In this document: piece after piece, positions 1-64,000 of the stretch
Position numbering within the stretch: position 1 is the first letter of the stretch
How the letters are laid out: every line of letters starts with the position of its first letter
Source: Octopus sinensis
Taxonomy: Eukaryota
Direction: 5' to 3'
Length of the DNA: 64,000 bases
Assembly: GCF_006345805.1 (NCBI RefSeq)
Contig: NC_042998.1
Coordinates: 104,718,001-104,782,000, forward strand
The notes under the pieces: model-generated
What the model was told of the DNA's origin: nothing
Seen by the model: the letters and a program-made list of their open reading frames with translations, nothing else
Databases searched by the model: none
Position numbers and translations under genes: made by a program

Positions 1-26
1 CTCTCTCTATCTCTCTCTCTTTCTTT

Positions 27-60
<34 letters not shown>

Positions 61-120
61 CTAACTGCATATCTGTCTGTCTGCTCCTTTCTGTATCTAT
101 CTATCTATATAAGAGTGTGA

Positions 121-1000
121 TGATAGATGATGTTCGATCAAGCGCAGCAAGAGTCATCAGTGGAGTCCCATAAGGTACTGTATTTGGCCCACTTTTTTTT
201 CATTATTTATATCAATTGCATCATTGGCGTTCATCAATTGCAATATTAGAACTTTTGCGGATGACTAAGATTCTGAAAGTCGTCGACCGAGCAGGAGAGC
301 GGACAAATCTCCAACTGGCTCACCTCGATAATAACCCGATGGCAGTTAAACACAATATGCACTTAAACAAAAGTAAATTTGAATTAATCCATCTCCTTAA
401 AGAGACTGCGCTTTAGCTATTATACATTCTTCTCTCGAGCGAAAACCTCGTGACACCAAACACCTCTGGAGGACCCACATCAACAGCAAATCCGACACTA
501 CTCGCAGGGCGAGCTCCTGGAACCTCAAGACCTTTCAGTCTAGAGACGCTGTTACATTATCCTTCCATTCTCCCTTATTCTTCTCTATATTTGCCCGCCC
601 TTATCTTGAATACTGCTGCCTGCAGACTAATCACAAGGAAAATACACATGACAGATCTTGATTATTGTAATCGTATAGAGGAATACAAACTTTGTTCCCG
701 CTAACGCTGCCGTGAAGACTATATCATTTCTATGATGTAGTATATACTCCAATAGTTCTGCACAAATGATGATGACATCAGCTTAAAACGTCAATCAAGG
801 GTGGGACCCCGTTCCAACTATCTTCTACAAAAATCATGCACGCGTCACATCATAACGCTAAAACAGAACTATTTCACATCAACTAGCCCTGCTCTCTTAA
901 ACTTCATACCAAGATACATAAGGGAACAAGAAAAATATCTCATAACATTCTAAAGTGTGCTGAACGACTATCTCTTACAAATTCCAGGAAAACCACCTAC
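121..1000 (+). mobile_element. Decayed CR1/L2-type LINE reverse transcriptase fragment
   Basis: Broken-frame motifs: SGVP*GTVFGP (~160-190), HNMHLNKSKFELI (~350-390), FARPYLEYCC (~590-620), LDYCNRIEEYKLCSR*RCRE (~655-715). Stops and frameshifts throughout. Confidence 0.75.
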
Positions 1001-1209
1001 AGCAGAACATATCTCTGTAAATAATAACTCTTTATTTATTCGAATGTGCTATGGTTCCCTAAGTATATTTTTTCCAGGTGTTGATAGTAAGGCAGACATA
1101 GCCTGTATCAATTCTGGCCGAAACTTACCAAAGTATATGCATACAAACATATATACCTACATACACATATACACATATACAATAATCACACGACTATCTC
1201 GGGTGTTAC

Positions 1210-1239
1210 CTTTGAAGAACCCTAGCGATAGGTGAAAAT
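1210..1239 (-). CDS. Candidate 30-nt phase 1-1 exon of gene A, (D)FHLSLGFFK(G)
   Basis: Strong acceptor tgtttctatttcacag|, donor aag|gtaaca, open symmetric phase-1 frame, lying downstream of the gene A signal exon. No homology support. Confidence 0.3.
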
Positions 1240-1405
1240 CTGTGAAATAGAAACAGTATTGTAGTGTATAATTTTTTATTATTTTTATAATTTGTATATA
1301 TATATATTATTATAAATGCAAAACAAACCGCAGAGGAATCGATGTAAACTTAAATAAGAAACTGCATGCTTAAATAATGAACGGCGATATGGCGAGAGAT
1401 TACTG

Positions 1406-1469
<64 letters not shown>

Positions 1470-1470
<1 letters not shown>

Positions 1471-1930
1471 GCATAAATGCATATATTGTCGTTCAGTGCT
1501 CGAAATGAGTAGATAGACATCCAACAAATGATGAAGGGTCGTTTTTTTTTTATATTACTTGTCCTGTTTTCCAATTGTCTCTCTCGTTGTTTGCGTATTG
1601 AACTCATTTGTTTTCTTATTTAATGTTGTTTACTGTTGTTGATGTCCTGTAGCCATAAATGTACACACACACACACACACATATATATTATATATATATG
1701 CATAAATGCATATATTGTCGTTCAGTGCTCGAAATGAGTAGATAGACATCCAACAAATGATGAAGGGTCGTTTTTTTTTTATATTACTTGTCCTGTTTTC
1801 CAATTGTCTCTCTCGTTGTTTGCGTATTGAACTCATTTGTTTTCTTATTTAATGTTGTTTACTGTTGTTGATGTCCTGTAGCCATAAATGTACACACACA
1901 CACACACACACATATATATTTATATATATA
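1470..1930. repeat. Tandem duplication of a ~230 bp unit bounded by TA/CA microsatellites
   Basis: About 1470-1690 is near-identical to about 1700-1930. Confidence 0.85.
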
Positions 1931-2021
1931 TGCATATATATGCATATATTTCATTAAATCGTTATATGTAATTTTTCTGCCCATTTCAACAGAAGTTGTC
2001 AAATACGGATATTGGATTCTT

Positions 2022-2179
2022 GTAGGAGTGGCTGTGTGGAAAGTAGCTTGCTTACCAACCACATGGTTTGGGGTTCAGTCCCACTGCGTGGCGCCTTGGC
2101 CTACTATAGCCTCGGGCCGACCGAAGCCTTGTGAGTGGATTTGGTAGACGGAAACTGAAAGAAGCCCGTAATATATATG

Positions 2180-2231
<52 letters not shown>

Positions 2232-2460
2232 TGTGTGTATATGTTTGTGTGTCCGTGTTTATCCACCCACATCGCTTGACAACCGATGCTGGTGTGTTTA
2301 CGTCCCGTAACTTATTGGTTCGGCAAAACTGACAGATAAAATAATTACTAGGCTTACAAAGAATAAGTCCTGGGGTCAATTTGCTCGACTAAAAGCGGTG
2401 CTCCAGCTTGGCTACAGTCAAATGATTGAAGCAAGTAAAAGAGTAAAAGAGTAAAAGAGT
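2022..2460 (+). mobile_element. tRNA-derived SINE family 1 with internal (GT)n and (AAAAGAGT)n tail
   Basis: Pol III-like head and repeat tail; near-identical copies at 3643-4058 and 41986-42383. Confidence 0.9.
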
Positions 2461-3080
2461 GTATTTCGTGATTGCATTTGATTTGTAATGTGTTTTATAG
2501 GAGACTGTATTGTAAGTGCCGATTTTGTTGGAATTAGTTTGTCTAATAAATTAAAATACACGCACTGGATGTAATTCACTTTTTACAGCTTTTTACGAAT
2601 TTGTGAGAAAATTTTCGTTACAAGACTTTGGTCTTAGTAATAGCATATTAACCCACCAATATTTTACTTTTCTGGTGTTTGTTATGTTATGTAGCTTGTG
2701 TTTGTGTTTCTTGGTGTAATATCGCGTTCCTCTTATGTGTTTTTAATTTTCTATGTCTGTATACATATGTTTTTTCGTTTGCTTTTATTTTTCCTAGTGC
2801 AGAAATAAGTAAGCAAATGAAATATGTGAAATATTTATGGGCACAATGTAAACAAAAGAGTAACAAGACAGTATATAACACGCACATAGTAATGACAACT
2901 TGTGAATAAGTGAAACTTGTTTATAAACGGATGACAGATATACAATTGGACATTGAGGAGATATAGGTATGACGACATATATGTATGAAGTTTCTACGCT
3001 AAATAGCAACTTGACTTTATACTCTGTACATAAATTAATGCTTGTATGGGGGAATACATAGGAGCATAAAATTTACTTAC

Positions 3081-3141
3081 CTTCCGGTTTTAGTTGTGCG
3101 TTCGCTATACATAAACTGCTTAAAAGCAGAAGATACCACAT
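3081..3141 (-). CDS. Gene A signal-peptide exon, MWYLLLLSSLCIANAQLKPE(G)
   Basis: Acceptor attatttcag|gaaaaacATG (exon starts 3148), donor gaag|gtaagt, 61 coding nt ending in phase 1, hydrophobic core. Paralogous to 32178-32238 including flanks. Confidence 0.85.
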
Positions 3142-3642
3142 GTTTTTCCTGAAATAATTATGATTAGAGTTTGAACGAGAAAAATATATGTATATCAATA
3201 CCTCAATCAAAAGAAGAGTAACGAAATTCGGTGTTGCTTTCTGATTTGCCTGAACCTGCTATGGGAAATGAAGTAATACCATAACACTATAGACCTGGTC
3301 GGTAAATAAAGGCCCAGATGATGGTGTTACATTCGGCGAATGTATTATAATTACCCATTCATCACATTCGGTGAGTGGCTTCACCAAAAATCTACACAAA
3401 ATCCTCGTATCTAATTACACAAATATGACTTGCTCCCAACCATAACTATTGTAGAACATGCACTCTCTGTCTTCTTCATCGCGGGGTCAACGCATTACCT
3501 TTAATTTCTTAAGAACGAGGCTTTGTCTGAGCTAAATATATAATTATTAGAAGAAAGTGACACTGCAGTGAAATAACAGGACGTATTGTAATTCAAAGAA
3601 TAAGATTCGCAGAAGTACATGTATTTACAACATTGACATACA

Positions 3643-4058
3643 GGCGCAGGCGTAGCTGTGTGGTAAGAAGCTTACTGCCTAAAAACATAGATCTAGGTTC
3701 AGTCCTACTGCGTGACACCTTGTGCGAGTGTCTTCTACTATAACCTCGGGCCGATGAAAGATTTGTGAATGGATTTGGTTGACGGAAACTGAAGGAAGCC
3801 CGTCTTATATATATATTATGCATATATCTCTGTGAACGTTTCTTTGTGTTTGTGTTTGTCACCCCACCATCGCTTGACAACCAATATTGATGAGTTTACG
3901 TGCTCGAACATAGCGGTTCAGCCAAAGAGAATGGTAAGAGTAAGTACTAGGCTTTGAAAAAGTCCTAGGGTCGATTTCTTCGACTAAAACTCTTTAAGGA
4001 GGTGCTCCAGCATTGCTGCAGTCAAATGATCTGAAACAAGTGAAAGAATAAAAGAATA
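3643..4058 (+). mobile_element. SINE family 1 copy
   Basis: Matches 2022-2460. Confidence 0.85.
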
Positions 4059-4123
4059 AATACACCGATAATCCATATGACATTATAAATAAAATTTAAA
4101 TACATACAATAAATGTTTAATGA

Positions 4124-4575
4124 GGCGAGCTGGCAGAAACGTTAGCACGCCGGGCGAAATGCGTAGCCGTATTTCGTCTGCCGCTACGTATTGAGTTCAA
4201 ATTCCACCGAGGTCGACTTTGCCTTTCATCCTTTCAGGGTCGATAAATTAAGTACCAGTTACGCACCGAGGTCGATGTAATCGACAATCCGTTTGACTGT
4301 CCTTGTTTGTCCCCTCTGTCTTTAGCCCCTTGTGGGTAGTAAAGAAATAGGTATTTCGTCTGTTTTTACGTTCTGAGTTCAAATTCCGCCGAGGTCGACT
4401 TTGCCTTTCATCTTTTCGGGTTTGATAAATTAAGTACCAGTAGCGTAGTGGATCGATCTTATCGACTGGCTCCCTCCCCAGAAATTTTGAGACTTGTGCC
4501 GAAAGTAGAAAAGAATCGTTAGCTTGGCGTGGGCATTTCATCCGTCTGTGCGTTCTGAGTTCAAATACTGCCGGG
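4124..4575 (+). mobile_element. SINE family 2 (ggcgagctggcagaaacgttagcacg..., dimeric)
   Basis: Further copies at 31261-31670, 40333-40765, 18950-19346 (-) and 55205-55417 (-). Confidence 0.9.
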
Positions 4576-4794
4576 ATGCTAATCTACATTAGAGAAAGAA
4601 ATCTCCAAAGTAAAACCTAAGGCCTTGGTAGTCCCCGGTTTTGTCAATTCTTATGTCACAGCGGTGAAAATCATCTTGAGCCAATAGGTGAGGGTAATGC
4701 AGTGCAAGTTACACCCACCGAAAATTATTTATCTGCACAGGTACTTCTTGAAAACCGAATCTTAGTAATATCATTGAATGCATGCATTCATGCT

Positions 4795-4821
<27 letters not shown>

Positions 4822-4825
<4 letters not shown>

Positions 4826-5313
4826 CAGCAAAAATTTAGATTCAGATGAATATGGTACTTAAGTTAAAGGCACCAGAATTTGGTATGGTGTCATCCATAT
4901 AAATCAAATGGGGTGATTATAATCAAAATAAGCAACAAGGATATCCAAAGGTAGTGTAGTACAACGTTTCATGCTACTTCATTTAATTAAACAATGTATT
5001 ACATCAGTTTTAAAATGTAGAGCACTCTTCAGTCACATATAGAATTTTAAAAATTAAATTGACAATGTTCATTTTTATACTTATTCCATTTGCCAACATT
5101 ACAGACCTCTCTGTCTATATACCTACTCTCTTTGAAATGTTGGCAAATGGAATAAGTATAAAAATGAACATTGTTAATTTAATTTTAAAAATTCTATATG
5201 TGGCTGAAGAGTGCTCTACATTTTAAAACTGATGTAATACATTGTTTAATTAAATGAAGTAGCAAGAAACGTTTGTGCTACACTACCTTTGGATATCCTT
5301 GTTGCTTATTTTG

Positions 5314-5319
<6 letters not shown>
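4822..5319. mobile_element. Foldback element within (TA)n; arms ~4918-5100 and ~5136-5319, each with a degenerate hammerhead motif
   Basis: Near-perfect inverted arms, each containing CTGAAGA...GAAAC. Confidence 0.8.
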
Positions 5320-5353
<34 letters not shown>

Positions 5354-5519
5354 ATATTGATAGGCATATATTAGATATACATATATATGTGTGTGTGCGT
5401 ATACATAAATCGAAATGGCTCATATTCTATATAAGTGTATGTAAAATTAAATCTGGATAGAAAGAAGCTTCTATAGGTTGAGAAAATAAAAGTTGGAAGC
5501 AATGAAACTTAAAACTTAC

Positions 5520-5575
5520 AGATGTAAATTGAGTCGTAAATACAAGCACACACATTCACAAGGGCAGTGACAACT
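5520..5575 (-). other. Gene A non-coding exon 1 (predicted)
   Basis: Starts at Inr TCAGTT (5577-5572), ends at donor acatct|gtaagt; conserved with 33983-34050. Confidence 0.65.
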
Positions 5576-5610
5576 GATTATATTCGGTTATGCCAATCAC
5601 TCATATATAA
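5572..5610 (-). promoter_or_regulatory. Gene A core promoter: TATA (TATATATG, 5609-5602) plus Inr TCAGTT
   Basis: Motifs seen directly, about 34 nt apart, and conserved in position at the gene B promoter. Confidence 0.6.
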
Positions 5611-7674
5611 GCATGTGCATATGTACACAGTCTGGTTATTGATCCATTTCTGCTTCTTTGTATCTGCAGCATATACTTTTTCTTGACCTGTATGAATGTG
5701 TATGTATGCGCGTGTGCATGTAGGCGTCTCTTTGCTTGTGTGTGTGTGTTTGTGTGTATGTATGTGTGTGTGTCGGTGTTTTAAGCGAGAGGACACACAA
5801 AAAAAGCATTTGTAAGTGTGAAAATACTGTCAAAATTCATCTGCTTTCACAGTAATACAAGCATTACATGACATTAATCATAACAAAATATTCGTTTATA
5901 TAAATAAATGTCACTGTTGTGAAGGATCAATTTGAATATTTTGCGCTTTTGTTTTTCATTTTCCACAAATATTCAATATTTTGTTTTCTACGAAAGAAGT
6001 TTCTGAGAGAAATTCCTTTCGCAAAACACACACACACACATACACACACACACACACACTCACTCCCTCAGTCATTGCTCTCTTGAGGCTGAAGAACTTT
6101 GAAAAAAAAAAGAGAAAGTTTACTGTAGCATCCACAAATTTTTGACGCTTTCCAGTATAACATTTCATGTCTAATCTTGTCTTTACCATCTTTGTATCTT
6201 TATATCGATGTGTACAAACTTTTTAATATTTTTTCAATAAAAATATATAAAATAATCGCTGTTCATGAATTCCAGTTTGAATTCTATCATGTAAGATAAA
6301 AATGAAGTTGGTTTGTGATATAACGGAAGTAACTTTTCTCTGAAAATTGATTCAATATTTCAAAATTGATTATCACTTTATGTTCATTGATTTAGTCAGG
6401 AGGTTAAAGATTTGATAAATAACTAAATAATATGGTTCTCAATGGTATTTTATCCTATACAAACCTATACTTTGCTTTACTGCTGAAGCAAAAAAAAAAA
6501 ACCCCACAATTTAAAGGAGTTCAAAGTATAAAAAATTTATGTCCTTAATTCCCCATCTAAATCCCATTATTCTATTCCCTATTCTTTCGTTTCCGCTGTT
6601 ATACTCCTTTAGTTCGGAATTTGTACCGCATGGAAACATTATCGGGGTTCCCCTATTTTCAATATGTGCTATATGTGACTTAGATCCCAGTTGGCTGATT
6701 CTATATGTTTGGAAGCCATGTGGTCGCATGCTATAGAAGAATGCATACACACACACATAAGTACTATATAAATGAATGTGTACGTGCGTAAGCATTCCTT
6801 TTATTCTTTTATTCTTCCACGTGTGTCAGCCTTGAGACTGTGGCCATGCTGAGGCCTTGAAACGGTGCGTCCTCGAGAAAAAAAAAAGATTTGTTATCCG
6901 AAATATTTATCCGAAAATGGCGGTGCCCCAGCATGGCCACAGCTCATAAGCTGAAACTAGAATCAATCAAAATCCCAAGGACAACATTTTGTTAAACAGT
7001 AATAAAAAAAGCGTAAGTTGTTACAAGGAATAACTGACCCTTTAGATCGCCACATTTATCTCTACCTGTCTTTCTCTGTCTTTTTACGGTTTCGCTCTCT
7101 GGCATTCTGTCAGTTTCGACGACAATAGTTCCAGTTAACCTGACCAGCAGAACATCCTGCTCGTGAAATAAACGTGTGAGTGGTTGAGCACTCCACAAAC
7201 ACGTATATCGTTAATGTAGTTCTCAGAGAGAGATTCAGCGTGACACAGATGAGGATAGAGCTTTCAAATATTGTTACTACACGAAGGTGTATTGCATTTA
7301 ACATTATTTGGAAAATATTGCACCACATACAGAAATAACAACAAAACCTTCCTATTTTGTACCAATGATTCTATCACATTCTTACATTCAAGGACGAAAT
7401 TCTAAATAATGAATTTGTTCTCTATCAAATGTACTGAGTATTCCTTCAGTTTAAAGTGAAATTGTTTTATGAAATTGTATTATTATAACATAAAAATATT
7501 AATATATAATTATTTATATGTGTATATTTGATATACACAATGTAATATGTGTAAATGTAATATGTGACAATTATTCGGTAGCCAGGATAAAACTCAGAGT
7601 TTCGGATGCCAAGGTGGAAATTCACGCCGCTATCTCTTCAGTTATCCGGCCATTGGAAACACGTTATTTATACC

Positions 7675-7860
7675 TGTATGTATGTTTGTATGTATGTATG
7701 TATGTTTGTATGTATGTATGTATGTATGTATGTATGTATGTATGTATGTATGTATGTATGTATGTATGTATGTTTGTATGTATGTATGTATGTATGTATG
7801 TATGTATGTATGTATGTATGTATGTATGTATGTATGTATGTATGTATGTATGTATGTATG
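7675..7860. repeat. (ATGT)n microsatellite
   Basis: Direct inspection. Confidence 0.98.
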
Positions 7861-8375
7861 ACTGAATGGGTGAATGTACAATGGGGTGAAAAGTTCCTAG
7901 CCCCGTTAGTGTATGGAAGTTTCTGTACAGTTTATGTTTGCCTCACTGCACTCACGAAATTCAGCATCAGCCATTTGCAATAATAGATGACGAATGCCCA
8001 AATAAAAATTAGTATCCCAGAACTAAATTTTTAACAACAGGAATATAAGTGTGTTCAACAGTGAAACCATTTAAAGTCTAGTCTTGTAAAATAATATTAG
8101 AGAAAAAAATGTCAAAATAGTATTAAAAGCAAAGGCTCTGGAATTTTGTCAACATAACTTACGAATCAGTCTGTTAAGGTTATGAGCTCAAATTAAATTC
8201 AAATATTGAAATTGTCAGAGACGAGAGTAAAGTTGTATTTTTTCTGTCACTAATTTACCTCAGTCTATCAACTCACACGCGCGCACGCACGTACGCGCAC
8301 ACACTCGCATCGCACGCACACATGCACATGCATATATATCTATATACATGTGTGTATACGGATGTGTATGTATGT

Positions 8376-8425
<50 letters not shown>

Positions 8426-8479
8426 GTATCAGTGGCCGGCATATGAAAAATACGTTTGAAGGTGAAAATTATAAATGCA

Positions 8480-9000
8480 AAAAGAAATTTTTTTCATTTG
8501 CCAATATGCTGAAAAATAGCCGCTAAATTGTCTAACCACATAAAATATTTCACTTATGTTATTACAACATGTGTCGAAACGAGGAAAGCAACCCAACAGA
8601 AATGATAAAAATATAGTTATCACCGAATCGGTTTCGATTTCTGGATTAATCCAAAAAAGGATTTTCCCTTCATCAGCGAGGAACACAAAATGAAAATAAA
8701 TGAAATAATTAGAAATGCCCACGGAAAGGCAGATGCAAAGTCATTAATACATTTAAGTACCCTAAATATATCCAAATGGATGTGTCTAAGTATTTCATTT
8801 ATTTTTATTTCGTGTTCCTCACTGATGAAGGAAAAAATCCTTTTTGAATTAATCCAGAAATCAGAACCGATTCGAAGATAACTATATTTTTATGAATTTC
8901 TGTTAGCTTGCTTTCTTCGCTTCAACACCTGGTATTTTATGTGTTTAGACGATTTAGCGTCCATTTTCCAGCATATTGGCAAAGAAAATGTTTTCTTTTC
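8480..9000. repeat. Imperfect foldback, arms ~8480-8710 and ~8785-9000
   Basis: Inverted similarity, e.g. ccttcatcagcgaggaacac versus gtgttcctcactgatgaagg. Confidence 0.75.
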
Positions 9001-9019
9001 CCCCTATATATATATATAT

Positions 9020-9326
9020 ATCACCGTGACCGTGACCGACCAGGCCATCAGATGTTGTTACACATCGGTGGTCACAATGCGATTCGCATTGTTTTAGCCT
9101 TCAAATGACGCCACCCCGCTGGCTAAGCGAGCAGGCCAACAGAAGAAAGAGTGAGAGAAAGTTGTGGCGAAAGAGTACAGTAGGGATCGCCACCACCCCC
9201 TGTCGGAGGATTGTGGAGCTTTAGGTGCTTTCGCTCAATAAACACTCACGACGCGCGGTCTGGGAATCGAAACCGCGATCTTACGACCGCGAGTCCGCTG
9301 CCCTAACCACTAGGCCATTGCGTCTC
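9020..9326 (-). mobile_element. tRNA-derived SINE family 3
   Basis: tRNA-like head on the minus strand (gcaatggcctagtggttagggcagcggactcg...); related plus-strand copy at 57001-57385. Confidence 0.85.
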
Positions 9327-9334
9327 GACATACA

Positions 9335-9649
<315 letters not shown>

Positions 9650-9658
<9 letters not shown>

Positions 9659-10148
9659 TGTAGTTGTGTGAGTGTCTGTCCCCTTCGATTTAGATTCCTA
9701 ACTACTCCCACATTTTGCGGTGCAGTTTAACCAAATTCGGGTATCTTATAGTCGTGATTCATATCGAGCCCGTCTGAGTATTAGCGCGCGTCTACGATGA
9801 GTCTACGAAATAATTTAACATCACTTTTTATTCCATTTTAATGCATAATTTTTCGTGTGTCGATGGCGGCGGAGTTGGCGTCCATGGTCACACCTGCACC
9901 TGTTTGCTTCTCCCCCTTCTTCCCTCCCTCGTGAAGCTGTGGGGAAGGGAGTGTAAGGAAATCAACCTCGTAAAGCGTTGTCAAGGAGACCAGCGTTCTT
10001 TTAGAACAACGACTTCATGGCTTGAAGACACCAAAACAGAAATGGCTAAGAAAGCCCGAATTGGCATCTATAAGGGAAGTAACTCTCTAAAAATGCTTAT
10101 ATAGTTATTTCCCTTACAAACCCGAGCAACGCCGGGCGATACTGCTAG
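9650..10148 (+). mobile_element. Non-autonomous Helitron-like element
   Basis: 3' hairpin cccgagcaacgccggg followed by CTAG|T at 10145-10149; 5' end merges into the TA tract. Confidence 0.6.
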
Positions 10149-10172
10149 TATATATATATATATATATATATA

Positions 10173-10555
10173 TTATATTAAATTAGAGATAAAACCACTA
10201 TTAGGCAAATCATACAATGAAAAACTTAAGCCAATACATAAGATTATTTAATTTATATTATTTAAATATATAACAAAATTATTAAAAAAATATAATTAAT
10301 ATAACACTACGATCGTTTCATTGATTAAACCTCGCCAAGTTAAATATTTAAACCACCTGATGAATGACTGTAACTCGAAAATTTAAAGAAATTAACAGCC
10401 ATGAAACGATCGGAGTGTTATATTAATTATATTTTTTTAAATAATTTTGTTATATATTTAAATAATATAAATTAAATAATCTTATGTATTGGCTTAAGTT
10501 TTTCATTGTATGATTTGCCTAATAGTGGTTTTATCTCTAATTTAATATAATATAA
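10173..10555. mobile_element. Foldback element beside (TA)n with hammerhead motif at 10354-10417 (+)
   Basis: Arms ~10173-10322 and ~10400-10555; CAC CTGATGA ATG...CAT GAAAC GATC GGA GTG. Confidence 0.75.
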
Positions 10556-10654
10556 TATTTTGATATAAATTTGGATTCAAAGCTAAATCTGATTTTTCCC
10601 TGTAAGTTTGGATTTATTCCCTAATATTTATTATATATATATATTTTTTTTCTT

Positions 10655-11968
10655 CTTCTTGTACTTGCATTTTACCTTGTATTTTATTGTGCAGTTTTAT
10701 TGTTACGTCCTGTTTTTGTTACATTTTTTCGTGCTTGTCTTACCCCTCTGCGAGGTTATTTTATTTTAATTCTCTCGCAGGAAGGCCTAGTATTGACGAG
10801 TCATGTCCTGTCTTGCCTTCGAATCACGCTTAAGTCTACTAGCGACAGCTGATGATTGGGGATTTTCCTTGTGTAGCTTGTCCTGTACCTTGTTTTTCTG
10901 TTGTAAATAATGTTTGTCCCGTTTTCGTTCTCGTCATATTCCGCGTCTCTGTCTTTCTTTTGTAAAAAAAATGGCTTTTCCGTTTTCGTTTCTGTTGAGT
11001 TCTACGTCTTTTTGTGGTGTCCTGTACTTACGTATATATATTTATATATGCATGTATATATACATGTAGATGTAGGTACGTACATATATGTTTGTATGTA
11101 TGCATATATTTTATTTATTACACTATTGTCTGACAGCGCTTCGCGTCTGGTTCGTTCGATTCTTCGCTTCGTTCCGTTTCTTATCCTCCCAGTATTGTTT
11201 TATAATATAATTATGACGCGAAATTCTCTCCCTTTGCTTTACCTTCCCCCCTCTCTCACCCTCTTCCTCATCTCTCTCTCAGCCGCGTGTCTTCCTCTAT
11301 CTCTCTCTCTCTCTCACTCCTCCTCACTTTTGTCACTGCTAATCCTTTTGCACGCTGCTTTCAAACCGTAAAGTCATGTTTCCATGCGCTTGCCAGAACC
11401 TCTTCCGTCCCAGCCAGAACAAAGGTCTTTTCTTTTGTTTTTCGCGTTTGTTTTCTTGTTTATTTTGATTTCTCGCATTGTATTTTATTTCTCGTTTTGT
11501 ATTTTCTTGTACATGTATTTTTATCTTGTATTTTATTGTGCAGTTTTATTGTTACGTCCTGTTTTGTTACATTTTTCTTCGTGCTTGTTTTACCCCTCTG
11601 CGAGGTTATTTTATTTTAATTCTCTCGCAGGAAGGCCCAGTATTGACGAGTCGTGTCCTGTCTTGCCTTCGAAACACGCTTAAGTCTACTAGCGACAGCT
11701 GATGATTGGGGATTTTCCTTGTGTAGCTTGTCCTGTACCTTGTTTTTCTGTTGTAAATAATGTTTTCCCGTTTTCGTTCTCGTCATATTCCGTGTCTCTG
11801 TCTTTCTTTTGTAAAAAAATGGCTTTTCCGTTTTCGTTTCTGTTGAGTTCTACGTCTTTTTGTGGTGTCCTGTACTTACGTATATATATTTATATATGCA
11901 TGTATATATATATGTAGATGTAGGTACGTACATATATGTTTGTATGTATGCATATATTTTATTTATTA

Positions 11969-11970
<2 letters not shown>
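10655..11970. repeat. ~460 bp direct repeats (~10655-11115 and ~11513-11970), possibly Penelope-type pseudo-LTRs
   Basis: Near-identical copies seen; they lie next to the mini-hammerhead-bearing segment at 12036-12640. Confidence 0.7.
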
Positions 11971-12040
<70 letters not shown>

Positions 12041-12125
12041 AGAATTCACGAAAAACAACAGACGAAGATAGGTGGTGTAGAAAACAAAGAGAGGTATTAG
12101 TATAACGCTCGGGAATTGAAAAAGT

Positions 12126-12161
12126 CTTTAACGTTTCGAGCGTACGCTCTTCCACAGAAAG
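12126..12161 (-). ncRNA. Minimal hammerhead-like variant (CUGUGGA-A-GAGCguacGCUC-GAAACGUU)
   Basis: Perfect stem II, palindromic ACGU stem III, 4-bp stem I cttt/aaag; the core carries an A6U change. Confidence 0.45.
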
Positions 12162-12825
12162 GAACACAGAAAGAAACAGGGAGAGAAAAAAAATGTGTGT
12201 AGTGACTACTTGGGCTACCTGGTGTCATCCACGATTGGATTATATTTCCGCTGGATCTATTTCAGGAATTCCGTAGTGTTAGTTGCGATAGTAATATTTG
12301 ATGGAGGACGGAAGATAGATTTGGTACTAGTCTTTATTCAGTACGACGATTGTTTCGAGTCATCCTGAAACTGTCCTTTATGGGTAGGATTTTGTGCATC
12401 TAACTGTATTGCATGAGTCTGTGCAATTTGTTTCACATCAGGTAGTGCATAAAGAAGGGGATGTCCCAGTAGATAAACTGAAATGTCATAGGCATGTTGT
12501 CCCTGCCTGCTGAATCTTGGTTATGACCGGCTAACGACTATCCGTGGGTGTATAAAGTATGACGTAAGTGATAAAATATAGAGAATACAATCTAAGAAAG
12601 GAAGATTAGATTTTGGTTTACGGGTAGGGTGTGCATTCCCGATCACGAACACACAGTCACGCAAGTGTACAGATACACACACATTCGCCTACACACAACA
12701 CACGCACACCGTAAATTACAGACACAGAATCATAAAAGAAAGAGTAAAATTGTCAAAAAGATTATATTAGTATTAAGGGGCAGGATTCTACGTTCATTGA
12801 GCATATACACATATATTGGCGTACC

Positions 12826-12896
<71 letters not shown>

Positions 12897-13342
12897 CACG
12901 TGTCATCAGTATGTGATTAATGGTGCTTGTTGGCTATCCAGAAGTAGAATGCATGGCAACCTCCATCATTTATCTCATACCCCACTGCAAAGTAGGATCA
13001 GTTACGAATAATCCCTCTCTGGTGGCGACTGTTAGTGGACATACACACACGTACGCTGGAATTTTTATGCATACACAAAATCGTACATATATGAAAATAT
13101 GCATTTAATCATTCATTTGTTTATTTATTTTTTATCTATTTAATCTTATTGGTATGTTGGTGGTATGTTCTAATGTAGGGCACTGTAAAATAGTTGCTTA
13201 CATTTGCACGTTGACGCATTCGTATGTGTATTTCCTCAGTGCATTCAAAACATCCATTTACACGAGAGCCCACTGGTAGTGGTCTATATTACAGGTGTCG
13301 CTCCGCATCTTATAAAGAGCATTTATGTATCTATGTATTTAT

Positions 13343-13852
13343 TACATGGAAAATGCAAGCATGAAAAGTAATCTTCTTAAGATTATAAACCTGGAAAAGT
13401 ACAGGACAAGTTATTACACCATGAAAAGCATAGGAGAAGCTATTCTAATAAAGTAAAGAATAAGAAACTTTTTACTTAAAATATTGCAGCAAAGAATGCC
13501 AGTTTTCTTAATTTATCACTCTTTACAGTTATCATCTTTTAAATTTATTGTACAAAACTGTTCAGCTAATTTGTAAGCTTGTCTAATTAGTCACTATTTT
13601 CGGTATTTAAGGTAGTAAATTAGCCAAATTCTACTTAAATAAGTATAGCGTTATTTGTAAACTATAATAAATAAAGTTTTAATATTCAAATTTTAGTTTT
13701 AGCTGCAATATTTAAAAAAGTTTCTTATTCTTTACTTTACTAGAAGTAATAGCTACTCCTTTACTTTTCCAGGTGTAAAAACTTGCTCTGTACTTTTCCA
13801 GGTTTATAATCTTAAGAATATTACATTTCATGCTCGAATTTTTCCATGTAAT
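13343..13852. repeat. Imperfect foldback (MITE-like), arms ~13343-13490 and ~13695-13852
   Basis: Inverted similarity seen. Confidence 0.7.
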
Positions 13853-14595
13853 CCATGATTTTTCCAGGCATTGCTGTTATATGATAATTAATAAATGTGT
13901 CAATTAATAATTTAAGATTTTACCTTATAAAATACTGAAAGATAATATTTCAAATTTTCCATGTAAGTGATGATATCTCAATATTTTTTCATGTTTAATT
14001 TAAATATATGTTATGATTGAATTATTTGATGTAACCCATCCACACCAAATAAATGGCAGGGATTTTTACCATGTTGTTGGTTGCACCATGGCTCACCAAA
14101 AGTTACAACAAGACCCCAAAACCATCAGTTACCAGGCTCACCCTAAGTAACCTAATTTTGCAATATTGGGAGGACACAGGATTCATTCAACAAAAAAATT
14201 CCAATGATTCTTTAGAAATATGTAAACTTAAACAAATACATATACACACACAATGATCCAAACTGAAGTCATTAATTAGGTTATAGATAAGTGGGTAGCT
14301 TAATTTGTATATTCGTGCAGAACACAACTACTAATATAAATTCGTAAATTATTATACTAATAAAATCCGAAGTAAATTTAAATATTACGAACGTTCGCTG
14401 TTGAATAAGAATGCGAACTCATTTCTTCTATACTACTGAATTTTGTCAAAGAGTGGGAGTCTCACGGTTTATCAGTGACATTGCTCGAGGAAAGAAGATC
14501 AGAAAGTCTTTTGTAATGAACGATCAACAAATTGTAAAATTCTTCTTCGAAGATGCTTTTCTATTTTTGCACTTCGGTAATGTAGCAGTACTATA

Positions 14596-15611
14596 CGAGG
14601 TAGTATTAAAAAGTTCCCGGACTAATTCTGTAGCGCACCAACAGATGGCAGCAGACGGCTGCGTGCGCAACTTTCATGAGGTATTGTGCCAATGACATCG
14701 CTGTGTTTACTCTCTAACTCGTGAAATGTATGCTTTTCTAACCACGTGTATGCTGTAGTCTGCGATTTTGTCATGGACAATAATTTGGAGCAAAGAGCCA
14801 ACGTAAAATTTTACTTTAAGCTTAGACAGTGAACATGCTTCGGCAAGCTTATAGTGACAAAGCAATCGGTTGTACGCAATGTTTCGAGTGGCACGGGTGC
14901 TTCAAAAGCAGAACATCGTTGGAAAGCGATGAGCGATCTGGAAGAGCTGGCACGAGCTTAGTTCCCAGAAATGGGGAGAAAATTCACCAGCTTGTGCATG
15001 AGGACCATCGGAGGACAATCAACGGTATTGCTAATGTTGTTGATCTATTGTATAGGTCCGTGCAGGCAATACTAACGCCTGGAATCTTCAACCCGTCACC
15101 GAGCTTTCCTGTCACCGAACTTTTCTCATTCGTGAGTTTCGGTGCTGTCTTTTTGTCAAACGTCTTACCGTCCGACGTCTTTTTTTCCGATGATTTTTTT
15201 GTCCAAAGACAAATCCTATCGATAAAATTCTCAATGATTATTTGATTTTGATGTTCACCTTGTTTTCTAAAGAGTTTATTTAAAACTGGACAAAAATGCA
15301 TTGGACAAAACACAATGACTTCGGCCAACAGACGAAGACGAAGTGACGTTGAACAAAGTGACATCGGACGAAAAGTCGGGTCACGGTGTCGTTCTCACTA
15401 AAAACGTGGTATCGCTTCCGCATCCGCTCTGTCCGCCGGATTTAACAAGAGATAGAATTCCTGGTCGGATTCCAAAAGTGGTAGGAACACTAGGACCGGT
15501 GTATTGCTGCACAAGGTGACTATCTCAAAGGAGTAGATGTTAAAACTTAGGTAAATAAGTTATTTTTTTTATTAAACATAACTAGTCCGGGAACCCTTTG
15601 GTACTACCGCG
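14596..15611 (+). mobile_element. Internally deleted mariner element with an unrelated insert at ~15080-15475
   Basis: Imperfect TIRs (cgaggtagtattaaaaagttcccggacta / tagtccgggaaccctttggtactaccgcg), TA flanks, and transposase HTH fragment (EQRANVKFYFK...FEWHGCFK...DERSGR). Confidence 0.85.
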
Positions 15612-15724
15612 TATATTTAAATGTATACTTAATCTCCTTCACGCACTGAAAACGATTTATATTATTTAAATTGACACCCACTTATGCATTTACGCTGTGT
15701 GTGTGTGCGCGCGTGTGTATTATA

Positions 15725-15957
15725 TGGTGGCAAGTGGCTTAGTGGTCAGAGTTTTGCATTCATGATCGTAAAATTGAGGTTTCGAAACCTGGACTGGGTG
15801 ATGCGTTGTGTTCTTAAGCATAATACTTCGTGTCACGTTGCTCCAGCCCATTCAACTGGCAAATATGAGTTATCCTACGATGGACTAGCGACCCACCAGG
15901 AGGAGAATGTATACGCCTCAGATTCCAGGAAACCGGATTTATGACCCGATGGCTCTT
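15725..15957 (+). mobile_element. SINE family 4 (tRNA-like head)
   Basis: Related copy at ~49396-49610. Confidence 0.6.
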
Positions 15958-16415
15958 GAACATTGTAGGTTAAAACATGAACATTTATTAAATATGTTCA
16001 TGTTTTAATCTATGATATTAAATTTTATCTTAAATAGATATGAAAACCTTTATATTTTTCTTAAACTCAGTCAATGTTACATTTATCTTTGAATATTTCG
16101 CTCGGGGAAATATCTTCTCACCAATTATCAGCTATTATAAGATGGACTTCTCTATTGTAGACGACAAATGCTTCTTCAGCAAAGTTTTTACATCAAAACC
16201 CGCTCTGACCATTTGCTTTTGTGATCAAATGATTGTAATGTACATTATCTCACTCTCTCCTTCAAATTTACATTGCTTGTAGATCGCAGACCACATCGAG
16301 GTTATTATTATTGTAGTTCTGTATTCTGCCGTATTCTACTTAACGTCCAAAATGCCTAGCTACAGTCATTTGTACCATTAACTAATACAAAATAAACAGC
16401 ATACATGTTGTTTAA

Positions 16416-17516
16416 TCTCTCTATATATAAAAATGAGAATGTGTGTGTGTCTGTCTGTCTGTCTGTGTGTTTCCCTAAAACTTGAGAACTACACAACCAA
16501 TTTCATTCAAATTTTACACATGCCTTACTTAGGGTCCATGTAGTTTCATGGGCAAAAAAATGTTCAATTTCTTGCCTAGAGCGAGCCCATAGCAATATCA
16601 TATTTTCTCCACTATTTCAGTATTACATGTTAAAAGTGAAAAAAACATTTCTCTATTTTATGTCAGATGCTTTCACTTTAACAATAAAAATAATAATTAC
16701 AATTGAATTATATGTAGTAAGTAATAATTAAAATCAAACTAAAGTATAATATAATTGTAACATAAAAAAGTAAAAATAGCAATTGGTATAAAATTGCATC
16801 AATGATTTGAACTTGAATAAGTGGTTTCACATGAATAGGAATAAATTAAAAATAAAATTAGCGTGCAGAAATGGAATAGTCCAGATGGATAATAAACAAT
16901 TAAATTAAAGAAAAGACTATTGTCTATAAAGTATACAATGAATACTCAGGCGGTGCCCCAGCATGGCCACAGCTCATTAGCTGAAACTGGAAAAATCAAA
17001 AATCAAAAATGTAGAGAAAAAAGAAGATTTGAACACCTGGAGGAAAGCACATTCGAAAGTGTCTTGGTGCGACTGTGAAAGATATCTAATCAGAGGCGGT
17101 AAATTCGCCACAATAGAAGCAAGGTTCGAGTCAACGGAGCGTGCAAGGGAGTACTCGACTCGAACTTGCAAAGTGGAAATATTTTATTGTTAGCTTTATA
17201 CCTGGACGTAGGACGTCCCGGATAAAAATTTAAAATGTTCCCCCAGAAGTAGAGGTAGGCTGGATTGTAGCCACACTTCTATACAAGAGGGAGGACAAGA
17301 TACAATTGATCGAAATTACAAGAGACGGGCTAACAATTCCAGTCTCTTATATATTTTGAGTATTGTTATCCCTAGCGATATCAAGATATAACTTTGTATT
17401 TTGTATTTTATGTGTAGATGTATATATATAGATGCACATGTAATACGTACTCATATATATACACATACATACATGCACTAGCACTATGACCCGGCAACGA
17501 CTGGTCATAATGCTAG
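16416..17516 (+). mobile_element. Non-autonomous Helitron-like element
   Basis: A|TC 5' end (tctctctatatataaaaatgagaatgtgtg...), 3' hairpin atgacc...ggtcat then CTAG|T at 17513-17517. Confidence 0.6.
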
Positions 17517-17594
17517 TTAACGATAAAATCAAATTTTCTGAATAAAATTCAACTACCGTAATGATTGAAATACTCAAGTTTATTTTCAATATAA

Positions 17595-18295
17595 TTTATT
17601 AAGCATTGATGATATTTTCAAAACTATAAAAATATAAAAATTACAAGTTAGGTGTGTTGTTTCCTACAGAAATAAATTGCTTAGGTGTGATGTCATCTTT
17701 CGCTTATACATTTATTGACTGAACTTTGCACGCTAACACTTTGGTTATTTGAAACTCCATAAAGCGGGCCCAATTGTTTCATGCACAGCTCTTTAAGAAG
17801 TTATCATCATGCTACAAAGATTATTGCAGTTGTCATTGTATTTGAAAAAAAAACATTTAATGAAACTACTAAATTAATTGTTAACAATAACTGTTATGAT
17901 AACTCCGTACTGATATGAATTAGAAGCTGCTCGAGGTATTTAAACAAAATCGAACACACATGCACAAGGTGTGTATGTGCTGTTAGCTCGTGCGTTGGCT
18001 GCATTTTAGGCTTAAGGGAATATTATTCCCAATGCGCCAGGTGTTTTTACTTTCAGGTGTTTTTATCACCGGGCGTTTTCAGAATGTATTCCCTAGCAGC
18101 CGAACTACGAACTAACAACACACCCTGTGTATATGTGTTCGATTTTGTCCATGTCCTGAATACTCATATATATCTTCAATCCTGGTTTTTATTTACGTTC
18201 ACGCGCTCTGTGTATATCTTACAACTGATGTTAACTTGATTATTTGAACTCATATATATCTCTAGGTTCAAATATGGTACATCAACGTTTTCATA
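17595..18295 (-). other. Gene B 3' UTR with AATAAA at 17600-17595
   Basis: Homologous to the gene C 3' UTR (45633-46081), with the polyA signal conserved in position. Confidence 0.65.
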
Positions 18296-18303
18296 TCAGC
18301 AAC
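18296..18303 (-). CDS. Gene B terminal coding exon, (R)C*
   Basis: Polypyrimidine acceptor tttcttttctttaactcattag|gt tgc tga; paralogous to 46082-46092. Confidence 0.8.
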
Positions 18304-18949
18304 CTAATGAGTTAAAGAAAAGAAAAGAAATAAAGCATACTATTGACAGTGAAATAGATACTTCGGTTCAAACAATCAAATGAAAGGTATGAAATGAAAT
18401 AAATCACATATTAATGTAAAATATCTTTTTTTAAATATTTTAATAAAATGAAATAAAACAAAAACTTATCCATAGTTCTATCAAGAACAGAAATACGTGA
18501 GTAACAATCTTAACAAAATCAAGCATAACATTAACACGTGATTAATAATTAGTGACTTATGCTCGGATGAGATAGCAATGAAAACTTACCATTACCTATA
18601 TATCATCATTATGTTAATATTTCATCTTGGCAAGGCGTCGCGCAGGAAGAATCGTTAGCATGCCGAGTAAAATGCTTAGAGATATTTTGTCCAGTTTTAA
18701 GATTTGAGTTCAAATTCTGCCAGTCAACTTTGCCGCCCCTCCTTTCCGGCTCACTAAAACAAGTATCAGATGAGTACTGGAGTCGATGTAATCGACTTAC
18801 TCGCATCTCCGAAAATTTCTGGCTTTGAATCAAAATTCGAAACCAACATTTCCTCTAGGTTTAGGATCCTCATGCAAGCAGATCCAAATACTCGAATTAT
18901 GGAAAATGTAAGTATTAGTGAAGTACTTCATTCATCTTGATACTGAACA

Positions 18950-19346
18950 TTCTTTTCTAGTCTAGGTATAAGGCTCGAAAGTTTTGGGGAGGGAGCTAGT
19001 CGACTAATACGACTCCAGTACGTAACTGGTACTTAATTTATCGACCATGAAAGGATGAAAGACTAAGTCGACCTCGGGGGAATTTGAACTCAGAACGTAA
19101 AGACAGACGAAATACTTATTTCTTTACTACCCACAAGGGGCTAAACACAGAGAGGACAAACAAGGACAGACAAACGGATTAAGTCGATTACATCGACTCC
19201 AGTGCGTAAGTGGTACTTAATTTATCGAGCCCGAAATGATAAAATGCAAAGTCGATCTCGGCGGAATTTGAACTCAGAACGGAACGGCAGACGAAATACG
19301 GCTACGCATTTCGCTCGGCGTGCTAACGTTTCTGCCAGCTCGCCGC
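18950..19346 (-). mobile_element. SINE family 2 copy in the last intron of gene B
   Basis: Reverse complement of 4124-4575. Confidence 0.85.
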
Positions 19347-19849
19347 TTTCATAATACTGAATATTGATAAGAGACAGAAATTGATAAGCAGTTGTTAATT
19401 ATTCAAAATATAGGTATGGATGATTCTACATTATATTGAAAAGGATTTGTTAATTAAAAAATATTGGATTCGTTTTACGTCAGTATATTTCAGATTAAAC
19501 AGACAACAGCATATAAAGTTATCATGTCTGCAATTATCACAGAAGAAACGTTTCTTTTTAATGCCTTATGACCATAAAATATTTTAGTGGTGAAGAGCAT
19601 TATCTTAATGCATTTTCATTGAATATTAAACGACGGGTATATAGATACTTGCAAAATGAAATTAAGAAGGGAAAGAGGTTAATGTAAGTGATTTCCAGTC
19701 TTTAATATCATATCCAAAATCAGGACACTTTAAATCGAAGAAAGGCTTATCTAACATCCTTGCTGTTAGACACAAATTACAAATGTAATGCACTAAAGTA
19801 ATCCATTTCGTCATATATGTGGTTTGATCAATAAGTATCCGGACTGTTG

Positions 19850-20690
19850 CTATAGTAACAAAGCTAAAACACAGAGAGTAAAGCTGCATAGCACAAATTG
19901 ACTTTGAACTCTGCTGTACATGTACACTAAGTTTTAACGTTTTAGCTCACTTCTGCTATTTACAGAAGTGCTTAGAAGGAAGGTGTGTACTGCATGATCG
20001 TCGAATTGACCATGGCAGAGAAAGTTGAGCAGAGAATCTGCATCAAATTTTGCCAAAATTTTGTCGATACCTGCTCAGTGGCTTCCACAAAGTTTTCAAA
20101 ACGTTTTCATCGTTTTAGACACAACCAAGGAGAGCTTATGCAACTGAAACCCGAATGTCCTTTTGGTCAACTGAAAGCAGTTTTGGCACAGACTTGGCTG
20201 TCACGCGTCTAATACCCAAATCTTCAGTGATAATGGACTGGACTGAACCGTTACTAATCTGCACATCCTCTGATAACTCACGGATGTTGATTCGACGATT
20301 TCCCTCACAGCTACACACAGATCTGCGATGTTTTTCTCAGTTGTGCTGTTTGTGGGTCTCCCAAGACGTTCGTTAATAACGACATTTTCACTGCCATCTT
20401 GGAAATGACTGAACCGCTCGTACACTTGTGTGCGACTTATACACTCCACTTCATAACTTTCTGCAACTTTGCGTAGGCCTCTGAGCATGTATTGACACGA
20501 CAACTTTCTCTATCATGTTCAATGTGACGATCAAACGCTACACACCTTCCTTCCAAGCACTGCTTCAAACAGTGGAAGTGAGCTAGAATGTTAAAACTTA
20601 GTGTGCGTGCACAACAAAGTTCAAATTCAATCGGTGCCAAACGGTGTTACTGAGCGTCCTTTAGCTTCGTTACAATGTCAACAGTCCAGC
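19850..20690. mobile_element. Rearranged mariner remnants (+ at ~19985-20070, - at ~20130-20660)
   Basis: EQRICIKFC and SRTQVYE...ERLGRP...RRINIRELSE...LGIRRVTAKSVPKLL HTH motifs. Confidence 0.8.
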
Positions 20691-21070
20691 TACTTATTGA
20701 TCAAACCTTGCATGCCTAAAACGAAAATTTCTGATGCACTGATAAATAAATTCTCAGATAAATTAAACAGTCAATTTGTTTATACGAATTAAAGATATAA
20801 ACAAATAAACAACATAATTTATTTTTCAGCGTGTGCCGGGAATGCTTAAGAAACCATTAAACAGTTTTCTCAACTTTAACGTAAAAGAAATTCAGTTGCT
20901 TGCATTTTACAAATAATGACGTTATAATGATTATATTTTCTTTATTATTTCTTGTCTATATATCTATGATAGCACAATTTCTATTGAGCTGTAAAGGGAT
21001 TAATTGATTTTATTTAAATATATTTCGCTTGTATAATTAAATTAGAAAGAAGTAAAAGATTTTGACGTAC

Positions 21071-21184
21071 GTATTATTTTCTCCCAGTAATATTCTTTAT
21101 AGCTACTTTGGCATTTAAAAGAGATGCAGGAGCTTTCTTGATGTTGCCATCCTGGAGGATAACATTTGTTGTTCAAAATACAAC
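21071..21184 (-). CDS. Gene B module exon 6, (G)CILNNKCYPPGWQHQESSCISFKCQSSYKEYYWEKII(R)
   Basis: cctag|gt acceptor, c|gtacgt donor, 114 nt, phase 1-1, 4-Cys pattern. Confidence 0.85.
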
Positions 21185-21619
21185 CTAGGCAAAATAAATT
21201 TGTTACATTACAAAAGTGCTTTGCAATATTGTACAATTAATTTTATATACCTCGTATATGTAAACAATGCCATTGCTAATTAGATGTGTTTATGAATATT
21301 AAATATTCATAAATAAGTGTTAATTATTCAAAACATACGTATGGATGATTCTACATTAAATTTTTTAAATCCGTAAAATTAGTTCCAAAATCTTTAAAAT
21401 TAAAAATGAGTTTTCCACAAAAGTGAAAGATATAATTATGTTTTCATAATGCATTCGAATAAGAAATGTAATGGAATTAAAATGTTTCGAATACGTTGAC
21501 CACATTTACTTATATGAGTATGCAAATTATTTCATGTAACTAATGTATATATATAAGTTTAATAAATATTGCTTAAATTTCTATTGGCATATGGACTGAG
21601 CATATAAATTTAAGCTTAC

Positions 21620-21739
21620 CGGCTGCTTCAGTATAATGTCCAAATCCTTTCCCCATTCTGTCACAAATACTCACAACACATCCATCTTCAGATTTTATTC
21701 TCGTTCCAGCGTCCTGACAACTACCGTTTATTCTGCAAC
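21620..21739 (-). CDS. Gene B module exon 5, (G)CRINGSCQDAGTRIKSEDGCVVSICDRMGKGFGHYTEAA
   Basis: ttcacttcaag|gt acceptor, g|gtaagc donor, 120 nt, phase 1-1. Not in the ORF track. Confidence 0.88.
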
Positions 21740-23167
21740 CTTGAAGTGAAAAAAAATATTATTTCGTTGCATGAGTACTTGTGTCTATGAAATGTATATT
21801 CAATTATTTCGACTTAATCGTATTAATTGTGTATTGTCAGTGTATTAAAACCATGAAATATTAACTAAACTTTCAAATATGACTCGTAGCATAAAACTTA
21901 CATGTCGCATCGAAAGAAAGTTTATTTTAATACAAAATTAATACATTGTCTTACTGCTGTTTATATTGTTGCATGATTAATTTGAGCATTTTATTCAAAA
22001 GTTGGATTTTCTTATATATTTTAAATGAAAGTATCTCATCAGGGCGCTTTATATGTTAGTACTATATCATATAAGTACTCTATTTGGCAATGTGCACTAT
22101 CACTTGAAATATAATGTAGGATATGTATTTTTAAAAACACATTTTAATCTTGTTGTGAAGAGGAAGCAAAGTCCTCACACTACATATTTTATCGCACCAC
22201 AGATTGAAAAATGGAATTGTTTTGATTAGTTTGTACTCTTCTATACATCAAGAATTATCATCTTTTAGTACTTTATAGACTACAGCAACTACGTCTATGT
22301 TTAGCTATATGTTTCCACCGAACCAACCATGGTTAATTACATTTACGATGCTGAGAATGATTAGAGAATGCTTATGTAACATGGTGAAGAAAAAATATGC
22401 GAGAATTACTTTAAAAAGTACCGCTGTTATCCGGTATTCTTACTTTTGTTTACACCATCACCGATTTCTGACTGAGACAACTACACGCACACATACAAAC
22501 ACACTAGCACACAGGCGTGTGTATCCATATCCACGCCTGTCTTTGACGTTCAAGTATTTCTCTTAATCAGTTAAATTCCGTAATAGGTCTAAGAAGTATA
22601 TCAGGTGAATGACGACCGAATTGTTGAAGAATGCAAAGACTGCTTCATTTAGGATTGACGACAATCTGTATTACTCAGTTCCTCATTAATTATCGGGTAT
22701 TTCAACATGGTTACAAAAATCCACCTTTTATCTGGAATATGGGAAATTTTGTCTCTAACTTCACTTATATAGTACTTCATATTAGATGCAAGAGCATAGA
22801 AGTTTTCGATGAATTATCCAGTATATTATATTCCCATACTTAAAGTAAGTTATCTATATTGACTATACACCTTTGAAAATTATTAGTATTGTGCAGTACA
22901 ATTTCAATAAAATTAATAATGCGGTTTTACTTGCATCAATAGGCTGTATTTGCACTAATTTTAGAAACACTGTTCTGTTACGAATTAACAATTGCATTCT
23001 AAACGTTTTATAATTATTGAGTGAAATATATATCACGAAATAACATTCCGCTTTCAATATGAAATTGATCTCTGTTGGCGTATAAACTGTAATATTTTGC
23101 TGTTCATAAAATACATACTTGAGTATCTTATATAAGGGACATTTTGTAAAAAGATTCACAAACTTAC

Positions 23168-23287
23168 CAGTGCGATTAGTGTAAACTTGATATCCATTCT
23201 GGTCCATTTTACAAATTCTTTCAGCACAAAGATTTTCTGAATATACTTTCTCTCCAACCTTCCGACAAGCACTGTCTATTAAACAAC
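23168..23287 (-). CDS. Gene B module exon 4, (G)CLIDSACRKVGEKVYSENLCAERICKMDQNGYQVYTNRT
   Basis: tttttacattaag|gt acceptor, g|gtaagt donor, 120 nt, phase 1-1. Confidence 0.88.
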
Positions 23288-24885
23288 CTTAATGTAAAAA
23301 ACAGTTTTCTTTTATTTCAAGAAATGTGAATTGCCTCTTGTCAGTATATTTATACCTAAGCAATATTAACGACTCTTCCAAAAACGAGTATTCCTTAAAG
23401 ATTTTGTCACACTTCAAACATAATGAGTTAGTCAATAAACTAATTCTACTAATTGTAATACTAAATATGCAAGGCATTTTGTTTATGTTTAATGAAGGCA
23501 GAAGCAAAAGGATTTATTTATAGATAATTAGAGATTGTTACATGATTAATTAAATATACTATAATATTCAAAATCAATTTTCTAATATATATCTTTGCTG
23601 AAAGCGTCATATTAGAATTCTCTATGCGTTTGAAATGCGTCATAGTGTAATATAATTTGAAATATATTAGATGATATACATTTTTAGACACCTATTTTAG
23701 TTTCCAAAGGAAAAGAAAATCAAGAAATTGCAGTATCCAATTTTATTTCACATTTTATCTCTCCCTAGTCGGAAGATATGGTATCAATATGATTAATTTT
23801 AATGATTACTTAATGGTTACTCAATGAGTATTTTATAATTACTTAAAACTTACATAAAAATGAAAACACATCTTGTGTTCGTAGGAATATTTATAAAATG
23901 TGCAGAAACAGGACCTAAACCGAGCTACTCAGTCAAATTTCAAACGTTGGCAACGTGGAAGGATTCATTTATTCCTAAGACAGTACATAGTGTTGGCGGG
24001 TAGATTGAATTATAATGTATGGTACACTTTTTTTGTTAAACATACAATGATATATCTGTCCAGAAAATCAAACAAATTAGTTACACGATAGTTTTTAATA
24101 TCTCAATGGGAAGAAAAACCAGATCGATCAGATTAATTTCTACTACAGTCTCTTAAATCGAAACCCCTTACTCTCTAATCGAAACTCAAGATGTAAGAAC
24201 AACTCTGCATGTGAATATCGATCTTGAACACCGCAAATTATCATAAAATTAATTACAAAATTACACTCGAGATTAATTCAGAGAAATGATATAGATAGAA
24301 GATTCATACTAAGCATCTTATAGTAATTACTATCGTCACTTTACTCTTAAGCTTCAAATCGAGCCGGAATTTTTGTGATTACCCTGACAAACAAATCTAC
24401 AATATATTTATCAATGATCCAAGTTATGATACTGTCGCTTATAAATTGCCTCTTGAAAAAAATAAAATCGATGATCATCACATTTGTATTGTCTAAAATA
24501 TTTGATTCTTTCACATTTTCATTTGCCTAAAAATATTCTTCTAAAATAGTGTTTTTCCATAGTATGACAATGTTGTTGCTAATTAAAGATATATTGAGGT
24601 TTGAAGAATGATTAGTAGTGATCATGATACTCTTTCTATTTTCATTTATTCAACGATCCTCTTAACCGATTTATAAATGGAGACGACAATACATACAATA
24701 TTACAACATTCAATTTGTGTATTTTAACGCCAATACATGCGTGTTTTTTACCGCGACAAAATTATTCAAGGAAAGCATTTCTGAAATTAATAGATATTGT
24801 TAAAATATTTACATTTGTTATTTTAATTTAAATATTGAATGCAGTTGAACATTTTCAACAACAAGTATCAATATCTGTAACTTAC

Positions 24886-25008
24886 CATCAAGCTTTCCTC
24901 GCCATCCAATATACGATGGATACATATGTATGCAATGTATAGAATAACAAGGGTTTCTTGTTTGTATTTTCGTGCCAATACTGTGACATACACGATTCAG
25001 TAAACAAC
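24886..25008 (-). CDS. Gene B module exon 3, (G)CLLNRVCHSIGTKIQTRNPCYSIHCIHMYPSYIGWRGKLD
   Basis: ttttgtttgtag|gt acceptor, g|gtaagt donor, 123 nt, phase 1-1. Confidence 0.88.
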
Positions 25009-25196
25009 CTACAAACAAAAAATAATTACGATAAATGTGGGAGAAACTACTCAGTTATGTCAAGATATTGTCCCCATAACAACAATACGATATTTACTCA
25101 GGTATGCACAGAGCTAAAATTTCAGTGACGTTTACTTCTTAAAGCGTCTTATGTTTTTGCATACCTGAAAATTTGTTTCATATCTCTGAAATTTGC

Positions 25197-25230
25197 ATAC
25201 ATACATACATACATACATACATACATACAT

Positions 25231-25284
<54 letters not shown>

Positions 25285-25295
25285 CGACAGACAGA
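25197..25295. repeat. Compound (ATAC)n(AGAC)n microsatellite
   Basis: Direct inspection. Confidence 0.95.
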
Positions 25296-27240
25296 CGTAC
25301 GTACGTGCGTGCGTGGGTACGTACGTAATTGCGATCATACATGCATGCATGCATACATACATACATGTGTGTGTGTGAGTGTGTATTACTGGTCTATGAC
25401 ATTGCTAACTGGATGGCTTCTCATAAATTATCCCGGGTATCGAAGGTATAATGATATGTTAAATAAAGTATACCAATAAATATATCCCAAGTCTATTTTT
25501 CTGGCGTATTACATATATTACAGCAATAATAATTTTATTTCATGTCGAACTATATAGAAAAATACAATTAATTTGATAATTCCAGTACATTTTAATCATT
25601 TGAAATAAATTTTGTTTCAATATATGGTCAAATTCATTGAAAAAACGTGAAAATTTGATATAAACCACTCTAATGGTTATACATCTAATCATATTGTAAT
25701 GCAATTTACCATATTTAATTGCAGTCGTTTCCCCATGAAAATGTCTTTAAAAAATCAATCTGTGTCCTGCATGCGAATTTGTGCTCATATTACATGCCTT
25801 AATTCACTAAAAGTATTTTTCCTGAATATGCACTGCTGAAATTGGGGTGCGACTAATATGCCTGAGCGTTTTTTACGCCATCAAATCTCTAAGAAAACGA
25901 AAATCCTTGATAATTATCAAAATATTCCTGTTTCAAGATATAGAGAAGTTTTGCGATGTTTGCAAAGCACATCAAATCTGTGTACAAAGAAAGCAATTAA
26001 ACTACATTATACTTATTACTATTACATTTGCACAATATTCGAGTAGCTTTCTCAAAAAAAGTTTGCTACCTTATTGGTACCTCTTTAACTTTTGTTATGT
26101 TACCTTATGGTATTTCAACAGAAGACTGGTGACTAATTATTTGCATCGAAGTTCTTCATCAATGTTCAACAACGAAAGAATATTATAAACATTTATATAC
26201 ATAATACTATTGATAGTGAAGTATTTCAGCATTAAACAATATTGTACATAAAATATCCTATGTATTAACAGTGAATTACAATTGAATTATGGCGGAAATT
26301 ACCTGGCTTGTAATAGCATTGAATTGTTATCGCCCATGCAAGCTTGGGTATATTGTATCCTTATGTTCTTATTTATGTATCTACACATTTTTTATAATGA
26401 AAACGCTTTATCATTCTTCATCAGAATATATTTCTAAATAAATAACTGTTAAATTTAATTATACCTTTAAATCAGAAAATTCTGTTTGGAATCTAACATC
26501 TGATTAAATTCAATTAAAATAAAAGGAATTTTTATTACTATATAAGTAAGAGAAATCTTTAGAGCATTGGAAAAATTCTTTATGGTAATCAGTTATTATT
26601 AGTTACGGATATTACTTTCTTATTTTTAAAAATATCAAAGCCAATTTAACATTTCGCTTCGTAAGAATCGATAAAATACATTATAGTCAAGCACTAAGTT
26701 CGTTTTAATCAACTCTGCACGTCTTTATCTAGCTTATTGCATCATCTTTCATTTGTCGGAATATAAATCACAAGGAAAAGTAGTGCTTAAAAAACATTTA
26801 ATTTAAATACAAGAAACTTGCAACGTAAGAAAATTCCTATGTATTACATGTCTGATAAATGTTGTGAATGTCAAAAGAAAATATTGAATCCCATACGTTA
26901 CGTAAATAAAATAGAAAATAGAGTTTTATTTTAGAGACGTATCACTATAAATGTATACATTTCACTTACTGCATATTGATATTGTTGTTTAACTACTGGC
27001 AAACACTGCTCGAACATAATTATGATTAACGATATTGCATTAGTAATCATTTCATAATTTTACTTATCGAAGAATAAACTGACAAATCGTCCTTCATTTT
27101 TTTATAAACTTATCTGCCATTTTTTGTCCCTAATTAGCTACGTATTCTATTGTTACGACGGTACTGAATAATAGATTTTATTCATATTTAATTATTCAAC
27201 TTTTAAATCTTCAATAGAGTAAAAGTATATTGTAACCTAC

Positions 27241-27363
27241 CAGTATATGTCGCTCTCCACACATATCTACCGTATAGGGTACGCATGCAGGTATGGTACA
27301 TACATCTGCCTCTTTCTGTTATTCTGTGACCTTTTTTATAACAAACACCATCCCGGTAACATC
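27241..27363 (-). CDS. Gene B module exon 2, (G)CYRDGVCYKKGHRITERGRCMYHTCMRTLYGRYVWRATYT
   Basis: caacttctag|ga acceptor, g|gtaggt donor, 123 nt, phase 1-1. Confidence 0.88.
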
Positions 27364-27799
27364 CTAGAAGTTGCGAATATACACAATTTGTTATAATCAA
27401 AACTATAGGTCTGGAAATATAAAATTCTTGCAATTATATTTACATCTAATTAAGATAGAAATACAATGACCTAGCATAACCACTCCAACGCCTTAAAATA
27501 AATCAAAGGGAGATTAAAATTCGCATCCATTAAGCAGCGTGTAGGTTGCATACATCACATGTGCACAAAACTACACACACAACACATATATACAATTATA
27601 TACACGTACGTATAGTACTGGTCCTTTTTGCATGAATATACGTGTAACTGTGTGTGCGTCTGTGAGTACAAACACACACACACACACATATATATGTATG
27701 TATGTGTGTCTGTCTGTATGTATGTATATGTATACATGTGTATGTGCATGTATGTGTTTGTGTGTGTGTGTGTGTGTACATATATAAACATATATTGAG

Positions 27800-28200
27800 C
27801 TACAACAAATATTCTGTTCAATACCAAAGATTTGCTTGCCAGTTGATTGACTTTAATCAGTTGAAAATGTCCGTATTTGACGATATGTAGATCTCTGGAC
27901 ACGGCTAGGAGTAGTGGGGAAATACTGCTGCCGTATGTTGAGAGGAATTCTTTGGGGTTTGAATAATTCACCACTGGAAATATAAGTGTTTCATTGATTA
28001 TCTATAAACGAACTTTATTCGGGGACATTTGGTCTCAATTTTGATGTAATGTTGTCATATTGTCCAGTAGATACAACTGCTTACTTTGTCGTGTCTGTAT
28101 ATAAATTCAGACTTGGCAAGAACTAGACAAGTGGAGATGATGTGGTCAACTTTCTGATTGTGTTGGCTGCACATTTTGCATTCGGAAATACTAATACAAA
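27800..28200 (-). mobile_element. R4/Dong-like LINE C-terminal (CCHC) fragment
   Basis: CKMCSQHNQKVDHIISTCLVLAKSEFIYRHDK motif on the minus strand. Confidence 0.6.
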
Positions 28201-28254
28201 TAGTCACAAAACACGAACAAAACAAAAAACTGTTTTCTGTCTTTAAGGAAGATG

Positions 28255-28264
28255 AATAATAGTA

Positions 28265-28299
<35 letters not shown>

Positions 28300-28366
28300 A
28301 ATGATAATAATAATAATAATAATAATATTAATAATGATGATAATAATAATAATAATTATAATAATA

Positions 28367-28418
<52 letters not shown>

Positions 28419-28419
28419 T
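28255..28419. repeat. (GAT)n/(AAT)n microsatellite
   Basis: Direct inspection. Confidence 0.95.
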
Positions 28420-28680
28420 AGATATGGAACACTCCACCCAAGAACTGACACAGACAGACTGTATGTACCAAGAAAAAGAGGGGGAAGAGGACTGATTGGA
28501 TGCGATCACAGAATTACAGCAGAAGAAAACAACACAGCATGGTATGTAAAAATGCCACAGGACCGCTATTATTAGAAGTAAGAAGGTCAGGCCTGTGTAG
28601 GATGAAAGATTGTTCGGAGACCAGACATTGTTGTGTTCATTTTCTCTATGAATGATCATAATCTTTTCCCAATCATTTTC
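28419..28680 (+). mobile_element. R4/Dong-like LINE fragment
   Basis: TLHPRTDTDRLYVPRKRGGRGL motif. Confidence 0.65.
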
Positions 28681-29205
28681 AGAACCCATCATGTGTTGAA
28701 CCGGTGAACATCATGGCTTTGTTGTTAAGTGTATTTGAAAACAACCAATCAGTAATAGTGACGCAGCGAGCATTCCGTAGACGATCGAAAAAGGATTTTG
28801 CTTTGGATTTCTAATCTTCAGGCAAGTGGACCCACACTGAAAAGAAAGTCACCTGGCAGACCCAGGACCGTTAGAATTCCAGAAAACGTAACAGCATTAA
28901 GAGCCTCCATTCAACAATCACCAAAGTGTTCCGCTCGTAAGTATAACATAGCACTAGAGATATCAAGCTGAAGTTAGTTACAAAAAAATATTTTTTAAAT
29001 CTGTAGGTCAAAAGATAATGTTTCTCAGAACGTTAAGACAGACGAGATGCCGCTAAGAATTTTCCCTAGCATAATAATGATTCTACCAGCTTACTACTTT
29101 ACATCTAAAGGATGACTATTGCTTGTAGTATTCCTTTTCTTGTTGCAAATTCTGGCATGCGTTTTATAATATAATGTTTGGAAGATAAAGACCGTACAAA
29201 CCTAC

Positions 29206-29325
29206 CGGTTACTTTATGCCGCACAAAAGATCCATGACCTCTTCTTTCACAAACATAAGTCATACAAAATGGAATTGCATCTACTTTTGTTCCATATTTC
29301 ACACAAACGCCGCGTATCAAGCAAC
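29206..29325 (-). CDS. Gene B module exon 1, (G)CLIRGVCVKYGTKVDAIPFCMTYVCERRGHGSFVRHKVT
   Basis: ttttcttttaactcatag|gt acceptor, g|gtaggt donor, 120 nt, phase 1-1. Confidence 0.88.
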
Positions 29326-29553
29326 CTATGAGTTAAAAGAAAATTAATACATTTTGTTTATACCAGTAACTCTTTATGAAATACATTATTGCATTTAAAA
29401 CGCTACAAATGATTGAAGCTTTTCATGTGACGCAAACTTACTAAGTTTAAAGCTGATATTGAAACAAGAATCATCACTGAAGGTGACACTAATCTTTAGT
29501 ACATATGGTATTTGTTATTAACTCATTTAATATAAATTAGCAATGAGTATTTG

Positions 29554-29592
<39 letters not shown>

Positions 29593-29755
29593 ATGTGTGC
29601 GTGTGGGAGGGGTTGTAAAGATGAGTGTCACCTTCAGTCACAAATTTTGTTTCAATATCAGCTTTAAACGTAGTAAGTTTGCGTCAGATGAAAAGCTTCA
29701 ACCATTTCTCAGGCTACATGGATGAATGATAAATTATATTTACAACGCACACACG

Positions 29756-29826
<71 letters not shown>

Positions 29827-30163
29827 ACTACTGTATTTTGTACGTATACAATAGTACATTATCCATTCAAATTATCCATTCATTACACAAATATTCATAT
29901 ATTCAAAACAATACAAACGAAGTCGAAGTATAAAAGTTTCGAACAGCATCTAGTACTTTCTTCAATATACTATCACAAATTGTTAATCTCTAATTTGGGT
30001 AGGTCTCATCATCTGTTCATTTACATTTAATCATGCAATCGTCGATGCTGTCATGGTTTATAGATTATAGATTATATATATAATTTCTTCCAGAGTAAAA
30101 GAGAGCCAAACATGTAGCAATATAAAGAAATACGATGAAGACTAAATATGTTAAAATATTTAC

Positions 30164-30226
30164 CTTCCTCTACGATATAACATTTCGGTCCAAGAGGTAT
30201 TTTCTGCTGACACGGTTTTCTTATCC
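30164..30226 (-). CDS. Gene B linker exon, (G)IRKPCQQKIPLGPKCYIVEE
   Basis: catttttgcag|gg acceptor, gaag|gtaaat donor, 63 nt, phase 1-1, two Cys. No paralogous exon in the window to confirm it. Confidence 0.65.
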
Positions 30227-30705
30227 CTGCAAAAATGTAAATATAACTAGTGTTATAAAAATATAGCACTAGTTCTCGTTATATTCTTTCTGCTATAGGC
30301 ACAAGGCCTGACATTTTCTCTCTTCTTGTTTCTTGAGTAATGCTGCGATGGACTGGCGTCCCGTCCAGGTGGAAGGGAACACATACGCCACAGAAGCCAG
30401 GAAACCGGGCCCATGAAGCTGGCTAGGCTTTAAAAGGGTGACGTTTATCGTTATTTATAACGCTGTTACAGTGTAGAGGTGTTGGCATAATCTTTGACAG
30501 AACAGTGATCCGATATTAAAATAAAATATTAATTTCGAATGAGCTCCTGCAAAATTTCTTTATTATGCGAGAAGTGTAAATGTGGATTTGTGGTGTTTAA
30601 CTACACCCACCATTATTTGAATTACAGGTGAAATCAATTCAAATATTCAAGGGAGATTCAAGAGAAAAATTGTCACGCTAGAGCTGATATTCTCTGATAT
30701 CTATC

Positions 30706-30793
<88 letters not shown>

Positions 30794-30800
30794 AATACAA

Positions 30801-30831
<31 letters not shown>

Positions 30832-31260
30832 AGCAATGAGAGCACACTATTGACAATTCCCAGATTAGTCTGTGCAGTCCAGTGTTCTAGCTTTACTTTG
30901 CTTTGCTCATGTGGCAGTTATCTACCCTGCCGTTTTATATGAATGTTCTTTTTCGCAGATATAAGTGGTTTAACGCTTCTAGCAATATCTGTGCTTTACA
31001 GTACGTTGCATTAGCGCATTGTTCATCTCTGTAGCAGTTTGTAGATGAAACGTATTAATACCTCGTTTATACATGTAATGCATTGGAGGAAATATTTTAC
31101 GCAGGTACCATTCAGCACCTTCACACATACACTTACGCAAGCCTTACGCACATAAACCAATATTTTGTTTGTAAGACACACTTTAAATTTCCCATACTAT
31201 TACAGGGTAACTGGACGATTACATCATCTTAAGGCATACATTCTATTTTGGGTTGAAGGT

Positions 31261-31670
31261 GGCGAGCTGGCAGAAACGTTAGCACGCCGGACGAAATGCT
31301 TAGCGGTATTTCGTCTGCCGCTACGTTCTGAGTTCAAATTCAGCCGAGGTCGACTTTGCCTTTCATCCTTTCAGGGTCGATAAATTAAGTACCAGTTACA
31401 CACTGGGTTCGATGTAATCGACTTAATCCCTTTGTCTATCCTTGTTTGTCCACTCTATGTTTAACCCCCTGTGGGTAGTAAAGAAATGGGTATTTTGTCT
31501 GCTTTTACGTTCTGCGTTCAAATTCCGCCGAGCTCGACTTTGCCTTTCATCCTTTCGGGGTAGATAAATTAAGTACCAGATGGTAAAGTATTAGAAATTA
31601 GTACTGGATCGATCTAAGCGACTGACCCCCTCCCACAAAATTTCGGACGTTGTGCCTGGGGTAGAAAAGA
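31261..31670 (+). mobile_element. SINE family 2 copy
   Basis: Matches 4124-4575. Confidence 0.9.
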
Positions 31671-32177
31671 ATATTCTGACATTTGCAGTGCACATAGTAT
31701 CATGATTGTCAATGATTTAATGATATGGTAAAGCATTAGAAATTTGAAGAGTTCTCAAGCTAATTACGGGTTAAAGAGAATTTAAATGTTCGAAAAGAGA
31801 CTTCTAGAAATATGAATCCTACTTCCCTCAAGAAGAGAAAAAAAGACCCATTTTATTTACTTAGATCAAGTAACACATTTCCTCAGCATTTCCTGGGTTT
31901 CACTGTTTCAAATTTGACGTAAGAAGGCGAGCCGGTAGAAATGTTATTAGCATTTCCCCCCGTCTTTACTTGGTGAGTTCAAATGCTGCTGAGGTCGTCC
32001 TTCCCTTTCATCCTTTCAGGGTTGATAAAATAAGTACTATCTAATCACTGGGGTCTATATAATTGACTTGCTCCTCTCCCGAAATTGCTGGCCTCCGACA
32101 AAATTTGAAAACAATGACACTGTTCATAGATTAATGCTATTATGGAGGAATACATAGCCGGTTAAAATTTTACTCAC

Positions 32178-32238
32178 CTTGCGAAGTTGCTTGTTTGTAC
32201 GTTATGCAAAAACTGATTAAAAGCAGAAAGTATCTCAT
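32178..32238 (-). CDS. Gene B signal-peptide exon, MRYFLLLISFCITYKQATSQ(G)
   Basis: ttgtttcag|gaaaaatATG (exon starts 32245), caag|gtgagt donor, 61 coding nt. Paralog of 3081-3141. Confidence 0.85.
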
Positions 32239-33105
32239 ATTTTTCCTGAAACAATTATAATAAAAGTATAAACGAGTTAAAATAAATATATGTATATTAA
32301 TGACTTAATCAAAAGAAGAACAATGGATTTCAATATTTCTTTCCTGGTATGAGAAATGAAGAAAGAAGTGAAATGATTAATTTGTCGTTCAAAAACTGTA
32401 GACCTGATCCGATTCTCTACAGCATAGTAGGAGTAGAAACCGTACCAACAGCAATATTAAATAAATACTTGATTCATATAGCGAAATAAAATGCCAACAT
32501 TTAACTCAAATAAAAATTAAAAATGAAAAGTGTGAAATTTGGACTAAAGGTTCACAGTGTTACATTGGGTAACGCATTAAGCTTACCCAGTCACCACTAG
32601 TGGAAAAGGATTGGCCTTTCACCGAAAATTTACACGAATTCCTTCAACCAAATTACACATATAAGTCTTGCTACCAACCATAACTATAGTTGAACATGCA
32701 CTCTCAGTCTTCTTTACTGTGGGATTCAGCGTGTTACTAAAAAATCCTTAACCGTACGATTACATTCACGCTAAATATTCAGTTATTAGAAGAAAGTGAT
32801 AGCACAATGAAATAACAGGGCATAATGTAATTAAAGGAATAAAATTCACAGTGATACATGTTTTTAGAAATTCGGCAAATGCGCCTATAATCTATTTGAC
32901 ATTATCAATTAAGTTTAAATAGATACAACAGCAATATTACACAAATACATGTTTCATGTAACTAAATAAAATAGCGAAATTTAATTCAAATAAAAAATAA
33001 ACTGAAAAATAGGGTACATCATTTCAAAGAATTTTAAAGTTACTCCCTCTCCCTTTCAATGTAACCCTATAAAAATACATATATGTATATAATCTGCCTC
33101 TCTAT

Positions 33106-33171
<66 letters not shown>

Positions 33172-33325
33172 GTCTATCTATCGATCTGTCTGTCTGTCTG
33201 TTTGTCTGCCCGTCTCTTTGTCTGTCTCTCTGTCTATCTTATATTTTTATGGTATGTTATATATCTAATGCAAATAAAATGTTAGTTTATCAATTGTATT
33301 TCTCTATTTCATTTAATATTTGCAC

Positions 33326-33368
<43 letters not shown>

Positions 33369-33644
33369 GTGTGTGTGTGTGTGTGTGTGTGGTGTGTGTG
33401 TGTGCATATATATATATATATGTATATGTGTATGTATATATATATATATATATATATATAGCCGGTGTTTTGGGACGATTGTAGCCCCCGTGAGCATACT
33501 TGTATACATTAATGGGCTTTTCCTGAAGCGTTAGAGCATTTTAGCTCTTATATCTAGCAATGTAGGTGTCTTGACACCCTTGGTCGCATTTAGTAACAAT
33601 TATATTTTTCCATTATGGTAACGCATTGCGCATGGCTGCGTATA

Positions 33645-33682
<38 letters not shown>

Positions 33683-33982
33683 AACACAGATATATGTATA
33701 TACATATACACGCACATTAACACATACATCATACATACGGGCATTCACATACTCATGCATGCGTACGTTCATATATATATATATATATATACATACATAC
33801 ATACATACATACATACATACATACATACATACATACATACATACATACACAAACACACACATACATATAATAATCGAAACGGCGTCAGTTCTGTAATAAA
33901 TGTATTTAAAAGATTTGGATAGATGCAGGTTTCTACAGTATGAGAATGTTAGACGTAGAAAGCAATGAAAATGAAAACTCAC

Positions 33983-34050
33983 AGATGTAATTTAAGTCGT
34001 AAATACGCGCGCACACACACACACACACACATACACTTCTAGAGGCGATT
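33983..34050 (-). other. Gene B non-coding exon 1 (predicted)
   Basis: Donor acatct|gtgagt; aligns with gene A exon 1; contains a (GT)n tract. Confidence 0.6.
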
Positions 34051-34085
34051 GAATATATTCGATTACGTCATTCAATCGTATATAA
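34047..34085 (-). promoter_or_regulatory. Gene B core promoter: TATATA (34084-34079) plus Inr-like TCAATC
   Basis: Same context (gcacatgcttatata) and spacing as gene A. Confidence 0.55.
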
Positions 34086-35360
34086 GCATGTGCATATATA
34101 CCTGTTTATTGATCTTTAGTGATCCTTTTCTACTTCCTTGCATCTATCGTATATACATTTCCTGGTGCTGTATGTAAATGTGTGTGTGTGTGCACCTGTG
34201 AATTTCAGTGTGTAGGCATGTGTGTGTTCGTATACCTCTATGTTTTACAGGGAAGGACATAGAAGAAATACTTGAGTGCGAGATTACTGTCAAAATTCAG
34301 TTGCTTTCACTGCAATACCAGCATTTCATGACATCAATCATAACAAAATCATCGTTTATATAAATAAAATTCCCAGTAGTTAAAGATCAATAAGTTGGAA
34401 AATTTTGTGCTTTTGTTTTACATTGTCGACAAATATGCATTATATCACCAAATTTATTTTTGTTTTCTGCGAAAGAAGCTTCTTAGAGATATTTCTTTCT
34501 CCCACGCAGACGCACGAATACTCACACATACACACGCACAGACAAACTGCGCTCATACGCACACATACACACACAGGGGCTCACACACAGAGGCATACAG
34601 ACACACATACATACGGACACACACACACACACGGACACGGACACACACACACACTCACACATGCACAGTCATTCTTTTATTGAAGCTGAAGAACTTCCCA
34701 AACTTGGAAACTTTATGCAAGCATCTAGAAATCCTTTCTTTTCTGGTTTTTCATATTCTCCAGGATGCCATTTCTTCTGATGTCTGATCATATTTCTGCC
34801 ACCTTTGCATCTTGATACCGATTTGTACAAATTTTCTAATGCTTTTGTCAACGAAAATATATAAAATACTTACTGTTCGTGAATCCTAGTTTCACTTCTA
34901 TCATATAAAATAAAAATAAGTCGGTTTGTGGTATATCGGAAATGACTCTTCTCAGGAAATTGATTCAATATTTGGAAACTACTAATCATTTTATGTTCAT
35001 TAATTTAGTCGAGAGGAAGAAAATTTGATCAACAACAAAATTTCCTCTGAGTGGAATTTTACGCTAAACTAACATGTAGTTTGCTTTACCTCTGAAACAC
35101 ATACACAATTTAAAGGAGGTTCAAAAGTAATAATTTTTTATCCTTACTGTCACTCAGTCTCCAGATACATTCAATAATTCTCCAACTAAATTTCTTGCTG
35201 TTTTATTCTCCATTCTAAAGTGAAGAAACCCACATAATGTGGACGTAGATTTCTATCTTCAAAAAAGAATTGGACATCCTCCTCTTCACAATACCGGATA
35301 AACCGGCGGCCTGGCATTAGGTACAGACGAGGGCAGCGGAATCAAATACAAAGTGGTTAT

Positions 35361-35769
35361 CTAATCTGTTGGAACTGTTAGCGAAATAATCAATGAAAGC
35401 AGATATAACAATATGAAATATTTTAAAAGAATTTATACTTGAAAGAATAGAGACATTGACTTTTGTTACCTGGTTATTCATTATGATTAAGTTCATTTTT
35501 AGATTTAGTCCAAATTTTGGTAATATGGGGTACCAAACCTAATTCTTAACGATAGGCCTTTTTTCTTTGAATGCTTGTTGCTGCGTATCCGTATACCAAA
35601 TGGGCCAATACCTGGAACAAGGTATACACAGGAGTGGCGATGTGACGACGTGAAAAGCCCCCAGCCTGAGGAAATTAGCTGAGAGATAATCATAAGCGAT
35701 GATGCAGAAACACGGTGGCGCTCAAAAGTGACCACAGCCGCATTGCTGAAGCACATAAAATAATAAAAG

Positions 35770-35815
<46 letters not shown>

Positions 35816-36410
35816 ACACACACACACACACACACGCACAACACACACACACATACATATAACGAATAGAGGAGTTATTCTAAGTTTCATGGTGGGATAG
35901 TGCAGTAATCGGACATGTTTGTATAGCAAACCGTACACGATCCAACAATCTCTGAGGCTCAAATAAAATGGCTCAAAGAAAAATAACATGATGTAAAAGA
36001 CCGTTTAGAAGCATTCTGAGCGAAAGGAAATTAGTTCACATCCCGTTTAATGAAGTATATTGCTAACGCTCAATGTGTTTTAAATAGGTGTTGTCATCTA
36101 AAAAGCTATACCTAAATTGGGTAGTCGAATGAGGGGACATCTATAGTGTAGCAAAGTGTTTGCCTAATCTGTTGGAACTGTTAGCCAAATAATCAATAAA
36201 AGCGTATATAAAAATATTAAAATATTTTAAAAGAATTTTCATTTGTAAGAATAGAGGTATTGACTTTTGCTACCTGGTAATTCATTATGATTAAATTTAT
36301 TTTTAGAATTAGTTCAAATTTTGGTAATATGGGGTACTTAACCAAATTCATAACGACATACCTTTTTTTCTTTGAATGTATTAGTTCTCGATTTGTTGCT
36401 GCATATCCGT
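35361..36410. repeat. Dispersed direct duplication (~35361-35592 and ~36164-36410)
   Basis: Clear similarity between the two blocks. Confidence 0.8.
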
Positions 36411-37957
36411 TACAGGATACCGGTGTTATTGACGAATAATTCCTGTTTTCAGATCAGCATAAACCAAAACTTATCCATCTTTCTTTTTACAGTATTAGAA
36501 ATTGAAGTGCTATAAGAGAAGCTAAGTTTTAATATATCTAATTTTCAGAGGTTAACATGGTAGATACAAGACAAAAAATACTCATGTCATTTCTTTCCAG
36601 TCTCTGAAGTCCACAAAATTCAAAATAGACCCTAACCTTCTCACTTGATAGTGGAGACAAACTTGATTGTTTATTAGCCGTGAATCGCTGAAAGAGTTGA
36701 GCTAGCAGAATCGCTAGGGCATCGGACAAGGTACCTTGCTGTATTCATTCTGGCTCTTTTCATTCCGATTTCAATGTTCCAGAAAAAAATTAATTTGCTA
36801 CTTCATAGCTCCATTGGAAAAAGCATTTTGATTCTATAAAGCGTAATTCATGTGTTGAAAGGAATTCTGGAAATACAGGTAATTCGTTCGGCATCTTTAA
36901 ACAACCATTATTCAGAGGCGTTTTGAGCGGGTTGGGCTACTCGACCTAAAGAAAATTCTAACTGGGTCTCACCTGAAAGTTCATGCTGTGTTTATCTTGA
37001 CATGAGATCACCATGTAGCGCATATATGGTTGTGATGCATGTGTCTGGTGCACCGTTATCAGATAGGAAGTCATGATGAGTATATTAGGCTTCATGTACA
37101 CAAATGTTTCTTTCATGGCATGCGCTGCTCTCTCACTCAATAACAGCTGCAGAGCTCTAAATCAACAGCTGCAGGACTCTGAATCAGCAACTGCAGGGCT
37201 GTGAATCACCAGCTGTGGAGCTCAGAATATTAACCAAGTGCGAGAATATGTTGAAGAAATCGGAATTGAGATGCGAGCAGAACAAGCCTCCAAAAGTGTA
37301 TTAGTTTGGAGTTGGGTTTTCGAATCCCTGAGGAAGTCTGCTACTTAAAATTTTCGATTTATATCTGTTGCCTTCAGTCGTTTTTCGTGAATAAATTCGG
37401 GATTTTTTCTTTTTGGCGTGTTATTATAGGATATCTAGTTGTGGTTTATATTTATTTAATCGAAATTGTGTTGTGTTTCTGGTGCATTGATAGAAGGAAA
37501 ACTCTGGTATTTCGGATTTTTGTTTGCAGGGCATTGAGCTAAATGTTTACTTACGCGAATTTTCCTGTCCATGGAGTCTCGAATCTGTTGCCTGTGTACC
37601 GTCAGTCTGTCCCTCAGGGTCAATCTCGTTTAACCAATGTAGTTCCCACCGCAACAACCAAATTTGATATCATAATCTTCAATGCACAAGAGAAATAACA
37701 TTTTATGGTGAATATTTGACCTAACTTGGATTCATATGTTGATCCTTCCAAAAGGTTGATGCAGGTTCCGCAGTTAGGGAAATTGCATTTTTTGACTAGA
37801 TTGGAGAGTTGTACTTTTGATGAGTAATTTGTCCGTGGTAACCTTTTTAAAGATTTGGGTTGTCTTTTACATTTAATAATTTTATGTGCTTCGAGTGCTT
37901 TTTTCATTCGCATTCACGATTCACTGCGCAGTGTGTTTTCACACATATCATCTAGGA

Positions 37958-38849
37958 CAGTGGTACTTACCTAAGGGTCGTGACACCTGGGTGGGGAGAA
38001 GGTCATTTGAGGTTTCTCAGTGGGGTCACTAAGTGGGAGAAAGTAATTTATTTCATATATTTGGGGTATTGCAGTGCAGCTCTATTGCTGTATTGCAGTA
38101 TCATGTATCGCAGCTTCTAGTTGTATCATAACTGTATATGCTTTGTTCCTGGTCTGTGACTCCCAAGTCACAGCTTTCTCCCCTCAGATGACAAATTTCC
38201 TGGATTCTATGACAGAAGCTAAATGTAGTTCCCGTGAAGAGATCTCAGTTTATCTTCTAGCAGTGGATGACGCCATCGAATGTCACTTCCCAGGATTGGA
38301 TAATCGCTGTATTTACAGACTCTTTGCAGTGGAGGACAGTACCATCAGTGATACTGATGATACTACGAAGGTGGAATTTCTTCAAATATGTGAGGATACT
38401 CAGTTGAAAGTAGATTTTTCTGAACAAGAGCTTCCGACATTTTAGGCGAAACTGAAAGATGATTATCCTCTTCTTTCGATGCGTGCACTTACCATGCTGA
38501 TCCAGTCCCCCTCGACACACAGCTGCGAGGCTGCGTTCTTAGCAATGATGTTTATGAAAACGGAGGCATTCAGTAGGCTTGTGATTCACGCCGACATTGA
38601 TGTACTTATGGCTGCAAAACAATATCAACCCACTGAGTGAATAAGTATGTTTGTAAAATGTTCAGTAGTTACATGCGTTTGTTTATCACTTTTAGTATTT
38701 TTCAAGGTCTTTTATTTGTAACATTTTCAATAAATTAGGATCTTCATATTGTTTTATTTTATCTTACTTTTATACAAAGATCATCATACATTTTGAAATG
38801 ATTTTCAAAATTTATTATAGGGATCTATGAAAACGGTTAAGAACCACTG
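37958..38849 (+). mobile_element. Internally deleted hAT (Buster-like) DNA transposon
   Basis: Ends cagtggtactta and ttaagaaccactg; perfect 8-bp TSD ATCTAGGA on both sides; degenerate hAT C-terminal motif (F*AKLKDDYPLLSMRALTMLIQSPSTHSCEAAF). Confidence 0.88.
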
Positions 38850-39039
38850 ATCTAGGAGGAGGGAAACTTTCTCCGGAGCCAATTTCTGCTGCAAAAGAAC
38901 TCACGTGCGAGTGTACTCGAACGTGTTACATATGGTTTTATAGAAATATTATATGCTGCTTCATGTGAATAACTGACATACATACGTATGTATATGTATG
39001 TATGTGTGTGTGTGTGCGTTCTTGTGTGTTTATGTGTGT

Positions 39040-40190
39040 GTATATACGCCCTTCTCTGGCTTTGTGCTGGTTGAAGTCTTTCTCCGGGGCAGAGTGATCC
39101 TGACTCTGATGTGATGCTTCATGCAGTAATGGTTAGTTGAGCATTCTGCTCCACGCATGGCTTTCATGCACAGGATCTCATGCAGCCCAGTCTTCCGAGT
39201 AACGACGTACCTCAGCATACCATTGTAGCCAAACCGAGTGTGTTTTCAGATGAAATAATTCTTCTCTGGCTGTTCAAAAGGACGTATTGATGACACGGAT
39301 TTCCTGCTGTGCGCTGAAATTCAGCAGGAGGTCTCCATCGGAGGTCTTTTTGACTTTGCCAAACTTACCGATGATGCCTGCATATTTCTCATAGTCTGCT
39401 CTCATCCTGGCATTAAATCAGCAACTTGGTTTGGTAGGGAACCTTGCCTACAACCCTTCTCAGCTTTTGGTAGAATGCTTTTTTCTCCTCCTCTCAGTAT
39501 GTCATTGTTTGAGGATACGTATTGACGAGGGACCGGTGTCAGTTATTCATGATTGGTATCAGTAGGTCATCATCCTCTCTGAGATAGTCGATGGGATGAG
39601 AGGTAGTCGTTCGATGGTCTTTTAGTTGACAGTAAAATCCAGGTTCGCGCTTCTTCCTTACGTCTTCCTGATCCTCTTGCAACTGGCTATGCTCTCTGAC
39701 TCTGGATTCTTGGAGTGCAGTGCTGCTTACACTGTCTTGGTGCAATTCTTTTGCACACAGGCTGTCTTCCGCCCGGGTATGGAATCTCCACCAAGCACAG
39801 TGTACACATTTTACGTTGCTATAGCCATCATTTTCTTGCAATTTCTACCTTTGAAATGAAAGTCCGCTGAAAGCAGCGATCTAACTATTTTTTGTTCTGA
39901 GTGCGTTTTCTCTGCTCCACATTTTCTATGATAAAGGTTACTCGGACACTCGCATTGCTTCCTTAGCCTGCCGGTGTTCAGAGTTCAGAACTACTACGAC
40001 TATTTGGTGCGAGCAGCCTTTGTGCAGAGCTAGTAGCTTCTAGATACTTAGACCTATCACCGTCACATTCACTCCACCGCTACAGGGCTTCCAGTTCTCA
40101 GAACAAAACGCCTTGTACAGTGAGTAAGGCAGTTGGTGCCGTCCACCATACCCACCTGACTTCATCTATAGGCCTCTACACCTGGTACCA
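39040..40190 (-). mobile_element. RTE-clade LINE 5' part (AP endonuclease), decayed
   Basis: MKAMRGAECSTNH motif and other frameshifted APE-like fragments. Confidence 0.65.
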
Positions 40191-40332
40191 GGTATCCTTT
40201 AAAATTTTATTCTATTTTATTTTATTTTGTTTATCCTGTTTTATTTTAAGATTTTAAGATAATATTTTAAATTTAATGTTTTACTTTCATTCCAGTATTG
40301 GGACCATTACTCTTTTATCGTTGTTTTATTAA

Positions 40333-40765
40333 GGCGGCGAGCTGGCAGAAACGTTAGCACGCCGGCAAAATGCTTAGCAGTATTTCGTCTGCCGTTACGT
40401 TCTGAGTTCAAATTCCGCCGAGGTCGACTTTGCCTTTCATCCGTTCGGGGTAGATAAATTAAGTACCAGTTACGCGCTGGGGTCGATGTAATCGTCTTAA
40501 TCCCTTTGTCTGTCGTTGTTTGTCCCCTTTATGTTTAGCCCCTTGTGGGCAATAAAGAAATAAGAAATGTTAGCACACCGGACGAAATGCTGATCGGTAC
40601 TTCGTCTGTTTTTACAATCTAAGTTCAAATTCTGCTGTGGTCGATTTTACCTTTCATCCTTTCGGGGTCGATAAATTAAGTACCAGTTGTGTACTGGAGT
40701 TGCTCTAATCGACTGGCCTCACCCCCTCAAAATTTCGGGGCATGTGCCTAGAGTAGAAAAGATTA
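40333..40765 (+). mobile_element. SINE family 2 copy
   Basis: Matches 4124-4575. Confidence 0.9.
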
Positions 40766-41945
40766 TTACCCCATGGTTATTGGTATTGCTATTTCTTCAA
40801 TTATTTTGGAAGATTATCTTATTGTTATTTTATTAATACTACTGGTACTGGTATGATTGATATTCATATTGATATTCAACTTTAGTTAAAATTAAATCCT
40901 AGCCCTTTAATTTGTTTAAATTTTAAAACCTGAATATTCGGGTTAACCTGCAATTACATCTAATTCCCAACAACTTTAACTTCACATCACCCCATTTGTA
41001 ACAACATCTCTAAATCTATCAATATTTATATCCTGATAATAAATGCTTTCATGGCCTCTATAATGTGAATAAAAATAGTATCCTTTCACTCTCTAACATT
41101 ATTCCTCCCACTATGTTAGATTAAAAACTGAACATTTCTGTCTTAGACTGACCCATCTCCATGAAAATCCTATATCAAATTTCAACACAATGGCTGGAGA
41201 ATATTTGACCTATGTACCAGTGGTAACCAAAACCTTTTCAGGCTGCTGCCCCTTGGCTTCCATGCTACATCCCTAGCACTCCACCCAATTCACCCCCACA
41301 ATCATAGACCACTCTGTGCAGCAAATTCAAAACAAATATAATTCACATATAAAACTTAACCTAATTAACCCATTATTTGGAGAGGAGGGGTACATGGAGG
41401 GTATATCCATTTCCGACTGTTGCTGCCCCATTATTGCCCTACTTTTCTTCAAAATCCACTGAATCTTTCCATCGCCATCATGGAGGCTGTACCACCCATT
41501 TTGGAAACCACTGCTATATGCAATGATAATATGGTAATGACAATATGGTAATATGGTGCTGACCCATGTATGAAACCGTCCCTCTTCCAGATTTGGCGAT
41601 ACAATACCACTACTTCTACTAAGTGACTCCTGTATCACTCCCTTACTTGCTCCAACCACTTTGTAACTTGTCTTCACCGTTTTCAATTCTACTTGAACAT
41701 CTCTATCTCCCCCCACATACCCCCACAATAGCCATTCCTAAAGTACTCTGCTTGTTATGTCCAGAAATAGCTCTGACGAAAGTAGCATTAATTTTCTTAA
41801 GTCGTTCAATATGCCTCAATTGATCAATAAAGCAAATGAATAAACCTTTCACTAATATAATTATAACGACTACTGGAAACAGCTGTAAACCAAATTTGCT
41901 CAAATAAAGATATTATATGTGAGGACCATTATTTTAAACTTGTTT

Positions 41946-41985
<40 letters not shown>

Positions 41986-41987
<2 letters not shown>

Positions 41988-42383
41988 CGCAGGAGTGGCT
42001 GTGTGGTAAGTAGCTTGCTAACCAACCGCATGGTTCCGGGTTCAATCCCACTGCGTGGCATCTTGGGCAAGTGTCTTCTGCTATAGTCCCGGGCCGACCA
42101 ATGCCTTGTGAGTGGATTTGGTAGACGGAAACTGAAAGAAGCCTGTCGTATATATGTATATGTGTGTATGTGTGTGGTGTTTGTCCCCCTAGCATTGCTT
42201 GACAACCGATGCTGGTGTGTTTACGTCCCCGTCACTTAGCGGTTCGGCAAAAGAGACCGATAGAATAAGTACTGGGCTTACAATGAATAAGTCCCGGGGT
42301 CGATTTGCTCGACTAAAGGCGGTGCTCCAGCGTGGCCGCAGTCAAATGACTGAAACAAGTAAAAGAGTAAAAGAGTAAAAGAG
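41986..42383 (+). mobile_element. SINE family 1 copy, high identity to the family pattern
   Basis: Complete head and (AAAAGAGT)n tail, sitting in a TA tract. Confidence 0.9.
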
Positions 42384-42399
42384 TATATATATATATGCA

Positions 42400-42990
42400 C
42401 ATAATCAGGGTGTGATGTATAAATTGTTGCCATTTTATTTTTTTAATTTCGCGCAGGCTCATTGTTTGTTTTTGATTTTGTCGGTTACAGAGTCAATTGA
42501 GCACCGTCTGTGAGAGAAAAAAAAAAGCACCATGACGTAATTCACTCTACCAGAAATTTGGAAACAACATGCTGTACTGTGCTTGGCATACACGCCGGAA
42601 GCTCCAGTACGAACATTTCAGAGTGTTTGGGAGTCAATCTGATGGCAGAGTAGAGGAATCAAAAAGAGTTGGATGAGTCTAATAGTGATTACGAAGGTAC
42701 GGCAGCTCGGAAAACTCACTCGAATCGTTCTGAAAAGAACTCCTGAATTTGCTAGTGAAATCCAGACCATGACTGAAAACGATCACTTCAAGTCAATCAG
42801 GTCGGCCTCTAGGGACATGGGAGTGTCTGAGTGTCTTATCAGGTAGGTAGTGCATGAAGACATTCGGTAATCCTCATACAAGATGAGAAAGGGCTAATTT
42901 TTACTCCAAGCCATCAAGGGCAAGAGGAAAAGCCGCGCTACGAGGATTTGGAACAAACTTAAGCATCCCCTCCCACCGAACATGATTGCC
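42400..42990 (+). mobile_element. Tc1/mariner-like remnant
   Basis: Degenerate HTH-like text (PEFASEIQTMTENDHFKSIRS...VSECLIR*VVHEDI); no intact frame. Confidence 0.45.
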
Positions 42991-43495
42991 GTGAAACAAA
43001 TAATCTACATCCTTAACGCCCCACCCACCTCACCCCCACAAACATAGATCACTCACTCTGCAGCAAATCCAAAACAACCGTATTTCACATATAAAACTTA
43101 ACCTAATTAACCCATTATTTGGAGAGGAGAGGTACATGGAGGGGTACATCTATTGCCTCCTGTTGCTGCCCCATTATTGCCCTACTTTTCTTCAACGTCC
43201 ACTGAATCTTTCCATCGTCCCCATGGGGGCAGTACCGCCCGCTTTGGGAACCACTGCTATATACAATGATAATATGGTAATGGATGCTGATCCATGTATT
43301 AAACTGCCCCTCTTCCAAATTTGGTAATACAATACCCTTACTTCTACTAAGTGACTCCTGTATCACTCCCTTACTTGCTTCACCCACTTTGTAACTTGTC
43401 TTCTCTTTTCTCCAGTTAAATAGTATGCCACTTTACACTCACATATGCATACACATACACACACACACACCACACACATATATATATATATATAC

Positions 43496-43565
<70 letters not shown>

Positions 43566-44249
43566 GTACATATTCTTTACTCTTACGTAATTAATAGCAT
43601 CAAGAAAGAAAGTACTCCAGCCGTTGGCAGGTAATACCATTTAATATACGCAGTATCTAAATATGAGCTTCTAATAGTTTAATGCTGTGGAAACAATTAT
43701 TCGGTATATTTATATATCAAGTCTTATGTCATCAAATGGTCATTTAGGTTCGAAAGCACATGGCTGGCCTTATTTGTAAAACTGTGGAAAGATGCTAGCC
43801 TATGAGGAAACACGAGGACGGGCGAGAGGAAGGTTAATGTAAATGGTGGAATGAGAAAATGTAGACAAGAAATAAAAGCGGTAAAAAGAAGAAAGGAAAG
43901 ATTGCCAAGAATAGTGTCCTCTTTTGTCCATCGAAATCCTTATTAGTATAGTAAGGGTAGAATAATTTAACAGGCAGGAGGCTGAAGCCAGTAAGAGAGC
44001 ATAATTAATACGGTGAGCGTGGTGTCCTCCTGTTCGTCAAAAGAAACATACCCGTGGCTTCAAATATAAGATATCTTACAACTCATCGATTGAAAATATG
44101 AAACTTAGAAATAGACTCAGGAAAATATCATGGTTCACTCCACCCGTCCTTTTCTTTAAATGTTAAGAGTAACACTGCCAAAAAAATTCTTCCAGTAAAC
44201 CATAAATGCAGGAACATTTTAAAATAGATATTCAGAAAAATTATGTGCA

Positions 44250-44620
44250 GTTGCTGCCCATAATATTAAGACCATCATAATTCGCAATTCACACCAACAG
44301 ACTACTCCTAGTTGTAATCACTGAGACCCAGAATGTTGCTCAGTTTATGAAACTGAAGTCACAGCAGTACTCCGACAATTTTAATAGAAGCTACGCGAAC
44401 CACCAGCCATCTTTCGGACGCATGGAGAAAAATAAAGCCACAAAGTATGTTAGCCATATATAAGATCTGAAGGCCAATTGTACATCGCATATAATCAAGT
44501 GGAGCATCGTTAATTAATCCACACCACAGGTAAATTGATTGAGGAGATGCAAGTGATGTGTAGCCAAAAGATTTCACATTCTTGATAGTTGCAAGAATTC
44601 CCCCACACTAGTTAATTCCC
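44250..44620 (+). mobile_element. Penelope-like GIY-YIG C-terminal remnant
   Basis: I*DLKANCTSHIIKWSIV...RRCK*C motif; same family as 48350-49330. Confidence 0.6.
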
Positions 44621-45632
44621 GATCCGAAACTTTTAACAAATGCAAGCACATGGACAAATTTCTTCTCTCCAACGGGTGGACACCACCCTGTTTAGATTAA
44701 GCATATTTTCTTACAGACTTAGGCTTCCTATCCGCTGAATTATCTTGCAGTTACTATTTTAATTATGATATTGATTAAAAAAAGGACGCAACATTGATTT
44801 CCTTTCCGTTCTTTCTCTTTCTGCTTCTATTACCTTTTTGTTTTCTCGTCCTTCCTCTTTTCATTTCACCGTTTGCATTTACCTTCCTCTCGCCTTTTCT
44901 CATTCTTTCTCATGGACCACTATTTTGTTTCAGCTTTTCAAATAAGATCAGCCAGGTGTATTTGATTCTAAAGGATTGTTTGGAGACGCAAGGCACGATA
45001 TTTAAATCTATCAAATTATTGTTTCTACAGTATGAAACTATTTGTAGCTCATACTTAAATTCTTTACATATAAAATGATAAACGTGCACACGCATGTGTA
45101 AATATATTAATATACGTATACATATATATGTGTATTAATGCGTTTGCGCGTATAACCCAGGTGTTTACAACAGGAAGCACTTCCGTAGATATCGGATTTT
45201 AGAAAACTGTATATTGGAAACGTTTTCAGTCGACCACTCTTGCCGAAATTATTATAACCTTAAGTAAGTTTGATTGTTTTGAATTATGATGAAACGATTC
45301 TAAATGAAGTATTAAAGTAGTGATTTTCTAACTCGCTTTTGTTATAGTTGTCATGTGCGCGCGCGCGTGTGTGTGCGTGTGTAAAAATATAACTGGGGGA
45401 TAGAGTGCGCGTACGCATGTGTGCGTATGTGTGAATGTTTTTGAGTAAACAATAACAAAGTTATTCTTTGGTGGGTATTTGAAGTATTTATTTCCATCAA
45501 CCAAGTGATATTTGTTTGTTGTGTAGTCCATGTGAGTCTGGTCGATCGATGAACAAGAGTGTCTCAACGAATTTCATGATAAAAACTTTATACTTTTAAT
45601 GATTAAAAATATACAAGTGCATTTAAGCGTAC

Positions 45633-46081
45633 TTTATTAAACATTAATATTGTTTGAAAATAAATAAGAATTTAAAGCTTTTATACAAATATACAGAAGA
45701 AAATCGAGTAGCTGTGTTGTTATTGTCTTCCAATTGTACATTTATCGACTGAAGATTGTATATTGAACTTTTAAAATCTTAATGAAACGGATCCAAGCGT
45801 TTTCATTGACGGATCATTAAGAAGTTATCATCATGTCACAATAGCTATTACTTTTGTCGTTACTGTTTTTTAAGCGTGTAACCTAATGGAATTGCCAAAT
45901 TTGTTGGCCACAATAACAATTATTATTGACACTTTGGTTACAGAATATTCATACAAAACTTCAATCTCCATCTGATTTACAAGTTCAGGTATTCTGTGTA
46001 AATTTTACGACTGATATTAACTTGATCATGTGGATTCCTACGTATCTCTAGGTCCGAATATATTGGTACATCCGCCTTTTC
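45633..46081 (-). other. Gene C 3' UTR with AATAAA at 45638-45633
   Basis: Homologous to the gene B 3' UTR. Confidence 0.65.
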
Positions 46082-46092
46082 TTAAGAGCAGC
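46082..46092 (-). CDS. Gene C terminal coding exon, (S)CS*
   Basis: tttcttttctttacctatctag|gc tgc tct taa; paralog of 18296-18303. Confidence 0.8.
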
Positions 46093-46970
46093 CTAGATAG
46101 GTAAAGAAAAGAAATAAAGCAACTTTTAATAACTGGTTGTAAAATAAAATTTTGCTCAATATAATGAAAGTAAGTAAATCAAATATTGAATTAAAATTGA
46201 AGTAAAATAAAAAATAAAACGAAAATGCATTTATAGTTCTGTTGAAAAGTGAGTAAACATCTTAATAAACCGCTGAACAATATTAACATAGAAGTAATTT
46301 GTGAATTATGCTTGAATAGGTTATTAAACTTAGTACTGAATGTAATACCACTATGTTCGAATTACATTAAGGTATGTGATCGGCAAAAAGCAGATCGCCC
46401 ATTCAAATTGTAAAGCTCAAAATATGTGAAAAAAATTTACATATATGTTTCAGTTCTAACTCCTTGTTGATATGCAATTCTAAGCATTTGGTCATATGCT
46501 AAGAAAGGTATAATTTTTTGTCTGTATGAGGAAGAGCTTCTTCAAGGTTATTATGTGCTTATCCATCCTTCAAAGATAAATGTTACCCTTAGTTCTATAA
46601 GCTCATAATAACCCTAGAGAGATTCTCCTCCATATGATGCTTTTCTTAGCATATAACCAAATGTTTAGAAATGCATATCAAGTAAGAGGTACAAGTGAAA
46701 CATATATGTAGGATTTTATCCATTTTTTGAGCTTTGCATCTTATGATTTATTTGTATTATGTCTTTTAAAAGATTCAACATCTTTATATCATACAAGTAA
46801 ATTATTCATACATCAATTTTCCTCCATTTTCTTTCTTTCAATATTAATAATATGTATTAAAACAATAATCCCTAACATATCGCAGAGACTTTCGCATTAT
46901 ATGAAAGTGCTTAACCAGTGGAATCTTTTGGATTATGTAATCCCTAATGTGGATCTAACTTCTTCGTATT

Positions 46971-47020
<50 letters not shown>

Positions 47021-47052
47021 GTGTGTGTGCGTGTGTGTGTGTATGTGTGAGC

Positions 47053-47099
<47 letters not shown>

Positions 47100-47180
47100 C
47101 AAAGTATAAATACATATATAATGAAATAAACTCCTAGCTGCAATTTGAGAATAGTAAATACTACTTAATATTGCATTAAT

Positions 47181-47330
47181 GGATCAAAACAGTTTGATGC
47201 AAATTCATTTGTACTCCGAATTTCAAGCGTGATGCTAATCATAAGTCATTGGGAATGCCCAACGGCTACAGATTAGCATCACGCTTGAAACTCGGAGTAC
47301 CAACGAATTTGAATCAAACTGTTTTGATCC
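47181..47330. repeat. Short foldback (~60 bp arms) in the last intron of gene C
   Basis: ggatcaaaacagtttga...gcgtgatgctaatc versus gattagcatcacgc...tcaaactgttttgatcc. Confidence 0.85.
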
Positions 47331-47475
47331 TTACATGTAACTCCCAATAAATATGTCGAGTGCCCTTCTTTCGGTTGTCCAGTCACTCGTTAATATTGAA
47401 TTAAGTAATATTAAGGACTTCGAACAGTATGTATTTCCTTTCTTTAATAAAATACTTGAAAATTCCTGTGCTCAC

Positions 47476-47589
47476 TCTTATATGTAGTTTCGAGGAGAAC
47501 CCCATTCCGTATTTTTCGACAATATAAATCAAAACACTTGGATCGCTTTCTTTCTCCAATGGGTAAACACTGACCATTTATTGGACAAC
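47476..47589 (-). CDS. Gene C last module exon, (G)CPINGQCLPIGERKRSKCFDLYCRKIRNGVLLETTYK(S)
   Basis: ttttttattctggcag|gt acceptor, a|gtgagc donor, 114 nt (same length as gene B's last module), phase 1-1. Confidence 0.88.
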
Positions 47590-48349
47590 CTGCCAGAATA
47601 AAAAAGTAGTTTATTTTTAAATCAGTTATTGCTTCTATGAAATATAATTTTTTATTTTCGTTTTCTCAGATATATACATTATGCATTGGTAAACACAATT
47701 AAATAATAATCGATAGTTAAAACACGCTGGCTGGTTGTTTGATTGATTTCTTCACTCATGCATTACATCTCATAGAGAGAAAGTATGAACAGTAAAAGAG
47801 AGGTGCAGAGAAAGATAAAATAATGGGTGCAGAATAAGTGCTTAGATGGAGGAATAAGACAAGAGTGCTAAACACACAGTGAGAGAGAAAGTTCATACAG
47901 ACAGCAGTGGGGGATAAGTAAATGACAAAGTAGTTACGGAAAATACATACATGCATGTGTGAAACGAAATACCTCAGATACTGCGTACTACAGACTAACA
48001 GTTTAAAATAACTTAAATGATGGTACGTATACATATGCATGAAGTGTATATACTTTAGTAAACATGTACTTAGGAAAAATAATTTAGAATTTATTCCATA
48101 TTTCATATCCAAAATGTAGATGAACAATCAAATGCAAAATTATTCACTGCGAATGAAAATGAAAATTTACCCACACAATATATATATATATATACAAACT
48201 TACATACAGGATTTAAATTCGATAATCTGACAAGCGTGTATAGCATGATGTGTATTGCTAAGCAACCTTTCAGGTTCAAACGTGCAACATGGTTGGTCTT
48301 TTTTGAAAAAAAAAAATTGGGACGCCAGTTTGTTGGAAAACACGAAAAT

Positions 48350-49330
48350 CTACCTTAGTCTTTCAGAAAATTTTGCAGTTCTGTAGATTTTTCGGCTAAA
48401 CAAAACCTGCATTTCTTTGATCCATTAACCTATGGCGAGGATCATTCCATGATGCTCCACTTGATAGTATGTGGTGTGCAGTTAGCCTTCAGATCCCAAA
48501 TATTGCTAACTTCGTGGCTATAGTATTATTCACGATCGGAGAGAAGGCAAGTAGTTAGCCTATCTTTTGCTAAAATTTGTTCTGTCAATGCATGTTTTCT
48601 GTTAAGTTTCCGTATTCTGGAACGCTACTGTCACTTCAGCTTCATAAAACACTGAAATAATCGTGCATATTTGGTCGAGTGCGCGAGGTTCTGGGTTTCA
48701 ATAGTTACAACTAGGAGTGGTCGCTTGGTATGACCTCTGAATGATAATATTTTTCCTATTGGTTTATCAGCTGTATGTCCATTACAAATTTTGTTAACTG
48801 GAAATTCTTATCTATTAAGGCAAAGAATTTTTACCTACGTCAGTCTTAACATTCAAAGAGAATGGGAACCAAGAATATAATCTTTTTTGATTTTGTAATT
48901 TTAATCATAGGGTTGTAAGTTATCTTTTCTTTCAACCCACTGTTAACCAGGGTGTAACTATAATAGGGAGTTTCCTTATCGATTGTTTCCTTTGAAGAGA
49001 AGAGGTTAGATATATTATTGTTGATATTGACTATAAGGGTTTTGAACACTATATTGGTACAATGTAGTAGGATTGTTTATGTAGATACATCACTTTTTCA
49101 TCAGGTTTATTTTGAGAAGACACGTTTAGGTCTAGGGCAGCATCTAAGAAATCGACTTTAGAGAAGTTAGTAATTACAGTAATTATGAGGTCTATTCGTC
49201 ATAAAGTATTTCTGAAATTCTTCGTAGATTTAACAAGTCCATCATAGCCTATACTATTGTCATGGTATTGACGAATGTTATGGTAGGGAAACTTAGATAT
49301 CTATCTAATATAAAAAGACCTACTATCAGC
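48350..49330 (-). mobile_element. Penelope-like element remnant
   Basis: KKII..P.SLNVKTDVGK.FFALIDKNF and IWDLKANCTPHTIKWSI...KKCRFCLAEK motifs in broken frames. Confidence 0.7.
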
Positions 49331-50493
49331 ACTATCATATGAATCCATCGATTCATCAAATAATTAATCTTTTTCAGACTTTATATATAAATGAAGCTGT
49401 GTGGCCCAGTGGTTACGGTGTTGCACTCGCGATTCTAAGATCGCAGTTTCGGTTACCGAACTGGAAGGTACAATGTGTTCTTGAGCAAAATGCTTCATCT
49501 CATGTTCCTTTGCAAATACTTCTCTGTTTGATGTATAGCACACCGTGCACTCGTTCAGGTAAAGTCGATTTGATGAAAGAAGTGATTTCATGTATACCAC
49601 AGGATTTTGTTTATAATAAGCAAATTGTCTGTGCAGGTTGGTCAGCAAGATGTTACAGAATCCTCATCTGCAGCTTACAAGAGGAGAGGCAATCATATAC
49701 ATACAAGCATACATACATACATACATACATACATACATACATACATACATACATACATACATACATACACACATACATACATACATACATACATACATAC
49801 ACACACATATATACATACATACATATATACACACACACATGTATACATACATACATACATACATACATACATACACACACACACAAAAGCACACTAATAT
49901 ATATTTATATATAAATATATATATATACGCTGAGAGAGGGAGAGAGAGAGGAGAAAAGAGAGAAAAGAAGCATGAATTTGGTATTCTTTTATTTCATCTG
50001 TTACACGATTTTGAGTTCGATTATTTATGATGTATTATAAATGCAATTTACAAAGACCTTTTAATCACTCCAGTTATGTCTTCAGGTCACGTATTTATAT
50101 AAGATGGTTGCATGTCTATGATTCGATGTTTGGTATGATTATATGCTCTTTGTAAATTGCATTTAGAAATCGCATTTATAATACATCTATAATTAAATAC
50201 TGAAACTTTTGTAACAGATTAAATAAACGAACAACAGAACACCAAATTCGCGCTTCATGTTTTTCTCTCATTATATATTGTTTAATTATTTGTCAGAGCT
50301 ATCATACAAGAATGACCGGAAAATCCTTTATGTCGTATATAATTAGTAACTGATGGAGACCAATTGATAAAGATCACATGACAAATAAAGTATTATTTTC
50401 TGTTAGTATATGAACTATATATATTTTTGGTATTTAGAAAATGAATGTTTTAGCGTATTACATGACCTTGCTCCGAGTGATTTACAAGCTTAC

Positions 50494-50610
50494 CCATGAG
50501 TTTTTCGGAAAAATAGTATCCATTTCTGAGTTTCTTACAAATTCCATAGCGACACTGCTTGAGTTTGTATTTCTTTCCAGTTTTGTAACACACGTTATTA
50601 TATATACAAC
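50494..50610 (-). CDS. Gene C module exon, (G)CIYNNVCYKTGKKYKLKQCRYGICKKLRNGYYFSEKLM
   Basis: tttttcccctcaaag|gt acceptor, g|gtaagc donor, 117 nt, phase 1-1. Confidence 0.88.
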
Positions 50611-51768
50611 CTTTGAGGGGAAAAATAGTTTTTGTTTATTTCAGTGATTGAAATTTATACTTGTGTGAAATATGTAATTATATTGGTCTCATCTGAAATA
50701 TATAAATTATTCTCTCAATAAATTTATGACTACTGAATATTAACTACATTTTGAAAGACAAGTATTTACCTGAAAATTATGTCACATCTCAAGTATAATT
50801 AATGCCTCAATCAATAAACTCACATAACTAAACATGGCGTATGTCTTTTAACAGAGGGGGAGGTATTACGTTTTGCTTATAGATATTTATTGATTTAATA
50901 GAATATATTCACGAGTGCATTTTTCTTAAACATATCTTAATGAAAGCTTTACAACAAGTTTTGCTTTCTGTTGGCATTCTGGTTAAGTGTAATATAATTT
51001 GAGATGTACTAGATGATATATCTTTTCAGCAACATATTTTAAATTCGATGTGAAAAAGAAGCAATGATTTTACACCATAGATTTTATCTCTCTGTGTTTA
51101 AAAGAAATGGCATCATTTTCACCTTCCCTAGAGCTTCGCAAGCGGAAGAAAATGCAGCTTCTGTTAAAGATGATTAGAAGTATATAGCTAACTCAAATGT
51201 ATAGAACTTGGAAATTACTCTGTCTAAGTTGCATAACAGTTTCCAACATGGAATCATTTAGTAATATCCTCGTGCACTGCAAATTGCTTTTGAATAATTT
51301 GAAATGTAATCTTTTCTAATTTCTCTTAGATCGTTCACCATTTTCATTTGCACGGACAAGTAAAATCTGTGGTGTGACCAATTTGTTTACTACCCACAGC
51401 GTCGATAAAATACATAATTTTAACGTATTATAGATAGAAACTGGGAGGTGTCAAGACTTTATATTATACATGGAAAAGAATAGAAAGAGAGACAGAAAAG
51501 AATTTTCTTTTCACTTGGAGAGAAAATATCGAGTGAGGAAACAGATAATTGCCAAGCTGCGTATGTTTCGTAGTAAGTGTCTCTCTCTGTATCGTTTGGT
51601 GCTTGTTTGCATGAATATGTGTGTGATACACATGTGCACATGCATATGTATACACAGACATATATATGCACGTATATATGCGTGTATGCATGTACGTATA
51701 TATCTATGTCTATTTATCTATCTATCTATCTAAACATACGTACATCATACATACATGCATATATATAT

Positions 51769-51814
<46 letters not shown>

Positions 51815-53704
51815 TATATATATATACAAATTTAGCAAACAATAGAACGTAAGCTAGCAAGACAAATGAAAAGTAACAAAATATAGATTATTCTCATACA
51901 TGTTTCACTATATAGATCTGCAAATTATATTTGTATAGGCGGTCACACTGAGGATCTACGGGCAGATTGCGTAAGTAAAAATTACGTAATATGATAATAC
52001 TGAAACATATTATATTTCTATGTCTATACATATGTATACACATACATTTACACGTATGTATGTATATATGTATGTATGTATGTATCGCACAAATATTTAT
52101 ATTCACTACCACAAGTACCTACATATGCGAGTATACACACACATGCATTTTAACACATACACACAGACACGCATATCTATCTATCTATTTATCTCTACAT
52201 ATATATACAAATGTATGTATACATGTACACATAATATATCTTTATACACATGCATTCCACGCATATATATACACACACATAGACTAACATGCACACATGT
52301 ATACATAAAAATATATATAAATATCTATTTCTATGTCTATACATATACATATACACACATTCACACGTATGTATGTATGTTTGTATGTGTATGTATGTAT
52401 GTGTGTATGTATGCATGTATGTATGTATGTATGTATGTATGTATGTATGTATGTATGCATGTATGTATGTATGTTTGTATGTATGTATTTATGAATGTAT
52501 GTATATACACTTCAAAGGTTGCAGAATTGTGTATCGATAAATATATTAGTTAATCAAATTGCAAAACAGTTCCATTTTCATATTTGTATTAGTATTTGTA
52601 CAATTTTCCAATAGTAAATATTACATTACAAAAACATTTATATAACAACAATCTTCAGATAAATAGTTACTTAGTATTATCAACAAGCAGTTAATGTAAT
52701 TCACATATGCTTACTGTAGGAAATTGACTGAAATTTTCTTTGAAATATTTTCCGATACTCTCCAGAAGGCTGCAACTTCCGAAAACTATTTTAAGCAATA
52801 GGCTTGCTTCTAAGGTAACACAATTGACATTAGTTGTGCATATTCATACAAACAGTTTAACTCATCAGGCACTGAAAGAGGATTCGGCTACAATCAGCCG
52901 TTGAAAAACGTTGGATACTACAGACTGTAGCCTCTATTCAAATATTCTTAAATGAAGTTAATTGCATATATAGATTAATAAGACTGTCTATTTTACTATA
53001 TTTTCTTAGTAAAACTGGATTTAAATCAATATGATTATTTTCCTTCCTTTTCACTCAGAATAGGTTTAAGCTTATCGTTAATTTTTTTTCTCTTACTTTT
53101 ATTCAAATTTCGCTTGAAACATTAAGCTTTTGAAATTGGGCACATTAGAAGCATTTTCTTACCACATGTTACTAAATGATTGCTAACTGGGATCTGACGT
53201 TTACAAATTTGATGCCGATGTACACGTGAGCGATCCGATAATTCTGTCTAATTTTTCGACAAGCCCAGCATTTGAGTAAATCGATTGCATCCTCCCCAGT
53301 ATTTGACTGGTTCTAATCTTATTCACCCCAAAAAGATAACAGACAAAATCAATCACGACTCAATCAGAACATAAAGTCTGTCGAAATGCCGGCATTTGCT
53401 TTGTTCGTCTTGTTGACAGTTTTGGCAGCTCGCCGCTTTTAGGACGCCATATATAATGGTTTGTGATGATTAGTTGTAACAGATACAGTTGTTTGCATTC
53501 TTACTTCAGCTCCTACTGAGACATAACTAAAATATCATCGTATTATGGTTAATGAAATAAATGTCTTTTTTTAGAACAATGCAATAGGTTCTCCAACTAC
53601 ACTGAGATGTTCAACAACAGCATATCATCGGGGAACAATTTATTGCATTAAGTTACATATTAATATGTACAAATTGGTATATGTATGTATGTGTGTGTAT
53701 ATAT

Positions 53705-53770
<66 letters not shown>

Positions 53771-54057
53771 CATTTTCAGCATGAGATAAAAATCTAAGGC
53801 TGTGAAAGATTTCAGAACATTTATAAATAGAAGGTATTACAGCTGCTTTCAAAATATTTTATATATCCCTTCATCGAAGACGGTGTGAAAAAATGGTTAA
53901 GCAATATACATGCTGATGTATGACCTGCGTTGGACTCCTCATTCGCTTAATAACTGAACCTGGACGTTAACTGTAGTCTGTCAGCATTTACTGACACCTT
54001 TGGGTCTTATTGGCACCATTACCTCTCATAAACTCTCTCTCTCTCTATCTCTCTCTC

Positions 54058-54101
<44 letters not shown>

Positions 54102-54587
54102 AACATATATACATACACATATATATATATATATATATATTTACATACACTCATATATAAATATATATGTATGTGCGTGTGTATATATTTAATTTTTGTA
54201 ATGTTATAAATAATACTGAAAACTATAATGCTTGTCCACTATTGGAAACGAAGAAAAAGACTACTATAATGTGCACAAGTTACTGTTTTACCAGTGTACT
54301 GCTATTGACGTTTAGCCTCTGAGAAACGTTGTTGACGCAGACGTATGATCAAAGGTAGCTTAAAGATCATCGCTTACATTGGGGAACAAAATATCAAATA
54401 ATTTCCATCGTTTATTAAGATTGTGGAATGTGAATTGAGTGAGATTTTGCTCCTCTTTTATCCCCTGTTAGCTGCTCAATGAATTTTTATGTTGATTATG
54501 AAAAAGAATAATATTCCTATTGATCAGAATTCATAAATTTCACATGAACAATTTTCATTATACAACTGATGATACTTTTTAACATAC

Positions 54588-54704
54588 CTGTGAATTCCCT
54601 CTTCCATTCATATCCAGTCATTAAATCCATACAGGTACGGCGTACACACTTACTTTCTGTTACAGTTTCACCAGGCTGGTAGCATTTGTGATGGAAACTA
54701 CAGC
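54588..54704 (-). CDS. Gene C module exon, (G)CSFHHKCYQPGETVTESKCVRRTCMDLMTGYEWKREFT
   Basis: tatttttttcag|gc acceptor, cag|gtatgt donor, 117 nt, phase 1-1. Confidence 0.88.
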
Positions 54705-55433
54705 CTGAAAAAAATAGATAAGAACAATTTCAAATAATCGCAAAATGACGTTTAGAAAGTATAGAATTCTTTTACAACTCTTTACCTCGGAAACATTGTA
54801 CTTCCCCCTAGGTCTAATAAACTTACAAATACTTCATACATGAATTCTATACGTCATGTTCCATTGAAACGTCAACCAACTGACTGAAACTGGAAAATGC
54901 ATTTCAAACGTGGGTATTAACAATTATTTATGGAAAGCTTAACATACATACTGACATACTAACACGTAAAAACGCAGAGACACGCAACTAAAACATCTGT
55001 ATAGCTATATTTATGTGTATATCTACATATGTAATATGTGCGCATATATACAGTCTTCGGATTATCATCCGACTGACAGCTTGGAAAAACTACACACACA
55101 CATAAGCGAAGTGTAGGTTAGTTAAAATATGTTTGTAACATATTTCAACTGCTAAAGGCAAATTCACTACAGTTACCGTGGATAAAAAAAATTCTATGTC
55201 CATGGTTTCAAATTTTGGCACAAGGCCAGGCCAGTAGTTTCAAGGGAATGGGTAAGTCGCTACGTCAACCCCTGTGCTCTACTGCTACATATTTTATCGA
55301 TCCCAGAAGGATGAAAGGCAAAGTCAACCTCGGCGGAACTTGAACTCATAACTCAAAGACGGACGAAATGCCACTGAGCATTTTGCTCGGCGAGCTAACG
55401 ATTCTGCCACCTCGCCTATATATGTGTGTGTAA

Positions 55434-55504
<71 letters not shown>

Positions 55505-55527
55505 ATATTATATATATATATATATAT

Positions 55528-55584
<57 letters not shown>

Positions 55585-55615
55585 GAGCGAGAAAGAAGCA
55601 ACAAGAATGGATAGG

Positions 55616-55706
55616 TTTTAGTACAATCGTTTCATACAAGGACAGGCTTTATTAAAAGTTGCAAAAATTACAGCATATAAACGTGTCCCGTACTCATCAG
55701 CTAAAA
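55616..55706 (-). ncRNA. Type-I hammerhead ribozyme (left arm)
   Basis: UUUUAG CUGAUGA GUAC...GUAU GAAA C gauu G UA CUAAAA: all core nucleotides and three stems present. Confidence 0.7.
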
Positions 55707-56212
55707 TACATGTGAGTTCTCTAGACATCCTAGTGGTTGAGGCTATACTCATGAAGTAATGTAGATAATTAAGTAACATAAACAGATTTCCAAAGTTCAT
55801 TAAAGTTCTTTAAAGATGATGTACAGTCTTATCACAGAATTTTAAAATTTCTCTGGAAATTTACATCTACACCATTGGAAATTGTGCATCTATACAAAGG
55901 ATTAATTCACCCTCTCTGTAATGCTAATAAGCAGGAATTGAGACCCACCTCGTTGTGATTAACAATGGATAAATTTGTCGTCTGTGAGTATGTAATCCCT
56001 CCTCATATCTCTGGAAATTCATATGTGCACTGTGGATTAGGTCACCTTCTCTGTGATGCTATCTATTAAAACTTTTTTAAAATTCTGTGATAAGACTGTA
56101 CATCTTTAAAGAACTTTAATGAACTTTGGAAATCTGTTTATGTTACTTAATTATCTACATTACTTCATGAGTATAGCCTCAACCACTAGGATGTCTAGAG
56201 AACTCACATGTA

Positions 56213-56303
56213 TTTTAGCTGATGAGTACGGGACACGTTTATATGCTGTAATTTTTGCAACTTTTAATAAAGCCTGTCCTTGTATGAAACGATTGTACTA
56301 AAA
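56213..56303 (+). ncRNA. Type-I hammerhead ribozyme (right arm); predicted cleavage after 56297
   Basis: Same fold as the left arm. Confidence 0.7.
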
Positions 56304-56450
56304 ACCTATCCATTCTTGTTGCTTCTTTCTCGCTTATAATCACCCCACATACTGTATTGTTAAAACAGTATAGTTTTTTGGGTGCATCTAAGTTAGGTAC
56401 CATATTCAAGTAAATTCATTTAAATTAACTTGAATCTTTATTGCTTTTGT

Positions 56451-56493
<43 letters not shown>

Positions 56494-56520
56494 TATAATA
56501 TATATATATATATATATATA

Positions 56521-56559
<39 letters not shown>

Positions 56560-56683
56560 GAGGGCATTATTATACAAAGATGCCACACGCTAAGAGGGAC
56601 AAAAGTCATTTCTACCAAAAATTTTACTAATCCCACCGAATGCAATCTTTCAAAGCAAGACATTTAAAAAATATAGACTTGTA

Positions 56684-57000
<317 letters not shown>

Positions 57001-57384
57001 GTGGAGGCGCAATGCCCCAGTGGTTAGGACAGCGGACTCGCGGTCGTAGGATCGCGGTTTCGATTCCTAGATCGGGCGTTGTGAGTGTTTATTGAGCGAA
57101 AACACCTAAAGCTCCACGAGGCTCTGGCAGGGATGGTGGTGATCCCTGCTGTACTCTTTCACCACAACTTTCTCTCGATCTTACTTCCTGTTTCTGTTGT
57201 ACCTGTATTTCAAAGGGCCGGCCTTGTCACTCTCTGTGTCACGCTGAATATCCCCGAGAACTACGTTAAGGGTACACGTGTCTGTGGAGTGCTCAGCCAC
57301 TTACACGTTAATTTCACGAGCAGGCTGTTCCGTTGATCGGATCAACCGGAACCCTCGTCGTCGTAACCGACGGAGTGCTTCCAC

Positions 57385-57385
<1 letters not shown>
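57001..57385 (+). mobile_element. SINE family 3 copy inside (TA)n
   Basis: tRNA-like head; its 3' domain also appears as a minus-strand fragment at ~7080-7260. Confidence 0.85.
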
Positions 57386-57427
<42 letters not shown>

Positions 57428-57904
57428 AACATACATACATGTGTGTGTGTGTGTGTGTGACCCTTTTTATTCCTCTTTTGCTATTTTACCGTTCCTTATA
57501 TAGCTAAATTTAGATTTAATTAATGAAATTAAATGTCTTCGTCCTGCATTTCCTAATTGTTTGCCTTTCCTCACTTTTGATGCACAATTGATGCTGTGCG
57601 TGATTGTAGCTTTAAGCTGGTTGATTATCTTCCCTGTTCTTCTTACTTGTATTGTAGTGATGAAGACGTCATGCTGCTAATGACTTTTATCTGTCAAGCG
57701 TGGTAGGAGCTCACAAGATTAGCCTTGGAAATTTTTTGTAGGTTTATCCCGCTACATCCGTGCGTTAATATCACGTGACTATTTTTTGCACCAAAATTGA
57801 GGCTGAAACGATTGAGTCAGCATGACTCGTGAGAGTCTGAAACAAGGCTCTCTAAATTTAATTTGTCAGGTGTAAGAGTGGACAGGAATTGTTTCTATAT
57901 AGCG

Positions 57905-59032
57905 CAGTGGTTGAATAGTTTGTATTCTTGTCAAGCTTCAGGCATATAGTTTCCATCCGGATATTGTACGATGGGTTGGTGCCTTCCTCTCAGATCGCTC
58001 CTTCCAAGTCCAAGTTAATGGTTCGTGGTCCGACGTCTCCAGTGCGAGCAGTGGCGTGCCTCAAGGTTCAGTGCTTGGGCCCTTGTTGTTCTTAGTCTTC
58101 ATAAATGACTTGCCCGATGACCTCACGCAACACACCCTTCTATTTGCCGACGATATCAAACTGGTCGCTCCTCGCGGTAATATAGAGGATCTTCGTCGAT
58201 GCCTCCACCAAATTTGGAAGTGGTCTAACGATTGGGACCTGTGTCTGAACGTGTCAAAGTGCTGTCATCTGCCTGTCGGCTCTACTCCTGCAACTCAACT
58301 TGATTTCGAGCCGGGTCGTCTGCTGCTGGAGAGGACCGATCAAGTAAAGGACCTAGGTATCTTGGTGGATTCCTCCTTTTCGCCTTCGGCCCAGTGCGTC
58401 CATGCTGCCAACAAAGCACGCGGAATTCTGTTCTTGATTCGACGGTCATTCGGAATGCTCACAGCAGCCATATTCCTACCACTCTATGTCACGCTGGTGA
58501 GACCCATATTGGAGTATGGGATTCAAGCCTCTTCTCCTTATCTCCTCAAAGACATACAGCATCTCGAAAGAGTCCAGAAGCTGGCTACCCGCATGGTTCA
58601 TGGTCTCAAAAATTTGTCCTACGAAGAAAGGCTGAGGACGCTCGACCTTTATTATCTTGAAAAACGCCGCCGCCGTAGTGATCTCATTCTCGCCCACAAC
58701 ATCATAAGCGGAAAGTGTAACCTCTCGAAAGAGCTGTTCTTCACTCCTGCTCCAGAGCGTCGGCTGCGGGTCATTCCGAAAAGCTCTACCTGCGACGATT
58801 TCATCTCAATCGAAGGAGAGGAGCTTTCTCCGTCTGGGTTGCGGATCCGTGGAACAAGCTGCCAGACGAGATGGTAAAGATGCCGACGACCGCTTTGTTC
58901 AAAGCCTCCCTGGACCTCAAGTGGCCTAAACTCTTTACATGAACACCACCCTGTACTTAACTCCATGTCCCCCTACATGGCCTTGCTATTTGCTTTTGAG
59001 CCAAATTAACTAACTAACTATCTAACTATCTA
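57905..59032 (+). mobile_element. 5'-truncated CR1/L2-type LINE: RT domain, one frameshift near 58769, (TAAC)n tail
   Basis: PQGSVLGPLLFLVFINDLP...LFADDIKL in ORF 58056-58877. Restoring one G gives GHSEKL...RRGAFSVWVADPWNKLP ending at TGA 58940-58942. Confidence 0.9.
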
Positions 59033-60478
59033 TGTATGCAGGCATCAAATTTTTTTCTCCACTAAATTCGTGTGTTAGACTCATACAAGGAAAAGTAAAG
59101 AATGTGTTCAAAGTTTAGATTGTTAGCTGTGTAAATTCAACACATCAATGAGTTTAGGAGTCAATGTACTTTGTTAAAGTTTGATCAGTCTTCGTATTTT
59201 TATTAATATATTTGCTTTGTTTATCTTTGGTCTTTGGTATTGACTAAACAAAAGTAAAGTGGAAAAACTTAGAACTTGAGACATTTATCTTTTGTGCATA
59301 TGTTTATGTGTCCACCCAGCCTTGATTATCTGAGATTATCACTAGACGTTCACTCAACTGTGACAGCTTTAACATACGGCGCCAAACATATTGTAACATG
59401 GCATTAAAGAACGGACGTAGCAGGGAACTTACAAAACTTTCTAAACCTTATCACGTGATCATCCTCGATCAATCAAATCGCATGCAAGACAAGTTTTGAG
59501 TTGCAATCCAAGACAGTTGCGGCATAAGCTTATGTCTTTCTATCTAAAACTTTTGAAAATCAAATCTGTGAAACCAGTTGTCTTTAAAAATGTTTAAATC
59601 TAAATCAATCCAAAGAGAATTTTCAACTTTTATGTGTGTGTGTGTGTGTGTGTGTGTGCGTGCGAGTGCATGTATACAAGAGGGAGAGAGAGAGAGAGAG
59701 AGAGAGAATCCAATTACATATATAATTCATGCCAGGCACCTGTCAGAAGAAATTTAGAATTTTACTCTAATTCATAATCAGGAAATTTTATTCTTGATAT
59801 TGGTATTAAATATCTATTAATATATGGTTCAACTAAGGCAGAGACCTTGCAGAATCGCTAGCATGTCCTGCGTTTAAATACCACGAGGCCGACTATTACT
59901 TTTATCATTCGGGTTCGATAAGATAAATACCAGTTGAGTACTGGAGTCTGTGTAATCGACTTACCCCTCCTCCGAAATTGCTACAAAATTTGAAACCATT
60001 ACTTGGATCGTCGATTTTATCTATTATCTAAATGTCATCTGTTTTATTTATTGGGTTGCAGTCTGCCCAAGACTGATAGAGCAATCATACACTAAATTTT
60101 TATTTCGGAGTCTGTCATACATTAACATGACAAAGGTTGGTATGAAGAAAAAAGTGAATTCAAAAACAGTGTTTTTGGAGTGAATATTGCATTAAGTAGT
60201 AGTTATTTTAGCAATTGTCAAAGATGAAATCAAATCCAAGTAAATCTGAACTCAGGAACTAAAAAATGGCGAGCATTTTAAATTCAGCAAAATATTTTAC
60301 TTTCTGTTCTTATAGATTCTGAAATACATTGTTTTCCTCATGTTCCACTACTATATTTAAATTATAGATACTACATTCTAGATTTATTTTATCGAAAGGC
60401 ATGGCACGTATTATATGATTCTGGCACGTATTATACGATATGAATTTGGAGGAATAAAAAAAGAACCTACAAGCCTAC

Positions 60479-60598
60479 CAGTTATGTCTTCCAGTACATA
60501 AAATAGATGTCCTACTCGCTTACAAGTATAAACCAGGCAAGAATATGGCTGTCGTATTTTTTTCCCATGTGGATGACAAACTCCATTTATCCTACAAC
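60479..60598 (-). CDS. Gene C most 5' module exon found, (G)CRINGVCHPHGKKIRQPYSCLVYTCKRVGHLFYVLEDIT
   Basis: ctttttaattcatag|gt acceptor, g|gtaggc donor, 120 nt. Splice flanks resemble gene B module 1. Confidence 0.88.
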
Positions 60599-61708
60599 CT
60601 ATGAATTAAAAAGACATAAGTTTTTTTTTCTATTATCAACAATGTTCATGAAATACGTTTGTTCTTGTAACACACTTATAAACGATAAATTATCAATTTA
60701 TCTTCAATGGTGAAATATCCATTTCCATTTCCAACACGGATATCCGTTGAAGGGTGAATACGTTTTCAGTGATAATGAGTTTCAATGTTAGTTTCGAAAC
60801 GTCTAAAGACTAGGATGCACGAAAAATATCATCTTCATTTAACTGTACAAATATAGATAAATATTATTTCAAAATTAACATAATGTTATTTTTTTAAATT
60901 TTAAAGCAACCTAGAATAACAACTGACCAATAAGTGAAGGTATAACTGTATATATGACGACAGGCGACTCACAGTTGACTTCATATACAAATATAAACTA
61001 TATGTGTATATAAGTGTGTAATTATGTGTTTACAAAATAAGAGATCCAATATAATACAAATGCATGTAATACTATGTAGTACAACCTTAACCGTGTCTCA
61101 GTGCTGAACTGGACAGTTCCTACAAAAACAACCAACACAAACAGACAAATAAACCTTTACGTATTAGGTTCGCGTTAAAAATGAATTAAATCATTCAGAG
61201 AAGAACTCTTTATGTTTCAAATTACCAGACATTGTTCTTCATACAACACAAGAGATTAAAATGATAAGAATGGAACGAATCAGTGTGGTGATTTCCCACC
61301 TTCGAATGGCTTCATCTTTGAATTAAGGACCCCTGAATAGGATTTAATTCGCGCTTAAAAGTGACTAACTCAACAACCGCTCCCAAATGAGGTGCATTTC
61401 TTTAAAGAGATAGATAAACGGCTCATCCAGCTCACACACTTCTTTGTACGGCGGCTGATGTTAATAGAAGAAATAGGGACTGGGGGAAGAAGTCGGAACT
61501 TTATATTACACATGGAAGAAGAATAGGAAGAGATCAGAAAGGAAAAAGTTTTTTAATGAAAGAGAGTATATAGATTGAGGAAATAGGTAACTGCTAATCT
61601 GCGCATGTGTCGCAAGTATCTCTCTATATCATTTGGAACTCGTGTGTGTGTTTGTATGTGTAATACACATGTGCACACAGGATTATAAACACACACACAC
61701 ACACACAA

Positions 61709-61763
<55 letters not shown>

Positions 61764-62329
61764 AACTTACTGTTAACAAAAGTCGGGATGCGTCGCGTTC
61801 AGTTACTCAATAAGTGAAAATGCATTAAATATTTAAAAAAACGTACACATAGGAGAGAGAGAAGAAGCCTAATTCTTCATCAGTTGTCGATAACTGATGA
61901 AGAATTAAGGTCCTTCTGTGTCTGTCCTGTGTGTACGTCTTTTAGTATTTAATGCATTTTTCATTTAAAATATATATATATATAATGCATCAAGTACAGT
62001 ACATCACCAACTAGTGAAAAATACGTAAATACATAATGAGAGACAAGTACAGAAGAAAATACCAAAATAAATCTAACCCCTCCTCAGTTGTCGACTGTTA
62101 ATTACTCCCGGTTTCGAACTTTCAACGACACGATAGGAAAGCTTCACAAAACAGCAGTATCCAAAAATTTTTTAAACATAAAATTTTTAGTGAGTTAGAG
62201 CTTCGAACGAACAAACAACGACAGAGTGGACGTACAGATTAAACAGTCGACGAATACGAACATTAATGGCCGTTAAGCGAAGACGCATCGTAATGGGTAA
62301 TGCCTGGGAGAAATTTTGAAAGGATACAG

Positions 62330-62600
62330 AATACATAGAAGAAAAGAAAATAGTAGAAGAATCGTTATCGTAACCGTGATGCCAACTTTAAGACAATCAA
62401 TAAGAAACATTCAATATCTATGGCAGATTTTGTATGGCACCTGAAGGAGGATAAAACAAAGTACAGCATTAATTGGTCCATAGTAAGGTATGCGAAACCA
62501 TACAATATAATTTCCACGAGATGCTATCTATTCTGTGGACTAACGAGAAGATAATAGAATTTCTGAACGACATCTCAAGCGTACGCATATAAATGTACTC
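62330..62600 (+). mobile_element. Penelope-like GIY-YIG remnant
   Basis: NFKTINKKHSISMADFVWHLKEDKTKYSINWSIVRYAKPY motif. Confidence 0.6.
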
Positions 62601-63689
62601 TCCCACAATGCAGTGAGTATGAATTTTGAGCAACCGCTAACTTAATTTGCTTTAAGGTATGGATGACTTAAGTTTACATTTAACTTCTCCATCCTTATAA
62701 ACATCAAGTAGATAACTAACTCGCTTTGTGATCATGAGTGCACCAAACCTCACGTGTGCGTATGGTTGCATTTTTGCGGATGCTTGTATGAGCGAGTGTA
62801 CTCGCGCCATGCAGATTGCCCGAGGGCGTTTATACATCCATATCTGTTAACGGCTATTCGTAATACTTTTCTCGCTGGATTGCGTGTTCGTTTCTCTTTT
62901 TGCCATCTGTGATTTTATTTTTGATCTTCTATATAAATGAAGATATTTCCTCCCCCTGGCTTCTTTTCTTTCTACAAAACGGAAAGTTACATTGCGGAAC
63001 AGTCATTTTAAAGAGTTGTATTTATTTATCACCCGACGAGATACATCTGCACCATCGGATGCTCTTGAACTAGTTGTTGAGTGTCCCACCCAAGAGGAAT
63101 CGACGCTAGATGTGTCGAAACAATTGTCGTGATTAATAATAATATCTCGTATATTCCACCTTCTGCTTTTCAGACTAGTTGAGGGTGTGAGTGATGATGG
63201 TCCTAGCATTGAATCTAAGCATCGACGAGAACAGTCTGAGTAGCCTCTTTCAGAGGACCTACAGGTTGAAGATCATGGACAATTTCCAAAAGCCTTTGGC
63301 TTGGCAGTACTACAGAGGGGCATTTCCTGTTCGAGACAAGCACTTCAGGCATGGAAGTGCCAAAAGCCGAACTTGCTCGAGATACTTGCAGGGGAACGTA
63401 ACCGTCTAGGATGCATTAGAGAGTTGTAGGATTGTGTGGAGCAGCTGTGTCGGGAATAAGACGAATTCAGCTGTCTGAGAGTGCATAGCGAATATCGATG
63501 CACCACCTTCCTTTTGGAGAAAAGGAAGGCAGATTTTTCTCTGCTTAGTGATTGTGGTAAAAGAGGCTATGTGGTGGGCTAGTTTGAAAGGTTTGAAGAC
63601 AGGTACATTCCTATCTGGTGAAACCCTCATCAATTTCTTCATCATTTGCTTTCTTTCTCAGTTAACATTATGTCTGGTTTCCAATTCTT

Positions 63690-64000
63690 TATTTCATGGT
63701 CGCACTGAATCATAAAATCCCATAGGGTCTTTGCATTTCGATGATGCCTTCGGGTTTATATTCGTACCACTTTTTTGCTCCGTCAAGTTCATACTCGTTG
63801 CAAAGTATCCAATGGACAATCATTGCTATATTGTCATGACGTCTCATATTCTTTCTGGGATAGTGGCGTACATTGAGTGGTAATATGCCATAAGGTTTCA
63901 CCATTTAGTCCACAAATTCTGTACTTACCACTTTCTGATGTGTTGTCTATTTCCGTTTCCGGTTTTTAATCACTTTTACCCATCCATAGCCATATTTTCT
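63690..64000 (-). mobile_element. R4/Dong-like LINE C-terminal fragment
   Basis: RRHDNIAMIVHWILCNEYEL..AKKWYEYKPEGIIE motif. Confidence 0.65.

Follow-up and report, generated by a model that had tools for sequence, protein, structure and literature searches.

Gene B, located on the minus strand of a 64,000-nucleotide stretch of Octopus sinensis DNA (the window), is a real protein-coding gene and corresponds to RefSeq LOC115232515. It is not a new gene, as RefSeq already lists an uncharacterised protein here. We consider it reasonably probable that gene B encodes a secreted binding protein composed of six FN1/VWC-like, disulfide-stapled modules whose surface is diversifying.

Gene model and isoform X3

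Nine minus-strand exons of 61, 63, 120, 123, 123, 120, 120, 114 and 8 nt add up to 852 nt, as a preliminary description of this DNA had stated, and they join into a single open reading frame of 283 aa with one terminal stop and no internal stops. The layout proposed at that time, a signal followed by a linker, six modules and a closing RC before the stop, agrees with all the evidence, including the presence of the same nine coding exons in O. bimaculoides. All eight introns are GT-AG and in phase 1. Each module is approximately 40 aa long with the pattern GC-x6-C-x3-G-x8-C-x4-C, and one module corresponds to one exon. A module HMM compared with the six-frame translation of the window matched the six gene B exons at E 1e-17 to 1e-19 and four further exons, from a neighbouring paralogue, at E 1e-15 to 1e-19, with the next-best match in the window at E 0.13. 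This gap (1e-15 or better against 0.13) places the pattern far beyond chance and indicates that no module exon was overlooked. Gene B is one of several tandemly clustered paralogues, which in the window are genes A, B and C. A search of positions 60600-64000 for the signal and linker exons of gene A found none.

Table 1. Features of gene B, in transcript order (positions are those of the window).
Feature	Position	Strand	Remarks
Leader exon, 3' part, putatively non-coding	33983..34032	-	N-terminus of X3, MCVCVCVRAYLRLKLHL, maps here; splices to 32245
Leader exon donor	CT/GTGAGT at 33983 end	-	
Start-codon exon	32178..32245	-	ATG at 32238; 61 nt coding
Linker exon, GIRKPCQQKIPLGPKCYIVEE	30164..30226	-	Two cysteines
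Module 1 exon, GCLIRGVCVKYGTKVDAIPFCMTYVCERRGHGSFVRHKVT	29206..29325	-	HMM E 1e-17
Module 2 exon	27241..27363	-	Intact; skipped by RefSeq X3; orthologous exon used in O. bimaculoides model
Module 3 exon	24886..25008	-	Module HMM match
Module 4 exon	23168..23287	-	Module HMM match; orthologous exon intact in Logan contig L001
Module 5 exon	21620..21739	-	Module HMM match; Logan contig L001 orthologue; AlphaFold2 pLDDT 94
Module 6 exon	21071..21184	-	Module HMM match; Logan contig L001 orthologue; AlphaFold2 model
Last exon, coding part GT TGC TGA	18296..18303	-	Completes Arg, adds final Cys, stop
First AATAAA polyadenylation-type signal	18188..18193	-	102 nt past stop codon; consensus match only

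Exon 1 had been started too late: it begins at an acceptor (tttcag/GAAAAATATG) and is preceded by an upstream leader exon, giving a transcript of at least 10 exons. The same acceptor (tttcag/GAAAAAT) was kept in the paralogous gene C and in O. bimaculoides. The exon encodes the signal peptide MRYFLLLISFCITYKQATSQ, with likely cleavage at ATS/Q (signal and site judged by eye). Of the cysteines in the linker, the one in KPC is common to the paralogous gene A, and the orthologue has a cysteine at the aligned position, while C36 occurs in gene B only. The last exon is preceded by a strong polypyrimidine tract, and an 11-nt counterpart (SCS followed by a stop) ends gene A. The 8 nt of this exon look like a module exon cut off after its first two codons (G-C).

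The only RefSeq isoform retrieved for gene B, X3 of LOC115232515 (XP_036354653.1), was 100% identical to the model in every exon they share, down to the 8-nt last exon (...EKIIRC). The exon use proposed earlier was matched, except that X3 lacks module 2 and carries in addition the 5' leader exon, which gives it a 19-aa N-terminal extension. This extension starts at an in-frame upstream ATG within the (TG)n microsatellite of the leader exon, and RefSeq has probably placed the X3 start in a repeat of a non-coding leader. In O. bimaculoides, the orthologue is modelled from MRYF and not from the upstream ATG.

Because the module-2 exon is intact and yet skipped in X3, it may be a cassette exon. 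It is also possible, although we find it doubtful, that gene B mainly yields a protein of five modules, with the module-2 exon rarely used or decaying and the 283-aa form minor or absent. The sole RefSeq isoform retrieved skips the exon; the pyrimidine tract of the module-2 acceptor is weaker (0.59) than that of most other gene B acceptors, and phase-1 symmetry means that loss of the exon leaves the frame unharmed. However, the exon is open with AG/GT boundaries and all four Cys present, its equivalent is contained in the O. bimaculoides orthologue model, and the label 'X3' itself implies further isoforms.

A mollusc module family and its predicted fold

Run against 1.84 billion representatives, a module profile built only from octopus sequences matched 31 proteins at E<1e-3, with matches in Patella (2.8e-17), Lottia (7.2e-17), Lymnaea (9.6e-12), Mytilus (2.7e-10) and others. 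Among the matches looked up, every one with a species name was from a mollusc (cephalopods, gastropods and bivalves), and nearly all were labelled uncharacterised or hypothetical. The family pattern is C-x4-8-C-x7-17-C-x4-C, mostly with a spacing of ~15 aa (11-25 in some), and recurs up to 30 times within a protein, the repeated four-Cys units standing behind a signal peptide (judged by eye). On sequence grounds, the gene B modules belong to this unnamed mollusc family of tandem four-cysteine modules. A Pfam search with the 283-aa gene B protein returned nothing relevant and no Fn1_2 match at E<=10, a word-index search for homologues started from the module alignment gave no candidates, and the same type of search with the O. 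bimaculoides protein returned only that protein itself. No paper was found in the literature under any of the accession numbers and locus names, and nothing relevant under Fn1_2/PF23003. The NCBI name 'prestalk protein' given to the Patella homologue was rejected as functional evidence, being a mere label for a Cys-rich repeat protein.

AlphaFold2 modelled modules 5-6 with a pLDDT of 94.2 from a 93-row alignment (compared to 39.5 for a single-sequence model of X3), predicting in each of the two modules three short beta-strands and, after them, a long beta-hairpin. The best fold match in the PDB was fibronectin FNI2-3 (prob 0.75, TM 0.41, 80 columns), which at E 0.21 was not significant, and collagen IIA VWC compared with the same model gave a TM of 0.40/0.48. 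Sequence searches of the PDB with the gene B protein or a 10-module profile found nothing, and a search with the 93-row profile returned only the VWF C domain as a weak match (E 0.14). When Pfam was applied to 93 two-module windows of the family, Fn1_2 matched 27/93 (best 9e-7), SVWC 15/93 and VWC 8/93. Taken at model level and below significance, the module fold would be fibronectin-type-I/VWC-subdomain-like.

Cysteine counts bear on how the modules may be connected. In most full-length relatives the N-terminal cap contains 3 Cys, the modules n x 4 and the C-terminal cap 5 or 1, and the octopus proteins have 1 + 4n + 1. As the counts in the full-length relatives balance only in this way, one Cys per module junction would pair across the junction, a proposal from Cys bookkeeping and not a measured pairing. 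With such cross-junction pairing, the final module would be closed by the cysteine encoded in the 8-nt last exon. Mature gene B contains an odd number of cysteines (27), which leaves one Cys unpaired or intermolecular.

Among Pfam families, Fn1_2 (PF23003, C. elegans MIG-18 type) fits the wider mollusc family best, Mytilus cluster mates bear the UniRef name 'MIG-18-like fibronectin type I domain-containing', and the proteins are secreted (predicted for gene B). In contrast, all full-length relatives scanned scored under the 27-bit curated cut-off (best 20.9 bits); gene B itself falls short of it, with no two-module match established for its own modules. The 70-position Pfam profile also exceeds one 40-aa gene B module, and MIG-18 is not a long tandem array. 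FN1 modules are one-exon, phase-1 units with a C..G..Y..GE.W motif; their fold has five strands, with an A-B hairpin packed on a C-D-E sheet, and their two disulfides are connected 1-3 and 2-4. Like vertebrate FN1, the gene B modules are predicted to be all-beta units of ~40-45 aa with two disulfides in tandem, and FNI2-3, although not a significant match, was the top structural match and aligned across both modules. They differ in their cysteines, with C-x6-C...C-x4-C in gene B against a single N-terminal Cys and a later C-x-C...C in FN1, and in the apparent pairing of one Cys per junction across modules in the gene B family.

The likeness to VWC/SVWC (PF00093, PF15430) consists of sub-threshold profile matches in relatives and an alignment of the VWF C domain over C-x4-C ... 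GC-x6-C. It is nonetheless improbable that gene B encodes an extracellular regulator of the VWC/chordin type with BMP/TGF-beta-type growth factors as its ligands. The weak SVWC and VWC Pfam matches in relatives and the weak similarity to the VWF C domain and collagen IIA VWC point towards such a regulator, but no match reaches the Pfam threshold, and the four-Cys module has neither the 8-10 Cys pattern of VWC nor its CxxCxC motif (C2xxC3xC4). Developmental regulators are also normally strongly conserved, whereas gene B has 41% identity between congeners.

Divergence among octopods

LOC106869870 (XP_014771277.1), which occupies the corresponding position in O. bimaculoides and is likewise labelled 'uncharacterized protein', consists of nine coding exons (61, 60, 120, 123, 126, 123, 117, 111 and 8 nt) with introns that are all GT-AG. 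It starts with MRYFLLL right after the same acceptor, includes a module-2 exon and ends in an 8-nt terminal exon encoding (Q)C and the stop. The two proteins are collinear with 39-41% identity (E 2e-60), rising to 58% aa identity in module 1, and the two loci are collinear through the introns. Because the introns align along the entire locus, we regard XP_014771277.1 as the orthologue, and its interpretation as a paralogue was rejected on the same alignment. In a third octopod (Logan contig L001), exons 4-6 keep an open frame, intact splice sites and every cysteine, and the dN/dS of these exons compared to gene B was 0.45.

Between gene B and O. bimaculoides the scaffold Cys were kept at every aligned position, and the signal exon has 85% nt identity. 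The module exons were 60.6% identical compared to 69.0% for the flanking introns (z 3.9), and the mature region had a dN of 0.62 and a dN/dS of 0.90, against an intron JC distance of 0.40. The cysteine/glycine scaffold, signal and splice sites are thus kept while the other module residues outpace the introns, and this comparison of sequences suggests that the module surface is probably under diversifying selection for a fast-changing partner. As counterpoints, a dN/dS near 1 could also mean weak constraint on the non-scaffold residues, and the closer species (dN/dS 0.45) gives no acceleration.

The preliminary description had read gene B as functional, and the ORF, splice sites and cysteines kept in other octopods support this reading. 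We give very little credence to gene B being a non-functional pseudogene, a chance ORF or a set of exons from two different transcripts. A dN/dS of 0.9 against O. bimaculoides would fit such an origin, and transcript evidence for gene B was not seen directly; however, the ORF, 16 splice dinucleotides, signal peptide and aligned scaffold Cys were kept across three species although exon nucleotide divergence nears saturation. The case of two separate transcripts, raised earlier as the outcome that would overturn the model, is unsupported as RefSeq has one gene here and models the neighbour as a separate one.

Possible roles of the secreted protein

With a cleavable signal peptide, a short linker and six tandem modules of ~40 aa, gene B would produce a small secreted protein, most likely an extracellular rigid, disulfide-stapled binding or adaptor rod. 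As every module exon is symmetrical (phase 1/phase 1), skipping one keeps the frame and would yield isoforms differing in module number, of which X3 without module 2 would be an example. Candidate partners include immune, prey/venom, reproductive or chemical-signalling targets.

The modules might instead form a structural extracellular component (matrix, mucus or egg coat), with the repeats acting as a rod or cross-linker and the rapid change reflecting weak constraint. Relatives reach 13-30 modules, some with VWA domains like matrix proteins (P0019, P0024), and the odd Cys count permits intermolecular cross-links. C. elegans MIG-18, the one characterised protein behind the Fn1_2 name, localises to basement membranes (PMC4856095), and tandem two-disulfide beta-hairpin modules are known in the structural proteins avian CREMP, Drosophila DPY and Chironomus Sp185, with disulfides predicted between successive modules in Sp185 (PMC12723725). 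We nevertheless judge a structural role unlikely, as the octopus proteins are only 240-283 aa, are encoded by tandemly clustered paralogues and have exons that diverge more than their introns, which is unusual for structural matrix proteins. The Cys spacing of CREMP (C-x4-C-x5-C-x8-C) and DPY (C-x5-C-x5-C-x4-C) is unlike that of gene B, which makes the comparison an analogy only; kinship with these modules was rejected on this difference and the lack of any sequence signal.

Extending the preferred reading of a binding protein to the whole cluster is speculative. Genes A, B and C might form a secreted, hypervariable system for recognition, defence or a venom-like use, built on the unnamed mollusc domain, to which exon skipping would add combinatorial isoforms. 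An FN1-like module would here be chained by cross-module disulfides, with exons outpacing introns through diversifying selection, much as in conotoxins.

As a gene model, gene B is ordinary and was annotated before. The analysis adds a predicted identity at fold level (FN1/VWC-like) for a family known so far from molluscs alone and mostly listed as 'uncharacterized', which Pfam misses in the octopus proteins, and it offers an explanation for the odd last coding exon of 8 nt, as the possible source of the cysteine closing the last module. The signal and scaffold are conserved, the surface is hypervariable and the exons exceed the introns in divergence, a pattern that makes the cluster a candidate for work on cephalopod immunity, venom, reproduction or chemical signalling.

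Gene B model, annotation and orthology

The nine coding exons of gene B summed to 852 nt and translated, once spliced, into a single open frame of 283 aa with one stop at the end. All eight introns were GT-AG and in phase 1, bearing out the exon set, the total length and the freedom from stops and frameshifts put forward in the preliminary description. The window, which is eukaryotic DNA, is AT-rich (34% G+C). When the entire window was searched in all six reading frames with a profile HMM of the ~40-aa cysteine module, the six gene B exons had E-values of 1e-17 to 1e-19 and four exons belonging to a neighbouring gene had 1e-15 to 1e-19, with the next-best match at 0.13. This gap indicates that the module pattern is not due to chance and that none of the module exons of gene B was missed.

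Features of the gene B region and its neighbours (window positions)
Feature	Position	Strand	Details
Gene B coding exons	18296-32238	-	61, 63, 120, 123, 123, 120, 120, 114, 8 nt
Gene B leader exon, 3' part	33983-34032	-	donor 33983/GT; joins acceptor at 32245, seven bases ahead of MRYF ATG
Gene A, last three modules	54704-54588, 50610-50494, 47589-47476	-	exact match to isoform X2
Gene A terminal exon, 11 nt	46092-46082	-	GC TGC TCT TAA = SCS*; exact match to isoform X2
Extra intact module exon	60598-60479	-	absent from gene A isoform X2
Gene C start exon	3148-3081	-	acceptor tttcag/GAAAAACATG, 61-nt coding part MWYLLLLSSLCIANAQLKPE, GT donor
273-aa ORF	58056-58877	+	reverse transcriptase match
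~170-nt repeat, gene B introns	31255-31431, 19182-19355, 18950-19116, 18642-18797	both orientations	
Microsatellites, gene B introns	28255-28417, 25199-25296, 30698-30793, 29748-29822, 33101-33239, 33773-33867		

A protein search with gene B returned XP_036354653.1 ('uncharacterized protein LOC115232515 isoform X3 [Octopus sinensis]'; X3), which is identical to the model except that it lacks the module-2 exon (27363-27241) and carries 19 additional N-terminal residues. The gene B model is thus not new, being already annotated in RefSeq. An O. vulgaris model (CAI9717959.1) contained modules 4-5 at 100% identity inside an evident mis-prediction, which assigns the window to O. sinensis or O. vulgaris. 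No paper mentioning these accessions and locus names was found in the literature.

The O. bimaculoides locus of XP_014771277.1 (LOC106869870) was collinear with window positions 35000-17500 in both introns and exons, which makes its gene the positional orthologue of gene B. Its coding sequence was rebuilt exactly from nine exons (61, 60, 120, 123, 126, 123, 117, 111 and 8 nt, all GT-AG) and includes an exon for module 2 and a final one of 8 nt, AATGCTAA, encoding (Q)C*. The two proteins aligned end to end with 41% identity (E = 2e-60), and the highest module-versus-module identities lay mostly on the diagonal. A Logan genomic contig of a third, closer octopod (~78% nt identity) contained exons 4-6 with frames, splice sites and 12 of 12 cysteines intact. 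At the sequence level, the six-module architecture, including the tiny last exon, is supported. The layout of signal, linker, six modules and RC* proposed at first is supported, with two amendments: there is an extra leader exon, and module 2 is possibly a cassette exon in O. sinensis. Module exons are phase 1 at both ends, so skipping any of them preserves the frame, as X3 shows.

The 19 extra residues of X3 derive from this separate leader exon, whose ATG at 34032 lies within a (TG)n microsatellite and puts MCVCVCVRAYLRLKLHLKN ahead of the gene B signal peptide. Because of the splice from the leader exon, exon 1 of the preliminary description is transcript exon 2. MRYF is to be preferred to the upstream ATG as the start, since what reads by eye as a typical signal peptide begins right there, the O. 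bimaculoides model begins at MRYF, and the paralogue gene C has the same tttcag/GAAAAAyATG arrangement. The X3 start is probably mis-assigned in RefSeq, as an artefact of longest-ORF annotation.

Module family, predicted fold and putative cysteine pairing

Each module is encoded by one exon and follows the consensus G-C-x6-C-x3-G-x(7-9)-C-x4-C-x(~15), in which G1, C2, C8, G12, C21 and C26 are invariant. A Pfam scan of the gene B protein gave nothing relevant, and a PDB sequence search with the protein and a 10-module profile as queries gave no match. A profile built from ten octopus modules only, searched against 1.84 billion representatives, recovered 31 proteins at E < 1e-3. P0010, P0017, P0018, P0025, P0027 and P0028 were left out from these 31 retrieved proteins as low-complexity or VWC/mucin false positives. 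Among those looked up, all species-named matches were molluscs, comprising cephalopods (Octopus), gastropods (Patella, Lottia, Lymnaea, Biomphalaria, Plakobranchus, Physella, Babylonia) and bivalves (Mytilus, Pinctada, Ylistrum, Mizuhopecten, Argopecten, Pecten); nearly all of them bear the label 'uncharacterised' or 'hypothetical'. In relatives the cysteine pattern is repeated up to 30 times within a protein, at a spacing of mostly ~15 residues, and some relatives carry an N-terminal VWA domain.

Single-sequence AlphaFold2 of X3 gave a pLDDT of 39.5. Given an alignment of 93 two-module windows from the mollusc family, AlphaFold2 modelled modules 5-6 plus the terminal cysteine at a mean pLDDT of 94.2 and predicted three short strands and then a long beta-hairpin in each module. 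Foldseek of this model against the PDB gave no significant match; the top match was FNI2-3, a fibronectin type I module pair (80 columns, E = 0.21, probability 0.75, TM 0.41), and the list included the collagen IIA VWC domain (TM 0.40/0.48). Pfam matched the 93 family windows to Fn1_2 (PF23003; 27 windows, best E = 9e-7), SVWC (15) and VWC (8), a PDB profile search gave a VWF C domain (E = 0.14), and Mytilus members are named 'MIG-18-like fibronectin type I domain-containing' in UniRef. Taken together, these results would place the module, as modelled, in the FN1/VWC-subdomain fold class. Gene B itself falls below the threshold for membership of any Pfam family; it is a divergent representative, invisible to Pfam, of a family of tandem, putatively FN1-like modules that is so far mollusc-only.

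Most full-length relatives have a three-cysteine unit ahead of the module array, which ends in a five-cysteine FN1-like unit (C-x6-C ... C-x-C ... C) or a single cysteine. The octopus proteins have one linker cysteine, 4n module cysteines and one terminal cysteine (gene A isoform X2 has 22 in total, the O. bimaculoides orthologue 26). Two disulfides closed within each exon-encoded unit would leave an unpaired cysteine at either chain end, and the totals come out even only if each junction gives one cross-module disulfide, as we infer from this counting. In the hairpin register of the AlphaFold2 model the third cysteine of a module adjoins the start of the next module, and would pair with the first or second cysteine of the latter. 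The 8-nt last exon would then be a truncated module exon (G-C) retained as supplier of the partner cysteine of the last module, and this putative disulfide logic would account for the terminal micro-exon. Gene B has an extra linker cysteine (C36 in PKC; ~30179-30181, minus strand) that is absent from gene A and the orthologue. The mature protein has 27 cysteines, an odd number, so one may be free or in an intermolecular bond.

Tandem cluster and genomic surroundings

Gene B belongs to a tandem array of at least three paralogues, all on one strand. The 5' part of gene A (LOC115222431, protein P0003), with its signal and linker exons and the exons of its first two modules, lies past position 64000, outside the window. 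The extra module exon shares 55% identity with module 1 of gene A and 40% with that of gene B; it may serve as an alternative exon, be a leftover or belong to another isoform. The start-exon regions of genes C and B share 76% DNA identity, the rest of gene C being off the low end of the window. DNA similarity among module exons within and between genes is nearly gone (only the extra exon and gene B module 1 align, at 66%), which indicates that the duplications are old.

Lying within a gene A intron in the opposite orientation, the 273-aa ORF represents a fragment of a retrotransposon, probably a LINE (Pfam RVT_1; E = 3.5e-12, C-terminal part only). The dispersed ~170-nt repeat, with at least six copies in the O. 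bimaculoides locus (72-86% identity), looks like a SINE-type element. The microsatellite-dense introns of gene B include (AAT)~55, (ACAG)~24, (TATC)~24, (CA)~37, (TCTA)~25 and (ATAC)~24, and many long 'ORFs' of the window are read-throughs of microsatellites.

Module divergence and possible function

Divergence was compared between window positions 21071-29325 and positions 20975-72239 of the O. bimaculoides locus. Nucleotide identity was 85% for the signal exon, 60.6% for the six module exons (shuffled baseline 56.6%) and 69.0% for 120-nt flanking introns (baseline 57.5%), the module exons having diverged more than their flanking introns (z = 3.9). Longer intron stretches were 70-78% identical where aligned. 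The mature region had a dN of 0.62 and a dS of 0.69 (dN/dS 0.90), compared to an intron Jukes-Cantor distance of 0.40. Across this divergence the open frame, every splice site and the scaffold cysteines at each aligned position were kept, in support of the earlier reading of gene B as functional. Against the closer octopod, exons were above introns in conservation (86% vs 80%), with a dN/dS of 0.45 for exons 4-6.

Cysteine-framework toxins, antimicrobial peptides and reproductive proteins are known for keeping their signal and scaffold while the rest of the sequence approaches saturation. Mussel MgCRP-I offers a comparison for this pattern (PMC4558851). In gene B the conservation of signal and scaffold beside near-saturated remaining residues points to diversifying selection, at least episodic; alternatively, the non-scaffold residues may be under weak constraint.

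Gene B combines a conserved spliced ORF, a secretory-type N-terminus and tandem modules of the mollusc family, predicted as beta-hairpins, with a place in a tandem gene cluster and fast module-exon divergence. Noteworthy are the putative cross-module disulfide logic, the probable mis-assignment of the X3 start and exons diverged beyond their own introns. The only functional anchor of the Fn1_2 family is C. elegans MIG-18, a secreted cofactor of the ADAMTS protease MIG-17 that is localised to the basement membrane (PMC4856095), and by this likeness a matrix-binding role would fit; a structural role or a VWC-like growth-factor-binding role are further alternatives. The gene B product would be a secreted, disulfide-stapled rod of FN1-like modules binding an extracellular partner, and the rapidly changing module surface suggests that this partner may itself be fast-evolving, in an immune, prey/venom, reproductive or chemical-signalling context.
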